From the NCBI GenBank assembly GCA_904063045.1, contig CAJFCJ010000001.1, positions 2,232,001 through 2,296,000 of the forward strand: a stretch of DNA of 64,000 nt. Reading direction: 5' to 3'. Source of the DNA: Dimorphilus gyrociliatus. Taxonomy: Eukaryota > Animalia > Annelida. The notes beneath the pieces are model-generated. The model had not been told where the DNA came from. It did no database searches and worked only from the letters and a program-made list of their open reading frames with translations. The number at the start of each line of letters is the position of its first letter. The first letter of the stretch is position 1. This document shows, piece after piece, positions 1 through 64,000 of this stretch. A program made the translations under genes and the position numbers.

Positions 1-194
1 TATATATATATATATATTACTAATATAATATATCTTATAGATGAGCTCTATATACTTATTCATATAGAAAAAATAAGACTAATCTAGTCCAATAGGCTTA
101 TTTTCTTATACTCTATTTTATATCAAATTCTATATTTTGCAGTATTTTACTGTACATTACAATGATAAGATTTTTATAAACTTAATTATTTAAA

Positions 195-1543
195 CTATTT
201 GAGTGGCCTATAGTCTCTTAATGATGAGTTCGCTTTTTGTCTTTTCTGTCTTTTATTTGTAACTTTCTTAATATTTCCAAAAGTGATACATAGCCATAAT
301 ATCATAGCTAACAATACCAATAAAGTGATAAAAGCTATTAGAATTATAAAATGCCTTTGTCCGTAGTATCTTATACTAAACTGATAGTTGGGTGAAACTA
401 ACAGTGGATAACGTCTAGTGGAATACGAATAATCTTCTGTTTCTTCTCTTCCCTCACATATATCATAAAGTTTTTGATTATGTCTACCTAGTGAATTAAA
501 TGCATAAATATTACTTAAAGATCTATTTTTAGATCTTTCTCTTTCAACATTAAAATTCCATTGAGTGACATCAGATTTACATTTTAATTTACCCTTATCA
601 AAATACCATTTAGATAGTCCCGGACGTTTCATGAATAAATCGACAATATACCTATATCTGCATCCACAGCCAAAGATAACTGGTAGGCGTAATACAGCAG
701 CTCGTCTCATTGTATTGTAAATCAATTTAAATTTATCATCATTACTATTATAAGGTGGAAGGATTAATGACTTATCCAAATTCATAAATTCAATTGATGT
801 AGGATATTGGGTAGAATAAGTATTCAGAGGAAATTTCCATTCTAAGATCTTATCACTACGAGAATCAATCTGAGAATTAAACATTTAATCCATTCTGAAA
901 TTCTTCAGATTGATTCCAAATTTAACAACCTATAATCCATAACAATAATACTTTTAATATACTCTATCTTAGCCTTAGTTTGACCTTTACATTGAAATTT
1001 CGAAAATTGCCCAATATCTGTAACGGATGATTGTTCTTCAACTATTAATGTTAATACATTGATATAATAATTAACTCCACATGGTAAAAGCGTTGAATCT
1101 TTCAAAGTTAATTCCATTAAGTTAACATTTAACGACGAAGCGTTTGATTTAAATATCAAACTATTTATATTGTCTATACAATTCTGAATTTCTAAAGTGT
1201 TATTAGTTATATCGTTTTCAAATGGATTATTCATCATTATATCTGCATTGAAATTTCCTTTACATCTTATTATTACTCTTAAGCTTTTCTCCTTCTTTCT
1301 AACCATTTTCCCGACATTTTCTATGGTGTTAGAGCATCTCTCCCTAATTTCTCTTTTCATCAAGCTTGGGCAATCGATTCGTAAGCTGATTTCATCCCTA
1401 AAACCAAATTTTGTGATTCGGCATCGACATTTGTCGTCAATAGATGTCGCCCTTAGTCCATTATTTTTGAATTGAAATCTATACACACATACAATTTCAT
1501 GAAAAAAAATTATGGTTAAACTAATTAATAATAATTTATTCAT
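195..1543 (-). CDS. Orphan type-I membrane protein with LRR-type Cys caps (two ORFs, 905-1543 and 195-884, probably joined by a ~74-nt intron)
   Basis: ORF 905-1543 starts with a signal peptide (MNKLLLISLTIIFFHEIVC) and CxC...DC (LRRNT-like). ORF 195-884 has FGCGCRY...LKC...C (LRRCT-like), a ~23-aa hydrophobic TM and a basic tail. The ORFs are 20 nt apart in different frames. Confidence 0.55.
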
Positions 1544-1899
1544 AATAATTATAATATCTGTTTATTTTTAAATTTTTAAATTAGTTAATTCATTAAAGTA
1601 AATGATATTGTACATAGGCCTACTAAGTTAAATGATAATGTGGTATTTTTTGGCGAAAATAGTGTAGTTTTTTGCACTTGACGCCTATACGTAGACTTAG
1701 GTCGAAAGGTATCAAATTGATGGGAAAAGATTCTATTTCTCTCTATTTAGGTTAAGAATTAAAATGTTGGCTGTCTTAATTAGCTTTCCACTACGATCTC
1801 TCCTTTTCAAAACTCGAGTTCACTTTTCCATTGTGAAGGATGTATTAACGGCTTTCCTAAACGGAAATACATTAAGTTTAAATTTACATTGGTCAGGAT

Positions 1900-1985
1900 T
1901 TTTCTTTCTCTTTCTCTCACTTTCTGTTTCTCCCTCTAACTCTCTCTCTCCCTCTCTCTCTCTCTCTCATACACACTCACTCACT
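1900..1985. repeat. (CT)n-rich / pyrimidine microsatellite
   Basis: Imperfect ctctct run with a cacact tail. Confidence 0.85.
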
Positions 1986-3130
1986 CTTCCGTTCGCCTAT
2001 TTGTTTTATCAATAATTTAAATATTCTGGTCATATACTACCATGTGAAAAACCTAGACATCTGGTGTCGATTAAAGGAGAATTTAAGCGTCTCTCTTAAA
2101 ACCGTCTATCAACGTCTATCACAATATTAATCAAATGTGTCAGTAACTTTTCCGAACCATATAATAATTAACTCTTATTTTTCACTTTTACCTTATAAGG
2201 TAATTATAGAAAAATTGTTAAGTATTTCCCTTTTCCTTTTTAAATCCTCTAGGATGTTTATATTAAGAATATAGAGAATCAGAAGAGAAATTTCTTGTAT
2301 TTAGTAAGAAAATTTACAAAGTATACGAAAATTGTTTACTGTACGGATAAACGTGGAAAAATCCGTTTAGTTATATCAAATAGACATGTAACATATAGTT
2401 TTTGAAGTAATTCCGACATATTTTTCACCTCTTTTGTAAATTTGTATAAAAAATAATAAGAAATTCAGAGAAAATTCCATTTGGATGTCTTAATTTCAAG
2501 AATACAAAAGAAACGGGAAGAAAACAGCTTGACGTTTCCTAATCTTTCACCCCTGACCCGTTAAATTCGCCCTTTTCGACTGCCATTTCTAGCTCTGGTA
2601 AATATTTGCCCTTTTGAAATTTTTCAAGTGTTCCCACAGGTTTCGATCAGCAGTACTATTCTTTAAAAAAATCGTTTAACGAGCGACGCCGCCCACTGAG
2701 ATGTTGCGTGTCGTTTCCACTCACCTATTTTCCTTTTTTCACAAAAATTATATAATAGCCAATAAAAGTTCCGTGAAACTTTAACCATATTACAGGTGCA
2801 TTGAAACTAATCTATTTATTTACTAAACTATTTCGTTGTCATAGTTTTTAACAAACAAAAAATGAATAAATAAATAAATATGTACAGAAAAACAGAAACG
2901 CTACTGGAACCCAAAAAGGATGAAACAAGAAAGAAAAAACGACGTCTATTATATATTTTTTGGGCTAATTGTTTTTAGACTATTCCTCTGATGATAATTG
3001 TGTTTTATCATGCGTTAAGAAAGCTTAATTACCGTAATCAAAGATATGTCTTTTTTTTTAATTTTTGCTAATTATTTTATGGAAAAATTTACAGAAGATA
3101 TATAGAAGAGATGAAGATCGGTGATGTTAG

Positions 3131-4994
3131 TCATTTATACCAAGGCCTCCAGACGTCTTCGGTCACTTTCACACCGGGAACAATGTTCTCTTTATTATCA
3201 TTCATGTTCGTTCCCTCGGGCCTCGTAGCGGTTGCGTAATCGACCTTGACCCTTGACACCATAGAAATTGGCACGAGAATAGTGGCTAATGGACCGGAAG
3301 GTTGCACGCTCTTTTTGAAGGCTGGGTGAATTCTTTCTTGATGAGACGGCGATAAATTGTTGATTTTATTAAATAAATGATTTATTAATCGATTTCGTAA
3401 ATCTTCGTCGATATCGTTTGCGGTCGATAAATAACTTTTTACTTTATTTGCGCAATCGTTAAATCCTGCCATATATCTATTTTCCAAATTTGAATTCGTA
3501 GTTGCTGTAATGTAAGATAAAATAAGAAAAATTGAAAACCAATCATCACGTTGGAAAATTAGGCGTCTCTATACTTTTAATAAAAACTCCATTAAAAAAA
3601 TGATAGGAATAACACGAAGTTGGAGAATTAATAAGCTTCGTTAGATAGTATATAAAGATCATTAAATCGGATGAAAAATCTTATTATTCTCCCAATTTTT
3701 ACTACTACTTGAAATGTCTATAAATAGTTTAATAAACCAACAAGCAAGCCTATATTACCCCACTGTCAATGACGCCTGCAGTGTTGATTACGAATCACTG
3801 GAACTTATTTCGTAATCATTACGTTACCCGAGCATATTACGTAATAGTATAACCAAAACGATATGTAATAAAAGCGTGACTTCCAAGATACTGATCAGCT
3901 GCTAACAGTTTTAACAGATAGTAAAAGTCGATGATTTGAACGACAACTTTCTCAAAACACTCTTGCTTTTTTCTTCAAGAATTTTTTTATTGCATTTTTT
4001 TCTTTTTAAAAAAAAATCTTTATTAAAATAAAAATATTTCCTGAAATGTTTTTTCTTGCAAACTACAACAATAAAAAAAAGGTCTTAAAAATTATTGGTA
4101 GGAGGGAAAAACGATTAAAAGCGTTAATTGATCAATAAAAAGAAAGTAAAACGATAAGGAAGCTGTCAGTATCGAATTTCGTGAGAAATTCTTTACATAC
4201 CCAAAAACTGGTCCGCTAAAAATGGGCGGAGCTTTGGGTGGAGGGCGCAGAAGGCAATTTAATTTTTTTTTTTGTATAAAAGGTTAACGTTTCAAAGTGT
4301 CAAAGATTTTTGTATAACTAAATTTTAATGCCTTAAGGTCTAGTCAAACATCATTGACAGTTAAATTATACATCTCAATCAACAATATGTAATTATTGGT
4401 TCTTACCTAAGATTTGTTGCATCCTCTGCTGTCTAAGATATTTAACTGTCATCTCTAAAATATCTGCCTTTTCTAATTTCGAATACATAGAATCACTCTA
4501 AAAAGAAAAGAAACAAATATAAATATATATACTGTATATATTTAATATATTATGCCAATAAACTACGATGATATATAAACATACAAGACGATTTGAATAT
4601 GGAATTTTAATCCGCCTTTAGCTTATTTTCCTAAGAGTTTATCACTTTAAAAATGAAAAGAAAAACACGTATATGTCGACATTCTTACCTCTTTTTTCAT
4701 GGCTTGTAATACAAGTAATTTGATTTGATTTAAACATGAATTTATTCTAGCTCTTCGTTTCTTCTCAACCAGAGGCTTGTTATTCTGTAATTATAGCTTC
4801 GTTAATTTCAAATACTTATTAATTGATTAGTTAATTACTGTTGGTCAAATATAAGTTTTAAAAAAGTGAATATTAAAGAAGTCTAGTACTCTTCTTACAC
4901 TTCAGAAAAAAATTCAACTTACTTTACGGTTGGTGGCCATTCTATTTTTATTCCTACGTCTTCGACGATGCAATGAGACGGAGTATTTGAGCAT
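3131..4994 (-). CDS. hes: Hairy/Enhancer-of-split (Hes) bHLH-Orange repressor; exons ~4994 (or 4940)-4923, 4784-4689, 4497-4407, 3504-3131
   Basis: Spliced translation: MATNRK|NNKPLVEKKRRARINSCLNQIKLLVLQAMKKE|SDSMYSKLEKADILEMTVKYLRQ...; Orange domain RYMAGFNDCANKVKSYL; ends VWRPWYK. 96-nt exon 2 and intron phases match Hes genes. Start codon (4994 vs 4940) uncertain. Confidence 0.95.
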
Positions 4995-5356
4995 GGCAGG
5001 CGACGGCTTGACGCCTCTAGACTGGTTCTTTGCACGCACTACTTTCCTTGAATATTCTCGTGATGTTAAAAAAAATCCCTCCTTTCAATATATCAAGATA
5101 ATAATGGGTTTATGGGTAATATGCCGAGCTCTTTTCTCTGTTAATTAACTTAAATAAGCCTATTTAGTTTTTTAAGAGTTTTTAATCTTCTAAAGTAAGC
5201 CTTGTACAAGGTATTATAACTAAAGATGACAAATAAATCAATTTAAACAGACTTTAAACTTTTCCTCTCTTTTCTTTCATTTTTTAGTTTACCATAAGTA
5301 GCATACGCACACACGTGCAAGCGCGCGCATATAGAATATACAGTATATATACATAT

Positions 5357-5361
<5 letters not shown>

Positions 5362-5407
<46 letters not shown>
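5362..5407. repeat. (CT)n microsatellite upstream of Hes
   Basis: About 22 perfect CT units, followed by degenerate ctat/ctct repeats. Confidence 0.95.
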
Positions 5408-5408
<1 letters not shown>

Positions 5409-5745
5409 ATCTATATAGCTATCTCTCTATCTATCTCTATCTTCTATTATCCCTTACTTTTTTTCTTTCTTTCCTTTAGAATTTTCCACATTCTAATTTT
5501 TAGAAAAACAATAAAACTATAGAAGGTCACTGGCATGAATATTTTAAATGAAAGTTCAGGAATATTTGAAGACCCGTATAGGGAAATAAACGGGATTCTT
5601 AGTAATATTTATACTATTTAGCGCTTCGTCTCTGAATATTTTTACTCTTCAGTTATACACAGAACAATGTTTTTGATTTAGTTTATAGAAAAGCAATTAA
5701 TTTATTTATATTGAGAAACTTCAATATTGAACCTTCTGGGATAAT

Positions 5746-8023
5746 TTATTCTAAAGTTATTTCATTTGGGAAAACGCATATAGGTTTAAAACGGTTCATT
5801 AATAATATACTAACGTATAGGAAACAAGTTACTATATATACGCCACCATTTATAAAGAAGATATTATGATAGGATCCAAACGAGTCGTATAAGAGGCCAG
5901 CTAAAGATGGACCCAATAGAGTTCCACAACCAACTCCACATCTAAAGATTGTAAATAGGTAATTAACTTTCATTCCTTGAAAAACCTCTCCGCAAGAGGA
6001 GTACATAGCAGCAATAATCGGACCCCCAGCTGCGCCCAGAACTGTTAACCAAAACAAAATGTAATTAAAAATAAAAGTTAAATAATACAGAGTAAAATGA
6101 ACGAGGAGAGATTTTCTTTACTAAATTCTAACTAAATGGAGTGAAAAATCTAAAATTCCTTAATAATTTTACCTAGAAATATCAACGATTAAATAGATTA
6201 AGTAAATGTCAAATATTTCCCTATTTAATTAATTAAACTAACATTCTTATTTACGGTTGAAGTAGCTGATTGCAATTAATAAGTTCTATTTTGACAAAAA
6301 AAATGCAATTGAGTTACTTGAAGGACAGGTGGTATGCTATATAATAAAATCATTCCTTAAGGGCGCCCCCTATTAAGAAGGTTTAAGTTATGCATCTTTA
6401 TCCTGATTATTAAAAGAATCTAGGATTTTGTAAATAGGTTCAATTGAATGAAAATTCTAGCGTAATGGTATTATTTTGATAACCTTTTAACCTATCCATT
6501 AACTAAACGCTTGCCAAAGTTCTAATGTACGACAATAGGGAAAGTAATCGTAAGATTTTCTTTACCGCATCCGTAGATAATCATTCCAGTGATGGTGGTT
6601 GCAAAAGCTCCGAACCAATTTAATATCGCTAAGAGAAAGGTCGAACTGGCGTAGACAATGAGAAACTTCCCTTTTATCTTATCCCCCCAGTAAGATATGG
6701 CGGATCTTGTTAACAATTCACACACAGCCACCGACATCATACCCTTTGTTGAATTGGCTCGAGATATACCCAAAGAGTCCATGTGCATGACCAACACCAA
6801 AAATGGCGTATAATATGCAACCGATTTGAAAAATGATGCAAAGAACCAAATAATACTCATAATCAAATTTGTTCTTGGATGAATTTTGTTCGTTAGTAAT
6901 CCTAGAATGTGATTTTAAGGATAAAGGGAAACAATCGATAATGATAACGAAGAGACAGTTTGGCTAATTATCATCTTTAAAATCACATTCCTGTTCTTTC
7001 ATCTGTAACCATAGGAGTACTTTCGATCATATTCGTTGGTTCAACGAGAAATATTGCGCATAGGCTCCCAACAATAAATGTAACTACAGCAAATAAAGAA
7101 AATACCAACTGAAAGGACATTTTCGTTAGGAAATAATAAGTTAAAGGATTAAAAATTAGCGTTCCTATAGGAAAAGCGCACGAAATGAGGCTGGTAGTTA
7201 AAACATGTCGTGGGTGTGCGAGGGGAAAATAAGCGTCTAATAAAAAAAAGGGTGGATTTAAAACTAGACTACCACCAATACCGTACATAATGGAATAGGT
7301 TGTAAACATTGCAAGTAAATTTGGTGTTTTTGGTAGAGCTGTAAATGCTAGAGCCATACTGCAGATGAATATTCCAATTGCGACGGTTTTTCTCGTTCTC
7401 AATTTTGAGTGTACTTTCGAAGCGAAAGGAGAACATAACATTGGCAAACAGAGACTAACAGCTCCTATCCAATCTAATCATTTAATAAGGCTATAAATTA
7501 ATATCTTTCATTGAATGACGAAAATTATTACAATTAAATATCATTCTTTTTACGTATTAACCTTTAACATTTATAATAACCGCTTATTATCACTCCTGGT
7601 GAGAGAGTAATCTCTTATTTCACGACATTATTGAGGAACTTTACTATTAAAAATGATTAAATTATTGACAAGTAATGCGGAACGAAAGGGAAATGAAGAG
7701 AAGTTCATAAAATGCCTTTAACGATTTAATCGGTCAATTTAAACTTTACTGTCCAGATTTAGGTAAGAAAAAAAGAGAAGACTTTATTTGTAACTATCTT
7801 CAATTGCTCTTTTCTAATACGATATTTAATTATTTCTTAAAAACTTACTAAGAAATGTTGCACTTTGGCCATAATCTCGATTTAAAACCAGTAAAAATTC
7901 GTTGAAAGACACTAATATTCCCATAATTAATGAGAAAACTGCCAATGAACAAATACAAACAATACATCCTCCCCACTTTTGCCAAAGATTAGTAGATGCT
8001 TGTAAAATACGTTTAAAAGACAT
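5746..8023 (-). CDS. Monocarboxylate transporter family (SLC16/MCT-like) MFS transporter, multi-exon
   Basis: WGGCIVCICSLAVFSLIMG (TM1), NWIGAVSL...PFASKV, YSIMYGIGGSLV, AYYTPFLVLV, LLGPSLAGLLYDSFGSYH: typical SLC16 motifs across ORFs 7826-8032, 6983-7447, 6522-6866, 5746-6057. GT-AG junction at 7849 checked. Confidence 0.9.
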
Positions 8024-8744
8024 TACGTTCAAGATTTTATTCTCTCTCGTCCTATTTTCAAGCCTGAAGGTAACTGATATAAAAAAATTTCCAGATGACT
8101 TATTTATTGATTTGAAAATTCATAATTTGGAAATTATGCCAAGGAGATTTTTCCAAGTGCGGCTCAATCCACAACTTTTTTTTCAGAGTTTTATTATGGA
8201 AAGGTTTTGTATAGCAATTAAACAGGAGTGTAATTAGTCTTTTTCGATAACTTAATAATGATAGTCGTAGTAATTTGGCTTTGAAGTTGTCTATTTCTTT
8301 TTAGTTGATATTTTAGCATCAAAGTAGAAAATCAATAAGTGCTGTTTAATTCTCTTCTAAAGATAGCATTTAAAGTAAACTAAACTTCATCGCTTTCGAA
8401 TTCTGAGCCATAGAGTATGTTCATATTTCCTATTTTGTTTAATATCCTATAGGATGTTTGTGATAGGCTGATGTCTACTTGTACTGAAAAATGTATATTA
8501 AAATGACGGTCAAGTAGTGTATTACACATAGTGCAATAATAGGACATATTAACTAATAAACGCTTCTTTTGAGCCACTGACATCTTACATTACACAGAAT
8601 AAATGCATATTTTAGTTCTTATCAACGAATTCCTTTAACGAAAAAAGCATTGATATTGTTAGGAACCAGAGAGCAGACTATTACTATAGAATATAGAATG
8701 AAAGTGAGGAGCGTTCATGCTTTGACCGTCCAAACGCTTTACGC

Positions 8745-9576
8745 CTATTTCAGTTGACCACTATTAGCGATGGTGACAGGGGACTTGACTGATCCAGAAG
8801 AAGAACCTTCTGCCTCAATCTTTTTAACAACGTCCATACCATCAATAACATTACCAAAAACAACGTGTTTTCCATCGAGCCAGTCGGTCTTGATGGTGCA
8901 CAAGAAGAATTGTGAACCATTAGTGTTTGGTCCAGCGTTGGCCATGGATAGAACTCCTATTAGAATGCAAAAAAAAATTAATTAGAAAGTGTCATTAGAT
9001 TAGTTTGTCAAACGAACTTCCTGAACTAATTAAAGTCCATGAAGACTCATGTGTTAACCGCCTAACCTACATTTAGATGTATCGGTTTTTTTTTAAAGAT
9101 TACACTTTCACGTTTTATTGATTTTCGTTTGGTTTAAAGTTGGAACTGACTGTTCAATCTAAAGTTAATTCAAACTTCAAACAGAACTTTGATAAAATTG
9201 TCATTAGTGAAAATATTTACAATTTGTCTGTTTTTATACAATATGCATGTAGAAATGGCGCGCAGTCATGGCGGCCATTTTGTTACTAACCGGCTCCTGT
9301 ATGTTTAAGGGCGAAATTCTCGTCTTCGAATTTGTTCCCGTAGATGCTTTTGCCACCAGTGCCGTTGTGGTTGGTGAAGTCACCACCTTGGCACATGAAG
9401 CTTGGGATGACTCTGTGGAATTTGGAGCCCTTGTAGCCAAAACCTTTCTCGCCGGTGCACAATGCGCGGAAGTTTTCAGCTGTTTTTGGAACAACGTCTG
9501 ATCTTAGTTCCATCGTGATACGACCAGCAGGTTTCCCTCCAATTTCAATATCGAAGAAGCATTGAGGAAGAGACAT
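8745..9576 (-). CDS. PPIA: Cyclophilin A-type peptidyl-prolyl cis-trans isomerase, 165 aa; exons 9576-9291 and 8956-8745
   Basis: [39 protein letters not shown]...G|[20 protein letters not shown]...[10 protein letters not shown]. Phase-1 intron gives a 498-nt CDS. Confidence 0.97.
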
Positions 9577-9650
9577 TTTCAATGTATGTAGTGAGTAAAC
9601 TTGACGTTTGTCTTGTACCGGTACCGCTAGGAGTGGAAATTTTTAAGATA

Positions 9651-9661
9651 GGAAGTGACGT
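9651..9661 (+). promoter_or_regulatory. ETS-CRE composite motif (GGAAGTGACGT) in the cyclophilin/AKR divergent promoter
   Basis: Exact GGAAGTGACGT ~75 nt upstream of the cyclophilin ATG. Motif match only. Confidence 0.4.
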
Positions 9662-10150
9662 AGGTTGACCTCAATATCATTCAGTTTCGTAAAAAATATT
9701 TTTGTAAAATAAAAGCCTAAAATGAACTAAAATTAATTAAATTAAAAGTAATTTTCATTTGTAATAATTTACTAATTTGTCAAGTTGAACTGAAAAATTG
9801 ACCAATCACAAGACTCGTCACCAAGTTGATTCTTTACATGGCTCTTACAGATTGAATGCCTCTTTCCAAAATAAAAATAATTTTACTAATTATTTTTTAT
9901 AGAATACATTGTAACAAAATTTTTGAAAAAGGAAGCGATAAAGAGGATGTAGAATAAACTCTTCTAAAATGTTCATTATCAAAATATCAAAAAAATCTAT
10001 ACTCCGTACAGTCTTTATACCATAAAAATATTTTGTATGCTAAAATAAAGAATATCATATTTTACCATAAATACGAAAATGAACTCAATTTCTGAGCGAT
10101 AATTTTGCTATACATCTATCATAGAACTTTTCAAGTACCCAGTTAAAAAT

Positions 10151-11300
10151 ATGGGTGAAAATATTAAAATTGCAGAAAATCTAAGTTCAACCATTCGCTT
10201 AAATGATGGAGTAGATATGCCCTTATTTGGCCTTGGTGTTTGGCTTCTTAAGGGAGAAACTGCAGAGACTGCTATATGTCATGCGCTAAAGAACGGTTAC
10301 AAAATGCTTGACACTGCACAGTTTTACGAGTTAGCTTTTATAACTTTTATTACATTCATATGCAACAACCATCATACGATGGTATTATTAGTAATAATAT
10401 TAATTGTAGTAATTGATATCAAATTTTTGTATCTTCATTAAAGAAACGAAACACAAGTTGGTCGAGGTTTAAAGCTTTCTGGAATTGACAGAAAGGACAT
10501 TTTTTTCGTTACTAAAGTGTGGTATACAAGTCATGGTCGTGAAGGTTCCATAGAAACATTTAATGCCAGCCTTAAAAAGTTAAAAGCAATAACTTAAAAT
10601 CAAATTATACAGAGCTGATCATTTTATTGATTATTTAGATTAGGTACTGACTACATTGATTTGTACCTCATACACTCTCCTTATGGCGGTAAAGTATTGG
10701 AGACTTACGATACACTTTTGGAATTTAAATCACAGGGAAAAATAAGGTTCATTGCAACTATTTAAAACAAAGTGTTCTTAAAGCTTAAAATATATTTTTC
10801 TTTATCAAGATCTGTTGGAGTATCAAACTTTGGAATTCAACATTTAGAAGCATTGGAAAAAGCTGGGAGACCACTTCCGTCTGTTAATCAAATAGAATTG
10901 CATCCTTTCCAAAGAAAAGAGAAAATAGTAAAATATTGTAAGGAAAAAGGGATTACTGTAATGGGATATAGTCCATTAAGTAAAGGAAAATCATTAGATA
11001 AGCCCATGCTAAGTGAAATGTCTGCAAAGTACGGCAAAAACGTTGGTCAACTAATGATAAGATATAGTGTTCAAATGGGTTATATTACTATTCCGAAATC
11101 ACAAAACTTTGACAGAATTATCTCAAATACCGATGTTTTCGATTGGAGAATAAGTGATGAAGATATGAAAGTTCTTGTAAGTTTTATATTAAATTAATAA
11201 TATGGCAATATAAATATAAAATGAAACGGTTATTTAATAGAATAATTCGGAAGAAGAGAGCTGTACGTGGGACCCGACGGTGGAACCATGGATAAGCTAA
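10151..11300 (+). CDS. Aldo-keto reductase (AKR5/PGF-synthase/glyoxal-reductase-like), multi-exon
   Basis: LNDGVDMPLFGLGVW, DTAQFYE (Asp/Tyr), FVTKVW (Lys), LIHSP (His), GVSNFG, NQIELHP, IPKS; last exon ends WDPTVEPWIS* at 11300. Confidence 0.93.
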
Positions 11301-11452
11301 ATTGGCAAACTTGAAAGAAACGAGATAATACTTTATTTATCAGTTGATAAATGTCTAAAACAACGTGTAATCAAATCATTTTAGCTATACAAATAAAAGC
11401 AAAAGTATTAAAAGTTATTAAGGACATTAGTCGTTGTTTTCCTTAACCTTTT

Positions 11453-12871
11453 CTATTGCATTTGAAAACCTATGTTATCAGCACCTACTTCTGTCGGAGT
11501 TTTCATACCACTATGCCTTCGAATAATCCCAAAAGAACTTCTTCTAACAGTCATTTGTTCATTTACTTGTAGTTGACAACCATCCAGATACCTACTCACA
11601 GTATTAATGTCATGTTCAACTATATCAGAGCCAAGATCTTCTTCTTCTGGACTTAGTCTTAAACCTATGGTCCGATTTATAAGGTATAATAGAATAAAGC
11701 TTATAGAACCACTCCAACCTACAATGCAGACAATTGCCAGAACCTGTACACCTAATAGATAGAAACCTCCACCATGTGTTAAACCTGAACGACCGTCAGT
11801 AATTCTTTCAATTTTATCATCATCGCCAAAGATACCCACTGCTATCATTCCCCAGATTCCACCAATTCCATGGACAGCAAATGCTCCTACCGGGTCATCT
11901 ATCTTTAAGCGATCGAGTAATGGGCAAAAACTCACAACAAATAAGGCGCCAATTGCTCCGATCACTATAGACTCCCACGGTCTAACGATGGCACATGATG
12001 CTGTTATCGAAACTAATGAGCCAAGAATTGAGTTTACTAAATCTTCTATCATAAATTTCTTTTTATTAACAATAAAAGAATAAATTAGACCAGCCACCCC
12101 ACCACCAACAGAGGCGTTTATGGTTGTGACAGCCGATTTAGCCGCAAGTATCCACTTTCCTCCCGATATGCCAAAGGTACTTCCACAATTGAATCCTAAC
12201 CAACCCCACCACAGCATAAACATACCCACCAGTGCATTTGTTGGATTTCCAAGTTGTTTTTTGTTTTGCGAATCGTATCTTCCTCTTCTGGGACCAAGTA
12301 ACATTGCAGCAACAATAGCCGAAACAGCTCCAAGCAAATGCACACCTCCTGAACCTGCGATATCAACTACTCCCAAAGTTTTCAAAAACCCGTTACTAGC
12401 CCAAATCCAATGAGCGGGTATACAATAAACAACTGTATTTAAGAAAGAAAAGATAACATACGCTGTCAATTTCGTTCTCTCTGCCATGGCTCCTGAAACG
12501 ATAGTTGTTGCTGTAGTAGCAAACGACAATTGAAAAATAAATGTTGAGTAAATTTGTCCGATATCGCTTGACTCATCTCCATCTACTAAGAATTGACCAA
12601 CGCCAACAAATGCATTAGAATATTCCCCATCTCCAAAACTTAAACCGTAACCATAAGCCCAGTAAGTAATACCACCAAAAACTACATCTACTGCATTTTT
12701 TACCATAATGTTCACTTCATTTTTGGCTGACACGCATCCTGCCTCCAATAAGCCAAATCCTGATTGCATTGTAAAAATAATAAAGGATGATGTAAGAATC
12801 CACGTAGCGTCATCCCAAGACATGGCTTGTGCTTTCGTTGTTACGACTGGAATGAGAGTTGTGTTGTTCAT
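11453..12871 (-). CDS. amt: Ammonium transporter (invertebrate Amt), 472 aa, single coding exon
   Basis: MQSGFGLLEAG, FQLSFATTATTIVSGAMAER, DIAGSGGVH and DDPVGAFAVHG (twin His), GWLGFNCGS (Phe gate). Confidence 0.97.
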   Translation of the reverse strand: MNNTTLIPVVTTKAQAMSWDDATWILTSSFIIFTMQSGFGLLEAGCVSAKNEVNIMVKNAVDVVFGGITYWAYGYGLSFGDGEYSNAFVGVGQFLVDGDESSDIGQIYSTFIFQLSFATTATTIVSGAMAERTKLTAYVIFSFLNTVVYCIPAHWIWASNGFLKTLGVVDIAGSGGVHLLGAVSAIVAAMLLGPRRGRYDSQNKKQLGNPTNALVGMFMLWWGWLGFNCGSTFGISGGKWILAAKSAVTTINASVGGGVAGLIYSFIVNKKKFMIEDLVNSILGSLVSITASCAIVRPWESIVIGAIGALFVVSFCPLLDRLKIDDPVGAFAVHGIGGIWGMIAVGIFGDDDKIERITDGRSGLTHGGGFYLLGVQVLAIVCIVGWSGSISFILLYLINRTIGLRLSPEEEDLGSDIVEHDINTVSRYLDGCQLQVNEQMTVRRSSFGIIRRHSGMKTPTEVGADNIGFQMQ

Positions 12872-13756
12872 GTTAGCACAATCTGAAAAATGCAGGGTAA
12901 TGACAGTTTACTCCTCTTAGATTAATTTTCCTTTTGTTCCAGATTGGGGACCACTTTGAAGCATATAAACAAAGAAACATGATACGTTGTCATGAGGTAA
13001 TGAGTTTTTTTCCAATTGAAAGAACAAACTAGCAAATTAACAGGTATAGCATGTATTGAAGTACAAAATTTCTTGTCCAGTGAAATTACCTCACACACTT
13101 GAGATCTTTTATTAATGAAAAAGAATTATCAAAGATAGTAATTATAGAAATAATTAACAGTTTATGAAAGCACCTAAGATGGAGATTAAGTTTATTGAAC
13201 CTCTATTGTAATTTTCATTAATGTATCCTCAAAGTAAATCTTCTTTTCAGTTAAATTACAAACATCGACATTTCTATTAAGGCCATTCATATGGCAATTA
13301 TTTTTAAAGATAGATATTTTTAAGTAATGCTGCAGAAAAGACAATGCTTCTACCCATTAGGAAAACTCTTTAATTTAATATAAAATTTATTGATTTTTTT
13401 TTTCAAATCATAGTATCATTAGGAAAAAATAGGTCTAAAGCGTTATGTACAAGGGGCAAAAGGACATAGTAAACAATTATGCGTAACATTTACATATAAT
13501 ATTTAATAAAGCATATATCCAGTAAAATATAAACGTATTCCTTAAAAAAAGAAAAAAGCAGCGATATTCTTTTCTCTTCATAAATTATAAAACGTTTAAC
13601 TAAAAAATGGATAATTAAGATTGTTTTTTTTAAAAAAAAATGGAATGAATAACAAAAAGTGAAAGTAATAGGGAAAGAGATGTTTCAATGAACAAAACGT
13701 AAAAATAAAAAAAAATCTAAATGAAGTTCAAGGACTTTTCGTTTTAAAAAAAATGC

Positions 13757-16700
13757 CTAACACAAAAATTCTTCTTTCTGTGATACATCGGGTTGTCCAG
13801 TTTGTGTTTGTACAAGGGCGTAATTTGCATCATCAAAATTTTCAGCACCCTTAGCTTCATTTGTCAAGTATTCTCCCTTATTCTTGGAGAAGTAACGGCA
13901 CGTGAGGAAGATGATAATAATGATTAGTAATAATACTCCTCCCAAAATGCCTGTACAAATAACAAGAGCCATTTTAATAATCTAAATTTGAAGTGAAAAA
14001 CATTTTTAAGACTATTATTTTCTTTCAAAAGACAACACTTTGCGATAGAAATACTGGGAAAGAGGCTAGGAAAATGAGAAAGAGATAAAGTGACAATTGA
14101 ATTCAAAGCGTATATAGAACTCTTTTCCATTTTAGTAATTCATCCATACCAGATTATTCCTAACGAGCATCACCGTTTAGCAATAATAATGACTGAGAAC
14201 GAAAAAAGACAACATATAAAGCAGTTAGTTTAAGCAACATACCAGCTAAAACAGCTTTTTCGCTATCGCTTAGTTCGGTATGTAATAAATCAAGTTTGCT
14301 AGTAGGAGTAGGTGTAAAACTTGACATTGTTACTCGGCTATGCCTGATCTCTTTCGGATCGGGAGGATGTGTTACCTCCTCAATCCCACAAGCATCCTCT
14401 TTTATACTACCTAATCAACAAACGATTAGAAATAAGCGTTAGAAAGCAACATGTTAATCAAGTTAATCATAAATCAAAGCACATTTCAACTAATTAACAA
14501 TGCAAAAAAGTTAGTAGCGGCAGCAGTTTCGAGAAGCAAAATTATCTATCGGCAGCCTAATTCTGGATTTCTAAACTTTTTAATACCTCCTAAAATCGCT
14601 TTTTCACTGTCGGACAATTCAGCCGGCTCGACATTTATATAAAACGATGTTGTTGTATTATAATTAATTGTTGGAGTAGGCCTAAATTCTGGATCGTCTG
14701 GTTTATGGGTAACTTCTTCAAAACCGCACATATCTTCTCTAACTTGGCCTTAAATTTTTCATTAACAAAATGATAAGTTGAATAAAAATAGATATAATGT
14801 AAAGCTATGCAAACTTTTATCGTTTTATCGATAATAGAAAAATTTAATAATATGCAAATAGAAAGGCTGTTACCTTCTGGAAAAACAACGACATTGTTTG
14901 GTGCTGGGTCTTGGAAGAGGTCTTTAAAAGGGAAAACATTGTCAAATCTTGCTCTGAACAGACAACCTTGCAAGCCGTCTGTTGACTTCATGTCGCTTGT
15001 TCTACCAAACCAAATATATTTAGGATTATGCAATCTTGTATCAGCATCAGGAGTAAGATCTGTCCATTCATGGGTTTTTGCTTGGTAATCATCTACCTTT
15101 ATGATTAATTTACGTCCTTTATTTGTTCTTCTGACGTTAACGACGTGTTGCTGGCCATTGGCTAAATCAACATCGGGTATATCCAAATTCACGTTTTCTC
15201 TTGGACCAAAGCCAACTTCGATACCAACTTGAATACCTCCGTTGTTGTTCATTTCAACACTGATATATTCTGGTTTGTCTTTATTACCATTTGTAATCTA
15301 TGGAATAACGTATCATCGTTTGAAACTTATTATATTTTTATTTTGTTAATATATAAATACCTGCATGAGAATTCCTTTCTTATCTTGGGTAGAAAATCCA
15401 ATAATAATTTGTTCTTCATCAGTCGCAATATTACCAGCTTCCGTATCAAATTGATATCGAACCCACCAACTGTTACGTAAATTGACACCCACTTCTCTTC
15501 CGCACGCCCATCCTCGATATGGGGTATAGGCACAATCGCATGTATAGTGGGAATAGAATTCCTTGCAAACGCCCTCATTCAAGCAGGGACTTGAAGCGCA
15601 TTTTGGATGGCAGCCAGCTGCTACACCATATGTAAATTCTCCTCTTTCAACGGCTCCTCTCATGTCCATTACTTTTCCATTTACCATTAAAGCCCTAATA
15701 CAGCCAACAAAACCATCTCTGTAATCTACCGAAGCTCCAACAACGAGCTTAGAATCCAACTCTAAAGTTTTAAAGCCCTGATCTGTCGGCTCATCTAGAG
15801 TTTTTAATGATTGTTGATCAATTCTAAGAACTGCTTGTTTACGGTTTCTTTCAACGTGAACTGTATGCCATTGGTTATCATTAAGTGGATAGGCTGTAGT
15901 CTTTTCCAAGGTTTGAATTCCATTTCCAACATCGAATCTAAAGTAATACATTTAAATTATTTAACAAGATAATCTTTTTCTTATAACTTACCGGAAATGA
16001 ATCGAGTTTCCGAAGAACAATTTGATTTCTATGAAGTGATGAGGTCCGGTGTTGTGAATGAGAATACCGTCAAAAGCTGTTGTCTTAAACTGGAAGCGAA
16101 TATCGCCGGATGTAGCAGCATCAAAAGTATCAAATTCAACGGTTGCGTCGGCTTTCCTAAATGTGACAGTGTTATCGAAAATATTATCTCCATAACATCG
16201 GAGTTCGCCAACTTGATATTTTCCCCATGTTCCATCGTTTACCATTCCAGTACCTCCAAATCTTACTTCCATAACGGGCAAATGCTCTTTTTGAGTTAGG
16301 AAACCTTCATCCGTTTCTACAGTACTATCATCAGCATCACAATTGCATTTTGGATTGTTGTTTCTGCAATTATTATCAATACCACACTTACATTTACCAC
16401 TTCCAGGCGAAGCTCCTCCCCAGTAGTTCATATTCAAGTTTGTCCTTCCAATCCACCAACCAAAGGTTGGAATATTTGGATCTGTTGAACCAGAGTTGGT
16501 CAATAGCTTCGCTCTCTTACACCTCCACTTAATATTCTGTTCGCATCTGTCAGCTCTAGCGACTAATTCATCAAATACTTCACGAGCAACTGGAAACTTA
16601 GTTGGATCATTACGATCAGAGTATCTTATTCTTTGAACAAATGATCCTGGTGAATCAAAGCCATCAACCAAGTGCTCGCCCATGTTATCGTGATATATTA

Positions 16701-19055
16701 TAGTCATGGCAAGATTTCGACTATGTTCAAAAACACATGTTACTGAAATTGGTGAGAGAGGACCAGAACCATCAATATCAATTTTAGTATCTAAATCAGG
16801 AATAGTAGGATTTAAAAGACGAACTTCTTCACAGCTTACTAAATATTTTGATCTATGGCATACAGAACCCTCATAGCCAGTTGCAGAACAGTCACAATCA
16901 AACATATTGTAGTCTTGGGTACAAATACCGTTATGCTCACATGGGTTGGGATCACATCTATCTTGAAGACTGCAAGAACCATTAATTGCTTCGAAAATCC
17001 TCTCTTCAGGTATATTAGTAACAATAGCTCCCTGAATTCTTAAAAACCTCATACAACCTAGAAAACCAGTATAATCCAAGTTCAAGTTGCTATCTTCAGC
17101 TCCACCTCCAATATAATATGTATCGTCAGTGGTGAAAGATAGTTGTCTTTCAGAAGAATCAGATCTTCCATCAATAGTGATATTGACTTTACCAAGTTCT
17201 GAACTGGATGGAGCTGATAGAATATCAACTATGACATCGTGCCAAAGACCGTCAGTAAAATAACGATGACTAGTTAAAGGATCTAAGTTTGCGATTACGC
17301 TTGATATTTCCGGATTGCTATCAGATTTAACTCTATACTCAAGATATCCCTCACTATCAATCCTCATAACAACATAGCCACCAGAATCTAATTTAGTAGC
17401 AAATAGCAGTCCATTCTTATTATAGGACCTGAAAGAGAAACCAACTTGCATTCTCAACTTGTTATCAGAGGCTCCAGCTGATAATTTTAAATGAGATTCT
17501 ACAGTTGGAAAAGTAAACGGTACTATACTTTCAACCAGACACGTTCCTAAGCTAATGTCTCCAATGGCTTGAAATCGTTTTTGGCCCATTCTCATATCCT
17601 TTATCATATTCATATAATTAAACCAAACATTTTCCATACAACCAGTAAAGTTTTTCTTGCTGTACAATACTTTTCCAGGTTGAAGAAAGGAATCAATACC
17701 TCCCAAATTAATCGATCTATCCAAGTCAAGTTGTAAAAATTCTCCATTTGTTATATTCTGTATTGTCAATCTGTCAACGGTGAAGTTAACTTCTCTGTTC
17801 ATACGGCTAATTTCAACATCATGCCATTGATTATCATCCAAGAGTGATCCGGCTCTCATGCTTGTTACGCCACTTTGAGTAGCTGTAGATCCCAAATCGA
17901 TATGAAAGTGTAATCGTCCCCTTACGAGCTCTAAAATTACGTAATCGCCTTGATTACCATCAGCGTAAAATATAAGACCATCGGAATGTAAAGTTCTGAA
18001 ACGAAGTTTCAGTCGATCGCTTTTCGTTTGAACATATTGTGTTTGACCAGAAATGTCGTAAGTTATTCTTGTTTTACCATCAAAACTTCCTGCTTCACCA
18101 TCAAATCTACATCCATATACTTCAACTCTCATTGATAAAAATTGATTCCATCTAAGTACAAACCAAAGAGTTGACAAAAATCAATTTATGTATTTTATCT
18201 CAATTACCTTTGCGGATTGAAACGAATATATCTGGCTACGAGAGGATAACTTAACTTGTTATATTTAACTGTATCGTCATCCAAATTTCCATCAAAAGAG
18301 AAAGGTGTGCCGTACTTGTTAGTATAATCACTCCACGTTTTATTATCGCTTGAATATTGCAGGTGGTACTCTGTTACGAATTCTCCAGAACCTCGACGGC
18401 CTTGGGTCGCAACCCTTGTCACAACATGTCGATATCCCAAATCTATTCCGAGATGCTGCAGTTTGTTCGGTTCTCCAGCAGTCCAAGCACCGCCCCCTAA
18501 ATTTTAACAATATGTTTGTATACTCAATAAATAAATATAAAGAATTCATGTTTTATTGGCAAATCAAAACAGTTTAATTGTTTTGAATTAGTCAGCTTTG
18601 CCCAAATATCTGATAGGCTATGCAAAAAAACACATTATAGGTACATATATCTAGAAGATGCCTAATTTGGTGGTAAAGTACCTATAAGGACCTTATTTAG
18701 GATTAGAGTTCGCTAATAACACCTGCACATAAAATTTCAAGGTAACACTTAAATATTTAGCGATTGGTTCACCTTTATATCCATTTAGGCGACCGTACCG
18801 AGCATCTCTGGCAATATTTGTGGAAGATGTTGACCACATATTTCTATCTGGGATATATTCCTTTTCGATTCCGACGGCTACAGCATACCTACATGGCTCA
18901 GTCATATCAATGTCTGGAAAAAAATATTTATCATCAATGGTGAATATGTGCAAATTGCAGTTCAAATGAATTATATTCAAAGACTTACCAGATTTGACAA
19001 CAATAATAGCTAAACTTAAGATTATTACTTTAAAACACATTTTTAAACGCTTCAT
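13757..19055 (-). CDS. Nrx-IV: Neurexin-IV / contactin-associated protein (Caspr/CNTNAP) orthologue, multi-exon
   Basis: Signal peptide, F5/8C discoidin ([16 protein letters not shown]...MRVEVYGC), LamG-LamG-EGF-fibrinogen-like-LamG-EGF-LamG, TM, band-4.1 motif ([10 protein letters not shown]), C-terminus EEFLC. Confidence 0.96.
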
Positions 19056-19977
19056 TTTATCTCCTTTTACCTGAGCAAAAAAGTTTTAGCAGACGAAGTC
19101 ATGTGATCAGTTTCAACCAATCATGACAGCTTTTATAAGAACTAACCAATAACCATCCTTCTTTCAAGTCTGTTATTCATTTCATTCATGTTCATTAAAA
19201 AAGTACCAAATAAATGAGTTATTAAAAGCAACTCAATAATTATTATAAGACGCTTTTACCTACAGTTTATGAAAATGTTCGTCGATCTAAAGCAATGGAA
19301 TACTGAATATAACTGTCATAGCTTAATAATAATATATTCACCTGTTAAGTGAAAGTAACAACGATACCTGTTGATAATTGACAAACCTGGTTTTTGCTAT
19401 ATTTAGAAATTTTATGTTTAATGTTTACACAGTTACTCTTTAAATTAGCTTTGTTAGTTAATATTTAAGTTAATATGTATGAACTTAGGATAGTCTCGTT
19501 TGTATTAATGAAATAGGTGATTCAAATTGTCTACATTAAGTATTTATCAACAAGTGATAAATTTAATATAGGTTAAGTAATCTTTACAAAAGGCATAAAA
19601 TTTAATGTGCTTATTTAGTACATTCGACTGAAACATAATTCAATTTTGGAACAAAATATCTAAATGTTAACAATTGATCATTATAGAGTAAAAGAAGATG
19701 TGATTGTATTTTTTTAACAGCTGTATTAGACGCCGGTGTATTTTAGCGGCCGGAAGTTATCACAGCGCGTTTTCGTATAAATAAGTTAACTTTAAAGAAA
19801 TTATCTATAGTTCTCTAATGCACAATTTATTCAAGGAATAGATAGAAAGTAATTTATCAGCTAATAAATTTTTCGGGGTAATCGATTATAATTATTTATA
19901 TAAGAATACACAAATCGATTAATCGGCTGGAATCGATTTTCGTCTAACGCTTTTAGGTACTGTACCTTATTTTCGTC

Positions 19978-22577
19978 ATGTCAGAACAACAAACCCCGCA
20001 ATCTTCGGATAATCCAGATCTTGGTACGATGATCCTTATATAAATTGAACTTTTTAAAAATTAAAACATCAGTTTTGTTAGAAATAACCGTTCAAAAGCA
20101 TCTTATTCCGCAAATACTGTACATTTTTACAATCTGTTTATTTATTTTCTTATTTTTAGAAAGTTAATCGCAATTTGAAACAATCTATATACCATGTTGT
20201 GCATTAAAATAATTATTATGTTATATGTACCTGTTAAAAAATTGTGAAAATTAAAGTTTAAAAAAAAAAGATTAATAATTTCAGTTGAAGGTTACAAGGT
20301 ATTAGGATAAACCTCTATTCTATTAAAAATACAAAGAAAGAACATTATTTTATCTCAGGGAAGGAGACAAAATCTAAAGATTTATGAGTATTTCTGTTAA
20401 TATATTGTAAATTGTATCACATTAAGCGGAATTTACTTAAGTAATGACTTGGGGAATTAAAAGTTATCAAATAAAGAGATCTTGTGCATCAATATCAGAA
20501 GTTTAACAAATATTTTATACTCTTAATCTAATTATATTATTGGATAGATAGAGATATGGTTATTCTACAATGCTAATATCCATATATTTAACATTAGTAA
20601 CTATATATATATACTGTTCTCAACAGGACGAAGAAGAGTATCAACGAGGTCAATAAAACGTAAAAAGTTCGACGATGAATTGGTCGAATCAAGTTTAGCC
20701 AAAACCGACCGAGCAGGCAGAGGAAAAGGGGGAGCTGAACCTAAAACCCCAACAACACCAGCAGCAACAACAACAGCAACAACAACAATAACACCATCAA
20801 CTAGTCAAGCTACACCCACAGCCACAACTATTTCTACGGAAGGAACTGTTAAAGCTGAGAGCCCAGGTGCTTCCACGCCAACGCCAGTTGTCCCAGTATT
20901 ACCTGCAAGCAGTCAAAATACTGAAAAGAAAAAAGTTTGTTTTAAAATTAATGTACTTCTATATATAAACTTTATAACCTTTTTATTACTAAAATTTAGC
21001 CAACGAACAAATCTATATCCGCACCGAAAAGGATAAGGAAATCAAAAGTATTATATTGAAGTCAATATTTATTATTATCTGTTAAAACGAATGCCTTATC
21101 TACTTTTAGAAACCACCAGCTTCCAGAAAAGATTTGGGAAGATGGAAACCCCAAGACGATTTAACACTTATCACAGCCGTACAGCAGGTTCTAAATCAAC
21201 GAAATTTGTATTATTATTAGTATTTAATTAGTTGACTTAACTGTTTTGTAACAGACAAACGACTTAAAGAAAGTCTATACGGCTGTTAAGTTTTCCTGCC
21301 AATTTAGTTACAGAGAAATTCAAGAAAGATGGTATCTTCTTCTATACGATCAGAAATTATCCAAGTAAGCTGCCATTGATTTGCTATTTATCTTTTAAAC
21401 TCTTAATTTTCAATAGGGTCGCTGTTAATGCAATGAAACAGTTACATCCTGAATTAGTTCAATCTATTATGGCAAAAACTCTATTTAGCGATAAAGAGGA
21501 AAAGCTGTTATCCGTTATACCCTCGGTAGTAAACATTACATTTGTAAACATACATATTTATTTAATGCGATATTATTGTTTCATTTGTTGTCTTATAATG
21601 CAGCAGTCTCAGCCAACACTTGAAGCGTTTCAAGAAATTTTAGAGCAAAATCGGCATATTTTCCATCCAGCAAGATCTGCCAAAGCTTTACACAATCATT
21701 GGTCTCTGATGAAATTTCATGATTTACTTCGTGATCAAAATGCCATAACGAAAAACAGTCTTGTTTGCACATTTTCAGATGCAGAAGAAATTGTTATGCA
21801 AGATGAGCATTTGTTGTAAGTATAAAGCGGATTCAATTATCTCACTGAAAGGATCTGACTATAAATTGCCCTATTTCTTTTTACGCTTATACCAGAGATG
21901 AAATTGATCAGGTTATTGACGAAGAGATGAAAATAGAACAACGAAATAAGATGAGAGAAATTAGGAAATTAAAAGAAGAAATTAATAAATTACAAGTACT
22001 AGTTGATTCAGTTATTGGTATCAACCCTGTGGATTTTGATTCCCAAACTTGGGCTGTTCTGAAAGGTCGATTAGTACGTTATTTAATGCGATCAAAAGAG
22101 GTATTAATTTTGTCGAGTTTTTTGCTTTTAGGTGAAACTAATAATTTCATTTAATTTATCAGATAACTATTGGTCGAAAAACTAGCGATAACTCAGTTGA
22201 TGTTGACTTGAATCTTGAAGGTCCATCCCATAAAATATCCAGACGTCAGGGAATAATTCAAATGAATGTAAGTATCTTTCTAGTTATATATCGATAGAGA
22301 CTAATTTACCTTTCTTATAGATTATGGGAGAATTCTATATTGCTAATGAAGGTAAAAGACCTATTTTTGTGGATGGTAGGCCTGTGTTAAGAGGTCATAA
22401 AACAAAATTAAATGACAATGCCACTATCGAGGTATATACATACTTTGCGGAAATGTATAAATAACCTAATTGTACGTTTTTTTTTTACTTTAGATCTCTT
22501 GCCTTAGACTTATATTCCTAATAAACGAAGATTTACTGAATAGTCTGAGATCAGATGTACAGAAACCATTTTTCTGA
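19978..22577 (+). CDS. MCRS1: Microspherule protein 1 (NSL/INO80 subunit, C-terminal FHA domain), multi-exon
   Basis: RSIKRKKFDDELVESSLAK, LGRWKPQDDLTLITAVQQ, KFSCQFSYREIQERWY, FDSQTWAVLKGRLVRYLMRSKE, ITIGRKT...KISRRQG (FHA). Confidence 0.95.
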
Positions 22578-22829
22578 TGAGTCCAACAAACATGTACAAA
22601 TATATAATTTCTCCTTCCATAATCATCATTATTATCATCGTTACCACCATCATCATTAATTTCTACACCTTCAAAATATACATAATATCCAGTTTTTTTA
22701 CTTGTATATATCTCAAGATTGTATATAGACTAGACTATAAATAGGATCAATTGTTTGATTTTTTTTCAGTTTATCTCTTCAAAAGAAATTTTTGTCGATA
22801 AATGAATTATATTTATGTACAATATATAT

Positions 22830-22833
<4 letters not shown>

Positions 22834-22884
<51 letters not shown>
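22834..22884. repeat. (TA)n microsatellite
   Basis: About 25 TA units downstream of MCRS1. Confidence 0.95.
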
Positions 22885-22891
<7 letters not shown>

Positions 22892-23429
22892 ATACGTAAT
22901 TGACAAAAGTAAAAAACCATATTATAAAGGGGTTCTATGTATTTCCTTTGCATTTAATAATGTGAGAAAACAATTATAAAAACAGATAAAACAATTAATA
23001 CAATATTATTTCCAGTTTTGTGTTCTTGTTGATTAAACATATAATTTTATAAATACATTTGCAGTAGACATTTACATTGAGTACTATATACATGTTTGTC
23101 TATTTTATAAATAATGATATACTCCTATAATTGACACATGCCGAATCAATTGTAAATGTTTAATAAGTTTGTTCTTTACTTTATTAAAAATTGGAGAATA
23201 ATTTGTATTAATATTGTATTAAAAAAAAGAGAGTATCTTGTAAAGAACTCAATCAATATAGTAGGTTTTAAACGTAGTTGTTAAATGTCAAGGTTAATTT
23301 GAGGAAGTCTAAGGAAAAGAGCAAGATAGATAAATTAAATATTTTGGGAATTTCTCTTTGAATTATTTTTAAATTATTGATTCATTTTAATATTCATTAG
23401 CTATTTAATATTTATATTATTTCAAAGCA

Positions 23430-24657
23430 ATGAATGATAAAGAATTAAATAACTTTTTTACGCATAATCTTATTTTGTTATGTCAGTACGCTTTTGAAAA
23501 TGAAACCAAATTTTCCATTTCCGGTACTATTGGTATAAAGTTAGAAAAGAGTGAACAAATTATGATAAATATTGAAGAAGATGTTGTTAATGAGTCTATA
23601 AAAGCATTTGATACTCCTTCTTCGGAATATGGACAATCGTTGTCTTTTATAAAAGGATACCATTTATTAAATACTTCATCAATCAGTACCATTGATGCTT
23701 CAACTAGAGGAAAACTATCGAATATAGGCAGAACACCTTGTCATAATAACTTTGTAACTTCTACACCAGCCTATGCTCTTACTAAAGGATTTAACATTAA
23801 GAACAGTTTATCGAGAATGGAGGATTGCAGTATGAATTCAAAATTCGATGACAATGAATCCAAAGACGATAGACCAGACTTTAACGATGAAACTGTCTTT
23901 TCTCAACAGAAAGATATGAAATTCGATGGAGATATAACAAAGAAACCTTTGTCTCGAAGTCGCCTTGGTAATAAAGTTATCAATGTGTTTTATATAACAT
24001 TTCCTTGGTAAAATTTAATTCCTTATTTTTTATCCCATTCATTAGAGTCTATAGATGTTAGCTTAGAAGAGATGAAATTATATATTGAAAAGATCAAATT
24101 ATTAAATTTGCCATGCGATTCTGTTGAGGATTTTCACAAAGCTGAAGATTTACTCTTAAAGGAAAATCTTAGTAAAATATTGGTAAGTGTAATGCTTATT
24201 TTTAAATAATACGAAAATAAACAATTATAAATTTTAACACAGAAAAAATGGCTTATGATTGAAGAAGGAGATGAAATTGGTCAACTTACAAGATGTATAT
24301 TAAGCCGTCTAATTGGACCAAATTTAGCAAAACAAATGAATAAAGGAAAGGTAGCTAACATTGCGAAATTAGACAGCCAAACTGGAAAATTACTTTTTAC
24401 TGGAACAAAATTTTATAAACCCGTTTACAGTACGTAAAGCATACGTATACTAATATATAGTTACTAATATTAATACCCTTACTATATTTCTATTAGCTGC
24501 CATAATGAAGCATCCTTCTCTGCTACAAATGAGAGATTATGAAAAGCATTTAGCTATAAATAGAGAAGTTGAACTTTGGTTTTTCAAAATGAATGAAAAA
24601 GTTTCAAGAAAAGCTATTGAATATCCAAATAACGCAGCCCAATTTTGCTACGATTGA
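23430..24657 (+). CDS. Uncharacterised protein with C-terminal DUF4806/BEN-like helical domain; 4 exons
   Basis: Exons joined at GT-AG sites in consistent phase. C-terminal part reads LPCDSVEDFHKAEDLL...GQLTRCILSRLIGPNLAKQMNKG...KLLFTGTKFYKPVYTAI...VELWFFKMNEK. Domain call is by visual pattern only. Confidence 0.65.
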
Positions 24658-25082
24658 CGATATTCTTTAATATTCCAATCTAAAGTCTTCCATAAATTTA
24701 TTTTAAATATATGTATAAGCGTGCGAACGTGATAAATGTTTTATATAACAGTATCTATACAACTATATTTTACAGCTGATTGATTTTAAACGTTTTTCCC
24801 TTCCTGTATTATATATTTTCAATGAATACATTAAACTATTTACTTTTCTTTTAAACGTCTTTTCAAACTATTTACTACTAAACAAAAAGTTAATATTTTT
24901 CTATCATTCATTTGGAATTATGAAAAACTTATATTGCTTGTATACTTCTCGATTTAACATTCTGTCAAAATAAAAAAAAAAGCTAATCGTTCCATAAACC
25001 CTTTTTATATATGTTTAAGATAGTTTCTATACTTATGTTAATTAGTTTATACATTTTAATGGTAATAATATAAACAAAAAGT

Positions 25083-26927
25083 TTATGGTATGAAATTGAT
25101 GGGTTTTTTAACTTTCTTCGGTTGTTGAATGGAGATATTTGGTTTATGGTCGATAGTTTTATTAAGAAGGACGTTAATGAGAGATCCTCGGTTAGACTTG
25201 TTCATTTGTAAGATTCGTTTCTTCTCGAACAGTTCGTCCAAGTGCCACCACTGTAAAGTATAAGAAATTATATAAAATAGAGTGTGGAACATAAATGCTG
25301 TATGATATATACAGTATATATATATAAATGTAATTTACCGATCTTAATCGTTGCACATCGGTGTGAGCTCGTCTATTCTTTTCCCATAGATAATGTTTTG
25401 TACAACATTTCTTTGGAACTCTACATAAGGTATCTGAGTCTGTTAATAAGGTTTCAGGTAAAGGTGCTCCGCAAACTTCATTATTTTCTGCTCTTCTCTC
25501 CTTTGTATGCTCTGGACATATAACTTTTAATCTCTTGCAATAAGTCTGAGTTCTTTCGTTGTAAAAATCGCAGAAAAGTGGTCTGCCTTCAATTTTTGTT
25601 TGATAAATTGAAGCAAACGACATTTGACTTTCTGCTTTTTGAAAACAACGTTCCCAATGTCTCAAAGCAGTTTTACAGCCGACATCTTGAGCGCAAATTA
25701 AACATGGAAATGGTCCCTCAGGACTATCTTCAGTTTCTTCATCGTCTGAAAGACATTCTAAAGTTTTACCCCTCGCTACTATTTCATCTAATTTCTCGTG
25801 TTCTTTCTCTAAATCTACTAAGCATTGCTTGGCTTTAATTATTTCCTTATCAACTTCTTCTAGATCGTTTTCAGCTTGTTGGCCAGCAAGCGACGGAGAA
25901 TTATTCCATGCCGCAACACGTTCTCCCAAAAACTGTTTTATTCGACTGCAAAGTATTTTGAAGAAAACGTAAAGTTTTAGTTTAAAGTTATCATATTAAA
26001 CATTCACTCACATGCTCGCCAATGTTATACCACACTCATCTGAGCAATATTTGGAATTCGATCTTGCATGGTTAATGCAGTGTGACCCGTAACATTGTCT
26101 AGGTTCATCGTCTTCCTCGTCGTCATCCTGTTCGGAATATTCCGGATCTTCTCCAACTTCTGGTACCTGTATATCTCTCTTTGCGCGAGCCGTTTTACGT
26201 CTTCCACCTCCTCCACCTCCCCTGCCTCTAGCGGACGTTCGCTTACCCCTACCTCTGCCTCGACTAGCTTTTGCAGGAGGACTAATTGATGGTGAATCCT
26301 CTTTTAATACCGGCCAAGATTCTATATTTGATTTAACTTGAAAATCAGGGTCGCCATCTGTGTCCTTATCGTCCTATAAGAATATTGAAAGAAATATACG
26401 TTAGTAGGGGTAAAAACTCTATGATATTAACATTATAGCGTAATCGTCTCGACCGTTTTTTATATAAAAATGATTGGACAATTAATGAAAAATAGGCGGT
26501 GATTTAAAATTACCTCTTCCTCTCCAAACTCGGGAATATTCTCCGTATTAGAATATTCCATCGATAACAAATTCGGCTCCGGTCTGTCCCTATCTGAACT
26601 CTTATGCTTTTTCTTCTTTTTCTTCTCCTTTTTGTGTTTATGCTTTTTCCTATGATCGTCTTCGAAAAGAGGTTTCATATCGTTTTTATACTTGATTTTC
26701 AGATTTGGTTTTATCTCCCTGCAACGCTCACAAATATAAGATTTTATGTGCTTGGCAGCAATTTGCGTTACGCCAATGCAATCGCCATGATACCACTCGT
26801 TGCAGTGATCGCATCCTATCATAAACCTCTCAATATCGCTCGATTTACATATACAATAAAGTTTGCGAGTACTGGTAGATTCACTGTCCATTTCATCTCC
26901 AGAACTGTCGCTCAAAAATGATGCCAT
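25083..26927 (-). CDS. CXXC1: CFP1/CXXC1/Spp1 COMPASS subunit (PHD finger + Set1-interacting region) lacking the CXXC finger; exons 26927-26514, 26373-26012, 25945-25339, ~25250-25083
   Basis: PHD: LYCICKSSDIERFMIGCDHCNEWYHGDCIG...ICERC; PRQCYGSHC...SKYCSDECG; FCDFYNERTQTYCKRLKVICPEH; CRVPKKCCTKHYLWEK; WWHLDELFEK. Confidence 0.94.
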
Positions 26928-27069
26928 GACTTTTCTGAGAGATAGATTCTCCAGTGAACGCCAGATCCCTACTGATGCTTACCGGAGATTCAGGATCATA
27001 ACCCGCCAGATACTGCTTTATGGTAAAATACGTTGGGAATCGTAGTAAAAAACTGGTGTTATTTATTTA

Positions 27070-27092
27070 GTCACGTGACCACCACTTCCGGT
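27070..27092. promoter_or_regulatory. Palindromic E-box GTCACGTGAC plus ETS CCACTTCCGG in a divergent promoter region
   Basis: Both motifs are exact, ~145 nt upstream of the CXXC1 ATG. Motif match only. Confidence 0.5.
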
Positions 27093-28595
27093 TTGGTCTC
27101 GGCTTTTTTTGTGTCTTGTAAACTATTGCAAAATACAGTCTTTAGCTTCAAAAATTTTGAGATAATCAACTCCGACAAGAAATTGAAACTCTTTTTTTAT
27201 TAACAGCAATCGGAATTAAATAAGCAACACCTGCGAATACAACATATCAGTGAGTTTTTACTACGGCAGATGATTTTTTGCGGTAGATTTGCAGTTGTCG
27301 TTATTTTATAAATCGATTTATATTTGTTAAAATTTGCAAGAACCTAACGATTGAATAAACATTGCCATTTAGCGGTGTTAAACATCGCAAAGCTCTTGAT
27401 ATTGTAAGCCTCAATTAATCTGCTAAGTGGCATTAGCAAACTATCTGAGAGGTATTATATTAGATTATTTCTAACTTCCTTTGTCCATAATTAAATAAAC
27501 ATTGGTTTGGTCAGGTAATTTTTGTCATATAATCTCTTTATGAATTGTACATACTGCTGTATTGTGATAAAAAATTATCTCTAAGATTAAATTTATGCGA
27601 AGTCAATATGTTTCAAGAAATAAAGGAAACGAAACAGAGTCAAGTCTTAAATCGAATGAAGAAAAGAACTTGTATTTGAATGGTTGGCTCTATTGAAATC
27701 TTTATTTATACAATGTAAACCCGACTGTAAAATAATTAATTTAAAACTTCAAATAACGTTTACCGCTTTATTTATCTTGAACATTTGAAGTGATATTTAT
27801 CTTGGAAATATCTGCAGAGAATAGTTTGTATTAGGGGAATTTGTTAGACTAATTTACGCCTAATGAGCTATTCTTGGTGTAGCACTAACAATACTGAAGG
27901 ATATTTGCGATTCTTCGGGAAGTTAATTTCTGCTATTTAAAAACCAAAACGTTCGTTCCCACCTCGCTCCTATTAATTTCCGTATGCTACTTAATTTTTG
28001 AATAGTTTTCCTTCTCTCAAATCATGATAAATAAATAAAAAGTTTACTGTTTATTCATTTATTTTGTGGTGTTTTTATTATTAAAAAAAAAAAGAACAAA
28101 AAAGTAGGGCCCTTCAATAAGATTAAAACTCTATTTTTGACGATTATCACAGAATACTTTTGATGATAGATGACACTTTTATCCATTGACAATGATTACT
28201 TTGTTAAAAAACAAATAGACCTGCCACAACTAAGTATAACTTGCAAGTTAAACATTATAGGTATAAAGCCTGTTTGAAGTTCTTTATAATGGTAAAGGTT
28301 TACGAGAATTTTATAATTTGAAAGATAAATACAATGTGAAAATAAATAAGCACTTATCAATAATGTATATTGATAACGAGAATAAATTTGAATTAATAAA
28401 CCCTTCCTTAACCAATTATTTATTAATATTATCCCCCTATACATGCAGAAAGGCCAGACCGACGAAAATAGAAACACTAGCAGCATCTTCGCCGCCAGAT
28501 GTACTGCCGAATATTTGCTGGTTGTTTGTAGCATCCTGCAGATGGTACACGTCTTTTAAAGTCCTGCTTTCTGGATTTTCGATTTCGAAACAAAA

Positions 28596-29240
28596 ATGGC
28601 GACGACAATCGTTCAAAACTACAGGTTTGTTTAGACTCGAACTACTGTTTAATTTCAAGCAGATGCTTTGGTTGAATTACTTGTAAATTAGGTCAAGAAT
28701 GTTAGGAATTTTTATATATACAAAGATATATAAATCTATAAAAATTAATATAAATAGATGGAGTTATATTTTTAAGTTGAACTGTTTTTTTTAAGTATAA
28801 ATATATTTATAAACTATTTAAACTATATAAGAATGTTCTATAATTTTTCAAATTGATACAATAATCATTTTTGAATAGTACTCTATTTACAAAAACGGAA
28901 ATAGAGATTTTTTTATTCCCTAACTCGCTCCATTTTCAAAAAGAACTCCATTGTTATATTGAAAATAATGAAGATGAAATATTACAAGTATTATTCACTT
29001 TACTAAATAAACATTTAACAATAATTTAATAGTCTTTCGTACGGTTTGTCTAGTTTGAATAATAAGTAATTCAGCAAAAGATATATATTTATGTATACAT
29101 CGCGTTCTATTATTCTCTGCGAATATTGAATGATTGCTACTATTTTATATTCTTACTTTGTAATGCTATACTGAAGATTGATTTTTCTTACCCGATGGCT
29201 ATTTTTCATTGATTTTATATTTGTACATTAATACATACTG

Positions 29241-29275
<35 letters not shown>

Positions 29276-29685
29276 ACGTACCATGTCTAATGTTACTTGT
29301 TATAGATTGTCTGTTTATACGGTCTATATGAAATTCGTATGTCATTCCTAAATTAATATATTAAATTTATCACAGTAGCGATAATATGGATAATCCGTTC
29401 AAATCCAACGGCGAACTCTCGCAAAAAGCTGAATTTATGCTGAGAAATTCAACTATCACAAGGACGGCAATAAGTATAGCTGATCCGGATACAAGTGCTG
29501 ATTCTACAAATCACGAAGAAATACTTCAAAGTTCAGCATCCGCCTTAAATTCGGCTCCACCGCAAACGAATGGCGATACAACACCTCAACAAGTTGAGGT
29601 TAAGTTAACACGAAACGAAGATTTAAAGCCATGTAAAGGAGAAAAAGTTGCTTCTAGCAAAGCTAAATGCTGTACTATTATGTAA
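28596..29685 (+). CDS. Small (~99-113 aa) protein with N-terminal NPF motif and C-terminal CCTIM CaaX box
   Basis: ORF 29386-29685 is preceded by an acceptor (tttatcacag, 29375). Candidate coding exon 28596-28624 (MATTIVQNY, phase 2, donor gtttgt) splices in frame. Ends KAKCCTIM*. Confidence 0.75.
29241..29275. repeat. (TA)n(TG)n compound microsatellite
   Basis: tatatata...tgtgtgtg within the predicted intron. Confidence 0.9.
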
Positions 29686-30572
29686 TGTTTCTTTCGATAC
29701 CTTTCTTTTCTGAATATTTGAACAACTTTTGGCTGGTGCTCAGGTACTTGAGTTAGTTTATTATGCAATTTTGACAGCCTTAGTTATTGAAATGATACTT
29801 TTTTTTTATTATTGAATAATTGAACTCGATATCTTAAAAGACATCATTCATATCATTGATTTGCTCTATTAGATGTTTGACATATCCTTTTATTGGTTTA
29901 TTTAGGATTTTTGTTTTTTGTTCTGGAATAATTAGATAGTAATGCTGATTAAGAGAAGATTTACATATTTTCTTGAGTGATTCTACATTTGTTGTCTTGG
30001 CTTCTAAAAAAAGAATTAATGATATTTACATACAATTTTTATTTTTAAATATCTCCTGGTGTCGTATTGCTTTAAAAAGAAATTCGATAAAAAGATTTTT
30101 ATTGCTTATATAAAAATTGAATTTAATTAATCTCATATACCGAAGCGCCACCTTACAGTATCAAATAAAAACTATACGCTAATTACTTGTTTATTACTTT
30201 TTCAATATGCAAAAGTTGGAAGTATAGTTGTCCATATGAGATGTACGAGCCTACATCGATCATCTTTTTTATTCCCTTTACTGTTCGTGCATTAAGCTTG
30301 ATACTACTTTCATATTCATGTGCTATAATTTATACATATGAAGTGAACTTTTATTGTTTGTGCTATAATATCTTTGCTTCTAGTTGTTAACGTATATAAA
30401 AAAAATTATGTCTTTTCCGTAATTTGGCGTTAGTTTGAATATTGCATTTTGACTATGATTTAGATTATAATACAAATTACTGTGGTCTGTCATAGATAAA
30501 AAACAACAAATTACTAAAGCTTTATTTTTAGAATTTTTACATTAATTAATTGATTAATTACTTATAAAGGTT

Positions 30573-31159
30573 TTAGACAAGTCTTTTGCCAATTTTTTAC
30601 TTTCCTCCACTTATCATCATCAAGTTCTCCAAATTCGCAAGGTTCTTTTTCGCACGGCCTACACAGTTCTTTTACTCTACGATATAATTGCCCGTTTAGC
30701 AGATCCACATCCCTCTCTAGCTCATCTTGTAAGTTTGTCAGGGAATTAGGTGAAGCATCGAAACTGATGTTAAAATAACTGTATACGAAAAAGATTATTA
30801 ATTACTTGATGCTTTGGCAATTGTTAAATGGTAGATTTTAAAATAGTTTGTTTATCTGGATCAGAAGGGGAAGAATCTACTCTAATTTGTTATCATTAGT
30901 AATATTACTTACTGGCCTTGGTAGTGTTTATTTGAATCTATATCCCTCATGGCGTAAGGCAATTTCTTTTCTCCATGATTTTCGTATGTCCTTAATACTA
31001 CTCCTTTAGAAGCAATTGATAGTGATATCCGCTTTATCGCTTCGGCTAATTTACTCTGTGGATCGCATGTGAAATACTTAAAATATCTTATTAACAATTT
31101 CTAGATAAAATTACCCTTTCGAGTGTCCTAAAAACTAACGCTAACTCGTATCCGGGCAT
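30573..31159 (-). CDS. MRPS6: Mitochondrial ribosomal protein S6 (bS6m), 3 exons
   Basis: MPGYELALVFRTLER|SKLAEAIKRISLSIASKGVVLRTYENHGEKKLPY...|YFNISFDASP...DELERDVDLL; matches the MPxYELALI / LENLGERxLPY pattern. Confidence 0.9.
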
Positions 31160-31490
31160 GCTCTGAGGCGATAATACGTTGATGTAAAAGTAGTGCTAGG
31201 GATATCGTAAAAAATTCGAACACATTTTTTTTACAGCTAACCAAGGTTTGTATTATCTTAAATTCAGTAACATACAGATATAATGGCACAAAGCGTATTT
31301 AAGTTACAAAATTTTCAACATTATTTCACAAAAATTGACAATTGAACTTGTATTAGTTGAAGGGTCACAGCGATAAACTCGAAGAAATAAATATAGCAAA
31401 AATTATACAGCAATAAAAGTAAGCAGTCATTCAAGTGTTTTTTTTACAAGTTATAAAAGACAAAGACAAAAAACAACATTCTTTCTGCAA

Positions 31491-33387
31491 TTATTTACAG
31501 GACTTTTCACTCAATATATCCTTCAACAAATCACAAATAGGTAAATTCGAATCATTTTTTGCCTCGTACAATCGACTAATAGCGTTTTGGGACAGCTGCC
31601 TCACATGAGGCAATAGAGAAAGCAAATTGCTTATTCTCTTTGCAGATCCATCGCCAAACTTTCTCTTTGAATATTCATCCAAAGCGCTAAAAACATCGTC
31701 GTTGATTGTACAATGAGGCAGTTGCTTTATTCGGCCATTTACAAGTATTATAACTTTTAGTAGCACATATTCCTCTTTGGAAATATCTAAATCGAAAGCT
31801 TTCTCCGATAGATCGAATAAATATGGTGTTAAATTTCCACCTACGCCCCCATCTTCACATTTTCGCCTGTCAAATATTAGATCAGTAGCAAATTGCACGT
31901 ACTCCCCAGCATGAACTCTCGATCTCCAAATGCATTCCCATGACAAAAGCTCCATCCAACTGGATTCAAGAAAGCAAATTTGATCTTCTTGTGAAAGTTT
32001 ATCAAATTTTGGTATTAATTTAGCCCAATTAATGTTGTCAAGTAGTACCTTGTTGTACAGCTTTATGAAGACCTCGGTTAGATCATCATTTACATTATCA
32101 GCCCTTCTGTCTGGGGGTTCAATTTTAAGTAAAGTGCCAAGGTAACCAGTTTCTATTGAGATAGGTTCGCAAAATCTAAGACCAGCTTCGAAGCATTTCT
32201 TTAGTTTACAAGCCGAGCACTTTTGAGGACAAGTGCATGTATACCTAACCCGATTTTTGATGGTTTCGTTAAAAAATTCTGAGCATTCGACACAAAATTC
32301 TTTGTCGACTTTGTGCCCTGAACACACTTTACATAAAGTGCCACGTTCTTCCGGCTCCTCGTCATCATCATTCTCTAGAAAGAATTTTACTCCAAACCCT
32401 CCACCCTCTAAAGATTGTCGCCTTAATGAATTTTTATCATCCGCCTTCGCCGTAGCCAAGCTGTCAAGATTACATGGAAGGCTTTTGGCGCCGATTTGCT
32501 CACCTTGGAGAAGTTCTCGTAAGGTTGCAGATGAATTCTTCGGCAGTGAAGAATAAGAATCATAGCCAGAATCCAGAGATCGGGTACTGCTTGACTTTAC
32601 CATAAAATCTTTGTTTTTGATACCTGTTAAGTCGCTTCTCGCCCGTTCAGTGACAATTTCGGCCAACAATTCGAGATTTTCTCCCGACCGCGCCCAATGA
32701 GGTAGCTTAGCCAAATTTGGGACATCATTCGTCAGAAGGGATTCAAGAATAGATTTCTCAGAGTCTGAAAAGAGTTTGCAAAAAGGTTCTAAACTATTGT
32801 TCAATAAATCTATAAAGTTACGATCGGTGGCGCCATCATGCACTTTCTAATAGTATCTGACGGACTGATTGCAAATCCACGCAGTTATTGCAATGTTTAT
32901 CTATAGCATAGTTTAAATAATAGCAGATAAATAACAAACCTCCCGTTATTTATGCCTTTTAAAATGTCTCTTATTTTAACTATGCTTAAGGTTTTCGAGG
33001 AAGATTTCCATAATCGACAATTAATTACTTATCCATCATTTTGTTTAAGTATTGTCTATTTAGTCGAATAAGATTTTGCTTACCGTGTCTGTTTGTAGTG
33101 GAGGGTATAACGGATGCCGTTAAGTACTTTATGAGCTCTGAATCCGATCTACAGTGTTTCAGTCGGCTGTCAACTTCACGTGGAGCTTCTATAGTTGCCT
33201 TACGCTGACTACGCTGCATACTGGGCATTGTGTTCCTTCGAACGCGATGCTCCTCCATATCTCTATCCAGTGACGGGGGAAGTTTAAAAGTCGATGCCAT
33301 GAATGGAGGACAGCTAGAATCCAATTTTGTTCTTTTTACTTGCTCATCTCCCCTCCGTAAGTCATTCGGGCGTTTTACAGTCGACAT
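31491..33387 (-). CDS. Steroid-receptor family (NR3, most ER-like) nuclear receptor with degenerate C4 DNA-binding domain; likely exons 33387-33084 and 32809-31491 (~540 aa)
   Basis: LBD: LLKIEPP, INWAKLIPKFDKLSQEDQICFLESSWMELL...WRS, FATDLIFDR, LLPHVRQLS...LYEAK...PICDLLKDIL. Remnant DBD: CKVC-x9-CVEC...CTC-x3-CSACKLKKCFEAG. The 5' exon junction is uncertain. Confidence 0.85.
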
Positions 33388-33916
33388 TTCTTCTTTATTA
33401 ATCTAATGCTCATCTGAAAATGACACACACATTGTGAAATTCCTATGGTATTTAACAAAAGTAATGGTTATTCATTATTAGTAACGTAGTATTTATAAAG
33501 GTGTCGTTGGTTTGTACCAACTGACCTTGCGGATGTTTGAAGGACTTTCATTAAGTACTGAGCATATCGTAAATGATCGAAACATAAATTATGAACACAC
33601 TTAAGGATAAATTGTCTCTAACATAGTATACGTTTTCAAAAATAGAAACTTACAGAATAAAAGTGGCTAAAATCGGCGATAATATTGAGTTGAATTGGGA
33701 ATGCCTCTCTTTCAACGCCATACTAAGTCATGTGACCAAAACATGGACGAGTCCTTCATTTTTAACCTTTTTATTGTCAGCACGGCGAGAGAAAGGAATT
33801 CAAAAAACAGATTTAAATAGACTATGAACAAGCGTACTCAATAGATAAATAAGTGAATTATTCTTTGCGATATCAAGAGCGAGCCGACACCCCTATCTTG
33901 ATTCGAGTCCTTATAA

Positions 33917-33943
33917 CGCATGCGCGTGTTTCAAAATGGCGGC
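33917..33943 (+). promoter_or_regulatory. NRF1-like CGCATGCGCG and YY1-like AAAATGGCGGC motifs at the DLST start
   Basis: Motifs lie at and just before the DLST ATG (33936). Motif match only. Confidence 0.4.
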
Positions 33944-36549
33944 AACCATACTTTCCTCTTCGAAACAGCTTTCAAAGTTTATTACACTACAAAGTCGAAT
34001 TTGTTGTAGCCAGGTTAAATTTTTCTAAAATTTTCTAAATTCTTATGCGTTTTTTAGTCTTTGTCATAATAGATTAATGTGTTGATGACCGTTTAGGTTT
34101 CAACGTCAATTGCCCTTGATAAAAAGTTCTTACAATTTACTATTAATTATTGAATACTGATCACTGAAAAGAGATAATAATTATCCTTTATTTTTAGATT
34201 CATTTTCTGTCAAGACAGCAAGAGCTAAATAATCTTGGTAAGTTTAAAGAGATATTCATGGCATGGGTATATCATACACATTGATTTATATTTTCACTCT
34301 AAAACCATATTAATATTTAGGTAAGCTGCAATTTTACAGGGTTAAATATATAATAAACAATAAAAATCAATTGATCGGTCAGAAAAAAATTTATTTAGTC
34401 ATATGATTTTTCAAATTTATCAGAAAATAGAATTCTTATAATTTATTTAATAATTTATCTTGTCATGTTAGATTGCATGCTCTATGAATTTTATTATATT
34501 CTTATCAGTAGTCATGACCTGTCCCCTGTACTTTTCAAATGCACTTATAATATATCATTCAAAAAAGTTCTTTTTTTAGAATAAATAACCATTTCAATTT
34601 TTACTTTAAACAGCTCTGAAGAGAGAAAAGCCCAACTTTTCATTGTCTGCACAGAAACTTAGCAGTCATGTGTCAAAAAGATTTTTGAGAACAACGATCA
34701 AACTAGGTACTTTACTCTCCACTTTCTATTAAAAAAAAATAATAAATTATAGCGTATTTTGTTCTTGAGTTCATTCAGTTTTATGTTTATGTTTTTCAGA
34801 TGATCGTAAAACAATAGTATGTCCACCTCTAGCCGAATCAATTTCAGAAGGAGATATTGTGTGGCTTAAAGGTAAAATAAAAGTAAATCTCTCAAATCCA
34901 ATTTGAAGGTCAACTTTTAATGTGTTTTGACAGATGAAGGTGACTTTGTTGGTGTCGATGAGACTATAGCAGAACTAGAAAATGACAAAGTAAGTTAGTT
35001 CAATTTTCTCCGTCTATAAAATATCTGATACTGTTCTAAATTATCTGATAAATAAAGACAGGAATAATACACATGTTTTCAGAGGTTTTGTCCTTAATAA
35101 TGGACATGACCTTGCACCATTTAACGTTTTGTTATTCTGTCTCTTAGCTCTGAATTGTTGCACGTAGTTTCAGAGAAAGAGCAACATTATGTAATAATTT
35201 CACTATAGGCATATAGAATACAACATTGATTTTAATTTTTATAAAAATATCAAAAAAATTAGCCAAATATAAACAATGCAAAATAAAATTGATATAGATT
35301 ACATTTGACATTGAAAGGTTGAAAAATAGGCAAAACATTAGTCTGTAATTTTCTTTTAATTTGCTAGTCAGTTTTGAAGCCACATATTAATTATTCAGTT
35401 TATTTGAATATTTAATAGCATGTTAGAAGCTATCAATGAGAATTCACCCTATTTTTCAGGCAAATATCCCAATTAAGTCACCCTATAATGGATTGCTGCA
35501 AAAGCTTATTGTTGAAAGTGGAGATACGGTATCTCCTGGAGGTGATCTTTGTATAATTGAGGAAGGTGCAGCAGGTGCACCCCCACCTGCCGCAGCAGCA
35601 CCGCCACCGCCACCATCACCTTCATCGCCGAAAGCTACAGAAGAACCTCCAAAGACTTCGTCTATCCCCGACTCTACGCCAATACCGACGACCCCTCCAC
35701 CGGTAATTATGAAATAACCGTGTTAAAATGATAAACATTGAATTCAAATAGGTTCCGCAAGTTCCTAGTCAACCGATATCTTCAAAGCCTGCAGAGAGTG
35801 TCAAAGCTCAAGAAGCTCAGTTTAATGCATTCTCACTCTCAAACGAAAAGAGATCGGAAAAGAAGGTAAAAATGAATCGTATGCGGCTGAAAATTGCCCA
35901 AAGACTAAAGGAAGCTCAGAATACTTGTGCCATGCTGACAACTTTCAATGAAATTGATATGTCAAACATAATATCACTTCGTAAGCAATATCAAGAAGCT
36001 TTTCAGAAGAAGCACGGTTTCAAACTAGGATTTATGTCAGCATTCTTAAAAGCTTCTGCTTACGCCTTGACCGATCAACCTGTAGTGAATGCTGTTATTG
36101 ATGATAATCATATTCTTTACAGAGACTATGTAGATATTTCCGTGGCAGTAGCAACACCTAAGGGCCTTGTTGTGCCTGTTGTTAGAAATGTTGAATCTAT
36201 GTCGTTTGCTGATATAGAAAAGTCACTTGTTGATCTGGGGGAGAAAGCAAAGACAGGCGCTTTAGCTATAGAAGATATGGAAGGTGGAACATTTACAGTT
36301 TCCAATGGCGGGGTCTTTGGTTCAATGTTTGGTACACCAATAATTAATCCTCCTCAATCTGCCATTCTAGGAATGCATGGAGTCTTCCAGAGGCCTGTAG
36401 CCGTTGATGGAAAAGTTGAGATAAGGCCAATGATGTACATTGCCTTAACATACGATCACAGACTCATCGATGGAAGAGAGGGCGTTACATTCTTGAAAAA
36501 GATAAAGAGTGCTGTAGAGGATCCTAGAATGATGTTCTTAGACTTGTAA
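33936..36549 (+). CDS. DLST: Dihydrolipoamide succinyltransferase (E2 of 2-oxoglutarate dehydrogenase), mitochondrial, multi-exon
   Basis: Lipoyl domain [11 protein letters not shown]...ELENDK|ANIPIKSP, Pro/Ala linker, [18 protein letters not shown]...[12 protein letters not shown]...[13 protein letters not shown] (catalytic His). Confidence 0.97.
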
Positions 36550-36800
36550 TACTTTACTTGCTTTGCAAGTTTATAAAACAAAGAAGTTTCTTAAATACGT
36601 CAGTCACATGGTCAATACAAACTTTTAAAATTGCTATTCAATTCGTTTCTTTTTATTGCGATCTGTTAGAAATCGATTTTGAAAAGTTTAGATGAACGAG
36701 AGAAAAATATAATTGAATTAAATTTAAATAGAATTCGATATATTTATATATAAAATAACCATTAATTAAAAGTCATAATTTTTTAATTGAAGAACGGAAA

Positions 36801-39800
36801 TCAAAAGTAATACGATGGCGTTCCTACGAAGTCGAGTTCGTTGGTTCGATTTACATTTAGACGAGCGACGTCAGGCAACTCTTCACTGTTGCAAGGCGCT
36901 TCGGGAGTTTTGGTTGCTTGGATTGGATTGGATCTTGCAACAACAAACTTGCCCTGAGCAAGTGGAGGCGTTGAAACATTTCGGCTCTTCAAGAGGTCCA
37001 CTGATGAATCTGGTAAACCAAATTCTCTAACAACTCTTAATTCAAATTGTCTAAGACATTCCGCATTTATGAAGTTTGAATGAGCATAATATAGTCTATG
37101 ATTGGCTTCAATCTGTTTTAATCTTTTTTCCATTCTGTTCAAAGTACTCTCGCCCGGTAGGGGCATAGTGTCAGACACAATATCTGGTTTACTAAATGTT
37201 GAATTGGAAGTAACAGAAATACTACTAACGCTCCAGTCGTCTTCGGTCATTTTTTCCTCAAGAACCGCCTGCAATTCGTCAATATAAGGCTGGAAACATC
37301 TAGGATAGCGTCTATACTCTGGATGCTGAATAAGATCAATCCATCCTTTACCCGTACTATAGTTTAATAAATCAACACCTCGGCAACTAGATGGCATTAC
37401 CAATCCCCTCTTGTCGGCCGCCAGAAGAGTTTCCATATCACTTGAAGTAATAAAATTATAGCGAACTAACGATAACAGTTCAGAAATTATAGATTTTAAC
37501 TCGGTGTCATCTAAATCTCGTCGTTTTACACCTTTCTTCGAAACACTATGAGTTGTATGGTTAAGGAGATTCGGTTCTCGTTCCTCTATTCTTTTAATCA
37601 ATTGCTGTTCGCCCCATTTAATTACGGCAGATAGGATTTCGCCCTCGGACGCCTGTAAAGAATATCATATTACACTTGATTTTTCATTTTCCAATGCCAT
37701 AGCAGGCTAAAGAATACTATCGACTAATGGATTATACAAAAAAGACACGATAGAGGAGCATCATAGTCTAAATTCTAGCACAAGAAAAACTTAATACTAG
37801 CATAAATTTAATTGTAACCTGTGTCAAGTCAAAAGGTTATTGACATCGGCAACTAGCCATAAGAAACGATTTAAGAATGATGCAAAGAGTCTTAAAATCT
37901 TAACTTTGGAAGGATTGTAATATCAACCTTAATAGGTTTGTGTTGATTCATCTATTGACAGGGCTTTTTTTACGCATATATCTTTAAGCTATATTTTATG
38001 GAGCGAGATACAAGTTTATATATATTTTTCTATGCAGCTTATACTCTTGTATAGCTATATGTTTATTTATATATATTATACAAAGATTTATAACGTATCA
38101 GTGTCAAATTATGCTCGTCTCTTCTTTCTTATAAGAAAAAATAGATTTCTTATCTATTTTACGAGATTGGTGAAAATACAATCGATAGCAAAAATCTTCC
38201 TTAAAAAAATCAATTTAATGGTTAAGAGTACTTCTTTTTTGGTTAGTCAAACATAAAATCTGTTCCTAAAAACCCTAGGGGATATTGGGAACAAAGGCAT
38301 TATGAGGGTATTGTCCAATAGGCTAGAGCGACAGCCAAACTTGATAAGTTTTTTCTATTTATTTATATTTCTATATTTTCTACCGCTGACGTTTTTCTCT
38401 GCTAAAAAAATCCAAAAATACACGGATACCAAATCTTAAATATTTACAGAAACTATTAGTCTGTTGGATATACCATATATTTATTTTATCGATTTTATTA
38501 AGAATAAATTATTTAGTTACAAATCGATAAATTATGATTTACGTTTACATGTAACGAAATCGTCTCTTGGGTAACAAAGTAAAGTAATTTAGTGTGGCAT
38601 ATATTTTACGCTGTAAAAAGGAATTAGAGCGGAGAAGTAGTGCCATTTTGAAACAGAAAAAAGAATTCGTAAAGAATTATGGTATTAACTCGATTTAAGG
38701 ACCATTTTACTTCTCTCTCTTATTAATTTTCCTGTAGAGGAGAATTTACTCTAAGATTAGCAATCTATTTCTCTTTTTTTTTTTCTGTACTACAAAAAAG
38801 ATAGTTGCAATTGCGAGATACTATCTAACCAACTGAAATTTGAGAGTTTTCATTAATTTCTTTAGACCAATTCAATTAGGTGTATACTATTAGCATTAGA
38901 TGGTATAAAATTGATTCTAAACTGGTGAACTAACTGTTGTTTTTTTTTTAAACTAGCCTACTTGATTAGAGGTTGATGAGAAAATAAAAAAGCTAATTAT
39001 AAAAGTTTTCGAAGCACTCACTTGCAAAAAGTCTGACGTTAAAACACTCTTAACCGTCTCTTCGTCCAAATCCAGCCAAACACCAGACTGAACTAACTGG
39101 GAAAATTCTTCTTGCACAAACACTTCGCACTGCCTTAAAACCCATTTCGATCCGTGCTTCATACGAGCCCAATTAATTATTTCACAGCAAGTCTCCACGT
39201 TCACCGCTTGCCAGATGAGATTCTCGCAATTTTCTGCCATCTTACCAAATTCTATAAATCTAAAATAAACCGAAAAAGAAAGAAAATGTAAATTTAAGAA
39301 ATCGCAAAGCAGTATTTAGAAGAAAATAAAAGAATTTTACATCTCTAGAACTTGTATGTAATTTATTTTAAGTGAAAGTTCAATTAGAAAGAAATGTGGT
39401 GATAGAACGTAAAACAAATAAACGGAGACTTAATTATTTCAGTTAAATAACGCGTTTTCTGTTATTCTTGTTGCTTTATGATTATTTTGTAAATCCGATA
39501 TTATATAAGTAGATAATTTTGTCTACATTATTTGTTAATAAATCGAAAAGCTTAGGTAAAAACTTTCTTTGTAAACTTATATTTGCTATATATTTTTATA
39601 GCATAAAAATAGAATATGTATATATATAACAAGAGTATCTAACCTGGCTATCTGGTACAGGTCAATCGTATGTCGAACATGGGTTGGAAGATTCGATCTT
39701 TCGGAATTTGCTAAAGCATTAGCGTCGGCTAAAGAAGACTGAGGGATGTTCGGAATGAGTGTGGTATCAAGAATGTCCGTATAAATTGCATGAAGAATAG

Positions 39801-41855
39801 TTCGAGCGTATATCCGAGGTATAACAGCCTCGTCCAGCTGAATTATTTCCGGATAATTTCGTCTGCGCTTTTCCAGTACATTTCTAAAGAAAGGCGATCG
39901 GGAGGCCAATAAAGCTGTAATAAATAAATAAATAAACATAATATATAACATTTTTATAATTCATAAATATCGTTGATTTCTTTTATCTCTGAATTTTTAT
40001 GACATCAATAACACATCATTTAATCCTATACGCATGGTACATTTATTTGCCTTCTTTTATAAAAATCATACGACGCGAAATACAATTGTAAGAATAAGAA
40101 TTCGTTTGCTTAAAATTGATTAATTACGCAAAAAATGAAGAGAAAATGGAAAGAGAGAACTTGTTACTTACTGGTACAATTTATCTGAATACTATCTTTT
40201 TAATTATATTCTGACAAGCGGAATATGAAATAATAATTTCAATCTCGTATAGATTTTCCCCAATAGCACATTTGCTTAAAATATTATCCCATTCCTAAGG
40301 AAAAATTGCCTTTCTTTCCTTCTATTCCTCTATCTATCTATCTCGATTAGTTTATGAGGATACTAGCCGTTAAAAATTATTCCCTCTTATTTCTTTATAC
40401 ATGCTTTCAAGATGTCAACAAATATAACCTCGATAAACCATTTCGGTATAATAGTAACATCTGATAATTTTTATTTGTTATTTACATTATTTTAGTCACT
40501 ATTAGAGAATTTTCAACCTTTTATTTCTTTTCTCTACGGTGTATCATAAAAAGGCTTTTCTTTCATTTATACGCTGTTATTATATTAATGACATAATTAC
40601 TGTCAATGAAAGCAATGATAAAAGTTTCATAAGCTATTTTGAGAATATATTATAAATATGGTGTATATACCCTTAATGGTAATTCAATAGAAAAGCTAAC
40701 TGAATGGTCAATAAGCGGATGTGAAGGGAGGAAGGGAATTCTTTTTTTGAGAGAAAAGAGGTAGGAGTGGACAATGAGACAAGAATATATAGTTATCTCC
40801 ATTGGCTGATCAACAATGATTATCGTTTGTAGGAAACGTGTTATCGATTAATTCTGATCGAGTTTAGGTTTGACCTCTTTTTTTCTTTAATTAAAATATT
40901 GACAAAGGATTAAATGAAAAAATAAAAACCTTTATGGCATCTGTACTCTTCAATGTCACTTCTTGCATCACCCAATGAATTTAGGTAATTGGACGTTGAA
41001 AATACCAAAACACAATCGTAATCCCTAATATCCCTAGTTAAGAGTGCTCTTAAGTCGTCTTCGAGGCGATTCGGCATACCAAACTCATGCTTAAGCTTTT
41101 CTATAACCGGTCTAGATGAATCGTTACCAATATCCAAATATTGCGTGTAAAGAAATCGCAATAAATCGCCAAATAGAGCAGCGTCGACGCCCAGCGTCCT
41201 TATATCGATTGGTATTGGCCTATCAAATCTGTAACAAAAGGTGAAGAAAGCAGATGAATAGAAAATATATCTACAGCCTAATATTGTTGTTAATCTAAAA
41301 GTTCTACTTTATATGCAGGACCACGCGGGGTGTATTGTTCCTTCGAATAAAGGCGGAAATAAGGCATAAGCCTTGAAGCTGTTACTAAGTGATAGAAAAA
41401 AAAATTTACCTCTTATATTTAGAAAATAAATTGCGGAAGTACTGGCATCTCGAGGATAGTATTGACCGATGTGCGGAAAAAATTTCACCGTCATACATAA
41501 GCTGAACATCTGCGCAGTACTTCCTATTGTATAAATTTTCCAGATTATCCCTTAGAGACGATGATAACGGTCTCGCACTCTGAGCAAGAAGAGTGACTTC
41601 TTTTAACTCCTTCAAGCTATTAAAAACGTTTAGCAATTCTTGAATATTTTTCGTACACCATCCATTAGTCAATTCTTTCACAGCCTTTCCATAGTCGAAT
41701 GACCGGGAGGAGCGTTTCACTCGAAGCACCTTCTTCCTAAGAGTTTGCAGTTTCCCTGCTTTCTTCGTATAATGTGGATGACGACGGTTATCCAGTTCAG
41801 TCCCAATAAAAAAGTTTTGAACTCTACCGCTAACAGACGATTGACTAACGCCCAT
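36801..41855 (-). CDS. BTBD7: BTB/POZ domain-containing protein 7 (two BTB + BACK), multi-exon with several long introns
   Basis: MGVSQS N-myristoylation-type start, KKVLRVKRSSRSFDYGK, KYCADVQLMY...AHRSILSSRCQYF, GSKWVLRQ...EEFSQ, SDFLQ|ASEGEILSAVIKWGEQQLIKRIEEREPNLL. Confidence 0.93.
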
Positions 41856-44800
41856 AGCTGAAACAGAAATAAGGTAGGCTTTCTTTAGAAATATCGTCTG
41901 CAACAGCGACTCGAAAAGCGTTCTCAATCTTTTATATATAAGCCTAAGCACACTGGATAGAAGACGACTGAGAAAAAAACTTGGCTCTAGTTATCCAATA
42001 GTCGTAGTCTACATTTCACAATAAAATCAAGCGTTCAATAACTTTAAAATATGCGTTACTGTTCAGCCAGCAATTATAATTCATTGCATTTTATAAAAGA
42101 AAAAACGCAAGTGAACCGCTATGTAAAGTACTTTAGCAATATTACGCATTCAGACACTAAAGTCGCTTTTATAATAGAATAATCTGTTATTTTCATAAAG
42201 AGAAGTGTAAACCATCATGAAATGAGGTGAATTAATAAAATTATAATTTGTTCTTTCAATACAAAAATGAGATACCATACGTCAGTTATTAAATTTTAAA
42301 GTTCATTGTACAAAATACAAGCTTTTCATTACCAAACACAAAGTCTACTTATATACTGGACTTATATTATATAAAAAAAAGTAAATTACTTTTTATTCAT
42401 TAAAAAATAAGTCGCTGTTAAAACCTTGTTTCCAATTATCAACCTAAACATATAGTAAACTGTGTTATACTTCTTTTTAGATATTAGCACTTTCGTTAAG
42501 TGATGATAGGGGTAAACTACTGTAGATTATTTCTCCTTACAAATGATCTATTGGCACCCTACTAATTTTGACATTGTCGGTAGCTAAGTAGCACGAGTAT
42601 TTTTAGCTGTGATCGTTATGTACGATCTCGTGAAGGCCGATTTAATTATCCTCCGTAACAACATATCAGTGAAATAGAAAAAGCTCCGTAATTGGTTAGG
42701 TACTTTTAAAAAAGCAGCATTTACCGTTCAGTGTTCAGTATTCAATTTAGCCGTCTCAGCAAAATATGTTCTAATTGCTTATCCATATTTTAGAACTAAA
42801 TTGAAACATATAAAAGAGTATATAATAATTATATTAATGATCTCTTACCTTCTAGTACGTTTTTTAGTCCTTATTATTAAAGCGAAAATATACTTATTGC
42901 AAAATAACAAAACCTTTAAAAACAACTTAAATGAGATTTCACATATGGTATACAATGCTAAAGGATAAAGGAACGTTTTTAACAGATTCATTAAAAGATC
43001 GGATATAGGTTCATGTAAAGGTTTTCATAATTTACTTCAACGTATAGCTAATTCAGGTAGTTTACTAGAATTAGATACGATAATATGTTTATGAATTCTT
43101 GTTAAAAATCTTATTCCTAGTGAAAACGTCCACTATTTCATTTGCAACATTATCTTGCTGTATATTTTGAAACGTCTGGTGCGAGCGAATCACGTTTCTC
43201 TCTGCAACTGTGCGTAACCAGCGTGTGTTAGTTGTAATTATTCTCCCTTGCATATTTAATATACAATTTGTATCAAACCACTAACATGGTTCGGCTGTAA
43301 ACTCCCTTACAACTATATAACACTGTAATTTTCATTTAGCATCCAAAAGGAAAAATTGCGCAAGAGACGGCAACATTGCTAACATCAAAAAAAACATCGT
43401 GTGACCAGTTTCTTCATTATGCAAATTGGGTCATAGAAACTTCTTTGGCTAAATTTGCAGATTAGGTTAAATGAGATTCTCCCACCAATTTATTATCTGT
43501 CAAACAACTCTTCTCTTTTTATCCTAGTTGAATTCAAATAGAAATGTCTTTTAGAAATTATTTCTATTATATGAAAGAAATTCATTTGTATTATAAGTCC
43601 AATAGGTAGATTAGACGCAAATACTAATCTCCTCAATTCTAGTTGATTACGTTAAATTAAAAGTGAAAGATTTCGATGAGTAAATCCGTCTAAATAGAAA
43701 ATATGAAAACTAAAAAAAAAAACTAGATAAACAGATTCCTATGCTAAATAATCACTGATTTTACCTAGAGATGTATTGACTATTTTGCAATGTATAAGGA
43801 ATCTAAAATCACCTTCAGACTCTAGTAAAACGCAAGGATACTAGAAATTTTCTATTACCTCGACCTGAAAATGCTTCTATTTAAACAGCCTATATCCTTC
43901 TCGAACCCTCATTACAACCCAGTAGGCGTAAGAAGCGAAACATAGGTCAATTTAGAAGTAAATCAAACAGAAAATTCTAGCCTCGAGTAATCACTAATTA
44001 AAAGAACACATAATAAAATATTTCTGTAATTCTTAACTAGTTAAGCTCTTATGACAAAATCTATGTAACTTCTAAGAGTTATTATTAATGAGTTCTAACT
44101 GTGTCATCAATTAATATTTGTGTAAAGATATCTATAATATAACTGCACAGAATTGGAGTGTTATCCATTATTATAGCAGTCTGTCAACGGTATAAAACCT
44201 ACAAGTAGAGACATTATCTACAGCTTATAATTTCTCATTTATACGATATGCCACACAGCTAATATTTTGATGCAAAAAAAAGTATTTAATAAATATTTTA
44301 TGGTCTATATTGATTCTATATAAACACATTTTTATTAGTGTCACGACATCCCTCTTGTAATGATAAAATGTAACTAACCTTGCAGTGTAGAGAATTCTAA
44401 TCCAGGCCAAACGCACTTTCCATGTGTAATCCGCTAATTCCTTTTATTGAAACAAAGTTCTTTAAGTTCTTTTTGTTCCAGATCATACAAATATCCGGAG
44501 TATAATTTGTAAACTGTTAAAGTAATGAAAAGTTAATTATTCGGCAATAAACTTGCTTTTTTGACTTTTTGACAAAATCAACAGAGAAATCTCATCATAG
44601 TTTAATATACTAATTATTAAAGTACAAGCTATAAACAAATAATGTAACTGGACTATAGGGAACGAATTTGAAACGCGCTCTCAACTTCACCTAGGGAAAA
44701 ACACCCTGAAGTGATTTATGCCAAAATCAGAGATGGGGAACTTAGATAGGCGGCTGACAGACACCGTACTAACCCAGATAAAATGTTCTATACTTTCTAG

Positions 44801-46796
44801 TTTCTACTATTTACATTTGAAATAGTGTTTAAATCGATTTACTGGTAGTTATAGGCCGTAAATTCAAACTTCTACTTTTAAAATGTGCAATACTAATTAC
44901 AATTTTCTTTTTGCTATCCTGCTTAATTCATATAAATGGTTTTCTGTCCAAAATGAGAAGATATTAGATAGCTAATACAGGCTGAAATAGGATGGTTAAG
45001 AAAAAAACCCTTTGATTTTATCAGATAAAAGGAGTTATTTTATCGGTTGTAAACTTATGTGTTTTTCCTCCAAAAAAATAGCCTTCCACTCTTGTAATCG
45101 TTTTTATTTTTTTCACTCAAGCACACATAGAAGAAAACAAACGTGTCATTAGTAATAATTAGCAACGCAATTGCATATATTAGATGTATTTAATTAGAGA
45201 AAATTTGTTTCCTTCTATTATTTTGTGCATCTTAATCAATACATATTAAAAGGATCTCATTCTCAAACAACTTGGCCAGTTGAAGGGATGATCGACTTTA
45301 ATACGTTAGGAATGGCCTATAGTTGCAATATGAACTTGTTTATTTTACAATATCATGGGACGTACACAATAAGCCCGGACCTGACCTTTCATCAATATTA
45401 TTGCACTTCACTAGTTGATAAACTAGACCATTTGTTTCTATTAGGTCTAAAGAAACATTTTGTTTCATTTATTGATCATATGCACCATATAAACAGTTGT
45501 GGTATTTGCGAAAATGTTTAATATATAATGAATAATAATACTTAAATGCTTAAAATTTACTCATAAAATTATGACTCATGCTCTCTGTTTTTCTTCCAGA
45601 AATTTTAGACTACTTCTGTCTACAGGATATGTAATTTGTTCTATAATACTATGCGTTTTTCTTCTCCATGAAGAAATAAACAAAAAAATTTTTTTTTGAA
45701 ACCAAACGCGGTTAAAAAGTTTCCTGCAATCATCAATAAAATATTGATGGAAATAATTTACTAAAATGTACAGAAATTGCGAATTGTATACTTTGGAGTA
45801 TTCACCGAGTGATCTTTCATTGATACTGATTTAGTTGAAAAAAGGCAAATGTAGTTAATACTGATTGTTTTATTTGACATATTGTTTGTCAGTGTCAAAT
45901 ATAGAAAACGCCCTAAATTTTACTTTAGTGGTTTTTGTTGTTTTGCCGTACATTAGTTAATTGAATGTATATACATTTTGATGAGTAACGAAAATAAAAG
46001 AGATTAATTTGACGAAGTGATTTATTACGCAATAGTTTTCTTTAAACTTATAAAATTAAGTTGGTTGTTAACACACTGAAAATTTTGATCCGCATATTCT
46101 CTTTTAATTAATATCTGGAAACCTTGATCTATTCCATTTCCTAACGATATACAGGATGATTGTGTTTGAATAGCGAAAGCATTTGCTTTCTTTTAAAATA
46201 TTTTCTTAATCTTAAAGGCCAATAAAGAAAGAATATACAACTTTTAAGTTAGAAAAAATTTCGATCTAGTATAGATGATTGGTAAATTTTATTGTTGCGC
46301 ACCTATCGTAGGTAAATTAGCAACAGTTTATTGATACTGTCCCGTCAATATAACAAAGAAAAAGAGCTTTTAAATCTAACATCTAGGATACGTGATGCAA
46401 AAACGGATAGAACATGATAAGATGCATATTTAAAATGCATATAGTATTCACAAATATTGAAAAATAATACAAACTTACGCAAAATTCGACGAAAGAGTTG
46501 GAAGGGGAAAAATGTTTACTCCAGATACATTAACTTCCTGAGAACATTGGAACTTCCGGTGCACACGATTACGAAAATAACTGTTCGTGTTATATTATTT
46601 TTGAAAAATATTTATTTATCGTTAGTCATAAAAAAGTATATTTATTTTTCAAAATATGAATTATTTTAAATATATACGAAAATACTAATTCGGATGAACT
46701 TTTACATGCGCGGGAGTTTTAAAATGCATTCCTTCTGCTTTTGAAAGAGAATTTTATTCACGCATATTATAACATGACACACAAAATGCATTGAAA

Positions 46797-47042
46797 TTAA
46801 CATATTGGTGTTCCATTAACGGCATTTTCGGCACAAACCAGCGGTAATAACACCCCTTCATATACCATATCCACAATTGGAACACAAGCTCCGCAACACG
46901 CTTTGAAAGGTAAAATTAAGACGTAGATAATTGCCAAAAATAGAGCGATGGGCCAGACTAAAAGTAGAAGTAGTAGCCATATAATCATCCAACAGATGGA
47001 ACAATCACATCCGCATCTCGCGCAGCATTGACAACAACACAT
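46797..47042 (-). CDS. 81-aa Cys-rich hydrophobic membrane microprotein
   Basis: Single ORF MCCCQCCARCGCDCSICWMIIWLLLLLLVWPIALFLAIIYVLILPFKACC...; higher GC than flanks and a structured Cys/hydrophobic pattern. Confidence 0.75.
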   Translation of the reverse strand: MCCCQCCARCGCDCSICWMIIWLLLLLLVWPIALFLAIIYVLILPFKACCGACVPIVDMVYEGVLLPLVCAENAVNGTPIC

Positions 47043-48207
47043 GATCCTATTAATTGATTCTGAAAATTAGACAAGAAGTCTTCGTTCTCTTTCGACTTCT
47101 CTTAAATTAATGTCACGGTCTTTCAAGAGGATAAACTAACTTCATATATTACGGAAGAATGCATGCTGTTGCTTAAAAATAAACTTAAATACAATAAACA
47201 TTCAAGCATATAGTAATCGATTATTTTTTTATTTAAATCTCAAAATCATTGGTTATGGCATGAAGAGAAAATAAAATATATAAAAATATATATAGTTGAA
47301 TATAAGTATTAATCAATTTTCATAGAAACCGAAAAAAGATTTAAATAGATATTTGCAAACGTAGTACTAGTTTAATCATATTAATTTCTTTAACTAAATT
47401 CTAGCTATATGGTTATAGTTTTAGTAATATTTTGTATTATTTTTAAGAAATACATCAAAAAATAGAATAATTTAAGATCTGCAGTTTCATTTACATTTTA
47501 AACAATAAATCTTATCTTTTTGTGACTATGCAGGGAAATTTTAAACAACGTTGTTTTACAAGACAGAAGATAAACACATTGAATAATTATGTTATAAATA
47601 CTGTATAATACTTTGTATATCTCCTAATTCTTTCTTTATTTTTTATTTTTTACAATGAAACCTTCCTTAGATAGTTTGGAAATGTACTTTAGAAAAAAGA
47701 AAATGCGATTGAAATCCCAGATGATTGTTTTCTTTTATTCTTTTTGTTTTTGATGAATATCGGCAGATGTAGTCCAGAAAATATCTGGCAAAATAAAATA
47801 GCTTAAACTTCCAAGGGAAAAAGGCTTTGCAGAGTAATTTTAGTCCCAAATATATGTTCATTTGATGGAGATGTTGATTTTAATTAGGAATGAAGGTTTG
47901 CTAGTTACCAATGGAGGTAGAAGGTCGAAGAGATCGCGATAATCTTACTTGCTACACTAAAGTAGACAATTAAAAACATCATTATGCACAGTCTATATAG
48001 CTTAATTGAATGATTAAAATATTACAGAGGACATGTAAAATCCTAATGACTAATGCCTAGTTTCATTATTCATTATAACTCTTTGCAGTAGACAGATTCA
48101 GGTGAAGATAAAATTAATCAATAGATAAATCTGCAAAACTTTGAAAGTGGAGAGAAAAGAAATGCAGTTCAGTATTTTTTTAAGATAAATATGGATCCTG
48201 TAAGAAT

Positions 48208-50583
48208 TCAAGGGGTTATTCCTATAGGCATCTGAGGACCAGACTGTGTCTGTTGAGGATGAGGTTGAGGCATAGGACCAAAGGCTGTGGGTGGAGACAC
48301 ATTGGTATCATTTTTATTTCTTTCCAAGTATTCCTTTAGCGCCTGAGCATCAGACGGTGCCTCAAAATGGACGCAGTGAAACACCTCGTTAGCCGTATTA
48401 TGTGTACCAATAATCCTTACAAAAGTAACAATGACTGGTTCAAAAGTGACTATCTGCCAAGATCTGCAGGCCTCTTGCGATCTATCGCAAACTGTATGCC
48501 AGTTATCACCTTCTGCTGATACTTCAATGCGGTAAGAATAGGCTCTATTGTCACAATCCCATAACAATAGTCTCATACTAGATATATAATTAGGTCCGGC
48601 TAATTGCACAATAATTGCTCCTGAACCTGTGTTTTGAATGTAAATGTTAAAATACAACATACTTTCAATTTATACTTAGTGAGGAAGTAATAAAATTACA
48701 TACCTAGCTGATGACAAGTATATCCGGAATCCCAATCGTAGTTTCTCGTATCTCCGTTAATTAAAGCATTCCTCGATCTTGAAACTCCTTCAACAACGCA
48801 AGCGCATTCTTCTAATGTTGCAACATTATGCTTGGCAATAGGAATTCCATTTTTCAATTCACAAGAGGCTGTTGAGTACATGCACTCGAAGGCAACCAGG
48901 TGGAAGACTCTGTTAACTGTATTGTGACTTCCAACTATTCTTACTAATTGTACAACCCTTTTATCAAAGCGCAACTTCTGCCATGATCTGCAATAATAAG
49001 ACTTTCTGTCCACTACTAAATCCCAATCTTCTCCATTAACGCTACATTCAATGTAGTATGAATAGGACCTAAAATCCTTATCCCATAATAATAGACTAAT
49101 TGCGTTAATAATACTAGGTTTTCCCAGAGATATAACAATAGAATTATTTACGGGATCTGACGGTTCTATAGAATGTCTTGTGAAGCCTCGATCAAGATCA
49201 TAGTTTGTAGTGTCCCCATCTAATACGCAGCATCTCATATCACCGTTGGTTACCTATTATTATAAAATGAAAAAAACGCCATCAAATAAACAGTGTATAT
49301 ACTATATATATATGCTTTTTTTATATTCACCTGTGCTCCGAAGTCAGGTGTTGCTATGTTTGCATCAGGTAAAAGATAACCTCTATATGGCATTTCTGCT
49401 TTTTCCAGTTTCTTAGCAAGGGTATCAACGATTACTTCATCAGTTATTAGACGAGATTTACGTAATCGTTTAAGTAAATGCTCTTGTTCTATGAGTGGTA
49501 GTCTAACGGCTTTCGATAATAAACCATCAACGTCTTCATGACTATTAGCTTGCCACCATTTATCTAAAGACTCAAAAATTGTTAGTTCATCGGCGTAAAA
49601 TGAATCTCGCTCCAAAATAGATAATATAGCAGTTCTTGAAAGTTGTTTGAATGCCTCGGTTTTCATAACGTCTGTTGCTTTACAATCCATGAGTTGTGTG
49701 CAGCTTTCTTGAAGAGCTGGTAAGCTGTATTGTTCAAAAAAAAAAGGGAAAAATGAATAAGAAATGTAATTAAGAGTAAATAGAAAGATACTCACTCGTA
49801 AATAAGAGCCAAATCATATATAGTACAAACATTTTTTGTGTCTAGAATTGATTTTAAATACTCGGAAATTGAGTTTTCAAGACTTTGAAATCCATATTTA
49901 TGACTTTGACCGAGTATTTCCAAAATTGTTTCCTCCTGTTAAAATAAATGACATATGTCTCAATAAATTGATTAAATATTAATTATTTCCTTTACCTTTA
50001 AATCATGCAACGTCAATTTTCCCGTGTAGATATAAAATAATAGATATTTAAATGAATCAGCTCTAGTTTCTTTTAATTCGACAATACTTGATGAACTCTC
50101 TTTCATTCCTCCGTAGAGTAGCGCTCTGTATTTGCAATAGATAATTATGAGCAAAATAATTTGGCTACTATTTAGTTTAAAATTCTTTTATTGTATTTAT
50201 CAATGGAATTATAAAAACAATTTATGTCAGTTTGACTGTTAAATAATCAGTAATTATCACTTTAACCTTAAAAATTTTAAATAGAATAGAAAACAGATTT
50301 TTATTCATTAAATTATAAAATATTTGACATAATATTTTGAATAATTATTAAGAAATTTATATTTCTATTTTGATTTTTTAATGAAAAATGTATATTGCCT
50401 GAAATATTGCGATCTTGCTGCCAAAATGATTTTATGAGCTCGATATTCTATCCCTTCCACGATCAACGTAACGTCGGTAAATTCAAGGTTGGTTAGCAAG
50501 GTTCTCATACTTTCAGACAAGTCGTAAATGTGTATAATTTCACCCGGAGCGGGCGGAACTCTCATTTGTTGACTATCGCACAT
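48208..50583 (-). CDS. BTBD9: BTB/POZ domain-containing protein 9 (BTB-BACK-2x F5/8C), multi-exon
   Basis: GEIIHIYDLSE...DVTLIVEG...AHKIILAARSQYFR|ALLYGGMKES; LDGDTTNYDLDRGFTRH; WDSGYTCHQLG|SGAIIVQLAGP...SMRLLLWDCD. Confidence 0.95.
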
Positions 50584-51148
50584 CGTACACAGATATAAGA
50601 TCAATATCAATTAACAACTAGCTTGATGCATTGCGATCAATCATGGGAAATTGGTCAAACAAAGTTTGCAATGTGACAATTTCAGAGTCACAAAAATCCA
50701 GCAATAAAACCGAAAGAAAACATTGTTTGAGTTAGTATCACCGCCATTTTTAAAATGTTAGCTCCGCATTATGTTTAGTAACTGCTTAATGACATATAGT
50801 ATATGTTTTTTTTTTTAACTTTCTATATTTCGACGTGTCCTTAGGCAATTTGTATATACAATTTAAAATCCTATAATTGATAAATTAGATCAAATTTTAT
50901 TAAACAGGCATTTAATAGAATTGAGAGGAAAATAAACGCTTAATTTTCGAAAATTATTCCAATAGAAGATGGCTTACATCTCAAATTTGTAAACTTAACT
51001 GTTTTGTCTACTCTTTATCAGCTATAAGTATACAATTCACAATTGACATTTTGAAAAGATATGAAATATTTATGGACTTAACTTTTACAAACGATCTAAA
51101 AGCTTAAGCTAACATCTACAGATTGGGCGATAATAAAAGAGAAGTAAA

Positions 51149-51679
51149 ATGTTTGTTTCTCCTAGGCATTTGCAAAATAAAACTGCAAAATTTAGCAAAG
51201 ATCGACAAGAATATTTGCAGCAATTGGTAACAGAATATTCAACAACTGTTGAAATTGAAGCCAAGCAGCAGATCGTCGCAAACTTGGCAAACTTTTGCTA
51301 CGATCCGATAAACTTTGATTATATGGAAAAATTAAATATAATTGACTTATTTACAGATGTTTTACAAGACAACGATGAAAAATTAATAGAATTTGCAATA
51401 GCTGGTTTATGTAACCTAACTGCTCACGTTAATTTCCAGGAAAAAGTAATGCAAACACCTGACTGTTTACAATTAATTATGAAATGCTTATCAAGGGATT
51501 GTGAGGAAACATTAATATCAGCAATGACTACACTCATTCAGCTGCTCCATAGCCAGAAGGATAAACTTACCGTTGTTGAAATAGTTAACGCTATGAAAAC
51601 ATTATCTTTCTCGGAAAATAAAAGAATAAAAAATTTAGCTCTCTTATTTTTAAAAGATACTGGAACTGTACCTTATTAA
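51149..51679 (+). CDS. ARMC7: Armadillo repeat-containing protein 7, single coding exon
   Basis: RQEYLQQLVTEY...AKQQIVANLANFCYDPINFDYM...IIDLFTDVL matches the ARMC7 N-terminal signature. Confidence 0.92.
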   Translation: MFVSPRHLQNKTAKFSKDRQEYLQQLVTEYSTTVEIEAKQQIVANLANFCYDPINFDYMEKLNIIDLFTDVLQDNDEKLIEFAIAGLCNLTAHVNFQEKVMQTPDCLQLIMKCLSRDCEETLISAMTTLIQLLHSQKDKLTVVEIVNAMKTLSFSENKRIKNLALLFLKDTGTVPY

Positions 51680-51941
51680 TTTTACATTTTTGAGTCAACT
51701 GGAATGGAGTCTTTGATCTATTTTCATAGAAATTTGAAATTTTTTCTATTAATTATTAACATAGTAAATATAAGTTAATTTTTTAAATATAATTTATTTA
51801 GTTTTCATTAAATTGAAGCTTTTTGAAACGATAATAGTCTTAACTAAAGAGAAAAAAAAAACAATCCAGAGAAAAATATACATTCAAGTTGTTTAAGTAT
51901 TATTAAAAGTACGTGGAAAACGATAACCCCGTTGAATTAAT

Positions 51942-54900
51942 TTAGTTGTCACTTGTAGCTACAATTTCAAACCATTGCTTTAAAGCATCGCTGAGTATCA
52001 TAGGCAGCGCGTCAACATCTCTTAGTACAACGTAGAACGGGAATGGGAAATTTTCCATATAGGAAACGAGTTGCAAAGGCATAACCAGTTTATCTTTTTC
52101 CATGCGAGGTATTCTCATTTGCATGATGCTATCTTTACTATCGGGGTGGTCAATGATTACGAAAACAACGAATAATCCTGACTGTCTTGCTTCCCTGATT
52201 GAGCGCTTGACTTTTTCCATACCTTCACCATACATAGATCTTCCATCGGACACAATTATTAGTAATTCACTTATAGCTCGATCTTTAACAGTCTTTTTTT
52301 GTTTATAAATAATTTCAGTACATCTTTTCATCATTTCTGTAACTCTTGTTTGGGATCCATTAAATTGTAATTTATGAAGGACCTTAGCTCCACTCTCACT
52401 ACTCCAGGGTTCGTTCAAGTCGTGAATTGAATCAACTCTCTCTCCGAAACTTACTAAACCGAATTTACCTATTTCTAAAAATTTAAATGCATTGGATAGT
52501 AAAGCTATTGCTTCAAATGCAACTTGAACACAGCGATTCTTTACCATACTAGCGGAATTGTCAACAGCTAGCATGACGTGGTAATCGCGATCTCTGGCCT
52601 TTGTTCTTCTCAACCAGATTTTATCTTTTCGAAAATCGGATGCAACATAAGCTACTACCTTCTTCATATTAAGGCGCTTTCCGCTGCGATAATCACCTTC
52701 TAATCTGTTTTTTTTGGTTGGTTCAAGAACGAGACGCAATTGCTCACACAATTGTCTGGATAACGAGGAGGTGCAAATTTCGTATTGACGCCACCGTTGC
52801 ATGCACTCGTTGTCAGACCTTTCTTCATTGCATTTTAGCCAACTTCCTATTGTTTCTTCTAAATTTTTTCGTAATTCTTCCATATCAATTTTAGGTATAT
52901 CTGCCATCGCTTCAAAATTAATCCCAGAGAAACTTTGTATGTCTTGAACAGTTTGAGTTTTAATAATTTCTCCATCAATTTCCATTAAATTATTATCTTC
53001 TTTATTACTTTTTTCGCCTTCTTTGAGTTTCCTTTCATCTTCTTTTAGTTCTTTATGCAATTTTGTACTTTCCATTTTCTCAACCTCTTCTGGTTTTTGC
53101 TCAAAAGGTTCATCTTCCATAAAGTCTTCATCACCCTCGTTCTCAGCTTCTTCAATATTTAAATCGGATTGCCGTTGATCTTTAGTAGCACTATCAACAG
53201 TTATTTCATCGTGTTTTTCTCCCTCTTTAATATGTTCGTACAAGTCTTTACTTTGGTTCTAAAACAATTATTCAACATTACTGTAAAGTTGCAATTAATT
53301 AAAAAAAATATCATTACCTCTTCGTACTCCATACTCTCTTCTTGACGGTCTATTGTTTGTAAGTTCTTTACTTTTTCTTGTACAGACGACGAAATGGTTC
53401 TATCCTCATTGAATTTTCCCTTTTGGTTCTTTCCCATTTCTTCCTTATTCTCAGTAGATTTTGGAGCAGCCTTTCCTAATGCTCCTTTTCTTCCTTGAGT
53501 TTCTGATTTAGCGGATCCATCTCCGGACTCTTCCTTATCTTCAGTTTCATTTTCTGCAGAGCCTGATTGGACTTCGGACTGAATAGCATTTTCATACGAG
53601 CTTGAAGCTGTTTTACTCTGATCTTCAATTTCCTGGTGCTCTTCTTTATCTTGATCTTGTTCTTGATCATCTTCCGTAGTTTCCATGGGTTCTGTAGAAG
53701 GCTCTTCCCTTGTTTCATCATCATTTTCTTGTTCGTTAGTCTCCTCTTTGTTTTCTTCCTCGAGCATATTATCAATATCTAAAGGATTGTCTGAAATATA
53801 ATTTTTATGAGTAAATTCGCTCAAATTATTTCTTAAACCCTCAATTTAATGAACATTACCTTCTGGATTTTCTTCATCTTTTTCTTCAGCATCAGAACCA
53901 ATATCATCTTTTTCTTCCATTTCTAAGTCATCTTTATTTTCCATATCTTCCGGAAGATCTTCGATTTCTTGAGCTTCTTTTTGTTGTTGTTCGGTATGTT
54001 TATCAGTCTCGTTTTCATCGAAGTCTCTGTCATCATGAGGCTCTTCTTCTCTTATTTCTTCATTTTGATCATTGTCTTGCTCATCTTCATTGTTATTACT
54101 TTCTTTGGCGTCCGTTACGTCATCTTTAGCTACCAACTGGGACTCTCCTTTAGCGTCATCTCCTCCACCTTGTTCTTCATTTTTTTCTTCTTCCTCGTTC
54201 TCTTCGTCAGATCCCCACATTTTTTCATCTAATTTTTCTCCTTCATTACCAACATCTCCCATTTCCTTGTCTAGCTCTTCTTCCTCTTCTTCCTCTTGGC
54301 TCTCATCATCTTCATCCTTCTCTTCAACATGAGGATCTCTGTCTTCTCCTCCGAAATCGTCAGTCATTTCAATAGCATTATCTTCGCCTTCAACTTCATC
54401 CTCATCTTTATCTTCTTCTTCACCCTTCCTTCCCTCTACTTGTTCTTCGGTGTCAATTTCATTGCTTACATCTTTTTGGCCTTTTCCGGAGGCCATTCCA
54501 GCGCAATCCTCGCCTGAAATTTCAAGTTTACCTTCACCTTCTTCAGATTCAATTAAATCTTCAGGAGTACAGAATCCTCTAGAAGCTAAATTAGATGCAA
54601 GAAGAGAAATTAAAGTCGACAAGCGAGATATGCTGTTGAAATCCGCAATTAATCGATTTAGAACTGATTCTGCAATTTTTGAGTAATAATTTAACAATGG
54701 TAACAAATTGCATAGACTTTTCATATTTTCTTCATCTTGGCATACGAATTCTTTTAATTTTTCCATAAGCCTGCACGAATGATTTAGTCTTGCTGCTCTG
54801 GCAATCTGCAAGTTGAAATTATAGAAGCCGCAGCTTAGTAATTCGGAATTCTCTTCGTCATCTTTTATAATTTTTCTTATATTTTGAATAGATAAGAGAA

Positions 54901-57900
54901 AGTTTTCTATAAAAGTTTGCTCGGAAAATTGCAATTCGTTAGCTTCCTCTGATTTCTCGAGTGCTGCTATTGACTCATCAGGTGTTATTTCCATTTCGTC
55001 AATAGCTCTCCACAAGCACTCGCTAAGGGAATTTCCCAAATCCCGTTTAAGTCCTATATCCGAGCTAAGCTTTTCTAAAGAGGATTTGACTTCAGTGAGC
55101 AGAACCTTTATTTTTATAAAATCCTCTGCATCCCTTTTAGTGAAGATAGTAGTCATCTCAGCAATTCGATTACTACTCGATTCTAATGATTTAATGTTAA
55201 TCTTCAAAGTAGATAGGATATGTTCGTGGCTTTTTAATAAATCAGGATAGTTTTCTAGTTTATATATTTCTATATCGTCACCAATATCCTCTGGTAAACT
55301 CTGATAGAGAGCGACAAATTGTGACAGATAAAGTAGACAATTTGATATTTGACTATTTAATTGAACCTGTTGCCAGAAAAAGAACATTTTTGCGCATTTT
55401 TAGATATTAATTCATTACTTAAAATACTCACCACAGATTCGGATAGACTTTGTTGAGAGAACCAACCTTCTTCTGCTAATTTTGCTAATTCTCTGTTTTC
55501 TTGATTAAACTCGATATAAAGACTAAAAAATTCGCATAAATTGGACCATAATTTTTGTTCAAAACGAGCCAGATGTCGACTTAAACCGTGACTTCGATGA
55601 ATTTCGGCAGTTGTTAATTCCTATTTCAAAAAAATTACAACCTGAGAATAAGCAATAACACATTTTAACATTTATTCACCTTAGACGGAGTTTTAAAAGC
55701 TTGTTGTAACTGAGATTTCCTACAGATGCAACGTACGTGGTTTCGTTTACATTCTTCCCAGTTTCTAACTAACTCTTGCTTGTATGTTTTAATATTCTCA
55801 TCAATAGTGTACGTGTCTTCTAAATCGCCTTGAAAATTGTCAATATCTTTAAGCCCCTTCCTGTAAGACAATCCCATTTTGGTGAAGTCTGTAACAAAGT
55901 CTGACAGAGATTTTCGCTTTCTATGCTGTAAATTTTTAATAAATTTTTTTCTCTCTTCCTTATCATTTGGAATATCAGCAGTTAAGAATTGATTATAAGT
56001 TTCCAGTATTGATAAACGAACTTCTTGAAGATCAATTCTTTTTTGCATATCCTGCATTTGGTAGATAATCCAAGATGAGTACTTAAAGGTTTTATCATTC
56101 ATATTCTTGACATTGTCTATTTCTAAAGTGATATCCTGCTTTGTGAGAGTTATTTCAGGGATGTCGTTTGAGAACTCTTTCATTTTAAGTTCGTCGTCTT
56201 TCAACACCAAGACGGCTTTACCGTATAAAACTTCTTTAAATTTCTTAATGAATTTATGAACTGTTTTATGAGCTTTTTCGACCCCAGTTTTCAAAGCCCA
56301 AAATGTTCTATCATTCCATCTACATATTTTTACGTAACTCTTTAATTCTTTATCTATTGGTTTTTGAAGGCTCTCCAAGTTATCAGATATTTGTTCAACA
56401 AAGATCGAATACATTAGTTTAATATTATAAACTCCTTTGGCCAATTCCGGATTAATAGTCAAACATGAAGAATGAATAATTGACAAAATACGATATCTTT
56501 CATTAAAATCTCCTAATTTAGCATTTTCTAACCACTCTTTAATGTTATTTAAACAAGTAGTCATATCCTCCGAAGACTTGACTTCTCTTGTTGCAGCAAG
56601 TATACGGAAAGCGAATTGAAAACTGCTTAGCTTACATTTTTCCAGTTCAAATTCCAGTATTTCTTTCCAGCTTTCCAGCTCTATTTTTCTATAACTAATC
56701 AAAACTTTAGTTACATTTCCTATTTCTTCTATAAGGCTAACTCTTCGAGATGCAACCTGTAGTGAAAAAATAGTAGTTATTAAAGATTATATTGGGTAAA
56801 CATTTATCTACCTTTTGCCATTCTTCGCATTCCATTAATAACAATTGTAGACCAGCTGCAAATCTAGCTAGAACAGAATTAACAGGTAAATTCAGAATTT
56901 TTTCTATAATTTCATTTATTTTTTGTAGAGTTGGATGCTCTGGCCATTCAGCTAATCTAATTTCAACAGCCTTTCGCATATCTTTCAAAACCTCAATACT
57001 CTCGATGGCTTGTTGCACATTGCCTTCGTGATAGAACGATGTTGTCTTGCTTGTTAATGCTTGAAATTTATTGGCAAATGACAGTGTATAGATCAGTTGT
57101 CGATCTCCATCCTCTTTCAGATGGCTTTTAAAAAGGATATCCGATAGCAGCATTTGTCTCTTTAAAATGCTATCGCCCCAGATTAGGTTTTCTTCTGTGT
57201 ACACTGCAGGAGCTGAAGAGATTTTCGAGTATAAATTCAATATTCCTCTTATTTTTTCATCTGTGAGTCCAAAGCCTGACTTTTCCACTTCTACGTTTTC
57301 AAAATCAGGAAATTCAGGAAACAATTTACGAATTTCTCTTTCTTCTTTCTCAGCTTCCGTTAATTTTTCCCCATGTTCCTTTATCTTGTATAAACTTTCT
57401 TCTTCCAACTCTTTTCGCCTCTTTTCTTCGTCTATTGCTCTCCAAATTAACAATACCTTTTCTAAGGCAGCTTCAGCCAGAATGTTATCTTCTTCACTGG
57501 CTCTCTTTAGGACAACACCCTTAGCTTGAATATCAGAAAGTATAATCTCACACAACTGCCATTGTAACTCGTTAGGGGATTTAGAGGTGTGTCTTGACAA
57601 AATTCGTATAGTTTCTTCAGATAATAAATGTTCTAAAGTCATATCTAAAGGCCAATACAGCGATAATTCGATTAGGGCTTCTAAATCCTCGTCCAATTTT
57701 AGACATGCCAAATCGAGACCATGAGAAATCAACGATATACCATTTAGGATAGGACCAGTTACATCACTATAATAATCAAATTTTTTTAGTCGATTTGTAA
57801 ATTGTCTTAAAGTCTCTTTAAAAGATCCTAACTGATTTGAAAATTCTTCTTTTTCAACATCTTCTATATTTGTCATTAATTTCATTATGAAACTGGATTC

Positions 57901-60900
57901 TACAGTTTTAGCGAATCCTTTTATTTCTGTATGTAATTTTATAAAGTCCGTCGTATTGGGTCTGAACGTTTTTTCAATATCCAGCAATAATCTTTTTTCC
58001 AATTTTTCAATTCTTTCTACTAAGTAAGACGTTCTTTCGTTTGCTACAAGATTAGCTAAACCTGTTAGCCTAAATTGATAATCTTTTCTTGTGTTAACTT
58101 CAGTTTGTAAATTAGAAAGTTCCAATTCTGCTAAGTGTCTCTTTATTCTCTGTCTATAGACAGGATCAACAGTTGACAAGGGTCGGAATGCATATAAGTA
58201 AATTAAGCCTATTTGAACACTCAATTGGGCCAAAAACATTTTTTGATCAGCTTCCGCTTTGAAATCCTCCTCATAATCTGTTGAAAGCTGTTGTAAAATT
58301 GACCATATACCATACAGTGTTTGATTTGGTAGTTGAATATGCTCATTTCTGCTAGCGTTCCTAAGACGTTCAAGCATCTTAAAAAGTACGTATGCAAAAT
58401 TTGAAAGAGTACAAGAATTATCGAAACTTTTTATGAATAAACTTCTCGATATTTCTGCCAGCTCCTTTGTATTTTTTCTGTACGTTTTAAGCGGAACATT
58501 TCTGTTATTTAGTTCAAAAGCCAATTTCGTTTGCTGAACCGTATGTAAATTTGCTGAAGAATCAAATAAAATTGAGAGACGATTAAAAATACTTGGAAAA
58601 ATCATATCTATTCCATTTTTAAAATTCAATGTAGGTAGAATATTCCAACTGTTTTCGCAGTATTTTAGGCCATTTACAACTGAATTGCAAATTGCAGTAT
58701 CATTAACATTTGTTAATAAGACATCTTTTAGAATTTTTAATGAATCTTTACAATTTATTAATTCTAAAATATCCTTCTTTATATCTCTTTGAAAAGATCC
58801 ACTGTCGGTATTTTCTTTTAATTCTGATTCCAGTTGATCAATAGCCTCTTTAACTGACAACTCATCAATTTGTTCCAAAGATATTAATGAAAATAGATAA
58901 CAAATACGCTTTCTACAACTTTCGTTAAAGTTTCTGCCGTTCAAAGTTTGTTTTAACTTCTCGATAATAACTTCTTTCCCTTCAGAAATTCCTAATGTTT
59001 TATGTGATAAACTCTTTATTACCCTTCGTTGGATATTTACAGAAGAATTTTCTTGGGGAATGATTTCTTCAAGTTCATCCATTATGGATCTCAAAGCACC
59101 TGATGTTGTTGGAAGTTTTGCTAATACTTTGGCATTTATCCAATTCAAATGTAAAGTTAATAAAGAAATATACTCTTCAACATTATAAGTTGAAATATCA
59201 ATTGAACAAAAGTTTATCCAAGATATCAATTGATTTAAACATTTGAAGACAATGCTAGAGTTAGAAGATTCCAGTTTTTCTAAATATTCTATAATTTCTC
59301 TGAACACCAATTCTGTAAATTTCTCTAGGAATAAGACAGAGGGATGATATGGATTGAATGCTGTTTGTAAGAAAAGTAGTGAAATGTTTATTTACTTGTA
59401 AAAATTATAACTCTTACCTTTTCTGGCATTTCGAGAAGTTTTTATTAAATTCTTTTCTTTGATGCAAGATTCCAGATAATAAACAAAACTTAATAGAAAT
59501 CCAGTCTTATGCTGTAGAAATCTACTACAATATTCTATAATATCCTTGAAATCGGAAAACTGATACTGTAGATATTTTATAGCAAACTCGTTGCTTTTAA
59601 AATTTTCAACAGTAAGGTAAGGAACGATGAAGTCATTTACAAAGTTTCTTTTTTCGTTTGTGATGATATGTTGCAAGTATTCCGAATAGCGAATTGAATT
59701 AGCTATAGATACATTATGTTGAAAATCCTTAACATGTGCTTCTCCAAAAGTCCAAGTGTCTGTTGTTTCATCTAAAATATCAATTTCTGGTTCGACATTG
59801 TATACGTGGCTAATACTGCACTTTAAAGCTGAAAGTTCATCTTTCCCGTTTTGCATCAGTTGTTTGCATAAGGAAGAAGACCTTATCAAAGTTTCTAATC
59901 TATTTCGACCATATTCTTTATAAAATTTTAATAAAATTTCTGCTACTTGAACTTCTTTCAGATTAGCTAAGCAATGAAGATCGTGATCCGATTCCGAATC
60001 AAGCCAAATTTCTAATCCTCGATTTCGCATTGCTCTAGAAAGTTCACCATGTCTGAAATCTAATTCTAGTATGATTCGGAAATCCTTGTGTGGTTTAACA
60101 GTAACTATTTCGCCATTAATTACTCCTCTCTCAGTTATAGTAAGAACTCCATTTGGCTCTAATAGGGGATTAAGACGATCAAGTACTGATGGAGAACATA
60201 TATTAGCACCATGCACCAAAAGCCAATCTCCATTTTGCATTGAACGTATGAGTTGGCTATCAATCCAATCGAATTTTCCTGCTGAATCCTTATAGGAGTC
60301 TAACTTTATTAATTTTTCTTCAATTTCTTTTGCAATATTGTTGGGAAAATAACCAAGAATATTTTTAAAACATTCAATAATATAATCAATGTTTCTTTCC
60401 TCTTCATCTGTAAATGAGGATAAAGGCGTTAATTTCCTATTTATATCAATCAAAATAAAATTTGCATACCAAATTTCAATCGAGCATATTTCTCCAGAAT
60501 ATTCACTATGTTTTTATCGCCCTGAATTAGAAATTGTCCAGTCAACTCAGATATTTTAGCCTCCAAATCATCTTGAATTTCATGAACAAGCCTCCAAACG
60601 TCGGCCTATGAAAGTATCATATAATTATTTATTATATAGACAAATTTATAAAGTATTTTACTTGTTCAAAGCCGCCAAGTAGTTCAATCGTATCCATATT
60701 AGCATTAATGTTTAGTATGCTTAGATTTCTACCTGCCAAAGCAGCCATTGTTTTTACAATGCTGGTTTTCCCACAACCTGAAAATTTTTTAAATGATCTA
60801 TAAGTTAGAACTATTTAATAACTTAGAAACTGACCACTAGATCCTACAAGCATAATCATCCATCCATTTCTAATTGCTTGTAAAAAGTCTTCACCGACAG

Positions 60901-63900
60901 AAAGTATCTTATGGCTGAGGATCAGATTTTCTGCCTTTTCTGTTAATTTATTTTGCCTTTCAATTTCGCAATCACCAATTCGTAGCACTTTATCGTCAAT
61001 AAATAAGTTTCGATTTGGAGTTTTTGGTTCGGGAAAATATTGACAATAAACTCCAAGAACTCTTGATACGTCATGTTCGTTTCTCATTCTGCTTAGATAG
61101 ATTGTTCGAACGAAACACGAAGGATGTTTAAAAGCTTCTTCAGCAGTTTTTATTAGCTCGCACCATCTAAATACATCTCTCAAGTTAAATTCCCAAAAAT
61201 TTTTGAATATTTCACTTATTCTACAATTGAAATCAATCATTTGTTCCGACCATTCGATTACTTCAGGATAAGCATTATTTAAAATGGATACTAAATCCTC
61301 ACGAGTTAAAACTTGAGCATAAACTTTGACGAATCGATTCAAAAAACTTTGAGGTAATCCCTTTCTGCCAGCACCTTGCACGTAGGGATTTTGACAACCA
61401 AATAATCTAGTTTTTCTTTTGGAAACATGAAAAGTTCTATTTAATTCTGGGATGAAAACCTCTCCTCTGTGATCCAATATGGCATTCAAACCCTCTAGCA
61501 CCGATTGTGATGCAAGATTTAACTCATCGAGTATGATCCAGTGTCCATTCTTAAGAGCTTTCAATATCGGACCATCTCTCCATTCGAAAAGGCCTCCTTT
61601 GCCACCTTCAACAGGTAAATCAGCTCCAAACAAGTCACTGATATCAGTTTGCTCTGACAAATTGATTCTTGTAACTTGAAATCCTGAAACACGTGCTAAT
61701 TCTTGAACCACCGTTGTTTTACCTACTCCGGGAGATCCTTCCAAAAGAATTGGCCGATCAAGAGCTAAAGCTCTTACTATTTTTAGGACGTTAGCTTTAG
61801 TTGTTGGTGCAGAAAAATTAAACGTCTTATCTACAATACTCATTTCCTGACCTTTTTCAACAACAAAAGGCCCTATCTTTATATGAGAGTTTTCAACGCT
61901 GAACTGAAATTCTGCTTCATTGACTGTATTAGGAAAATACTTTCTTAGCATGGCTATAGATTCTTGTTTAGCTGACGAAAATCTTGCGTCATCTACGCCA
62001 GCTCCTGTACCAAAAGCATCGATGAAGCTCATGCATCCTCCATGAAATGAAGCACTATCCATATCCAAATAGTCAACGCGGTTTATAAATTCTATCCAAT
62101 TTAAATAATCTCGGATACTAATAGAATCCTTTAACCTTAAATCATCATTATTTTTTAACCACTCAACAAAATCTACCATGCTTTCAGCTTTTACATCTTT
62201 TCTTTTTGAATTATGTTTAATAATGCCAACCAAGTCACTCTTACTAGTTTCGGAAAGGCACCATATTTCAGTAAACCTATTACGTAAAGCAGGAGATAGT
62301 TCTTTTTTACCAAAATCACCTCCAGGATTCATTGTGGCTACTAATCGAAATTTATCATTAGCGAAAACCTCCTCGCCTCCTTTTTCCGCTAACACCAAGC
62401 TACGATCCAATTCAAGAACAGAATTTAGCCGTTCGATTACTGAATCGTCAACCAATGAAACTTCATCAAGTAAAAATAACCCACCAGCTTTCATTGAATC
62501 AACAAGAGGACCATCTACCCACTCAAAAAGTCTTTTATCGTTCTCAGACCTATTTCTAACTGGTCTTAAACTGCCGAGAATGTCTCCAACTTCGGTGTTA
62601 CGATGACAAGAAATTGACCATAATTGAGCCCTTAGTTGATTGGCGAATAAATAAGATAATGTTGTTTTACCGCAACCAGTTTGTCCTACCAAAAGAACAG
62701 GTTCGGAGAAAGTTATAGCTTCATTCAATAACACAGCCATTCTCCTAAGAGATTTTGTCCAAACCAAATGTTTAAAGTCTTCGGTAAAGTTGGAATTCAT
62801 TAATTGGTGCATAATATTATTTGATTGCCTAGTACAAGTTTTTGAATTAACAGAAAATAGGTCACTTTCACAGATATTTGTCCTGGGAAATGCCTTTTCA
62901 ATGATTTCCTTAACAACTACAGCCTCATCCTCGCATCGAACTCTACCAGCCAATAACATAAATCCCTGCTCTGCTAGAAATTGGTTCCAGTCTTTATTTT
63001 GGCCTTCAGTTAACCTATATCTATTAGCCCATCTAAATAGGTCTCGTAAAGTGATAAAACCTTCTTTGCCAACAAATACTCCGCTCTTTCTTCTGACTAG
63101 TTGCAAATTTTTCATAACCTTCACTAGTTTTTCAGCGTAAGACTGAGGAATCTTACAGCGTTTGTGAACTATTTGGACCAATTCCTTTTCAGGTAGTAAA
63201 TCAAAATGCAGTTCTATAAAACGATTTCGGAAGGCTCTAGATAATTCCTTTCTCCCTCCATAACTTGTACCAGCTGGGTTTTGAGTCGCAAATAACATAA
63301 ATTTTGGATCAGCTTTAACAACTTCACGAGTTTCAGTTATCAATAATTCTCGGTTATCATCTAAAACTCTGTTTAATGCCTCTAAAACGTCAGTTGGGGC
63401 AAGATTGAGTTCATCCAATATTATCCAATAGCCTTTTCTCATAGCTTGGACTAAAACTCCATCCTGATAAGTAAGGACTCCATCGCCATCAGTTGTATAA
63501 CAACCAATGTACTCCTGCATATCTGTATGTTCGTGATTGTTAATTCGAAGTACTGTATTTCCAGTTAAACGGGCTAAATATTTTATCAAGGATGTTTTAC
63601 CAACAGAAGTTTCGCCTTGAACCAATATAGGAAGAGAAGCCGACGCTGCTCTTGCCAAATTCTTTAAATTTAAATCAACAGTTTTAGTCATAACATAATC
63701 TTTCATTTCAAATTGTTCATCCTCCCCTTTCTTAATCCAATATCCTTTCACTGTAACATAATCCTTACCGAGCTGCAAAAATTTTCCTTTTCCTCCAAAA
63801 GCTTTTCTTATCTCTGATTCGACGTAATCTTCGGAATGTCGATTCAGACAGGTGAGGAAACTCAAACAAAAGGCTTCATAGAGACAGTAAGAAAAATTGA

Positions 63901-64000
63901 CACTCTTTTGTGAACGAGCATATCTTAAAGCTCTGCATAAAGTCCTCAAACTGTAATGTGGCTTTCTACCAGTACCATCCTCTAAATCAGTCTCTGATTT
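51942..64000 (-). CDS. MDN1: Midasin (Rea1) AAA-ATPase, 5'-truncated by the window edge: AAA3-AAA6, helical linker, D/E-rich region, C-terminal vWA/MIDAS
   Basis: Walker A motifs GETSVGKT, GQTGCGKT, GSPGVGKT, GSSG|CGKT; WIILDELNLA; FEWIDSQL-like AAA6 segment; acidic tail; GKRLNMKKV...KDKIWLRRTK; MIDAS AVDNSASM. Frame is open to position 64000. Confidence 0.97.

Follow-up and report, generated by a model that had tools for sequence, protein, structure and literature searches.

Duplicated juxtamembrane stalk exons in the Neurexin-IV/Caspr gene of a dinophilid annelid, most likely used one at a time

Neurexin-IV/Caspr proteins organize septate junctions, paranodal junctions and neuron-glia contact. 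In the window, a 64,000-nt stretch of the Dimorphilus gyrociliatus genome (contig CAJFCJ010000001.1, positions 2,232,001 to 2,296,000), the gene for this protein carries two similar exons, here called A and B, between the exon for the last laminin G domain (LamG4) and the exon for the transmembrane (TM) helix. Does a single message carry both, either, or only one of them by habit? We favor, with a probability of about 0.62, a lineage-specific tandem duplication of the stalk exon in which both copies are functional and most mRNAs carry exactly one.

The identity of the gene, proposed by a sequence-only reading, is borne out by Pfam domains on its exons and by best matches named neurexin-4 or CNTNAP2. 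All searches were run on separate exons, and the exon-by-exon boundaries give a single gene of eight constitutive-looking exons plus the duplicated stalk exon. The exon translations match F5/8-C, Laminin_G and EGF. The discoidin (F5/8 type C) domain (PF00754, E 6.6e-16) was found in the ORF 18204-18440, inside exon 3 (18208-18496), and three large exons gave Laminin_G_2, Laminin_G_1 and EGF matches; the four LamG and two EGF-like domains are all present. Neither the stalk exons nor the TM exon matched a Pfam family. In the window protein, the single TM helix is followed by a motif of the glycophorin C/Neurexin IV/paranodin type, which we take to be 4.1-binding, and the same juxtamembrane motif is present in the Platynereis-type, Owenia and Lingula orthologues. 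An 833-aa exon product from a relative, described below, is 85% identical to its counterpart in the window, and its top matches bear neurexin-4 or CNTNAP names (E 0 to 1e-137), among them Platynereis-type (63%), Lamellibrachia, Owenia, mollusc and arthropod neurexin-4 and vertebrate CNTNAP. The gene and its stalk region lie as follows:

13757-19055, minus strand: Neurexin-IV/Caspr coding span, start codon at 19055, stop codon 13759-13757
14874-15297, minus strand: last LamG (LamG4) exon, with a Laminin_G_2 match and one Cys, in a GC-L-F motif; donor after 14874
14749-14873, minus strand: intron 1, upstream of exon A, 125 nt; A-rich just before the AG in both species
14587-14748, minus strand: stalk exon A, ancestral type, 162 nt, phase 1-1, with EFRPTPT and N-T-T
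14411-14586, minus strand: intron 2, from A to B, 176 nt
14434-14444, minus strand: the word TTCTAACGCTT, branch-point-like, with CTAAT after it; lies 34 nt before the exon B acceptor
14243-14410, minus strand: stalk exon B, derived copy, 168 nt, phase 1-1, with IRHSRVT and without an N-x-S/T sequon
13951-14242, minus strand: intron 3, from B to the TM exon, 292 nt
13757-13950, minus strand: last coding exon, with the TM helix, the 4.1-binding-type motif and the C-terminus KEEFLC plus stop

The two homologous phase-1 exons thus have exactly the coordinates, phases and translations first proposed for them, and the N-x-T sequon (NTT) is indeed in A, with none in B. Exon A begins at aag/GCC and ends at GAG/gtatt; exon B begins at tag/GTA and ends at CTG/gtatg. 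In each, the first two bases finish a split Gly codon and one spare base is left at the end. It had also been said that exon B was missing from the list of open reading frames; this does not hold for its 3´ half, which an ATG-started ORF (14160-14327) covers, but is otherwise correct. Among the gene's other five introns, four have 54-75 nt and the one between exons 2 and 3 has 275 nt; the introns flanking A and B (125-292 nt) exceed the four short ones and also the 66 bp median of this genome (PMC7854359).

The proposed tandem duplication is real. The proteins encoded by A and B are identical at 23 of 55 positions (42%, E 1e-13), and the exons have the marks by which mutually exclusive pairs are recognized: they are adjacent and homologous, of like length (162 and 168 nt), in the same phase and with intact AG/GT splice sites. 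Of the 23 shared residues, 16 are written with different codons in A and B, and synonymous sites between the two exons are saturated (pS 0.93); it is thus the protein that has been conserved, with no recent copying of DNA behind the likeness. Profile searching of the entire 77.9 Mb assembly in all six frames returned A and B as the only copies of the stalk.

A comparison with a deeply diverged relative, whose synonymous sites are saturated, points to selection on both exons. Its locus (L003, from Logan SRR23372228) shares Caspr, an ammonium transporter, an aldo-keto reductase and a cyclophilin with the window, and has the counterparts A' (162 nt) and B' (165 nt), with order and phase unchanged. 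Decay of exon B in relatives, looked for at this locus, was not seen: B' is intact and keeps its open frame. Exon A is 92% identical to A' (pN 0.04, pS 0.91) and exon B is 62% identical to B' (pN 0.29, pS 0.66, with one in-frame codon indel); the last coding exon, with the TM helix, is 89% identical. At the DNA level the identity of B to B' is well above that of shuffled sequences (z 5.1), while introns 1 and 3 are no more alike than shuffled sequences (z 1.4 and 0.6) and intron 2 shows weak conservation (z 3.2). The G+C content of exon B is 0.42, compared with 0.21-0.31 in the three flanking introns of the window. Its GTATGT donor is conserved in the relative, and the 11-mer TTCTAACGCTT also occurs 32 nt upstream of B'; a shared word of this length, at any position, arose in only 6 of 500 shuffles. 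Within B, the conserved parts are the N-terminal 16 and C-terminal 13 residues, which must abut LamG4 and the TM helix. Judged by this pattern, with the frame open, the splice sites kept, pN well below pS and the introns randomized, exon B is coding sequence on which selection acts, though it changes much faster than A, and the presence of both exons at both loci indicates that the duplication is older than the split from this relative. The rest of the protein changes three to seven times more slowly than exon B, whose pace would also fit a minor or dispensable exon. A tail-less isoform made by read-through after exon B was considered and rejected, as the open frame is not conserved and the relative stops after four codons.

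The alternative that survives best is that A is effectively constitutive and B a minor cassette exon, rarely used or added to A, under relaxed constraint and with no either/or switch. The lower identity of B (62% versus 92% for A), its higher pN (0.29 versus 0.04), and its absence from Owenia, Patella and Platynereis-type transcripts are as this view would have them. However, omega for B is still about 0.23 at saturated divergence, and in two species with randomized introns it is still open and in phase, and has kept its splice sites and branch point. Moreover, the weaker-looking 3´ splice site is that of A, with its A-rich stretch before the AG in both species. We therefore regard a marginal B as unlikely, though a serious contender.

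Single use of the stalk exon is suggested by the cysteines. LamG1 to LamG3 each show a GC...C pattern, whereas the LamG4 exon holds the GC cysteine alone, a pattern from which we infer a disulfide between LamG4 and the stalk. The ectodomain cysteines add up to 31 when no stalk exon is counted, 32 when one is and 33 when both are. Because each copy brings the single Cys that LamG4 needs, and because the count is even only with one copy, the use of A and B one at a time is favored; the conserved ends of B and the gene models of Tubulanus and Lingula, discussed below, argue in the same direction. In the mechanism that we propose, either stalk exon would supply the last Cys and so close the C-terminal disulfide of the fourth LamG, together with some 30 residues of linker and the hydrophobic residues that open the TM helix. 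The ancestral stalk, with its conserved N-glycosylation sequon, would come from exon A, and a faster-evolving, sequon-free stalk with a conserved basic motif, R-H-(S/K)-R-V-T, from exon B. The two stalks may differ in function and might, as the sequence-only reading suggested, separate septate-junction from neuron-glia isoforms.

Orthologous loci in other spiralians, which the sequence-only reading had put forward as a check, show single stalk exons in some lineages and tandem pairs in others. The Owenia and Patella loci and the Platynereis-type transcripts have one stalk exon, which is A-like. An annelid metagenome contig (L009) has one copy within 2.8 kb, the TM exon being beyond the reach of the contig, and the Lamellibrachia gene model is cut by a contig end. 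In the nemertean Tubulanus polymorphus, two tandem in-frame stalk exons are assigned to alternative isoforms X1 and X2 (XP_074652126.1 and XP_074652127.1; 1317 and 1316 aa) by RefSeq, whose annotation we take as given. The layout is identical to that in the window, with the LamG4 exon, stalk a (147 nt), stalk b (144 nt) and the TM exon, both copies in phase 1-1 with one Cys each, and an N-x-T sequon in one copy only. Unlike the window pair, the Tubulanus pair is in another phylum and apparently comes from a separate duplication, as its copies share VLHPP; its introns are also longer, with about 870 nt between the copies. The brachiopod Lingula anatina likewise has a tandem pair of intact stalk exons (156 and 147 nt, phase 1-1, AG/GT) in the interval between LamG4 and TM. 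Its RefSeq neurexin-4 model uses the second copy only, the first, at L016:16215-16370, being unannotated. In contrast to the window pair, the Lingula copies share a lineage-specific DF.ES.CG, which suggests that this duplication was again probably separate or that the copies were homogenized.

In a tree of stalk exons, built on about 54 columns, the dinophilid B copies form a clade (99/99) apart from the Tubulanus and Lingula copies. One ancient duplication common to the dinophilids, Tubulanus and Lingula was rejected as the source of B: the copies of the latter two lie outside the B clade, and each pair has derived residues of its own. The duplications in dinophilids, the nemertean and the brachiopod were thus probably independent, as far as alignments of so short an exon can tell. 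A bolder reading is that the stalk exon is a recurrent duplication hot spot in Spiralia, switching between glycosylated and sequon-free stalks, and that a convertase site in B decides whether the ectodomain is tethered or shed. The B motif R-H-(S/K)-R-V-T would offer R-x-x-R in the window and R-x-K-R in the relative. We hold this reading to be speculative and distinctly unlikely in its full form.

If A and B are indeed alternatives, how might the choice between them be enforced? Tandem-duplicated exon substitutions such as FGFR2 IIIb/IIIc have been reviewed (PMC9013439, PMC9741552), and the window pair resembles them in that neighboring homologous exons of similar length and phase would change a local part of the protein. 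In many of the studied pairs, exclusivity depends on the reading frame or nonsense-mediated decay (NMD), on steric hindrance or on RNA structures that compete with each other; the window pair shows no detectable sign of any of them. Exons A and B are both multiples of 3, so double inclusion or skipping would stay in frame and NMD cannot police the choice. The intron between them has 176 nt in the window and 149 nt in the relative, its branch point being some 115-140 nt away from the donor; this is too long for steric exclusion. There are no U12-type sites among its splice sites and those of its neighbors, the donors being GTATTA, GTATGT and GTAACA. Pairing between introns, examined with RNAduplex in both species, was no stronger than in shuffled sequences (z 0.2 to 2.8, on the weak side; with two species the test has low power). 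Competing RNA structures were also set aside after a survey of inverted repeats in 13900-14900, whose short A/U helices are neither nested nor retained as pairs. As no structural device to enforce exclusivity was detected at the locus, whether steric, U2/U12, frame shift with NMD or RNA pairing, the splice choice would probably be made by trans-acting factors.

The same observations speak for constitutive co-inclusion of A and B, in which a doubled stalk of about 110 residues would be made without any alternative splicing. All of the splice sites are good, both exons are in frame, and the intron between A and B appears fully competent, with a strong and conserved branch point and a pyrimidine tract. 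Intron definition operates in short-intron genomes (PMC7854359) and would favor splicing from A to B. However, co-inclusion leaves an odd number of cysteines in the ectodomain, and if A always preceded B there would be no use for the LamG4-completing motif at the N-terminus of B or for its TM-starting C-terminus. In Tubulanus and Lingula, too, models of this layout have one copy each. Taken together, these points make co-inclusion improbable. That exon B is a decaying relic of the duplication, open by chance, is close to refuted: no transcript shows B and a complete protein can be made without it, but at an intron-like composition, with about 8% stop codons, a 55-codon open frame has a chance of about 1% per lineage, and B is open in both lineages, with AG/GT, an in-frame indel, pN far below pS and exon-like G+C.

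No dinophilid messages were found among the protein matches to the A/B profile (HMMER), the relative's 833-aa exon, LamG4 or the TM exon. The searches covered the length classes 35-110, 113-359 and 458-1457 aa and the 50% cluster representatives of a collection from which the window's own ORFs are absent, and the relative's genomic ORFs were the sole dinophilid matches.

If used one at a time, A and B would constitute a second Neurexin-IV switch, located at the membrane-proximal stalk and arisen more than once in spiralians. Splicing would then also tune the tether, that is, its glycosylation, its length, possibly its cleavage, and the turn with which the TM helix begins. This would provide a testable handle on isoform function in a very compact annelid model with public RNA-seq resolved into four stages (PMC7854359), and the pair is a useful case of duplicated exons lacking the cis devices that usually enforce exclusivity. 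If the two exons are co-included, or B is marginal, the locus is an ordinary exon duplication only.

The known switch of this gene family lies elsewhere. In Drosophila Nrx-IV, exons 3 and 4 are mutually exclusive between glia and neurons, in a manner dependent on HOW and Cdk12 (PMC3245913; PMC11893892). The window pair resembles these exons in being tandem-duplicated ectodomain exons of the same gene family with an either/or layout and, in the arthropods, equal length. The arthropod pair, however, encodes the central part of the discoidin domain (about residues 52-132) and alters Wrapper binding, whereas the window pair encodes the last part of LamG4, the stalk and the first part of the TM helix. 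Equal-length isoform pairs from a spider, a shrimp and tephritid flies differ only in the discoidin exon 3/4 region. The discoidin region in the window has a single exon and no alternative pair, in agreement with the proposal that the stalk is a site distinct from the arthropod switch.

A compact gene runs along the minus strand from a start codon at 19055 to a stop codon at 13757-13759, and its exon translations contain discoidin (F5/8-C), Laminin-G and EGF-like domains and, at the C-terminal end, a TM helix, a 17-residue juxtamembrane stretch and finally ...KEEFLC. Given these features, and given that the equivalent large exon of a deeply diverged dinophilid relative matches neurexin-4 and contactin-associated protein-like proteins from annelids to vertebrates, we identify the gene as the Neurexin-IV/Caspr orthologue. 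All searches with its sequence used individual exons. Between the exon of its last LamG domain (LamG4) and the TM exon lie two stalk exons, A and B. Re-derivation from the window returned exactly the coordinates, translations and phase that the sequence-only reading had given for them, with AG/GT at all four junctions of the LamG4-A-B-TM region.

Stalk region in the window
14874, minus strand: end of the last LamG exon, ...VVFPE plus one base
14748-14587, minus strand: stalk exon A, 162 nt, phase 1-1
14410-14243, minus strand: stalk exon B, 168 nt, phase 1-1
13950, minus strand: start of the TM exon

The introns around A and B measure 125, 176 and 292 nt (104, 149 and 344 nt in the relative), longer than the 66-bp median of the D. 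gyrociliatus genome (PMC7854359) and than the 54-75 nt of four of the five remaining introns in the gene. The exception, a 275-nt intron that separates discoidin exon 2 from exon 3 (18497-18771, minus strand), sits where arthropods carry an alternative exon pair; no second discoidin exon copy was seen in it by eye.

The homology claimed earlier for A and B was borne out by a protein identity of 23/55 (E 1e-13). Of the 23 residues in common, 16 are encoded by different codons, with synonymous differences at a proportion of 0.93; this makes the duplication an old one, with the likeness preserved in the protein. An A/B profile run against the whole 77.9 Mb assembly (349 contigs) found no further stalk-exon copies. 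Transcripts of the Platynereis type and from other annelids have a single A-type stalk, ...REDMCGFEE(V/Y)TH...(F/Y)RPTPT...N-x-T...LLGG, and at the Owenia and Patella loci a single copy separates the LamG4 exon from the TM exon; A is accordingly the ancestral form and B a derived copy. In a tree of 54 columns, B and its counterpart in the relative, B', form a 99/99 clade placed with annelid and mollusc sequences; ELSDSEKA is common to B and dinophilid A. At constant rates, dN values would put the age of the duplication at roughly 2.4 times that of the divergence between the two dinophilid genomes. The stalk profile also matched four proteins of 524-1998 aa (P0007, P0015, P0028 and P0037) in 6-24 separate stretches each; these are probably low-complexity or repeat proteins.

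An exhaustive profile search returned two short ORFs, one A-like and one B-like, that come from Logan assemblies of runs SRR23372216-232 and both lie on a single 22.8 kb genomic contig of the relative, L003. Contigs of four further runs are sequence-identical to it, and all were counted as one relative, so that the comparative evidence for exon B comes from one relative genome. L003 is syntenic with the window across Caspr, an ammonium transporter, an aldo-keto reductase and a cyclophilin (window 8700-19055, L003:4900-15100), and gene order is kept despite randomised introns. In the relative, loss of the intron that separates these two in the window has joined discoidin exon 3 to the big exon, leaving a single 833-aa ORF. 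Protein identity over the big exon is 85% (proportion of nonsynonymous differences, pN, 0.10), and synonymous sites are saturated (proportion of synonymous differences, pS, 0.6-0.9). The stalk region has the same layout as in the window.

Stalk region in the relative
L003:8626-8787: exon A', 162 nt
L003:8937-9101: exon B', 165 nt
L003, from 9446: TM exon

Window compared with L003, segment by segment
Intron 1: DNA identity z 1.4 (shuffled level)
Exon A: DNA identity z 9.5, protein 92%, pN 0.04, pS 0.91
Intron 2: DNA identity z 3.2
Exon B: DNA identity z 5.1, protein 62%, pN 0.29, pS 0.66
Intron 3: DNA identity z 0.6 (shuffled level)
TM exon: DNA identity z 12.8, protein 89%, pN 0.07, pS 0.61

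Decay of exon B in relatives, which would have spoken against the sequence-only reading, was not what we found: B' is intact at 165 nt, shows a single in-frame codon indel relative to B, with omega ~0.23, and keeps the GTATGT donor. An 11-nt word, TTCTAACGCTT, lies 34 nt upstream of the B acceptor in the window and 32 nt upstream in the relative (a shared word as long, anywhere, arose in 6/500 shuffles), and looks like a strong branch point. The open frame with its in-frame indel, pN below pS, the kept donor and the 11-nt word together show B to be a coding exon that is spliced and kept by purifying selection.

Orthologous loci in other spiralians, where the sequence-only reading had proposed a search, have two tandem copies in the nemertean Tubulanus polymorphus and the brachiopod Lingula anatina and one in Owenia and Patella. 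RefSeq isoform pairs for comparison were found via cluster listing. The stalk is exactly where the two Tubulanus neurexin-4 isoforms (1317 and 1316 aa) diverge, with the first stalk exon annotated in X1 and the second in X2; only the first copy has an N-x-T sequon, paralleling dinophilid A versus B. Both Lingula copies are intact. The upstream one is unannotated, has AG/GT signals and one Cys, and lies ~390 nt upstream of the annotated copy, the only one in the RefSeq protein.

Tandem stalk exons in other phyla
L015:14299-14445 (Tubulanus, OZ123231.1): first stalk exon, 147 nt, phase 1-1, between LamG4 and TM exons
L015:15316-15459 (Tubulanus): second stalk exon, 144 nt, phase 1-1, between LamG4 and TM exons
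L016:16215-16370 (Lingula, GCA_001039355.2, LFEI02000531.1): upstream copy, 156 nt, phase 1-1
L016:16762-16908 (Lingula): downstream, annotated copy

Because the copies within each species share lineage-specific residues, the dinophilid, Tubulanus and Lingula pairs probably arose by separate duplications or have been homogenised locally, a choice finer than a 54-column tree can settle. The site is distinct from the Drosophila discoidin switch, as had been proposed: all differences within the arthropod Nrx-IV isoform pairs fall in the discoidin region, at the known exon 3/4 switch (PMC3245913; PMC11893892), whereas the window has a single exon there. Equal-length pairs from a spider (P0075/P0183), a tephritid fly (P0188/P0189) and a shrimp (P0203/P0212) differ only at discoidin residues ~52-132, so the fly switch is common to chelicerates, crustaceans and insects.

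The A/B duplication is thus real, old and selected. Tandem-duplicated alternative exons are of an already-known kind; for Neurexin-IV the stalk is a site not previously described in the literature searched, although one RefSeq annotation implies it. The most interesting point is that stalk-exon duplication recurs in three spiralian phyla.

Evidence on how A and B are used is indirect: searches for dinophilid transcript products of 35-110, 113-359 and 458-1457 residues, an exhaustive search of representatives and the cluster listings matched the relative's genomic ORFs only. The best reading, at a probability of about 0.6, is predominant either/or use. LamG domains have a characteristic disulfide pattern, and in the window LamG1, 2 and 3 each end in GC with a second C ~30 residues on. 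The LamG4 exon has the GC cysteine only, and the next cysteine comes 36 residues on, in the stalk exon, which by this pattern would supply the disulfide partner. A and B contain exactly one cysteine each. The mature ectodomain has 31 cysteines if neither stalk exon is included, 32 if one is and 33 if both are, so pattern and count fit a single stalk exon. Either/or use is also favoured by conservation concentrated in the N-terminal 16 residues of B (...KE..), which have to adjoin LamG4, and in its C-terminal 13 (LHTELS.S.KA.LA), which have to continue into the TM helix, with a middle free to change; by the Tubulanus and Lingula RefSeq models, which carry one copy each; and by the length of the introns around A and B relative to most others of the gene and the genome median, long introns being common around regulated exons.

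Other features count against either/or use. Both exon lengths are multiples of three, the length and good signals of the A-B intron would permit normal splicing, and we found neither U12-type sites in the A/B region nor inter-intron RNA pairing above shuffled controls; nothing in cis would visibly forbid joining A to B. A minor or additive cassette role for exon B is possible, at distinctly lower probability, and would suit purifying selection three to seven times weaker on B than on neighbouring exons. Constitutive inclusion of both exons is unlikely: the competent-looking intron and the kept frame would allow it, but conservation at both ends of B is not easily reconciled with B always following A. 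That B is a relic is very improbable for an exon under purifying selection at the omega observed between window and relative.

Under either/or use, the two stalks may differ in function. The N-x-T sequon noted earlier in A is present as NTT, reads NAT in A', and recurs in most other spiralian stalks; exon B has none in either species. Where A has F-R-P-T-P-T, B has a conserved basic R-H-S-R-V-T (window) or R-H-K-R-V-T (relative); we take the former to match the minimal convertase consensus and the latter the full one. Just before the shared Gly, both species have G in exon A and A in exon B, a difference that alters the pattern of small residues where the TM helix begins. A reasonable hypothesis is that A would form a glycosylated tether and B a cleavable or differently packed one, with splice choice switching between them. 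Upstream of B, TTCTAAC...CTAAT resembles the ACUAAY...UAAY sites of STAR proteins with the first A missing, and the STAR protein HOW controls the fly Nrx-IV switch (PMC11893892); we nevertheless prefer a plain branch point as the more economical reading.

Just past exon B, the open frame continues for 27 codons in the window, with a hydrophobic stretch encoded there (14160-14242, minus strand). A tail-less isoform made by read-through past the B donor was rejected, as the relative's frame stops after 4 codons (L003:9102-9116) and the extension is not conserved. The dinophilid proteins end in ...KEEFLC (window 13757-13775, minus strand) and ...KEEYLC (L003:9619-9639), and other spiralian orthologues in ...KKEWFI, KKEYYI or KREYFL; in the dinophilids a cysteine replaces the usual hydrophobic C-terminal residue of this PDZ-ligand-like tail.

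What the first reader, a model, noticed from the sequence alone, without database searches (positions are those of the whole stretch)
31491..33387. Estrogen-receptor-like nuclear receptor with a collapsed DNA-binding domain, LxxLL motifs and a phosphodegron
Seen in sequence: an NR3-type LBD closest to ER (LLKIEPP; INWAK; SWMELL...IWRS; LPHVRQLS...LY..K...P.CDLL). The DBD (32333-32181) keeps all Cys but is eroded. Finger 1 loop is 9 aa instead of 13. P-box CEGCKAFFKRSI has become CVECSEFFNETI, with basic recognition residues turned neutral or acidic. Finger 2 C-x5-C-x9-CxxC has shrunk to C-x1-C-x3-CxxC, deleting the D-box. The hinge is almost absent. By visual alignment, ERalpha E353 and H524 are replaced (V, R) while R394 and clamp K362 are kept; AF-2 reads LLKDIL. 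The N-terminus has LESLL (32747-32733), LRELL (32522-32508) and a beta-TrCP-type DSGYDS (32573-32556). Inference: a receptor that no longer binds EREs and acts as a DNA-independent, degradation-controlled coregulator or decoy, converging on the DAX1/SHP (NR0B) strategy but from the steroid-receptor branch. Annelid ERs are known to be estrogen-responsive and mollusc ERs constitutive, so this would be a third outcome.
Basis: partly seen in the sequence, partly recalled or inferred. Interest (0 to 1): 0.85.

Follow-up and report, generated by a model that had tools for sequence, protein, structure and literature searches.

The report
Estrogen-receptor duplicate with a shrunken zinc finger
A tiny marine worm (Dimorphilus gyrociliatus) keeps a normal estrogen receptor and also an expressed, conserved second copy whose DNA-gripping zinc fingers are shortened and have lost their DNA-reading residues, so it probably works by binding other proteins, not DNA.

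Summary
The gene is real. Public RNA contigs show it spliced as 33387-33084 + 32764-31494, minus strand, encoding 525 aa.

An ortholog at about 78% protein identity has saturated synonymous sites but few amino-acid changes (omega about 0.06; zinc module about 0.13).

The LBD lies inside the invertebrate estrogen-receptor clade. AU tests reject an ERR affinity (p 0.011) and a position outside ER+NR3C (p 0.020).

The zinc module has spacing C2C-9-C2C-15-C1C-3-C2C, against 13/15/5/9 in 89 of 95 relatives. The recognition-helix E, K, K and R, near-invariant elsewhere, read V, S, N and E. The hinge is 20 residues against 39-157.

The genome is Dimorphilus gyrociliatus. It also carries a canonical ER (DgyrCDS613), very probably on the same scaffold. 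So this is an extra paralogue, not a "third outcome" of the annelid ER.

DNA-independent action as a co-regulator or decoy, and degron-controlled turnover, are plausible but untested. The module is remodelled under constraint, not eroding.

Earlier notes of this scan record other odd nuclear receptors in this genome, but not this gene.

Verdict: a new variant of a known kind, of moderate interest.

The parts
33654..34275 (-). Upstream non-coding 5' exon. Its 3' end at 33654 is mapped; its 5' limit is only approximate.
   Evidence: The RNA contig of run X11 carries 622 nt upstream of the joint at 33413. The first 30 of those map to 33654-33683, followed by a GTAAGT donor. Whether all 622 nt are contiguous was not checked.
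33084..33413 (-). Exon holding the start codon: ATG at 33387, 101 codons plus 1 nt.
   Evidence: Acceptor TTTTCAG|ATG at 33413 and donor CACG|GTAAGC at 33084. RNA contigs of X11 and X2 cover it.
33325..33375 (-). Bipartite NLS-like motif KRPNDLRRGDEQVKRTK (residues 5-21).
   Evidence: Translation. Conserved as KRHNDVHRGDEQVKRTK in the ortholog. The motif reading is inference.
32765..33083 (-). Intron, 319 nt, phase 1, GT..AG.
   Evidence: Joint 33084|32764 in contigs of two runs, X11 (depth 868) and X2. The same splice sites occur in the ortholog L001.
31236..32764 (-). Last exon: N-terminal domain, zinc module, LBD, stop at 31491-31493, and 3' UTR to about 31236.
   Evidence: X11 contig piece 31236-32764; ORF.
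32733..32747 (-). LxxLL box 1, LESLL (residues 108-112), in a predicted helix.
   Evidence: Invariant in the ortholog.
32556..32573 (-). DSGYDS (residues 166-171), which fits the DSG-hydrophobic-x-S beta-TrCP degron consensus, in a Ser-rich block of about 50 invariant residues.
   Evidence: The degron reading is inference.
32508..32522 (-). LxxLL box 2, LRELL (residues 183-187), in a predicted helix.
32346..32375 (-). Acidic tract ENDDDEEPEE just before the zinc module.
32169..32333 (-). Shortened double zinc module: C246-x2-C-x9-C-x2-C-x15-C-x1-C-x3-C-x2-C-x4-C.
   Evidence: Alignments; spacing survey; lost recognition residues. AF2 model pLDDT about 72-80, aligned to NR DBDs at Z 7-8.3, rmsd about 2 A. 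Omega about 0.13.
31494..32153 (-). ER-type ligand-binding domain (residues 306-525), preceded by a 20-residue hinge.
   Evidence: Pfam, PDB, AF2 pLDDT above 90 with TM 0.89 to oyster ER, tree.
31512..31532 (-). AF-2 helix DLLKDIL. The charge-clamp Glu is Asp and Met543 is Ile, as in the canonical D. gyrociliatus ER.

Best explanation
Identity (shown). This is an expressed, selectively maintained extra copy of the protostome estrogen receptor (NR3A, also called NR3D) in the annelid Dimorphilus gyrociliatus. A relative carries it too.

The zinc module (shown and inferred). It keeps an ER-type ligand-binding domain, but its DNA-binding domain has been rebuilt into a shorter eight-cysteine module. 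That module lacks the Glu, Lys, Lys and Arg that read the response element. It also lacks the dimerisation (D-box) loop and the basic hinge extension. It therefore most likely cannot bind estrogen response elements in the canonical way.

Estradiol (inferred). It most likely does not bind estradiol in the canonical way either: E353V, H524R and a bulky Tyr at the A350 position.

Mechanism (inferred). The protein enters the nucleus through an N-terminal bipartite NLS. It then acts through protein contacts. These could be LBD dimerisation with the canonical ER or another receptor, its two conserved N-terminal LxxLL helices, or both. In that way it would modulate or blunt receptor signalling. Its abundance may be set through the conserved DSGYDS phosphodegron.
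For: - Gene model and expression: spliced contigs from two RNA-type runs, plus a roughly 95%-identical variant in a marine metatranscriptome.
- Selection against the ortholog: pN 0.148 against pS 0.734, omega about 0.06 overall and about 0.13 in the zinc module. Residues 102-200 are almost invariant.
- Selection, unsaturated comparison: the marine variant shows 25 synonymous against 11 non-synonymous changed codons.
- ER origin, similarity: the seven best DBD-bearing hits of an exhaustive search all carry the ER P-box. Source names confirm them as ER; the best is Owenia fusiformis ER.
- ER origin, tree: the gene sits inside the invertebrate ER clade, in a starred 6-row clade with the D. gyrociliatus ER. 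AU tests reject ERR (p 0.011) and a position outside ER+NR3C (p 0.020).
- E542D and M543I are shared almost only with the species' own ER.
- Loss of canonical DNA reading: the recognition-helix positions E (43/44 in A2; 45/46 in A1), K (44/44), K (43/44) and R (44/44) of the relatives read V/L, S/T, N and E in both orthologs. The loops are 4 and 10 residues shorter, and the hinge is 20 residues against a median of 62.
- Pocket: E353V, A350Y, H524R. H524 hydrogen-bonds the 17beta-OH of estradiol (PMC3886901).
- Motifs are conserved and rarer than chance.
Against: - No functional datum exists. DNA binding, zinc binding, dimerisation, LxxLL and degron function are all untested.
- The zinc module is under constraint and keeps a positive net charge (+4 and +2 in the two orthologs). 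It could therefore still bind nucleic acid in a new way.
- L372Q, unique among 50 relatives, and E542D alter the protein's own AF-2 groove. Its co-regulator partners are unclear, and it may be neither a classical activator nor a classical repressor.
- The AF2 models lean on an alignment of canonical receptors and are not independent evidence.
- Only two orthologs and one near-identical variant were found.
Confidence: 0.5

Rival explanations
1. It is still a DNA-binding transcription factor. The shortened zinc module would be a neofunctionalised DBD with a new, non-ERE specificity, or a monomeric or low-specificity binding mode, and the protein would regulate its own target genes directly.
For: The module is conserved: omega about 0.13, with all Cys, the FF pair, Tyr and the KLKKC helix kept. 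The predicted two-helix NR-DBD core is retained at Z 7-8.3. Net charge is still positive.
Against: All four base-contacting positions of the recognition helix became neutral or acidic in both orthologs. The finger-2 Arg and Lys phosphate contacts and the basic C-terminal extension are deleted. An acidic tract abuts the module.
Confidence: 0.2
2. It is a tethered, constitutively active co-activator-like receptor, not a repressor or decoy. The filled or altered pocket would lock the LBD in the active state, as in mollusc ER or ERR, and the protein would be recruited to chromatin by partners.
For: The best structural match is the constitutively active oyster ER LBD (TM 0.89, rmsd 1.7). A bulky Tyr sits at the A350 position; from my own knowledge, ERRalpha carries a Phe there that fills the pocket. 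H524 is replaced. The mollusc precedent for constitutive activity through pocket changes is PMC3886901.
Against: The AF-2 groove carries L372Q and E542D, which argues against strong classical co-activator binding. AF2 tends to return active-like conformations regardless.
Confidence: 0.2
3. It is a classical estrogen-activated receptor like other annelid ERs.
For: ER-clade LBD. R394, K362 and the overall fold are kept.
Against: E353V, H524R and A350Y in the pocket. No ERE-reading residues. A canonical ER exists in the same genome.
Confidence: 0.03
4. It is a decaying retro-copy or pseudogene of the ER, transcribed by accident.
For: The stretch from zinc module to LBD has no intron, while the canonical ER has at least three in the same span. 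That fits an origin by retroposition.
Against: The 525-codon frame is open in two species whose synonymous sites are saturated, with omega about 0.06. The mRNA is spliced and deeply covered. The upstream 266-aa and 225-aa ORFs recur in matching order and orientation next to the ortholog. A retro-origin is compatible with the best explanation; decay is not.
Confidence: 0.02

Closest known systems
Protostome estrogen receptors (NR3A, or 'NR3D'), e.g. Owenia fusiformis ER, Crassostrea gigas ER (PDB 4n1y), and the canonical D. gyrociliatus ER DgyrCDS613
   Same: LBD sequence (up to 39% identity), fold and phylogenetic position. The AF-2 sequence xDIL is shared with the species' own ER.
   Different: - The zinc module is 14 residues shorter and lacks the ER P-box.
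- The hinge is 20 residues.
- E353V, A350Y, H524R and L372Q.
- The N-terminal domain is unrelated.
- There is no intron from the DBD to the LBD.
NR0B receptors DAX1 and SHP
   Same: Working analogy only. These are LBD-bearing receptors without a functional DBD. They act on other nuclear receptors through LxxLL-type boxes and dimerisation (my own knowledge of the family).
   Different: This gene is not an NR0B member: it nests within the ER clade. It keeps a folded Cys8 module. Its LxxLL boxes lie in a new N-terminal domain. No repression has been shown.
Amphioxus ER (BfER), a duplicate steroid receptor turned competitive repressor by degenerative mutation (PMC2527136)
   Same: One of two steroid-receptor paralogues loses one molecular function, and could thereby come to regulate the other.
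   Different: BfER lost hormone activation but keeps ERE binding and competes on DNA. Here the DNA-reading surface is what is lost, so any interference would have to go through dimerisation or co-factors.
Mollusc ERs and ERRs (constitutive receptors with occluded pockets)
   Same: Ligand-contact positions are replaced, including 524.
   Different: Those receptors keep canonical DBDs and bind ERE or ERRE.

Membership tests
Nuclear receptor superfamily | Ligand-binding domain (Pfam PF00104) with the canonical helical sandwich | tested here: met
   PF00104 at E 5e-16, 59 bits against a cut-off of 23.5. AF2 LBD pLDDT above 90; TM 0.89 to 4n1y.
Nuclear receptor superfamily | C4-type double zinc finger (Pfam PF00105) with spacing C2C-13-C2C-15-C5C-9-C2C | tested here: not met
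   PF00105 scores 12.3 bits against a cut-off of 21.1. Spacing is 9/15/1/3 against 13/15/5/9 in 89 of 95 relatives. Homology of the remnant is clear: eight liganding Cys, FF, Tyr and Gly all align.
Estrogen receptor (NR3A / protostome NR3D) | LBD groups with ERs in a phylogeny, not with ERR, NR3C or other subfamilies | tested here: met
   Inside the invertebrate ER clade. The ER+NR3C clade has support 98/94; a 6-row clade with the D. gyrociliatus ER has 98/92. AU rejects query+ERR (p 0.011) and the query outside ER+NR3C (p 0.020).
Estrogen receptor (NR3A / protostome NR3D) | ER P-box CEGCKAFFKRS and ERE recognition residues | tested here: not met
   The query reads CVECSEFFNET (CLECTEFFNET in the ortholog). 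E, K, K and R, near-invariant in relatives, are replaced.
Estrogen receptor (NR3A / protostome NR3D) | Estradiol-anchoring triad E353 / R394 / H524 | tested here: not met
   V / R / R in both orthologs, and A350 is Tyr. Ligand binding itself cannot be tested with these tools.
NR0B (DAX1/SHP) | Orthology to the NR0B clade and complete absence of an NR zinc-finger DBD | tested here: not met
   The gene nests in the ER clade and retains a homologous zinc module. No NR0B sequences were placed in the tree, so exclusion rests on the ER placement.
NR-box (LxxLL) co-regulators | Helical LxxLL motif that docks into an AF-2 groove | tested here: inconclusive
   Two conserved LxxLL boxes lie in predicted helices, with chance P about 0.04. 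Docking cannot be tested here.
beta-TrCP (Slimb) substrates | DSG-hydrophobic-x-S phosphodegron, phosphorylated and bound by the F-box protein | tested here: inconclusive
   DSGYDS is present, conserved and Ser-flanked, with chance P about 0.012. Phosphorylation and binding cannot be tested here.

The most novel reading that the evidence does not exclude
A steroid-receptor-branch gene has converged on the DAX1/SHP way of working. It would be an ER-derived, DNA-blind receptor that uses N-terminal LxxLL boxes and ER-type dimerisation to hold the animal's canonical ER, or other receptors, in check. A beta-TrCP phosphodegron would time its removal. Its miniaturised Cys8 module would have been re-purposed as a protein- or RNA-binding surface. 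That would be a natural 'Id-like' inhibitor for nuclear receptors in a protostome.
Probability: 0.3. Interest if true: 0.75.

Novelty: new variant of a known kind. Interest (0 to 1): 0.58.

Why it matters
The DBD is the most conserved part of nuclear receptors. A shortened zinc module, stripped of its DNA-reading residues and yet held under strong purifying selection, is unusual. Its 9/15/1/3 spacing occurred in no other of the 95 relatives surveyed.

If it works by protein contacts, it would be an independent origin, from the ER lineage, of the DBD-less inhibitory receptor logic known from vertebrate NR0B. It would also be a second natural example, after amphioxus BfER, of a steroid-receptor duplicate made into a regulator by losing a function.

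It also matters for reading annelid estrogen signalling and endocrine-disruption assays, because this worm has two ER-type genes, not one. The case is testable with ordinary assays in a small, culturable annelid.

Tried and rejected
Searches that found nothing beyond the gene itself:
- Word-indexed protein searches with the whole protein, the LBD and the N-terminus found only the gene's own model and one ortholog. The exhaustive representative search was needed to reach the ERs.
- Two metagenome scans for further orthologs were blank.
- The N-terminal domain (residues 1-245) has no detectable relative by BLAST against the collected receptors, by Pfam, or by ESM-Atlas features.
- No ERE-like palindrome with up to 2 mismatches occurs anywhere in the window.

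Questions left open:
- Dating the duplication failed. The tree makes the gene sister to the D. gyrociliatus ER (96/48), but the alternative is not rejected (p-AU 0.39). Both branches are long.
- The organisms behind the Logan and ENA contigs of the ortholog and of the nearest environmental ERs could not be named.
- The window's position on the scaffold relative to the canonical ER could not be obtained.

Readings rejected:
- ERR origin, by the AU test.
- Pseudogene, by selection and expression.
- 'Third outcome of the annelid ER', because a canonical ER coexists.

Full report
**What is there**

The minus strand between 31491 and 32843 holds a 450-codon ORF. Pfam recognises a nuclear-receptor LBD at E 5e-16. 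The C4 zinc-finger model reaches only 12.3 bits against a cut-off of 21.1. The best solved-structure relatives are estrogen-receptor LBDs: oyster ER 4n1y at 3.5e-24, then ERbeta and ERalpha.

Contigs of public runs laid on the region show a spliced transcript. A 2481-nt contig of run X11 (library kind not on record; depth 868) covers 31236-32764. It jumps to 33084-33413 and continues into a further 5' exon. A contig of the RNA run X2 shows the same 33084|32764 joint.

The skipped 319 nt begin with GT and end with AG on the minus strand. The upstream exon ends at 33654 with a GTAAGT donor.

The coding sequence is therefore 33387-33084 + 32764-31494, which is 525 residues. The 370-aa database model, which starts at Met156 of the 525-residue protein (Met81 of the 450-codon ORF), is N-terminally short.

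Alignment with 44-50 canonical receptors shows three shortenings. The finger-1 loop is 4 residues shorter. Finger 2 is 10 residues shorter, C-x1-C-x3-C-x2-C instead of C-x5-C-x9-C-x2-C. The stretch between the conserved Gly after finger 2 and the Glu of the helix-1 EPP motif is 20 residues, against 39-157 with a median of 62.

Of 95 DBD-bearing relatives collected, 89 have spacing 13/15/5/9. Only this gene and its ortholog have 9/15/1/3.

In the recognition helix, four positions are near-invariant in relatives: Glu (43/44 in A2; 45/46 in A1), Lys (44/44), Lys (43/44) and Arg (44/44). Here they read Val/Leu, Ser/Thr, Asn and Glu in the two orthologs. From established knowledge of ER DBD-ERE complexes, these are the base-contacting residues.

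LBD sites were mapped through a vertebrate ER whose anchor distances match human ERalpha numbering. The result is E353V, A350Y and H524R, with R394 and K362 kept.

An unbiased scan looked for positions where the gene departs from a consensus of at least 85% among relatives. In the LBD it finds only L372Q, L378F/I, E542D and M543I. By my own knowledge of ERalpha, L372, E542 and M543 line the AF-2 co-activator groove. I could not place L378.

**Organism and the second ER**

Cluster names identify one hit family as DgyrCDS613/614/615 of Dimorphilus gyrociliatus. These lie on a contig of 3,609,319 bp, the same length reported for the contig of this gene's own model.

DgyrCDS613 (P0154, 448 aa) is a canonical ER. 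It has the CEGCKAFFKRS P-box, normal finger spacing, a 61-residue hinge and at least four coding exons. It is not in this window.

So the worm has a normal ER plus this gene.

**Phylogeny**

An exhaustive profile-free search of 1.84 billion representatives found 461 relatives. The seven best DBD-bearing hits all carry the ER P-box, and ERR-type hits follow. Source names confirm the P-box labels: ER of Owenia, Ptychodera, bivalves, Priapulus, Lingula and vertebrates, and ERR of a crinoid and of Ptychodera.

I built an LBD tree of 64 rows with LG+C20+F+G4:
- The gene and its ortholog fall inside the invertebrate ER clade.
- They sit in a starred six-row clade (98/92) with the D. gyrociliatus ER and three unnamed environmental ER-like sequences.
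- They are sister to the D. gyrociliatus ER at 96/48.

AU tests reject grouping with ERR (p 0.011). They also reject exclusion from the ER+NR3C clade (p 0.020). They do not reject a tree in which the gene is not sister to the species' own ER (p 0.39). The date of the duplication is therefore open.

The shared, otherwise very rare Asp542 and Ile543 speak for a dinophilid-lineage duplication.

In current nomenclature protostome ERs are also called NR3D (PMC7827873; PMC5375646).

**Selection**

An ortholog lies in Logan assemblies of three runs (L001-L003; 528 aa after the same splicing). Upstream of it lie ORFs of 266 and 225 aa, in the order and orientation that match the window's 36801-37601 and 35872-36549. 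I did not align these ORFs with each other.

Synonymous sites between the two are saturated (pS 0.73), while pN is 0.15. That gives omega of about 0.06 overall, about 0.13 for the zinc module and about 0.07 for the LBD. Residues 102-200 are almost invariant.

A variant about 5% divergent, from a marine metatranscriptome, gives an unsaturated comparison. Among the listed differences, 25 changed codons are synonymous and 11 are not. Only the best-supported 40 of 76 differences were listed.

The gene is neither silent nor neutral.

**Structure predictions**

AF2 on the exon-2 protein, with a 52-row alignment, gives pLDDT above 90 for the LBD and about 80 for the zinc module. It predicts helices over both LxxLL boxes.

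The LBD matches oyster ER at TM 0.89 and rmsd 1.7 A.

The zinc module alone has pLDDT 72 and two helices. It aligns to NR DBDs at Z 7-8.3, rmsd about 2 A over 60-67 residues.

These models depend on alignments of canonical receptors. They show compatibility with the fold, not proof of it.

**N-terminal domain**

It has no detectable relatives. It carries these features:
- A conserved bipartite NLS-like motif at residues 5-21. This could replace the lost hinge NLS (inference).
- Two conserved LxxLL boxes, with shuffle P about 0.04.
- A DSGYDS motif in a Ser-rich invariant block, with shuffle P about 0.012.
- An acidic tract just before the zinc module.

**Origin**

The canonical ER has introns between the two fingers, at the hinge-LBD border and inside the LBD. 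This gene has none from the zinc module to the stop codon, in either species. That fits an old retro-copy that acquired new 5' exons, though intron loss is not excluded (inference).

**How it most likely works**

Shown: ER ancestry, expression, constraint, loss of the canonical DNA-reading residues and of two of the three estradiol anchors, and coexistence with a canonical ER.

Inferred: the protein does not bind EREs or estradiol. It acts in the nucleus through protein contacts as a modulator of the canonical ER or of other receptors, with DSGYDS-dependent turnover.

The constraint on the Cys8 module means it does something. Protein or RNA binding, or a new DNA-binding mode, remain open. The altered AF-2 groove (L372Q, E542D) makes its own co-regulator use uncertain.

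The nearest mechanistic precedents are vertebrate NR0B receptors and the amphioxus BfER repressor. NR0B is a working analogy, not membership. In BfER the lost function is hormone activation, not DNA binding (PMC2527136).

Annelid ERs tested so far are estrogen-activated and mollusc ERs are constitutive (PMC3886901). This gene adds a paralogue with a different loss, not a third state of the single ER.

**Verdict**

This is a new variant of a known kind, of moderate interest. The decisive experiments are simple.

Noticed in passing
L004:3001-7336 (P0154, DgyrCDS613; scaffold CAJFCJ010000001.1 about 2.35 Mb): The canonical D. gyrociliatus ER itself has Gln at the E353 position and Lys at the R394 position while keeping His524. 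Ptychodera ER shows the same Gln/Lys pair. Its estrogen response may therefore also differ from the annelid ERs that have been tested.
   Followed up: partly
window 31491-32843 against 33387: The database gene model for this locus (P0001, 370 aa, starting at Met81 of the 450-codon ORF, which is Met156 of the 525-aa protein) is N-terminally truncated. RNA contigs support a 525-aa product that includes an upstream coding exon and a 5' UTR of about 650 nt.
   Followed up: yes
window 32861-33105: A separate low-depth X11 contig (depth 49 against 868) lies inside the 319-nt intron and across the donor. This suggests a minor intron-retaining or unspliced fraction.
   Followed up: no
window 35872-36549 (+) and 36801-37601 (-); L001:965-2715: Two upstream ORFs of 225 aa and 266 aa recur at the same sizes, in matching order and orientation, next to the ortholog in L001. 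The 225-aa one in L001 is a 2-oxoacid dehydrogenase acyltransferase. This looks like conserved microsynteny around the gene, but the ORFs were not aligned with each other.
   Followed up: partly
window 1-64000: No ERE-like palindrome (AGGTCAnnnTGACCT, up to 2 mismatches) occurs anywhere in the window, against 1.4 expected by chance.
   Followed up: yes
other pieces of the same genome (earlier notes s1-084143, s1-082696, s1-080174): Earlier notes report arrays of diverged nuclear receptors with intronless DBD-to-LBD exons, and another receptor with a broken second finger, in this genome. The gene here may be part of a wider pattern of nuclear-receptor turnover in D. gyrociliatus.
   Followed up: no
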